Source: Flaccisagitta enflata
Lineage: Eukaryota
NCBI GenBank assembly: GCA_965153355.1
Contig: OZ231126.1
Coordinates: 30,008,001-30,072,000 of the forward strand
Direction: 5' to 3'
Length of the DNA: 64,000 nt
Positions 1 to 64,000 of this stretch are shown in pieces; position 1 is the stretch's first letter, and every line of letters begins with the position of its first letter. Both the position numbers and the translations under genes were made by a program. The notes beneath the pieces are model-generated. The model made no database searches. It had not been told where the DNA came from and saw only the letters and a list, made by a program, of their open reading frames with translations.

Positions 1-96
1 ATGGATCATTTAACGAAAGCACGTCTTAGAGAAAACGTCTTATGGACAAAACATTTTTTAGAGTTGCGTATCTGCAACTCATAACCGAGACAAACG

Positions 97-227
97 CAGC
101 AACAACAACCACCACCACCACCATCACTACCACCACCACCACCACCACCACCACCACCACCACCACCACCACCACCACCACCACCACCACCACCACCACC
201 ATAACAACCACAATAACAACCACAACC

Positions 228-312
<85 letters not shown>

Positions 313-314
313 CC
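97..314. repeat. (ACC)n/(ACA)n compound microsatellite; one of many simple repeats (GA, CA, CTT, CTTT, GGAA, GAT)
   Basis: Directly visible. Confidence 0.97.
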
Positions 315-873
315 AAAGTGACAAGAAGACAAACAGAAAGACAATCCAAGGAAAAGTGGTCCTTGAGCCGGGAATAAAGAAGAAGTGTCTTCAAATTCGA
401 TTTGTAGCGGCAAAAATGGTGAACGTTGATGACACTCAAAAGCCGTCTTAAGAGTGCTTTAAACTTCTTTACGTTTGGTAGAGACGACTTGACTAAGACC
501 ACATGCAAGGTCTTGGGAATAACATTGCGTGCGAACTTTTAAGCGACAAAGACGACAAAAATTGCAAAAATGACAGAAAATGCAAGAAACGATGAAACAG
601 ACACTGTGCCGCTTTTATGCTCCCGCACGTTCACGACGGTCACAATCGGATTCATGCTTTCATACTCCATTTACGATTCACGATCGCAGTTTTAGAAGTC
701 TGTACAGTTCATATAGCTGCTCAGTATACAGTTTTGCATGGAGTGGCATTTTTTTCATGGCTTGAGGAAACGATGCAACAGATTGTGAGCGCGCAATGGT
801 AACGCCCTTCGCGGGACCATCCTTCCGTTTCCTGTGGTCCAACCCATTAACAGGTGTTTTCACTGATTAATTG

Positions 874-1286
874 TACTACGCGAATCAATAAAAAAGCCGC
901 ACTTTTAAATGACAATTTACCATATTGAATTTCAAAATAATCAGATAAAATTTTTGACCATTTTACAGCTCTCAAAGAGAACTTTCATTTGGCTCCAATC
1001 TGGTATTTCTAGCTTTATTCGTTTAGAAATGGCATAAAAAGAGTGAAAACATTGCCATTTTCAGTTTTGCAATCCTATTGAAAAATAAGCATTTTTACAA
1101 AAAAGTGGTTAACTTGGACAAACTCTAACTTCTAAACGGGTTGAGATATAGACCTGGGATTGGTCTAGAGTGAAAGAAAATTTGAAAATCTTCAAAATCA
1201 GTCCAACAAAAAAAGTTTAAAATAACTTTTTCTACCTCTTCCACTCACCTATAATAGGTGCGGCTTTTTTTTTCATTTGCGTAGTA
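874..1286. mobile_element. TA-flanked MITE (Tc1/mariner-like)
   Basis: TACTACGC...AAAAAAGCCGCAC / GTGCGGCTTTTTT...GCGTAGTA; homologous to 15594-16008. Confidence 0.75.
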
Positions 1287-1817
1287 TACTCTCCCCCACC
1301 CCCAAACGAGTGGTTTAGCCGGTGGTGCCTTCATCCTTCCCTTGTGGATGGTTTTCCCAATTTTGGTGTCCTTTTTTACATTTAATTGGTTTGACTGATT
1401 GTCGATTCATTCCTCCCATGCAATTTTATCCTTCCCACATGAGTCATTGACATGGTTGCATTCTCATGTGGATGATTTCCCAGATTGTCATGTGTTTTCC
1501 CCAATTGCGGTGTCACCCTACTGATTCAACTTCATTCATGTGGTATTACAAATAGAAGAAGATTTATCCTCCCATAAACGTGGACTCCTAGATAGATGAT
1601 TTATCCCTGCTGGGCATGCAGTTCAATGTGACTTTTTTCTTTGTAGATTATAGATTTATCCTTTCCCTGCAAGTGATTTTACTCATTGTGGTTTCCTCTT
1701 CTTCTTCCTGACGCTGATGGTTTCATAGAATAAAAATACTTTCCAAAATGTGGTTTTACTTTTCCCGTGATATTGGTTTCCCCAATTGAGGGTTCAGTTT
1801 TTCCATATATTGAAAAC

Positions 1818-1980
1818 GAAGAAACCATCCTCATGGTAAGGATGTTATTAAATTGGCGTGCAGTGAAATTATCTATGACGTTTAAGTGTTACCTTGATAC
1901 TAAAGGTAACACTTAAATGTCATAGATGATTTTACCCCAAGTCGATTTAATAACATCCTTCCCATGAGGATGGTTTCTTC
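1818..1980. repeat. ~160-bp imperfect palindrome
   Basis: GAAGAAACCATCCTCATGG... / ...CCATGAGGATGGTTTCTTC with a loop of a few nt. Confidence 0.9.
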
Positions 1981-2800
1981 TTTTCCCCTTTTAAAAAAGA
2001 AGACAAGATGTTTCTCATCAATGTGGACAATGTTTAGATTGCCCTCAAAACCAACAGAGTAGCTGATATTGCTGAGATACCGGAAAAAGTCAGGAAAAGG
2101 TCACAAAAGCCAACAAGTGAGTCCATCTGTCCCTCCATCTAATTGTTCCATCGGTTGGTGTGTCCGTATGCTTTCGCTTTCGCTTTACTGCTTCAACGCT
2201 ATCAACAAATTTCTTCTTCTTCTTCTTCTTCTTCTTCTTCTTCTTCTTCTTCTTTTTCTTTTTCTTTTTCTTTTTCTTTTTCTTTTTCTTCTTCTTCTTC
2301 TTCTTCTTCTACTATCTGATTGTTCCATCTGTTGGTGTGTCCGTATGCTTTCGCTTCCGCTTTACTGCTTCAAAGATATTAACAAATTTCTTCTTCTTCT
2401 TCTTCTTCTTCTTCTTCTTCTCCTTCTTCTTCTTCTTCTTCTTCTTCTTCTTCTTCTTCTTCTTCTATGTCTGTTGGTCGGTCTGTTGACTGACTAGTCT
2501 GTTGGGCCGTCGGTTTGTGATAACTGCCCCTGCCCAAATGCTTGGTTAACCTATTATTACTGCCCCTGCCCACCCGCACGCGACTTGGCCGTGTATACGG
2601 CCTTATTTATCCATCAGCTCATCTGTTTCTATTTGAGATTTTGTTCGATCATTCATTTGTGCCGTACCGCTTTTCGTCTGCTTTTTTGAGTCAGTTCGTT
2701 TGGAACATGTCCGATCATCAAGAGTCCGTTTCATCTCTTTCGTCTTTAAGATCGCTCATAAATAAATTCCTACAATCGTCAATCTATCTTTTCCATTTTT

Positions 2801-4434
2801 AGTCGCGTGCACGCGACTCTATAACCCGCTCTGTCGGTCGGTCCGTCGGTCCGTCCGTCCGTCCGTCCGTCCGTAACACTTAGCTTTTTTTCGTCGTTTT
2901 ACGCCATTTTAGGGTATTTTACGTCATTTTAAGTCATTTTAAGTCATTTCCAGTCATTTTCAGTTAATTCTAGTCACTTAAGTCATTTTGTCATTATTTG
3001 TCATTTTTGTCATTTTATGTTATTATAAGTCATTTTAATTCATTCTTAGTCATTCTAAGTTATTTTAAGTCATTTTAAGTCATTACAAGTCATTCTAAGT
3101 CATTCTAAGTCACTCTAAGTTATTTTTTGGCTTTTGTAGTTTTTAGTAACTTTGCTTTTTTTCGTTGTTTTTGGTCAATTTGGGTCGTCTGGAGTTGTTC
3201 TGAGACATTTTGTTGTTGTTTTTTGTCATTTTTGGTTGCTTTTGGTCATCTTTGGTTGCTTTTAATCATTTTTGGTCATTTTTTGATCATTAACGTCACT
3301 TTGTTCGTTTAAGTCATTTGTGTCATTTTTGGGCATTTGAAATAGTTTTAAGTCACTTTAAGTCATTTTGGAACATTTCAGGTCATTTTTGGTCATTTAA
3401 CATGGTTTTTTGGTAAGTTTTGGTCTTTTATGTTTTTTTGGTTTTTTGGTCTGCTGGTTTAAGTTGGCTGGTTTAAGTTGGCTGGCTTATGTTGGCTGGT
3501 TTAAGATGGCTGGTTTTAGTTGGCTGGTTTAAGTTGGCTGGTTTAAGTTGGCTGGTTTAAGTTGGCTGGTTTAAGTTGGCTGGTTTAAGTTGGCTGGTTT
3601 GGGTTGGCTGGTTTAAGTTGGCTGGTTTAAGTTGGCTTGTTTAAGTCGGCTGGTTTATGTCAGCTGGTTGAGGTTTGCTGGTTTTAGTCTGCTGGTTTAA
3701 GTCTGCTGGTTTAAGTCTGCTGGTTTAAGTCTGCTGGTTTAAGTCTGCTGGTTTAAGTCTGCTGGTTTAAGTCTGCTGGTTTAAGTCTGCTGGTTTAAGT
3801 CTGCTGGTTTAAGTTTGCTGGTTTAAGTCTGCTGGTTTAAGTCTGCTGGTTTAAGTCTGCTGGTTTAAGTCTGCTGGTTTAAGTCTACTGGTTTGGGTCT
3901 CCTGGTTTGGGTCTGGTTTAAGTCTGATTTAAGATTTAAGTCTGGTTTAAGTCTGGTTTTAGTCTGGTTTTAGTCTGGTTTAAGTCTGGTTTGAGTCTGG
4001 CTTGAGTCTGGTTTAAGTCTGGTTCATGTCTGATTTATGTCTGGTTTAGGTCTGGTTAAGGTCTGGTTTATGTCTGCTTTATATCTGGTTTATGTCTGGT
4101 TCAGGTCTGGTTTAGGTCTGGTTTTGGTCTGGTTTAGGTCTGGTTTAATTCTGGTTTGAGTCTGGTTTGAGTCTGGTTTGAGTCTGGTTTGAGTCTGGTT
4201 TGAGTCTGGTTTGAGTCTGGTTTGAGTCTGGTTTGAGTCTGGTTTGAGTCTGGTTTGAGTCTGGTTTGAGTCTGATTGGAGTCTGGTTTGAGTCAGGTTT
4301 GAGTCTGGTTTGAGTCTGGTTTGAGTCTGGTTTGGGTCTGGTTTGAATCTGATTTTCGAAAAAAAGATTCATTAAGAAGTCAGGTCAGTTCAGTTATTTT
4401 TGTCTTGCACGCGACTTATAGGTGTTGGCCTTGT
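2801..4434 (+). mobile_element. HINE/DINE-1-like element (family A) expanded by internal 10-14-bp tandem arrays
   Basis: T-run, AGTCGCGTGCACGCGACT hairpin, (GTCC)n, arrays AAGTCATTTT, GTTGGCTGGTTTAA and GTCTGGTTTGA, then GCACGCGACT subTIR and GGCCTTGT-T-run end. Confidence 0.72.
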
Positions 4435-4552
4435 TTTTCACTCATCCGTTCATTACTAAGATATCTCATTCAGTCGATCTGTCTGTAAATCTGTACCATC
4501 ATCCCCACGGTATTGCTTCCATTTGGTTAGCCATTGAACGGTGCTTAACGTC

Positions 4553-6400
<1,848 letters not shown>

Positions 6401-7342
6401 CATATCTTTTTTTTGAAAGGATTTGCAAAATTTCAAAATTGTCACTGAGAAAAAATCCATGAGCCTTCCCACCAGGGATATATATAATAATTGAGTCGCT
6501 TTTGATTTTTTTACCGCAACGCGACGCGTCGCGTTTTAAAATTTATGGTCTCCCTCCTTGTCACGGTAGGACATGTTAAGGTTTAAATAGTATTATTTTC
6601 TGTTTTACCAACAAGTTTTTATGATTTGATACTGTGAAAAGTTACATTTTCCCCAAATTTTCTTTTTTTCTCTTTTTTCCCCCTTTGAGTTCCTTCACCA
6701 TCTCCACACCCTTTGATTCCCCCCCCCCCTCACCCGGGGGAAAACTCAATTATTTGGAAAAAAGTCGAAGAATACCTTCGGCTTTTTGAGACCTACATCG
6801 GAAATCGATTTTCCCTTTTTCTCATGAGGAGTTTGGGAAAGTTGGTCATTTTTTTGGCTTGAATGATTCTACGCATGAAATTAATAGCTAACAAAGAGTT
6901 AAATCTCCTCTTTCAGATGACGCCAAGCAGAATTCTCTGCGATCGATAGTTTCGGAGCTATGATTTTCTGAATCTTTTTTTATTTTTTCGCATTTTTCAC
7001 ATTTTTCCAAAAAATGAGGAATTAAGGTATTGAAGTCTATTTTAACTTCACATTGTCCCAGATGATGATTGTGCATGCTGGCAGCAAAGTCTCTCACTCT
7101 TTTAGTCGTAGAATCTATAAGAGGCTTTGTCCATCCGTCCGTCAGTCCATCCGTTCGTCTGTTGGTCCATCAGTCTATCCATGGTGATCAAGTCAAAAGT
7201 GGAAAAACAAGCATTCTCTCTCTGTGTCACTTTCTCTCTGTCTGCCTGTCCGTCCGTCTGTCTGTCCATCGTCTGTCTGTCCGTTGTCTGTCTGTCTGTC
7301 GTCTGTCTGTCCGTCGTCTGTCTGTCCGTCGTCTGTCTGTCC

Positions 7343-7555
<213 letters not shown>

Positions 7556-8800
7556 TTTTTCTCAGCATTTACGACTTTTTTCCTACGGCGATTAGCCGCC
7601 TTTATTGGTATACAGGCCTGCTTTCAACGATTAGAAATGAACTCGGTTGCGAACTGACCAACTGACCAAATGAAAATAGAATAACCAGTCATCCAAGGAT
7701 CGCACATGGTCAGCGGTCCCTGATGCCCTGCTTAGAGTGATCAGCTCAAAGAGTGGAGTGAGAGCAGGGCAGCGGCCCCAAAGGGCCGATGTCCTGTAGG
7801 ACATAAGCGTGAATTTGAGGGTGTTTGAGGGCATTTGATTGTTTGGAGCAGGGCGTCTGAGGGCATAAATGAGATCAGGGATGATCGCATCTTTAAGACC
7901 TGAGTTAGAAAATTTGAGGGGTGATTTTGGGCCTGAGAGGGTGATTTTGGATCTGAGTGGGCTGATTTTGTGCCTTAGAGCTTATTTTGGATCTAAGATT
8001 CTTGATTTTAGGCCTGGGAGGGCTAATTTTTTATCTGAGTGAGTTAATTTCAGGTCTAAGGGGGCTAATTTGGGTCCTGAGAGGACTAATTTGGAGTCTG
8101 AAAGGACTGATTTGGGGCCTGTGAGGGCTGATTTGAGGCCCAAAAGAGGCCTGAGCAGCCTTGGGGGAGGGGATGGATGAAAAGACATATGGACGGACGG
8201 ACGTCTGGAAATTCACCCCTGTGTCCTAGAGGACATTGGTCCTTTGGGGCCGCTTCCTCAAAAAGGTTCGAACAGCATTCTCAGTCGCTTGTGGTACCCC
8301 AAAGAGCAAATACAATCATAAGGAGGCAGCTCTGCTACTAGTTTCACTAAAAAGGGTTGCCGTCGATCAGGGCGACCAAGGAACTTAGTGCTTCATTGTA
8401 AAAATCTAGTTACTACAAAATGAACGAAACGAAACAAAATAACAACAACAAAAAAGTTGCGTTTTACTTTAAACGGGAAGACTATGACGTATAATTATGA
8501 ATGATTGCGATTACGTATGATTATGAGTTGCCAAACAAAAAAGTGGCTGGAAATTGGATGAATTGAAATGTGGCTAAAATCAATCTTGTTTCTCCGTTAT
8601 GGGCCGCGATTTTTATTCCATCGAGTTGCAGTCTTGTTTAACTGTTTATTTGCTTTATTTGTTGTTTTATTTTGATTATTTATTTGTGTTATTTGTTTGT
8701 TTACTCTTCCGCTTTTGGTAGGAAATTCACGTGGAGTCAACATTGGAAACTCGATTCTCTTTTCCAAGAGGAGATTGGAGGAGAGTTTTTGATGACAGAA

Positions 8801-8909
<109 letters not shown>

Positions 8910-10741
8910 ATGGCTTCTCACGCACCGGGATGGTAAGAAAACACGGTAAAATGAACGCCGTGTTTTCACAGCGGCGCTTTTTCTTTCTTTTTTTCTTTTT
9001 GCGGCAAACTGAACCGCGCGGCGCCGCAAAGCGAGTCGCGCCACGCTGAGCGCCGAACCTTCTCTCATAGAGCGCCTTACTGCGTCTCATTGAGCACCGC
9101 ACCGCGTCTCATAGAGCGCCTTACTGCGTCTCGCGCCATTCACGGTCCTCTTCATAATGTCTGTTGGCTCTCATGCTGCGTACGCGTTCGACGATGGAAA
9201 AGTTTCAGTCAATGACAAGTTGTTACTGACAACAACCCCCATACAAGCAGAGCTAAGATCAACCCAAATTACAGTTGAATCCCGCCCTAAGTCTAATGGG
9301 TAACGGCTTTCAAGGGACTTCTATCCATAATAGGTGGGGTTATGAATTGGCAGCTGTTATAGGCGGAATTTCCTTAATCGCTATTCCAAAACGAAAATAT
9401 ATAAAACAAACCGACAATCGAATGAACTAAAGAGCAAACATCGACATACTAATATAAAGTAGAGGAATCAGAGTCCACTGACTAGTAACATTTGCATACA
9501 CGCACAGGCATGGGAAAAATGAACGAGTGAACTAGTGTGCGTATTTCTATGAAACAGTGCCTTGGAGACTCGCTTTTTCTGCCAAGCTAAACGAAAGCTC
9601 TCATCAATTATTTGTTATAAGGGGCATTTAAGCAAACAGCAACAACCATCTCGATGGTCGTCCATTAATTGTAAAGGACATTTAAGAGGCAAACAAGCGT
9701 GGCCATTGAATTGGTCATCGTTTCAGCTTGACTGCGATTTATGCCGCGTTTCACGATCGTTGGATCGAAGTACCACGTGCATTAAACAAAACAAGTGACG
9801 CGGGGTCCCAGTATCGTTGCGGACGGGTGGGCAGGGGAATCGATCTGTTGCGCAGATTACCCCCAGCCTCACCCCAACCCCACCTCCAACCACCCCTGCA
9901 ACACACTCACACACTCACACACATAAAATGACAACTGAAGTATCATAAATACTCGTTTTTCACGTTTTTAACTCAAGCGTGACGAACCATTGGACGGACC
10001 AATGGACGGACCGACGGATGGACCGACGGACGGACCGACAGACAGATCAACAGATGGAGCAACGGACGGGCAAAGCCTCTTTTAGAGTCGCGTGTCCGAA
10101 ACTAAAAAGACACACTTATAAAAGACTTATTCTACCCAAGAATCAAAGAAATTTCTTCGAATATTCTTTCATTTGATTATTTCGTTCAGATATGGCAATA
10201 GTTTGGATAAAAACCTTGCTCATTCCTATGATAAATGTGCATTTTATAGAAATACTCTTCTTTTTGGAAAATTTTAGCTTTGGATAAGCTTTAGCTTGAG
10301 ATACAGACCTGGCCTATTGGTCTACGATAAAAGATTGTTTTTAAATGACAAAATCTGAACTGAAAACAATACATCCAATTTTGGGAATCACAATTATATC
10401 ACAATCACAATCATATGTAAGTGATTCCCAAAATTGGATGAATTGGTTTTCGTTTGAATTTTTTATATCTGTTTTATCAACTGATAAACAAGTGCGTCTA
10501 TTCTATTTTCGCTTGGAATATTTGCCAGTTACGGTTGTGGCTAGTTGGTCGGTCAGCTGGTCAATCAGTTAAGATCGCTTGTTCTATTGGTTGTTTGGTT
10601 AAGTAGTTAGTTGGTTGATCGGTTGGTCAATAGTTAAAATCGCTTGTTCTGTTGATTGATTGCTCGGTATGTTGGTTAAGTGGTTAATCGGTAACTAGTA
10701 ATTGGTTGTTTGGTTGATGTTAGCTTGTCATTTTGGCCATT

Positions 10742-11183
10742 CACAGTGCTCCGGATCCCACCACCACCAAATATAAGTACCTGTCACCCCCCAATCACCT
10801 CCTAATCACCACCCATTCACCCACACAGTGCTCCGGATCCCACCACCACAAAAAAAAGTACCTGTCACCACCCAATCACCTCCTTATCATCACCCATTCA
10901 CCCACACAGTGCTCCGGATCCCAGCACCACAAAAAAAAAGTACCTGTCACCCCCCAATCACCTCCTAATCACCACCCATTCACCTACACAGTGCTCCGGA
11001 TCCCACCACCACAAAAAAAAAGTACCTGTCACCCCCCAATCACCTCCTAGTCACCACCCATTCACCTACACAGTGCTCCGGATCCCACCACCACAAAAAA
11101 TAAGTACCTGACACCCCCCAATCATCTCCTAATCACCACCCATTCACCCCAACAGTGCTCCGGATCCCACCACCACAAAAAAA
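10742..11183 (+). repeat. 82-bp satellite array (resumes at 12678-12788)
   Basis: CACAGTG at 10742, 10824, 10905, 10987, 11069. Confidence 0.93.
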
Positions 11184-12677
11184 TCTTGAAAGAGTATGGG
11201 TCCGCGACTGGGGACAATCAGCGTTGTCAAACGGCGTTGTCAAACGGCGTTGTCGAACGGCGTTGTCGAACGGCGTTGTAATACAGAGTTGTACTACGGC
11301 GTTGTACTACGGCGTTGTACTACGGCGTTGTAACACGGCGTTGTAACACAGCGTTGAAATACGGCGTTGTAATATGGCGTTGTAATACGGCGTTGTAATA
11401 CGGCGTTGTAATACGGCGTTGTCAAACGTCAAACGCCGAAGTTATGCACATTTTTCACTTTTAGGCTGGTAGGCTAGTTGGGTGGAGGGTAGTTGGATGG
11501 TAGGCTGGTTTGACCGGTTAGCATGCTAAAATCTATCCAATTCAAATACATACGTTGATTCCTTCCATTAGGAGACTACATACCAAGTTTCAACCATATC
11601 GATTGAAAAATACCGAAGTTCTGCACGTTTTTAACTTTTAGGCTGGTAGGCTAGTTAGGTGGTAGGCTGGTTTGGCCGGTTAGCATGCTAAAACCTTTAC
11701 AATTCAAATACATATGTTGAGTTCTTTCATTTAGTGACTACATACCGACTTTCGACCAAATTGGTTGAAAAATGACTAAGTTGTGCACGCGCTTTTAGGC
11801 TGGTAGGCTGGTTGGGTGGTAGGCCGGTTTGGCCGGTTAACATGCTAAAATCTCTACAGATCAAATACATATGTTGAGTCCTTCCATTTAAGACTACATA
11901 CAAGTTTCAACTAAATCGGTTGAAAAATGCAAAAGTTATGCACATTTTTCACTTTTAGGCTGGTAAGCTGTTGGGTGGTAGGCTGGTTTGACCGGTTAGC
12001 ATGCTAAAATCTATACAATTCAAATACATATGTAGAGTCCTTCCATTTAGAGACTAGATACCAAGTTTCAACCTAATCGGTTGAAAAATGCCGAAGTTAT
12101 GCACATTTTTAACTTTTAGGCTGGTAGGCCAGTTGGGTGGTAGGCTGGTTTGGCCGGTTAGCATGCTAAAACCTTTATAATTCGAATACATATGTTGAGT
12201 TCTTTCATTTAGAGACTACATACGAGTTTCAACCAAATTGGTTGAAAAATGACTGTTGTGCATGTTTTTCACTTTTAGGCTGGTAGGCTGGTTGGGTGGT
12301 AGGCCGGTTTGGCCGGTTAACATGCTAAAATCTGTACAGATCAAATACATATGTTGAGTCCTTCCATTTAGAGACTACATACCAGGTTTCAACCAAATCG
12401 GTTGAAAAATGCCAAAGTTATGCACGTTTTTCACTTTTAGGCTGGTAGGCTGGTTGGGCCGGTTGGGTGGGTCGGATCATGACACACGCATAGGATGTAA
12501 AGCGGCTTACCCCAGTACAACTTCCCTCCAAATATGAAGCAAATCGGTCAAGGCGTTCAAAAGTTAGCCCATTTTTAAAAGTGTGGACAACGACGACGAC
12601 AACGACGACAACGACAACGACGACACCCACCCGCCTCGAATTATAGTCCGCGTCGGAATGGTATTCCGTCGCGGACA
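11184..12677 (-). mobile_element. HINE-like family C element with 11-bp and ~160-bp internal arrays
   Basis: Hairpin GTCCGCGTCGGAAT-ATTCCGTCGCGGAC at one end, GTCCGCGAC near the other; inserted in the A-run of the 82-bp satellite; related copy at ~46070-46850. Confidence 0.68.
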
Positions 12678-13506
12678 AAAAAGTACCTGTCACCCCCCGA
12701 TCACCTCCTAATCACCACCCAATCACCCACACACTGCTCCGGATCCCACCACCACAAAAAATAAGTACCTGTCACCCCCCAATCACTCGACTCTACACCC
12801 TGCTTTGTCGGTCCGTCGGTCCGTCGGTCCATCCGTCGGTCTGTCCGTCCATCCGTCCATCCGTCCATCCGTCACACTTTACTTTTTGGGGTTTTTATGG
12901 TCTTTGGCCTCACTGCTCCTGCCCAAATGATATGGTGACCTTGATTACGGCCCCTGCCCACCCGCACGCGACTGGGGTAGCCGTGCATCCGGCCTTGTTC
13001 GTAAACAAAGTCGCGAAGCGAGGAAAAGATGAGTCGCCTGAGGCCCAGAATTTCTCTTATAGACAGAGGAAAAGGAAATGTGAGGAAAACCGACTAACCA
13101 ACTGACCAACAAACTAACCAGATTGTCTAAAACATGCCGTTTAGAAATGGCAAGCAAAAGAGTAAACCTTTTTCAAAAAATCATAGGCTTGGAAAAACTG
13201 TCGACAAATGAGAAAAGGTTATCGCCTCTGTTAATGAAGAAATGCGATATAGACTGCATTTTAGATTCAAAGTCTTGTTTATTTCTTCTGAAAATAACTT
13301 ATTTTACCTTCAAACTCTCTCAGTTACTAAATTTTGTTACAGTATGGTCAATTAATCATATCATTGCCAGGGTGTCGCGTTTCTTTTGGCGAAGACTGTA
13401 GTTTTGGAAAAAGTGTGAAGAATGCTGAGAAAGAGAATCACTCCACAGCGAATGCTAAAATGAGTCAAATCATGATGGCATACTATTCTTTAATCTGAAG
13501 ATTTTT

Positions 13507-13706
13507 AGTCGCGTTCACGCGACTTTACAACCTACTTTGTCCGTCGGTTGCTTGGTTGGTCGGTCGGTCGGTCGGTCGGTCGGTCACACTTTGTTTTTTT
13601 TTTCATTTTTATTTTTACCTCACTGTTCCTGCCTAAATGGTCTGGTGACCTCAAATATGGCCCTTGCCCACCCGCACGCGACTTCGGTAGCCGTGTATCC
13701 GGCCTT

Positions 13707-13708
<2 letters not shown>
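13507..13708 (+). mobile_element. HINE family A, compact full-length copy
   Basis: Same ends and (GGTC)n core. Other copies at ~9791-10108(-), 12789-12999(+), 17512-17721(-), 20477-20680(-), 24068-24250(-), 28707-28889(-), 35762-36481(-). Confidence 0.75.
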
Positions 13709-13740
<32 letters not shown>

Positions 13741-14790
13741 AAGCTGGATGTAACAATTGGGACAAGATTGTTTCATTAAGAAAAAATGATGTAATATATA
13801 AATGTGTTAAGAGCAAAACATATATTTTTTTCAACTTGTTAAACTCATTCGCTTTGGCGTGACCTAGCCGTCTTATATTTTGGCTGTCTTAGCTTTGGGG
13901 CTTTCGTTGAAGTGCGTCAGACGATTTTTTTTTTCAAATAAATCAATTCAACACAAAGAACTTCCTTGACTCCGTTTTCCATTAACTTTTTTAGGTTTTG
14001 TTTCATTGCATGTTTTTGTTTTGTTATTGCTTACTATCGGTTCTATTGCTTGCCCTTTTGGTTGGTTGGTCATTCTTGATGGAAGAGAAAGTCTTCTTGG
14101 ACAATCGAGGGATGATTGGAGAGTTGAATCGAGTACGATATAGCCAACTAGCACTTGCATTCAAACATTCATGTATTAACGCTTTTTGGACAGCGGCCCC
14201 AATGGGCCGATGACCTGTAGGACACAGGGGTGAATTTCCAGACGTCCGTCCGTCCACCCGTCTATCCGTCCATCCGTCCATCCGTCCATCCGTCCGTCCG
14301 TCTGTCCGTCCTTCCGTCCGTGCAATGGTGGCAATGATGGCAAAATTATCAAATGGAAAGCCAGTATGTAATAATGTATCACGGTCGTGCCAGTAGATAT
14401 GCGGAAGTATGCTGCCACAGAGTTGCTTACAGTTACATACCTTACAAACAAGGCCAAGGAGGCTGAAACGCGCGCCTGTTGGATCGTCAAACGTTTGCGT
14501 GACAGACAGACGGACTGATGGACGGATGTAGTAATGGAAGGACGGACGGATAAACGGACAGAAGGACAGACGGACGGACGGACAAACGGAATGACGGACG
14601 GACGGACACATCAACCAACTTATACGGATGGACACGGGCTTTCAACGAGTTACTCAAATGCGGGCGAAAAACGTTTGAAAAATATCCGTAGTGCGTAAAA
14701 AGGTTTATATTTTATTTGGTCCTCTTGGGTGTTGCGCGCACACATGAGAGACAAAACGGATGGTGGAAATGGAAGTGGAAGTGAGACTGG

Positions 14791-14863
<73 letters not shown>

Positions 14864-15593
14864 AAAAGACAAAAAACAAGGAGACAGACATACAGACTGA
14901 TAGACTGATAGACTGATAGAAGAAGAGACAGAAGGTCTTATTGACAGAGAGAAAAAAATAGTAAGAGGGTGTGGGAGAGAGAAACAAACTGTGCCATAGA
15001 AACAGAGACAGACACAGTACAGTCCAATTCACTCAAACAGAAGCAAAAACAGAGAAACAGAGACAGAAACAGTCAAACAAAGGCAAAGACAATCATCTGA
15101 AATGAAAGACTGAAACAACCAGACAGAGATAGACAGTTAATAACTGAAACAAAGAAACAGAGACAGAAACAGTCAAACAAAGGCAAAAATACCTTGATAT
15201 TGACAGGAAATGAAAGCCAGGGACGACAGACAGTTAATAACTGAAACAGCCAGAGGTGAAGAGACATACACATGGGATAAAAGACAGGGACGATAGACAG
15301 TTAAAAACTGAAACAGCCAGAGGCGAAGAGACATACACATGAGATAAAAGACAGGGACGATAGACAGTTAATAACTGAAACAGCCAGAAGCGAAGAGACA
15401 TACACATGAGATAAAAGACTGGGACGATAGAGATATAATACCTGAAACAGCTGGAGGCGAAGAGACATACACATGAGATTAAAGACAGAGATAGACAGTT
15501 AATAACTGAAACAGAGAAACAGAGACAAAAACAGTCAGACAAAGGCAAAAATACATTGACAGGAAATGAAAGACAAGGACGATAGACAGTTAA

Positions 15594-16008
15594 TACTATA
15601 TGGATTTTAAAAAAAGACGCACTTTTGTATCGTTGATTAGGCTATTAGAACTCAACAAAACTAAGTAAAAGTCTAGACCATTAGAAGGCCCTTCAAAAAT
15701 TCTTTAATTTGGCGCTAATCTGGTATTTCTATCTCTTTTTGTTTAGAAATGGCGTTAGTTTGAATGAAAACCTTGCCAAATTTGCTTTTGCAGTCCCATT
15801 GAAAAAGATGCATTTTAACAAAATGGTGTTTCTCTTTAACAGGCTATACCTTCAAAACGGTTTGAGATACAGACCTGGGATTGGTGTAGAATAAAAGATT
15901 TTTCAAAAATCTTTAAAATCAGTTTGTCTGATAAAAGTTCAAAAAACTTTTTATACATGTTTTATCAACTTATACCAAGGTGCGTCTTTTTTTTAAATTC
16001 ACGTAGTA
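15594..16008. mobile_element. TA-flanked MITE, same family as 874-1286
   Basis: Interrupts repeat unit GACAGTTAA-TA-ACTGAAAC with TA duplicated; empty units are adjacent. Confidence 0.8.
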
Positions 16009-16704
16009 ACTGAAACAGCCAGAGGCGAAGAGACATACACATGAGATAAAAGACAGAGATAGGCAGTTACTAACTGAAACAGAGAAACTGAGACAGAAAC
16101 AGTCAAACAAAGGCAAAAATACATTTACAGGAAATGAAAGACAGGGACGATAGACAGTTAATAACTGAAACAGCCAGAGGCGAAGAGACATAAACATGAG
16201 ATCAAAGACAGAGATTGACAGTTACAGGATCAGAATCAGAGTCAGATATAGTCAAACAAAGGCGAGGATATATTCACATGAAATGAATGACAGGGACGAT
16301 AGACAGTTAATAACTGAAACAGCCAGAGGCAAAGAGACATACACATGAGATAAAAGACAGAGATAGACAGTTACTAACTGAAACAGAGAAAGAGAGCCAG
16401 AAACAGTAAAACAAAGGCAAAGACATTCATTTGAAATGAGAGACTGAAACAGCCAGAAGCAAGACATATACACAGGAGATAAAAGACAGAGATTGACAGT
16501 TACTAACTGAAACAGACTCAGAGACAGATACAGTCAAACAAAGGCGAAGACATATTCACATGTAATGAAATACAGGGACGATAGACAGTTGATAACTGAA
16601 ACAGCCAGAGGCAAAGAGACATACACGAGATAAAAGACAGAGATATACAGTTACTAACTGAAACAGAGATAGAGAGCCAGAAACAGTCAAACAAAGGCAA
16701 AGAC

Positions 16705-22760
<6,056 letters not shown>

Positions 22761-23018
22761 ACTCAATCAAAGTGTATAGGCCGATGGTGTGCGCCAATTG
22801 AAAATCTATGCTCGCTATGTCAGTCTATGATCGTTATTCCATTTTTTTCACACTCAAATGTGATAACTGTAATAAACACGCCTGCTCACGTTAATGCTAA
22901 TGAGCGTTTCAAAGCTGCATGGCAGAAACTAATTAACCGGCTGTAAAAGCCAACTTTGATTTATACCCGCTTATCAAAGGCTTGAACTTCTTTTGAAATA
23001 ATTAATTTAATGAGGCTC

Positions 23019-23108
<90 letters not shown>

Positions 23109-23111
23109 ACA

Positions 23112-23242
<131 letters not shown>

Positions 23243-23884
23243 ACCTACACACATACACATGAATTGACGAACCCACGCCCTCATTCACTCTTCGTTCTAT
23301 AAGTGGAGCCAAGAGGGAGAGCTCAAGCCAAGAGGCGTTGCTTTCAGGCCTTCAGGGTTTCCTCGCTTCCTTTTAATGACGAAAAAAAGCCTAACGGCAT
23401 GGGCCAGTAATAAGCGCGAAATGGCGAAGCCCAAGGAGAAGAAGAAGACGAAGAAATAGAAGAGTGATAAGAAGGAGAAGAAGAAGAGTGAGATGAAGGA
23501 GAAGAAGGAGAGGAAGAAGAAAAAGAAAAAAAGAAGAGAAAGAAGAAAAAGAAGAGGAGGAAGAAGAAGAAGAAGAAGAAGAAGAAGAAGAAGAAGAAGA
23601 AGAAGAAGAAGAAGAAGAAGAAGAAGAAGAAGAAGAAGAAGAAGAAGAAGAAGAAGAAGAAGAAAAAGAAAGAAGAGAAGGAAGAAAAAGAAGAAGAAGA
23701 AAAAGAAAAAGAAAAAGAAAAAGAAAAAGAAAAAGAAAAAGAAAAAGAAAAAGAAAAAGAAAAAGAAGAAGAAGAAAAAGAGGAGGAGGAAAAAGAGATA
23801 GGAGAAGAAAATAGAGAAGAAAGGAAAAAAAAGAAAAAAATAGAAAAGAAACGAAAAGAAAAGAAAACAGGAAGAGAAGATGAA

Positions 23885-24031
23885 ACAAGGCCGGATACAC
23901 GGCCATACCAGTTGCGGACGGGTGGGCAGGGGCGTAAATGCGCGTTTTCACACTTTTCGACTCGTGCTCACCGACCGACCGACCGACGGACGGACGGACC
24001 AAGGCTTTTATAGAGTTGCGTGTCCGCAACT
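23885..24031 (-). mobile_element. HINE subfamily A2 (subTIR AGTTGCGGAC)
   Basis: Near-identical to 55975-56119. Confidence 0.75.
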
Positions 24032-24448
24032 AAAAATATGAAGAATCTCAACAATCGCAACGAAGAATCAAGGCCGGATACACGGCTACCCCAGTCGTGT
24101 AGAGGTAGGCAGGGGCCATTTTTTAGGTCACTAGATTATTCGGGCAGGAGCAGTGAGGTCAAGGGAAAAAAACATGAAAAAAGTAAAATGTGACTGACCG
24201 ACAGACAGACCAACCGACCAACGGTCAAAGCGGGGTGTAGAGTCGCGTAGAAATTGATCATGACGACGACGACGACGACGACGACGACTTTAATTACAAT
24301 TATCAATAACCTCCTGTGGTTGGGATGATTATATAGACTGATGGACTTGACGGTTCTTGATCCAATTCAAACGTCAATTGTCGTTTTCATCGAGTAGCGA
24401 GTAATAAAGTGACTTTGTGTGGCCGAAATATTGGGAAGAGGGGATCCT

Positions 24449-26432
24449 CATGTACCCCCTCCCAAATGTACCCCAAAATGAGATTCTGGCCCTAAAACCG
24501 GGGATTTTCTGCAATGTACCCTAGATGTACCCCATTACAATGTACTGGGGATTGTTTGCAATGTACCCCCCTTTGCCAAGATGTACCCTCATTATAAGTG
24601 GGGATTGATTTGAAATGTACCCTTTTTTGCCTAGATGTACCCCCTTACTTTTTAAGTGGGTTTTGATCTCAAATGTACCCCTAATAATTGAGATGTACCC
24701 CCTTCAATATCAGTGGGTTTACATCCCAAATGTACCCCTTACATTTGAAATGTACCCAAAGATTTTTTCCTTAGTTTTGGATTGCTCTCAGATGTACCCT
24801 CTTCATTATAAGTGGGTTTCGATCTCAAATGTAACCCTAATAATTGAGATGTACCCCCTTCAGTGCCAGGTGGGTTTAGATCTAAATATGTACTTACATT
24901 TGAAATGTACACAGATTTTTCCTTAGTTTTGGATTGGTCTCAGATATACCCTTTTCATTATGAGTGATTTTCGATCTCAAATGTATGTCTGATGGTGGAG
25001 ATGTACCCCCTTCAATATGAGTGGGTTTAGATCCCAAATGTGCCACTTACATTTGAAATATACCCCCAGATTTTTCCTTAGTTTTAGTGTTGCTCTCAGA
25101 TGTACCCTCTTCATTATAAGTGGGTTTCGATCTCAAATGTACCCACAGTGGTGAGATGCTTACCCCTTCAATATAGTGAGTTGAATCCCAAATGTACCCC
25201 TTACATTTGAAATGTACCCCAGATTTTTCATTAGTTATGGATTGGTCTCAGATGTACCCTCTTCGTATAAGTGAGTTTCGATCTCAAATGTACCCCTGAT
25301 AATTGAGATGTACCCCTTCAATATCAGTGGGTTTAGATCCCAAATGTACCCCTTACATTTGAAATGTGTGCCCCCAGATTTTTTTCCTTAGTCTTAGTTG
25401 CTCTCAGATGTACCCTCTTCATTATAAGTGGGTTTCATTCTCAAATGTACTATATTTGAGATGTACCCCCTTCATAATCAGTGGGTTTTGATCCCAAATG
25501 TACCCCTTACATTTGAAATGTACCCCCAGATTTTTTCCTTAGTTTTGGATTGCTCTCAGATGTACCCTCTTCATTATAAGTGGGTTTCGATCTCAAATGT
25601 ACCCCTGATAATTGAGATGTACCCCCTTCAATATCAGTGGGTTTAGATCCCAAATGTACCCCTTACATTTGAAATGTACCCCCAGATTTTTTCCTTAGTT
25701 TTGGATTGCTCTCAGATGTACCCTCTTCATTTAAAGTGGGTTTCGATCTCAAATGTACCCCTTATATTTGAAATGTACCCCCAGATTTTTTCCTTAGTTT
25801 TGGATTGCTCTCAGATGTACCCTCTTCATTATAAGTAGGTTTCGATCTCTCAAATGTACCCCAGTGTTTGAGGTCTTACCCCCTTCAATATCAGTGAGTT
25901 TAGATCCCAAATGTACCCCTTACACATCTGAAATGTACCCCAGATATTTTCCTTATCCTTAGTTTTGGATTGCCCTCAGATGTACCCTCTTCATTTTAAG
26001 TGGTTTTTGATCTCAAATGTACCCCTTATATTTGAAATATACCCGAATATTTTCCTTAGTTTTGGATTATCTCAGATGTACCTCTTCATTATAAGTGGGT
26101 TTCGATCTCAAATATTCTGATAATTGAGATGTGCCCATTGCAATATCAGTGGTTTAGAATCCCAAATGTACCCTTACATTTGAAATGTACCCCAGATTTT
26201 CCTTAGTTTTGGTTGCTCAGATGTACCCCCTTCATTATCAGTGGGTTTAGATCTCAAATGTACCCCTTACATTTGAAATGTACCCCTAATTTTTCACTTA
26301 GTTTTGGATTGATCTCAGATGTACCCCTCTTCTGTTATCAAGTGGGATTAGATCTCAAATGTATACAGTAATTGAGATGTACCCCCTTCAATATCAGTGG
26401 GTTTAGATCCCAAATGTACCCCTTACATTTGA
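24449..26432. repeat. ~155-bp satellite built from ATGTACCC subrepeats
   Basis: TGTACCCTCTTC near 24793, 25101, 25253, 25409, 25561, 25717 (152-156-bp period). Confidence 0.92.
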
Positions 26433-29066
<2,634 letters not shown>

Positions 29067-30852
29067 ACTTAAATACCAATAACGACCGAGAGTGAAGAGA
29101 GAAGGCACTTCAACCTCGACGTGGAAGATTAAGGTCAAAAAGTTGGGGAAAATGACAAGATTTTAGAAGGGAAGGAGGAGAGGAGGGGAGGAAGAAAAGA
29201 AGTAAGGAATGAATTCAGAAAGAACGAATGAACGGAAGAAGGATAGACAGTGAGAAGGAAATGAAGCAGGGTGGATGGAAGAGGGGAGAGAATGGGAGAA
29301 TGGAAGGGAGGATCGAAGGAAGGAAGGAAGGAAGGAAGGAAGGAAGGAAGGAAGGAAGGAAGGATGGAAGGAAGGAAGGAAGGAAGAGGTCGCCCAAGGG
29401 CAATATGTAATCAGCGAAACCCGTTGCCCTGCTTTGCATGATTGTAAATTTGTGTGAGGGGAAGTCCTGTAGAACACAGGGGGACTTTCGTTCGTCCTGC
29501 CTGACAACATTGATGAGATGCTATAGTGCACTGATTGAAGGTCTTCAAGAGTCTGAAGGCTTTCCCAAGGCTTAAATGGCCATCAGGTTTGATTTGAAGC
29601 CTGACAGCGCTACTTTGAGGCCTGTGAGCCTTAATTTGAGGCCTGAGAGGGCTATTTGTGGCCTGAGAGGGCTAGTCGGAGGTCTGAGAGGGCTAATTTG
29701 AGGCCTGAGAGGCCTGGTTTAAGGCCTTACAGGCCGGATTTGAGACCGGAGGAACCAGATTTGAGGCCTGAGGGGCCGGATTTGAGGCCTGAGGGGCCAG
29801 ATTTGAGGCCTGAGAGGCCGGATTTAAGGCCTGAGAGGCCGGATTTGAGCCCTGAGAGGCCAGATTTGAGACCTGAGAGGCCTGATAGGGGGGGGACAAA
29901 CGGACGAACGGACAAACGAACGAACGAAAGTGTTCTACAGTACTTCGTCCCCTTTGGGGCCGCTGCCCAAAAAGCAATGCAGGAAGGAAGGAAAGAAGGA
30001 GGGAAAGCAGGAGCGAAGGAAGGAAGGAAGGAAGGAAGGAAGGAAGGAAGGAAGGAAGGAAGGAAGGAAGGAAGGGAGGAAGGAAGGAAGGAAGGAGAGA
30101 AGGAAGATGAAGGGAGGAAGGCGGGCGGAAGGAAGGAAGGAGGAAAGGCCTTTGTATTCGATAAATCAAGTTTTCTCTAGGACGCTGCGCCAAGAATCCC
30201 ACCTGCATCGGATAAGAAAGGAATTTCGCTTTGCATTTGTTCTTTGCATTTGCATTCTCTGCGAAACTCGGTATCACTCGTCGACTTCGTGGTTCCTTGA
30301 ATTCAAAATCCCCAGAGATGCAAAAAGAGGAAAAACGAATGAAAAATCGATTAAGCTTCAGTTGCGGTTTTTAGTCGCGTGAAAGCGACTTCAAAACCCG
30401 CTACGTCGCGTCGGTCCGACATTTGCATCGAATTCACAGACGCGTAAATATTTGCGTGTTCCATTCGGGTGTGTCAATATGCAAAACATAAATCCATGAG
30501 AATATAACGCAAGGACATCATGGGGTTATTCATTTTAATGCTTTCACTGTTTTTCTTTTTTCAAATTTCTGTCATCTTCCGTTTTTTTCAAAATCGCGGT
30601 TTTGCCCCTAATTTGCATAACGTTGTAATCATGTTAACGACTTTTTATCCTTCGCCTTGTCACAGTGGGCTTTCCGATTACTTTCAAATGCTGTGATCCG
30701 AAAAGTGTCTGGGTCATTCATATCAAATTTGATTAAACAGTAAGACGGTATTTTTTAGTTAATCAATTTGTTTCTTGGCACTGACGACCAATCCAGGGTG
30801 AGAATGACATAACAGTGTTTTTTTTTTTCAGTTTTGCTAAGCTCATATGTCT

Positions 30853-31308
30853 ACAATATAAGAACCATCGAGAGGGAAATCTTTCCTGGAGCGCTTTTTG
30901 AAAAAAAATCGATTTTTCACCTACAGGAAAGGTGGTGGTAATAAAGGTTCTTGTGAGTTGTATTGACTCAATTTTAGATTCCATATTGTTAATCTATGCA
31001 AAATTCCCTTTCATTTGATAGATCGCACTCTATACTTTTGCAAAGAATCTAACTTTTCATTTTTTGAGTCACTGTTACAAAAAAATATTGGTGGCTCAAA
31101 TTATGAAAACTTTATTTCTGTATAAAACCATATTGTGTAACTTATCAAATGAAAGGAAATTTTGCATAGAATAACAATATGGAACCAAAAAATGAGTCAA
31201 TACAACTCACAAGAATCAGTATTACCACCACCTTTCCTGTAGGTGAAAAATCGATTTTTTTTCAAAAAGCCCTCCAGGAAAGATTTCCCTCTCGATGGTT
31301 CTTGTATT
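30853..31308. mobile_element. Palindromic MITE with ~170-bp TIRs
   Basis: 30853-31020 is the near reverse complement of 31143-31308; mirror ORFs 30763..30984(-) and 31179..31391(+) confirm this. Confidence 0.8.
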
Positions 31309-31906
31309 ATTTAGAAAAAAGTCGAAGAGACGAAGTCCCTTCGGTCTTTTTGAGTCCTACAGAGTTTTTTGGATTTCCCTTTTTCTCATGAAGCGTTTGA
31401 GAAAGTTGATAAGCTTTTGGGGCCAAATGAGACTACGCATGAAATTAACAGCTAAGAAAGAACTAAATCTCCTCTTTCAGATGACGCCAAGCAAAATTCT
31501 GTGCGATCGATAATTTTGGAGCTATGATTTTTTAAATCTTTATTTATTTCTTCAAATTTTTTGCATTTTTCCCAAAAACGAGGAATCAAGTTAGTTGAAG
31601 TCTATTTGAACTTTGAGATCTCCCAGGTGATGATTGTGCATCCTGGCAGCACAGTCTCTCTCTCATTTCAACTCCGAACTCTATGAGAGGCATTTCCATC
31701 AGTTCATCCATCGTTCTGTTGGTCCGTCTGTCTGTCTGAGTGAAAAAGTGGAAAAACAAGCGGTCTAGATGCTTGTGTGTAGGGTTGGGGTGTTGATGGG
31801 GGTTGGATGCCTCTGTCCACCTGTCCGCAACGATATTGTAACCCCGTGTTACCTGTTTTTCTCTGTTTCTCTCTCTGTCTCTCTCTCCCCCTCCTCCTCT
31901 GTCTCT

Positions 31907-31977
<71 letters not shown>

Positions 31978-33198
31978 TTTTTCTCTCTCACACTGTTTCC
32001 CTCTCTCATTTTCTCGAGCAGCATTTACGACTTTTTTCCTACGGCGATTAGCCGCCCTTATTGGTACACATATGAGCTTGGCAAAACTGCGAAAAAAACC
32101 CACTGTAATGTCATTCTCATCCTGGATTGGTCGTCAGACAGTAGTGGTGTAGACATCGCATTAGATTTCGATCGCGAAAAAAAAAACGGTTGCCGATGGA
32201 ATTTGGAAAAAGGAAAACGGCGATCGTTCTAAAATCAACAGCCCCATCTTGTGTCAGCGTTATGGTCTCAAACTCAGTCATCAGTCGTATTTGACACACC
32301 TGAAGTGTTCCATATTCATTCACTTATTCTTTCAAGCGCGCATAATGGCCTTCTTTGCATCTTCACCCATTGTACTGCTATATTGAAAGTTGAATGCAAA
32401 TTTTCATTAGTCTCACTTACTTGTGTACAAAAATGTGCAAAGAAATTTGCGTCTTAAAATTTCCTCTAGCTCTCATCACATTTCCATTTGTTTAGGTCGT
32501 TTTAGCCTCCAAATTGGCAATTGAAATATCTCACTGGTTGCGAACAAATTGGCGGCACCAACGTCGTACTCATAGTTACACATAACGTAATTACAAAGGC
32601 TTCATTGGCATACATGCAATAGGTTTGGGTACTTCACCCAACATAAGTTGGGAGTATCCCTTTGCACTTGCATTATGTAGAAGAACACAAATCATAAAGA
32701 TGTCATGTAAAGAGAATTGGCGCACATTTCTTTCATGACTTAATCGTTCTAACGACTCAATCCTTAATTCATTACAAGGCTCCACGTCTGCAGCATCGGC
32801 CTCTGGAACGAAACCCGAATCTGCAGATTGGGGATTTAAAAAAACTGCCCTGCGTGAGTTATGTACAGATTAAACCGCCTCGAGACTCTCAAAATAAGCG
32901 TATGAAAAAACCGAACTGAATTCTCCGCCGTATATCGACAGAGTCGAATGGAAGAAGGTAAAAAGAAACTGAACTGGAACCACTGTAATAATTCAAAGAT
33001 AATACGTATGTACTTGTACATGTACCAAGCTAGTCTACATTAACTCGAGGAAAAGGAATTGTATCTCAAAGATGGTGCCAACGATTGAAATGAATGCCTC
33101 ATAACAAAAGAACTAAAGGATGAAATGGCCACGCCCCAGGCGGCGTGTTTAAGCTATGCTACAAAGCAGTGGCGAAGAACCCAAAGAGTAAGTGTTGC

Positions 33199-33304
<106 letters not shown>

Positions 33305-33972
33305 CTGAACCGTGCATTGTGCAACTGCATTGTGCAACTGCACAGAGTATTGTTGAGGCGATCATGGAGTTGAGATATTGAAATTGAAAGCTGAGAAATG
33401 TCTGATAGATGAATTGTAGTTTATACGAAGCTAGCAAGAAAATACATAAACTCACCCCGCCGCCCCCCCCCCCATCACAGATATTGCAAATGTCATTCGA
33501 GTTGTACTCGCATTTGGGCTGGCCGAAACGTCTCCAGGGTCAAATGTTACCGGAAGTTAGGCGCCAGTCGCGAATCCGCAGCCGACGATGCTGATCCGGA
33601 TCAACATATATCATTGAAACGCTAGAGCGTAGGGCCCCGAAACTAGAAAAAAAAAGAGAAAATGAAAAATATGTTTTTGCGGTCATTGGCCTCACTGCCT
33701 AAATGCTCTAGTGACCTCAAAAACTGCCCCTGACCATCCGCACGCGACTGGGGTAGCTGTGTATCTGACCTTTCTATCCAAGAAACTGTTTCAATCAGTG
33801 AAGAGCAGATTCTACGACGTTTGCAAAAATTGTATACATAAGTCATAACACGTCTCAAAAATATAGGCAGGGGAAGGTAAAGAAGAAAGGGGCCCTCCGT
33901 GCCACAGGCCAAGCACAGGGGCCCGCGCCATGTTGACCCGGTTCAGCCACAATGGTGTTGCTGCTCTTGCAG

Positions 33973-35091
33973 CCGACGCTCTCTTGCTGCCGCTGGTGTC
34001 GATATAAAAACTTGCGCCGCTGCTCTATACTCAAACGCCGAAAGCGAGGAAGGAGTGACTTTGAGTACTACGTTGTGGGTTGTCATCGCGATCTGCATCA
34101 TAGTGGTCATCGCCGGCGTTCTCGGACGCGTTACTTTCGTTCTTCGGGTACAGTAAATGTCATCATGACTTGGAAATTTGGTAAGCTCATATTTGAAAAA
34201 TTGGTTATGGAAATATTGTGTACGCACCAGGTTTGCTTCCTGTAGTATGAAGGGTTGACAATGGGGTGAAGTACATATTTGGATCAAAGTCACCTTCAAA
34301 TTAGGTAAAACAATCTTCCTCCTTAGTACCATGTTTATGTTTGATTCACTTTTCAAATAGATCAACAAGGACCGACGGATGGACCGACGGACGGACCAAC
34401 GGACCAACGCATGGACGGACTACCGGACGGACCAATGGATGGACTGGCGTAAGGACAAAGCCTCTTATAGAGTTGCGTGTCCGCAATTGAAAAAACTACA
34501 AACCCTAGGACTTAACATTAAATATGACTTCACATTAAATATTCAAATAAGTCTAGAGGGATGCCATCGTCAACCCTTCAGCGCTTTTAGCATCACACAG
34601 GTAAAATATCATACATTGATCCCCTCGCTCATCAGTATTCCCAAGTTTTCAAGTCTTGACGACATCAACAATTTGTTTGAAATTGGATGGTGGTGACAGG
34701 GGAAAGGGGGGGGCACAGAATGACTTGTATCATCAACGTCGACCTAACCCATCCTTACGCGCCTAAGCCTACCTTGATAGTCGATATTGCTCTTTCGTCT
34801 TTTCCTCAGCGCAGACGCCGCCATCGTCAAGCGCTCGCCGCCGCCAATGCAGATGCCGCCAAAGCCGCCGCGAGAAAGGCGGAGAGAGAACAAACAAAAG
34901 AAGGAGAAAAGGACAACGTAAACCACAACGAAATCTCTTTTTCAACCTCCAAATCGGAAGACTCCAGTCAGGAGAGTGGGACTGGATCTGGAACGAGTAC
35001 GAGCGAAGACGTTACATTCTCGGAAACTACGAACACAAATTCAGACTCGTATTCAAACGACTCGGGGATGCAGAGCGTAGAAGTAACGTGA
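33973..35091 (+). CDS. Putative single-pass membrane protein, last two exons (33973-34147, 34810-35091); possible upstream exons 33156-33187 and 33481-33555
   Basis: Hydrophobic LWVVIAICIIVVIAGVLG segment splices in frame (CGG|gtacag ... cctcag|CGC) to a basic stop-transfer run RRRRRHR and an S/T/E-rich tail. No family recognised. Confidence 0.55.
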
Positions 35092-35935
35092 AGTATTGGA
35101 TGGAAACAATGTTGGTCAATTGTTTAGAACCGTGTCAAATAGAATAGGAACAAACAATTTCAACAAAACGTGATCCATAACTAACGTATATGACGGCGAG
35201 CATCCGACGGCAAGATTTAGTGTGTCAACAGGGGTTAAAATAGAAAATTTTATGAGAATAAAAATAAAGAATAACATGAAAAAAATCATTGGAGTATATC
35301 TAAATGGATATTCTATTATAAAATTTGCATTCAAAAAGGAGAAAACAGCAAGTAGAGCTATCAATAACTAAATGTATTCACTAGAAAATATTCAAATTTC
35401 ATTTTTTGTTCACTGATAGGAGGCTTGTTAAAATTATAACTTTGCATAGAAAACAAAAAAACACAAGAATGAAGAACATAGCCCCCTTCCAAAATTGATT
35501 ATAGAGGGGGCTATGTTTTTGAAAATGAAAAATTTCTTTGCATTTGAGAGTCTTATAATTTTAACAGCAGTAAAAAGATAAAAAAATGTAAGCAAAATTT
35601 CACTAAGAACCTTTATTTTCTTTGCTTTTCTTATGTGAATTGCCAATTTCAAGGTTCTTTTGAGGTCAGCATATAACAAAGACATACACACAGATTATTT
35701 CTGGAGATAATTTGTTTTTTAAAAGTATTTTTAGCATCACTATTATTCAACTATAGTTTAAACAAGGCCGGATACACGGCTACCCTAGTCGCGTGCGGGT
35801 GGGCAGGAGCAGTGCTGGAGAAGGTCACTAAGGCGTCTGGGCAGGAGCCGTATGCTCAAAAAGCTCAAAAACGCCAAAAAAGTAAAAAGGGGACCGACCA
35901 ACCGACCAACCGACCGACTGACCGCCGGACCAACA

Positions 35936-36451
35936 TACACTCATATGTTTGACTAAGAACCTTGTTTATAAGAACATTGAGGCTCAGATGAGGAAAAAAA
36001 TAAGAACAATCGTAAGAACATCGTCAGCCTCAAATGTGGGGGAATCTAAGAACATCTGAACCTCATTCGTCGCCGTTATGAACAAACCCCTTCTATGATA
36101 GGTGGATGAATATCCCTCACTATACTCAAACTGAAATAGATGGAAAAGGGCCTGGTGAACCCTTACTGAAAAGTTAATACGCGCACCACTACTAGTTGTC
36201 TATAAAACACAATCTGAAAAACATCCCATCTAATCTAGGCCAAAAGCAAGCTGCTTACCAAAAGTAATCATGGGCTATGCTTGATTAACCATACTTCAAC
36301 AAATCACCCGAGGGTATGACATTTTTGCTCTGGCTGGCGATTTGAAAAATAAGAACACCGTAAGAACAATTTGAGCCTCAAATTGACTTAAAAATAAGAA
36401 CAATGAGCCTCAGAAAAAAATTATATGTTCTTATAAAAACAAATGAGTGTA
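35936..36451. mobile_element. TA-flanked MITE nested in a family A HINE
   Basis: TIR TACACTCATWTGTTT; host element resumes with GCGGGGTGTAGAGTCGCGT; many subterminal TAAGAACA motifs. Confidence 0.8.
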
Positions 36452-36841
36452 GCGGGGTGTAGAGTCGCGTAGCACCCGACTAAAAATAGGGTGAAACACT
36501 ATGTGTTGCCATCAATTGCTTTCCGTCATATGTGTATTTAGGAAATCCAAATCGTGCAAAAAAATTCCACTTGACGTACATATAGATGTATCATACAATA
36601 GTGTAGATTTAAGTCATTTAACGGAACCATGCGTAATGAAAATTGGCTTATATTATAACAGATAAAAAATCTCAGTCCCTCTAGCTTATCCTTTTATTAC
36701 TAATGATAGCAATAATGGTATCTGCAAGTAACACATAGAATTTGGTGGTCCCTCTAGATCCGTTATCATCGGTTTCAACCAGGGCCGTATGGCAAGGGGC
36801 CGCCAGGGCCGCCATGGCAGCACCTTGTCGGGACACACACC

Positions 36842-36916
<75 letters not shown>

Positions 36917-37658
36917 GCGGAAGAGGAGAGAGAAAGAGACAGAGAGAGAGAGCACAGTAAACCGTGACGAAAAATGAATATGCTTTGGCATACTCTTGTC
37001 ATACCAATTGAATATGCTCATTTCATCAGTCACCTCATCTCGGGGCTAGATGCAGAAAAAATTTCTCAAATATCTTAATTTAAACTAATTTTATTCAATT
37101 TTCCTATACATTACCTCCTCCCAATTTAACATAGAAAGTAATGGGAATCGTTTTTTTAGCATTAAAGTTACAGGCTCTTCTAGGCTCCACGGAAAAGCTT
37201 ATTCTCAACACTTTAAACAAGTTAAGTTTGGCATGCCCCATCATACTTTAATGCGCGCATTTGCGCTTTTGAGTTTGAAAGAAGATAGAAGCAATTACTG
37301 TTCTACTCAATTATGCAAATTAGCCCTTGGAGAAAACACTTCTTTCATGATATTGGGCCATTAGAATGTGTCTCTGACTGGTGAACATCCATGTTGGGAT
37401 AAATAAAACCTAATAATACAAAAACGATAATACTTTTGATCGTTTTGTTGAAAAAAGATGACAAGGTGACTAGATGAAAGACATAGATGAAAGACCATAT
37501 TGGCTTTCCCCTCATTTTAGTGATTTTCATCTAATCTCTTTTTATCTAATCCCTTTAGTTGATTACTCTGTTGCCCATTGGTCTGTCCATCTGCAGGTTC
37601 ATCATTCCCTTCATCAGTCCATTGTTCTGTCCCCCTGTTTGTATGTTTGTCTGTCCAT

Positions 37659-38166
37659 CAGGGGTGTATAAAGTTGAGTATTCCCCCCCCCCCCGTGGGG
37701 GGAGGAATAAAATCAAATGGTTTGGAGATGGGGAAGAAAATCAAAAGTTTGAAAAAAAGAAAAAAGAAAATTTTTGAAGATCTAACACTTTTGGTAGTAT
37801 CAAAAGGTAAAATACAATTACTACAACTTAATTTAACACTATTTTAACCTAAAATATACTGTTTTATAGCTTTTAGGGGAAGAAAAACAAAGATTTTGTA
37901 ACACGACGCGACGCGTCGCGGGGAAGAAAATCAAAGGCGGGGGAATAAAATCAAAAGCCGCTCAACTATATACATCCCTGTCAAAAGGTAAAATACAATT
38001 ACTACAACTTAATTTAACACTATTTTAACCTAAAATATACTGTTTTATAGCTTTTAGGGGAAGAAAAACAAAGATTTTGTAACACGACGCGACGCGTCGC
38101 GGGGAAGAAAATCAAAGGCGGGGGGGGGGAATAAAATCAAAAGCCGCTCAACTATATACACCCCTG
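37659..38166. mobile_element. hAT-type MITE (family D) with duplicated right end
   Basis: TIR CAGGGGTGTATA..TTGAG / CTCAA..TATACACCCCTG; 8-bp TSD CTGTCCAT; 37800-37980 repeated at 37981-38166; partial copies at ~6473-6750 and ~58430-58662. Confidence 0.88.
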
Positions 38167-38560
38167 CTGTCCATACATCTGTCTGTTTGTCTGTCCATCA
38201 ATCTGTTAATTATTCTGTCCATTTGTCCTCCAACACACTTTTTTGTACTATACAGAGTTTTGATAAAAATCATTAGAATTTCTACATGCAGATCTGTTTG
38301 CATCGTGTGGGAATGTTAAAAAGCTAATGTTGGACATTTTAAGGAATTTCAAAATGAATTGAACTAAAAAGGTAGGCAGAATGAATCACATCTAAAATGA
38401 AAAAGGGAATGAAGAATTAAGATTTTGAAGTGGAAAAAAAAGAAGATTCTGAAAAAATATCTATTGCTTTGAATGGGAAAATTCAAGAAAGTGGTAAAAT
38501 AAGAAATCGAAATTTGGAGGTGGGAGGGATGGGGGCAAGTATCTCAGTTGCCCTATGCAA

Positions 38561-39082
<522 letters not shown>

Positions 39083-39314
39083 AAGCGGAAGAGGAGAGGG
39101 AGAGAAAGAGGGATTGTTTTGAACTCGATACAAAGGGGATTAGTAGAATTGACTGCCACCACGGCGCTGTGCCATTTACAAATACGGGCTCTCATAGTTT
39201 AGGTGGCATTACTCAAACTGATCAATCTGTGTGTTTCTACATTTCTGAACCTTTTTTTGTTGTACCTATTTACTTCATCATGAGAGATTGGTATCATCTG
39301 AATCTTTTCTTCTA

Positions 39315-39536
39315 ATGATGTCTGCTGGACAACGTCGTAAAGCACAATGTTCTAACTGTGATGACATTTTTGATAATGCTTACGCTTCCCGTCATATGAC
39401 AAAACATCACCCTACATTGGCAAAACCACCCATCACATTAATAATAGAGAGCTCACAACCAAGTGTGTCATTTTTAAAAAAATCGTCTACTGTTCTTACA
39501 TTCAAATCAAGGCTTTCTTTTACTGATATGCACTGA
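39315..39536 (+). pseudogene. Zinc-finger ORF remnant, probably a hAT transposase N-terminus
   Basis: CSNC-x11-HMTKHHP (C2H2/BED-like spacing) lying inside the 8-bp-TSD element; no catalytic domain follows. Confidence 0.5.
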
Positions 39537-39690
39537 AAATACTGTTCTCTATACATATAGAGACAAAAGATCACTAGTAAGTTAGTTGGGACACTGAGAA
39601 AGTGTCGTGACACAAATTCGGGGTGGACCCCCCAAATTCATAGCCTCCCATACGGCGCTGGTTTCAACTGTATGCGAACCGCGCGCGCAC

Positions 39691-39802
<112 letters not shown>

Positions 39803-40179
39803 GCACGCAATTTGTGTCCTTTTGTTCTTTTGATTTGGCGTATCTGTTTGTGCCGCGCTCTCTCGTGTATTTAAAGAAGTTATGGAAGCGGATTTTCCCT
39901 CCTTGTGCTAGTTCAGGTCCAAATACAGCATCGTTATCTTTTGTCTCGGCCGTTTTTCTGCCACCTCCGCCGGTTCCATCACGCTTCCGGCGCCTTCCCT
40001 CTGCGTGTTCATCGTCGCCGTCCCATTCAATTGGAATAAAAATTGCGTTTTCCTTGGCACATCATCCCCCAAGTTTTCCACGACGTGAAGCGGAGGATAT
40101 TGAAAAAAAATATCTCATTGGCCATCATCTCCAAAACAAAATCATTGGGGGGGAAAACGATTTTTTCCGCGCCGCCGAT

Positions 40180-40473
40180 AATTCGGCCGCCGCAATCGAA
40201 TCACGGAAGACGTCCAAAAACAACGCCCACTTCGAGAACTGCAGAGCCGAGGGCATTCATTTTCAGCCACTTGTCGTCGAAACATTTGGTGGTTGGGACA
40301 AAGACGCCGTCGACTTTCTCAAGAAAATTGCGACTAAAGAAGCGCGCCGATGGGGGAAAGTCGTTTCGATTGAAATCAAACATTTCTTCCAGCGCCTATC
40401 AGTCGCGCTACAAAGAGGCAACGCTGCCCTTCTAACTCAGCGCGATGACGAACATTTCGATGCTGGCCTTTAA
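40180..40473 (+). mobile_element. 5'-truncated CRE-like non-LTR retrotransposon fragment (C-terminal restriction-like endonuclease region)
   Basis: Translation FQPLVVETFGGW...AVDFLKKIA...FFQRLSVALQRGNA matches the C-terminal motif I recognise from CRE-clade RLE elements; no RT domain upstream. Confidence 0.7.
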
Positions 40474-41208
40474 AAGAAACTTTCCTTTAATATCCGATGG
40501 ACCCACACTCGTAGTTCTTATTGCTCATAAATGTACTCATCGTTGTATATCTATATTTCCAATTTTTGTGAAACCCTTCATTGCACAACATCGTTGAAAT
40601 TTGATTTGTATATGTTGGTTTCTTTCTCTCTTTTTACAAAAAAAAAAATTGATTACAAATTGACAATACGTCACCTGACAGTGTCATTAACGATAAGTAA
40701 GTCTTTGGAACAATAAGCGACATTTCTTTGAGCGTCTTTCCGTTACCTTACAACGTGAAAATGGTTCTATGTTACTCGAGCGTTCTCCGCTCCCCACTGC
40801 CGATGTCGATGGTGAAATTTAAACCTTTACTACCCCTCCCCCCCCTGTTTTAAGTCTTCTGTGATTTTCACCTGTGCCTTACGTCTTGATATTTCGTTGT
40901 TGGATACAAAAAAAAAACTGTTAATGTTGATTGGCTTTTGCAATTTCAACCGTTACTGATTTTGTTTGCCATGCTCTTCTCTCTTTTTACAGAAAAAAAG
41001 TCTTTGGAAGGTGAATGTCTGTGCACACTTTTATTTGATTTTCAGGGAAACGGCCGTTCTTTGGGGAAGTTCAGGCTGAAATAAGGGTCAACCTCGTCAC
41101 TAGCACGTTCGGATAGCTCCTCTTATCCCAATCAGATATAGCAGTTGAAACAAAAGCTTCCATCAACCGTACCACCAACGACGCGACAATCCCGCCCTCT
41201 TCTCCGCG

Positions 41209-52506
<11,298 letters not shown>

Positions 52507-53457
52507 ATGGGTTGGCGGGGGGGGGGGGGAAGAGGTTGGTTAACCTTGTTAGTTTTTTTTCGGCCTTTGTATACAAACTAAAAGGGGGTATCCGGGTGGG
52601 GGTTATTTACCCAGAGTCCAGAAACGGCTGAAACCTTAACCGAACTGTTATTGCCTTGACGAGGGAAGTTGTAGTATCACCACTTAGTGCCCCCCTGGCG
52701 AGACTTATTTCTCTATTATGCCTTATGAAAATGTATGCACGTTTCTCATTTAATGATCTGTTGAACATGTGATAAAAATGTTTTTGGGTAAAAAAAGAAT
52801 TTTTGTCAGTTATGTTAATTGTTGCATTCCCGTTGGCCGTCGCATTTTCTCCGTTAAAGTTACTCGTTTACAACAATCGAAGCTATTCATTGGTTTCCGT
52901 TTTTTTTTTTAACATTCCATACCGAATTTTTATATTTTACCGTCATCGCCTTTCTTTTATAGATTCTTCATATATACATCTGTTCAGTGCACGCTTCGTC
53001 GTTTCAATGGTACAATACAATACAATTAGCCGATGACTTGATGCTGTGAATTGCTATTGATGGATTCAGTAATTTCCACGACAGACGTAATGACTGAAAA
53101 CACCGACTCTCCTTCTTGCTCTTTGAACTCATGGACTGCAGTTGACGATGACTCTGATAAGAGGCCCGTCGGAGTCGGCGGATGGGATGGAACCGCGAGT
53201 AGCGAAGAAATGACGCGAGATGAAGACTTTCTGCTGATTGATGGATATTTGACCGCCTGCGCGTTGACGGAATTCGAAGCCGCGTCGTGCGACAACGTCA
53301 AGAGGACGATTGAAGCTGATGGCGAGGGGATTGAAGGAGGCGGAGGGAAGAGGAGAAAGACGTGATGGGGTTGTTGATGATGATGAGGGTGTATTTTTGA
53401 GGACAATCCACGATCGAAAAGGATGACGCGATGATATTAGAGTGACGCGGAGTGGAA

Positions 53458-53942
53458 CACAGCGCAATCTGTAGTGACATTAATGCCCCGGGGAATTCCC
53501 TGGGAATTTCCCCGTTACAATAATTTTATAAGTGAACCGGGCATAGTCTAAAAATGTCAGAATTTGATCCAGGGGGAATTCCCCGGGGAATCCCCCAATT
53601 AGACTAATTTATTTTCTTCATTTCTAAACTAAATGGGGCATATGCCTCGTTAAGTCCCCATTTAGTCCTTGATAATTTTCACAATAGATTTTGACCTGAA
53701 GAAAGCCACTGAAAAAAAAAGTTTACTGATTTTTAACGAAACATTTTTGATTAAACAAAACTAAACTAAATGGGGTATATGCTCTGTTAAGTCCCCATTT
53801 AGTGCCTGAATCATTTTTTTCACTAACTTTTAATGGGGCATAGAACCGGGCATATTCAAACTCTAACTTTTTTTTACCAGGGATATTGGGGCTTTTGCCC
53901 GGGGCATTAATGTCACTTTTTTGTACTACAGATTGCGCTGTG
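53458..53942. mobile_element. Transib/RAG-like non-autonomous element with RSS-like termini
   Basis: Perfect 18-bp TIR CACAGCGCAATCTGTAGT; 5-bp TSD TGGAA; second 17-bp inverted block GACATTAATGCCCCGGG. Confidence 0.8.
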
Positions 53943-54155
53943 TGGAAATGTTTATTCTGGTTAAAAGGGAATATCGTCAGTTTCTCTCTGCGACGTCGCG
54001 ATTATTGATAGTTCTGATAGACCCATGTTCTGAAATTATTATTTGTCTTTGTTGATTTTTAAAAAATAACGTTATCATTCACAGGCTACTACGGTATTTA
54101 TTAATTACGGTATTCTTTTGTGTCATTGGAATACTTGACAAACTTCGATACAGAC

Positions 54156-63896
<9,741 letters not shown>

Positions 63897-64000
63897 TGAA
63901 AAAGGACAAGTATGAATGAAAAACTCTTTGAAAGTTACTTACAATCACAACCATGACGAAAGCGGTAGGACAACCATAACAGAAACCACAACTGAAACAA

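Follow-up and report, generated by a model that had tools for sequence, protein, structure and literature searches.

Published descriptions of natural transposons with a 12/23-like spacing of their ends are few and comprise a small set of Transib families from insects, a RAG-like element (RAGL) from an oyster, and PflRAGL-A. Terminal inverted repeats (TIRs) that are RSS12-like at the 5' end and RSS23-like at the 3' end were reported for Transib5 of Drosophila melanogaster as well as for Transib2_AG and the non-autonomous TransibN1-3_AG of Anopheles gambiae (Kapitonov and Jurka, 2005; PMC1131882), and a 2021 review names these Transib families as the sole such transposons known besides V(D)J recombination. 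The TIR of PflRAGL-A is described as a heptamer followed by a conserved TR2, a 10-bp asymmetric spacer and an AT-rich nonamer-like motif, and RAGL of both families are said to be able to show such asymmetry (bioRxiv 10.1101/2023.08.20.553239). Whether the antigen-receptor signal sequences derive from a RAG-like or from a Transib element is a matter of live debate (2021 review; bioRxiv 10.1101/2023.08.20.553239). Transib, ProtoRAG/RAGL and RAG transposition share a published signature, namely ends that begin with 5'-CAC and target-site duplications (TSDs) of invariably 5 bp (PMC1131882, PMC7204232, PMC4840297), with a target preference that is described as GC-leaning (PMC1131882, PMC4840297).

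The element studied here lies in a stretch of DNA of 64,000 nucleotides, which is hereafter called the window. Upstream of the element, Pfam identified the MCM AAA-lid and the MCM3 winged-helix domain, and downstream the exons of a SNF2-family protein, whose best matching PDB chains were SMARCA5/SNF2h and ISW1. With the MCM3 stop codon on one side and the SNF2 exons on the other, the element is located in the MCM3-ISWI intergenic region, where the ISWI start codon (ATG at about 54156) is 214 bp away from its right end. The features of this region are as follows, with window coordinates, strand where one applies, and the underlying evidence.

51697-52506, plus strand: last exon of MCM3 with the winged-helix C-terminus, the stop codon ending at 52506 (ORFs, Pfam)
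53453-53457: left copy of the TSD, TGGAA (sequence; empty-site contigs skip 490 = 485 + 5 bp)
53458-53942: non-autonomous element (MITE) of 485 bp (repeats; depth jumps at 53457/8 and 53942/3; heterogeneous loose ends)
53458-53475, plus strand: left 18-nt TIR, consisting of the heptamer CACAGCG and 11 conserved nt (repeat search)
53476-53495, plus strand: left inner block GACATTAATGCCCCGGGGAA, which abuts the TIR, with ACATTAATG 12 nt from the heptamer (repeats, arm alignment)
53490-53500, 53502-53512, 53573-53584 and 53585-53596: four sites of GC-rich palindromic motifs of the GGGAATTCCC type (repeats)
53624-53672 and 53761-53809, plus strand: two 49-nt direct repeats of 88% identity, each with an 11-nt perfect stem (repeats)
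53895-53914, minus strand: right inner block, identical to the left inner block at 19/20 positions (repeats, arm alignment)
53915-53924, minus strand: 10-nt segment found in the right arm alone, ACAAAAAAGT when read inward, the first 9 nt being A-rich and nonamer-like at 11 nt from the heptamer (sequence, arm alignment; kept in 5/5 diverged contigs spanning this site among the pieces listed)
53925-53942, minus strand: right 18-nt TIR (repeat search)
53943-53947: right copy of the TSD, TGGAA (sequence, empty-site contigs)
54156-54455, plus strand: first coding exon of an ISWI-type SNF2 ATPase (ORFs, Pfam, matches to PDB chains)

An MCM3 exon also served to place the host. Its best matches were unnamed proteins with 91-96% identity (sources jgi, merc and lgn), and its identity to named proteins, which came from many phyla with echinoderms ranking highest, was at most 68%. 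In an MCM3 tree of the window and 35 of the 120 listed matches, picked for taxon spread, the window formed a long branch (0.77) within a polytomy of non-arthropod bilaterians. We accordingly describe the host as no more than a marine animal of unplaced lineage.

The element itself was read directly within positions 53300-54100. Its TIRs are 18 nt long (CACAGCGCAATCTGTAGT), 100% complementary and begin with CACAGCG; the length of 19 nt given by the repeat finder includes a flanking A/T that pairs as well. The heptamer matches the RSS heptamer CACAGTG at 6/7 and the Transib consensus CACAATG at 5/7 positions. Allowing up to 3 mismatches, the 18-mer did not recur in the window beyond the two ends (expected 0.05). 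When the window was searched for CAC...GTG pairs having a TIR of at least 12/14 and an identical 5-bp flank, the element was the sole match, and no match came from any of 20 shuffles. No further copy within the 64-kb window was thus recovered by the 18-mer, repeat or CAC...GTG pair scans. The element contains no ORF, and no transposase was recognized by Pfam among the 16 ORFs scanned in the window.

Global alignment of the two arms, using 120 nt of each, shows 18/18 identical positions, a single 10-nt gap and then 19/20 identical positions, beyond which homology is weaker yet still visible and interrupted by further small indels. Read inward, the TIR of the left arm leads directly into GACATTAATGCCCCGGG, which begins at position 19, whereas in the right arm ACAAAAAAGT is placed between the TIR and this same block, which therefore begins at position 29. 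An AGT triplet is present on both sides of the 10 nt. The right arm consequently reads CACAGCG, 11 nt and ACAAAAAAG, the last matching the RSS nonamer ACAAAAACC (PMC1131882) at 7/9 positions, and the 10-nt insert includes this A-rich 9-mer. In Transib ends, an A-rich nonamer-like motif would be expected 12+/-1 or 23+/-1 bp from the heptamer. No such 9-mer is present in the left arm at either 12 or 23 nt; the 9 nt following a 23-nt spacer are CCGGGGAAT. Common to both arms is the AT-rich 9-mer ACATTAATG, which follows the heptamer after 12 nt in the left arm and after 22 nt in the right arm. Its agreement with the RSS nonamer ACAAAAACC is just 5/9, and the displaced block is not nonamer-like.

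Three readings of the spacing are possible from this layout. The relevant motif may be the A-rich ACAAAAAAG at 11 nt, in which case it would be present at the right end alone, or it may be ACATTAATG, with a spacer of 12 nt at the left end and of 22 nt at the right end. Both ends could also be of a 12-type with two different 9-mers. Sequence alone does not choose among the three. The original prediction had described a 485-bp element with a TGGAA duplication just upstream of ISWI, with CACAGCG at both ends in a perfect 18-bp TIR, a right end of CACAGCG, 11 nt and a 7/9 nonamer match, and a left end that lacks 10 bp and so brings the inner block about one helical turn closer to the terminus. Direct reading, repeat search and arm alignment agree with each of these points, the neighboring gene being ISWI-type according to its SNF2 exon matches.

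How does this locus compare with the systems described above? With Transib5, Transib2_AG and TransibN1-3_AG it has in common the CAC heptamer ends, the 5-bp TSD, an alignment of the two ends in which the gap measures about one helical turn, and the occurrence of non-autonomous members. Unlike in those families, which were compared by their published descriptions, the block at 12/22 nt is ACATTAATG plus a GC-rich palindrome and not an A-rich nonamer, the A-rich 9-mer stands at 11 nt and at one end only, and the host is a marine animal and not an insect. PflRAGL-A of Ptychodera flava resembles the element in its heptamer, the adjoining conserved stretch, the 10-bp spacer asymmetry and the AT-rich distal motif, as well as in its 5-bp TSDs and signs of ongoing transposition. 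It differs in carrying RAG1L and RAG2L genes, neither of which is found in the far more numerous element described here, and we also count among the differences that the sequence adjoining the heptamer is not A-rich.

The likeness to the vertebrate 12/23 RSS lies in the heptamer (6/7 to CACAGTG), in ACAAAAAAG as a 7/9 nonamer behind an 11-nt spacer and in the spacings of 12 and 22 nt to the second block. In contrast to the RSS, these are transposon ends and not signals of gene segments, and the other end is without a matching nonamer at 23 nt; we do not claim a pairing rule. Hztransib of Helicoverpa zea, the Transib studied biochemically, shares the 5-bp TSDs and heptamer-like ends and provides the model for the nick-hairpin route considered below, but is described as having TIRs with little or no nonamer likeness and GC-leaning targets (PMC4840297). 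Overall, the architecture is the same as that of the known asymmetric Transib/RAGL ends, while the sequence is different. The idea as such is not new, since 12/23-like Transib ends were published in 2005 (PMC1131882) and a 10-bp RAGL asymmetry in 2023 (bioRxiv 10.1101/2023.08.20.553239).

Public sequencing runs were also used. The 801-nt stretch at 53300-54100 shares sequence words with two runs of organism A and with 22 marine metagenome runs. Contigs of four runs (X1, X2, X3 and X7) were aligned to this stretch at a likeness of at least 80%, while the runs X4-X6 and X8-X24 had small word shares and were left out as evidence of habitat. The numbers of aligning contigs were 876, 959, 238 and 11 in X1, X2, X3 and X7, respectively. 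Summed contig depth in X1, which is not a copy number, was about 139 in the flanks compared with 15,000-188,000 within the element, and depth changes precisely at 53457/8 and 53942/3, the edges of the element. Contigs crossing these edges run on into unlike sequence (at the left edge, 53 in X1, 44 in X2 and 16 in X3), and agreement among the loose ends was just 0.39-0.49 at both edges, which points to many different insertion sites. According to their likeness, the X1 contigs fall into classes of 199 (at least 99%), 274 (95-99%), 260 (90-95%) and 143 (below 90%); young as well as old members belong to the family.

Depth peaks over the two arms and is lowest in the middle of the element, and joints between distant positions reveal several deletion derivatives, including one of about 87 nt in X1 and X3. 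The copy at 53458-53942 differs from the depth-weighted majority at no fewer than 26 interior positions; over roughly the last 50 nt of each arm, no difference was seen among the rows listed. None of the pieces listed was a contig with both ends of one copy. The element is thus confirmed as a copy of a real, abundant and dispersed family of mobile elements. It had been proposed to be non-autonomous, which is in line with a highly repeated family and an element devoid of ORFs.

The asymmetry of the ends is a trait of this family. Among 32 pieces listed, out of a set with 2074 more, 11 diverged contigs span one of the two junctions. Six of six at the left junction are without the 10 nt (records 2, 3, 10, 18, 19 and 25), and five of five at the right junction retain them (records 11, 14, 24, 31 and 32), with a net length change of at most 2 nt in all 11. 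As these contigs carry 3-15% mismatches, they represent other insertions and not the MCM3-ISWI locus. In the alignments, no indel reached 5% of depth in 53458-53519 or 53862-53942, where the list is complete at that level. Taken together, the short-left and long-right layout of all 11 contigs among the pieces listed and the lack of indels at or above 5% speak against a private deletion in one copy as the source of the 10-bp gap, and the 10-nt end asymmetry is genuine at the level of the family. The conservation of the 10-bp asymmetry among copies, one of the checks named in the original prediction, was therefore observed. Of the 12/23-like asymmetry that it proposed, the 10-nt offset of the second block stands and holds across the main family, while the nonamer part does not extend to both ends: the A-rich nonamer-like 9-mer is present at one end only, and the shared block matches the nonamer at 5/9.

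A minor variant of this layout was also seen. Contigs from three runs (13 in X1, 15 in X2 and 7 in X3) leave the left arm at 53495 and continue into sequence like that of the right-arm interior, and two opposite-strand joints, from 53492 or 53495 to 53833, agree with a short arm followed by a right-type interior. These contigs and joints together indicate a minor subfamily with a short arm beside a right-type interior, which accounts for less than about 1% of arm depth. In the derivative of about 87 nt, as in a metagenome contig described below (L001), the TIR is followed by an A-run, and a GACA-type block is placed at yet another distance.

In X1, X2 and X3, one contig per run represents the locus without the element. 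These contigs join 53451 to 53942 and skip 490 nt, and six letters at the joint (GTGGAA) fit either side. The contig of record 8 has 372 letters, 283 up to the joint and 89 past it, and that of record 9 has 64 letters up to the joint, the next side resuming at position 65; these coordinates leave no extra letters between the two sides of the empty site. As 490 equals 485 + 5, the empty allele holds a single TGGAA, and the 5-bp target duplication, which was read for this single copy, is proven at the MCM3-ISWI locus. The occupied junction was found in X1 with 0 differences (record 1). Relative to the window, the empty haplotype shows several differences in the flanks and a 6-nt indel. Since an exact empty site occurs in three runs, the insertion is polymorphic, and occupied and exact empty alleles are still segregating. 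With flanking haplotypes about 3% diverged, segregation need not imply a very recent insertion.

Searches in other collections yielded little that resembles these ends. A scan of metagenome contigs for the 18-nt TIR gave four loci, three of which (L002-L004) match nothing beyond the 18-mer and are attributed to chance. The fourth, L001, continues past the TIR with an A-run and matches the right arm at 27/29 positions; its flank is TTCCT and the contig ends 440 nt further on without an ORF. From its sequence, it is possibly a related end, the one such case from other collections. The pattern of TIR and block had 0 matches in prokaryote genome contigs and 0 in viral contigs, and the TIR alone had 0 matches in viral contigs. 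A match to the 19-nt block in a bacterial MAG (L005, from the prokaryote genome contigs) showed no likeness beyond the word itself and was rejected as chance. Among published papers, with Repbase outside the scope, the end motifs were met only as chance primer matches, and the motifs of the element were not printed.

According to our analysis, the copy at 53458-53942 probably belongs to a high-copy non-autonomous MITE family of the Transib superfamily, a name that we use broadly so as to include RAG-like elements. It combines CAC...GTG heptamer ends with a 5-bp TSD, read for one copy, and with a dispersed multi-copy family with differing flanks. The original prediction had taken CAC termini and 5-bp TSDs as the hallmark of Transib and RAG-like elements, which accords with the signature given in PMC1131882, PMC7204232 and PMC4840297. 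As the ends fit this published signature, a G is reported for the third base of hAT ends (PMC1131882) and the fit to RAGL is 9/17 (see below), we file the family as Transib in the wide sense. The ends of the element carry C at the third base. CACTA/EnSpm elements have CACTA ends and generate a 3-bp TSD, and hAT elements generate an 8-bp TSD; neither length agrees with the 5-bp TSD read here, and the third base C does not fit hAT.

We give little credence to the view that the family is a MITE of another or a yet undescribed DNA-transposon superfamily whose CAC ends and 5-bp duplication are coincidental. This view draws on the fact that the classification uses the ends and one TSD, on a target, TGGAA, that is not GC-rich (2/5 G+C at the single site read) and on a host lineage that is unplaced in the MCM3 tree and poorly sampled. 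It is opposed by the combination of CAC ends and 5-bp TSD being published as a Transib/RAGL signature, and by the third base and TSD length that set hAT and CACTA apart. Similarly improbable is a RAG-like (RAG1L-RAG2L) transposon, and not a plain Transib, as the autonomous partner. The succession of heptamer, conserved 11 nt, 10-nt asymmetric spacer and AT-rich block parallels the TIR described for PflRAGL-A (bioRxiv 10.1101/2023.08.20.553239), and marine invertebrates are reported to have non-autonomous RAGL with 5-bp TSDs (PMC7204232). On the other hand, the first 17 nt fit the protostome RAGL consensus CACTWMCAAACKTYKBB at 9/17 positions, which does not place the element among RAGL, positions 8-10 being CAA where the consensus has AAA; and non-autonomous RAGL are described as occurring in a "small number" (PMC7204232), against hundreds of contigs here. 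A chance inverted repeat, or an artefact of assembly, in place of a mobile element is negligible in probability, and no evidence in favor of it was found. The 18-mer expectation of 0.05, the absence of matches in 20 shuffles, the hundreds of contigs and the sharp edges all oppose it, and the exact empty site in three runs refutes it.

By analogy with characterized Transib and RAG enzymes, we posit that a RAG1-like DDE transposase encoded elsewhere would bind both ends of the element, nick at the border of the CAC heptamer and excise the element through a nick-hairpin route, and that reinsertion with a 5-bp stagger would produce the TGGAA duplication. Whether the 10-nt difference between the ends has a part in this process is a separate question. 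The second block is displaced by 10 nt and the offset is conserved among the pieces listed, as in a 12/23-like pair. It is conceivable, though we lean against it, that the transposase reads the spacing difference in the manner of such a pair. We regard it as rather unlikely that this abundant, still-segregating MITE family of a non-insect marine bilaterian has ends forming a natural 12/22 pair, made up of the heptamer, the 11 conserved nt next to it, either 0 or 10 nt and a conserved AT-rich 9-mer, with a transposase that enforces the pairing of short and long ends.

We consider an inherited founder indel, with only the terminal 18 nt or so mattering, to be likelier than a used spacing. Under this explanation, to which we assign a probability approaching an even chance, the element is the same Transib-type MITE, the 10-nt difference arose neutrally in the founder by slippage or deletion between AGT triplets and was then inherited, and the terminal 18 nt or so suffice for mobility. 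AGT flanks the 10 nt on both sides, as a single event of this kind would leave it; the arms are homologous over about 100 nt with several more small indels, which makes arm indels ordinary; and the minor subfamily places a short arm next to a right-type interior. All copies may moreover descend from one founder, so that a shared layout would follow from descent. The literature offers parallels in Hztransib, with TIRs of little or no nonamer likeness (PMC4840297), and in RAGL, which are said to depend on the terminal 15-17 bp or so (PMC7204232). Use of the asymmetry is also made less probable by the 5/9 agreement of the shared 9-mer with the RSS nonamer, by the other distance of the GACA-type block in the 87-nt derivative and L001, and by the view that RAGL enzymes are insensitive to asymmetry (PMC7204232). 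Against a neutral indel stand the 10 nt being nearly the sole difference between the ends, as the terminal 38 and 48 nt are otherwise identical at 37/38 positions, and their size of about one helical turn. The difference also persists in copies diverged by up to 15%, and the same layout is described for several Transib families (PMC1131882) and for PflRAGL-A (bioRxiv 10.1101/2023.08.20.553239).

For the host, the position of the insertion 214 bp before the ISWI start and its absence from another haplotype mean that element-bearing and empty alleles could differ in ISWI regulation. The known workings of Transib and RAG-like elements are unchanged by our finding. The family is abundant, its copies vary widely in age and at least one of its insertions is polymorphic; for the debate on the origin of the antigen-receptor signal sequences it is a further case, and one that may prove tractable. 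Should the pairing of short with long ends indeed be enforced, ideas on how the 12/23 rule arose could be put to the test in a living, high-copy system other than those of vertebrates and insects.

The body of the 485-bp element, a non-autonomous MITE probably of the Transib type (window 53458-53942), carries palindromic sites and direct repeats, which are as follows:

53490-53512 and 53573-53596, four palindromes, GC-rich and of the GGGAATTCCC type, inside the element
53624-53672 and 53761-53809, two 49-nt direct repeats with 88% identity, within the element

In each of the 49-nt repeats, ACTAAATGGGG and CCCCATTTAGT form a perfect 11-nt stem that encloses a loop of 17 nt. The four palindromic sites match GGGRNWYYCC, the kappa-B-type consensus. 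This motif occurs 19 times in the whole window, compared with an expectation of 5.8, and 14 of the 19 matches lie within the element; none of 100 shuffles reached at least 19. The palindromes may be subterminal transposase sites. Alternatively, the element family may be spreading Rel/NF-kB-like motifs close to genes.

Shortened versions of the element were present in contigs of three public sequencing runs (X1, X2 and X3) aligned to window 53300-54100. A derivative of about 87 nt, in which window 53458-53495 is joined to 53919-53942, was found in contigs of X1 and X3; here 25 other letters separate the left arm from the terminal 24 nt of the right arm. X2 holds a similar derivative with 38 letters between the two arm pieces. 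Further joints in contigs of the element family skip 52-389 nt, and we therefore conclude that this family includes many deletion derivatives.

A scan with the 18-nt TIR of the element also recovered a metagenome contig, L001 (positions 6300-6740), in which an identical TIR is followed by an A-run and adjoined by rhodopsin-type GPCR-like ORFs. The TIR is preceded by TTCCT, comparable to TTCCA, the reverse complement of the element's TSD. This TIR may represent the end of a related, perhaps longer, element, but the contig ends after 440 nt.

Other repeats of the window are located in introns of the neighbouring genes, MCM3 upstream and the ISWI-type SNF2 ATPase gene (ISWI) downstream:

49800-50250, 51700-52050 and 59900-60750, long simple-sequence tracts, MCM3 and ISWI introns
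56190-56860, minisatellite-like repeats with open frames on opposite strands, inside an intron of ISWI

The simple-sequence tracts give open frames of the FLSFF/KERKK and HTHTH/CVCGG types on both strands, which we rejected as genes and regard as low-complexity DNA. The minisatellite-like repeats are probably another repeat family.

In a tree of the host MCM3 exon (window 49141-49800) with 35 of the 120 matches listed, chosen for taxon spread, the host sits on a long branch (0.77). The exon shares 91-96% identity with unnamed marine relatives, but at most 68% with named animals, and the host lineage appears to have no annotated close relative in the protein collection compared. Within window 53300-54100, the haplotypes with and without the element differ at several flanking positions (e.g., 53334, 53356, 53393 and 53421), and an insertion of 6 nt after 53374 also sets them apart. 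This divergence of roughly 3% over 150 nt points to a very polymorphic host species.
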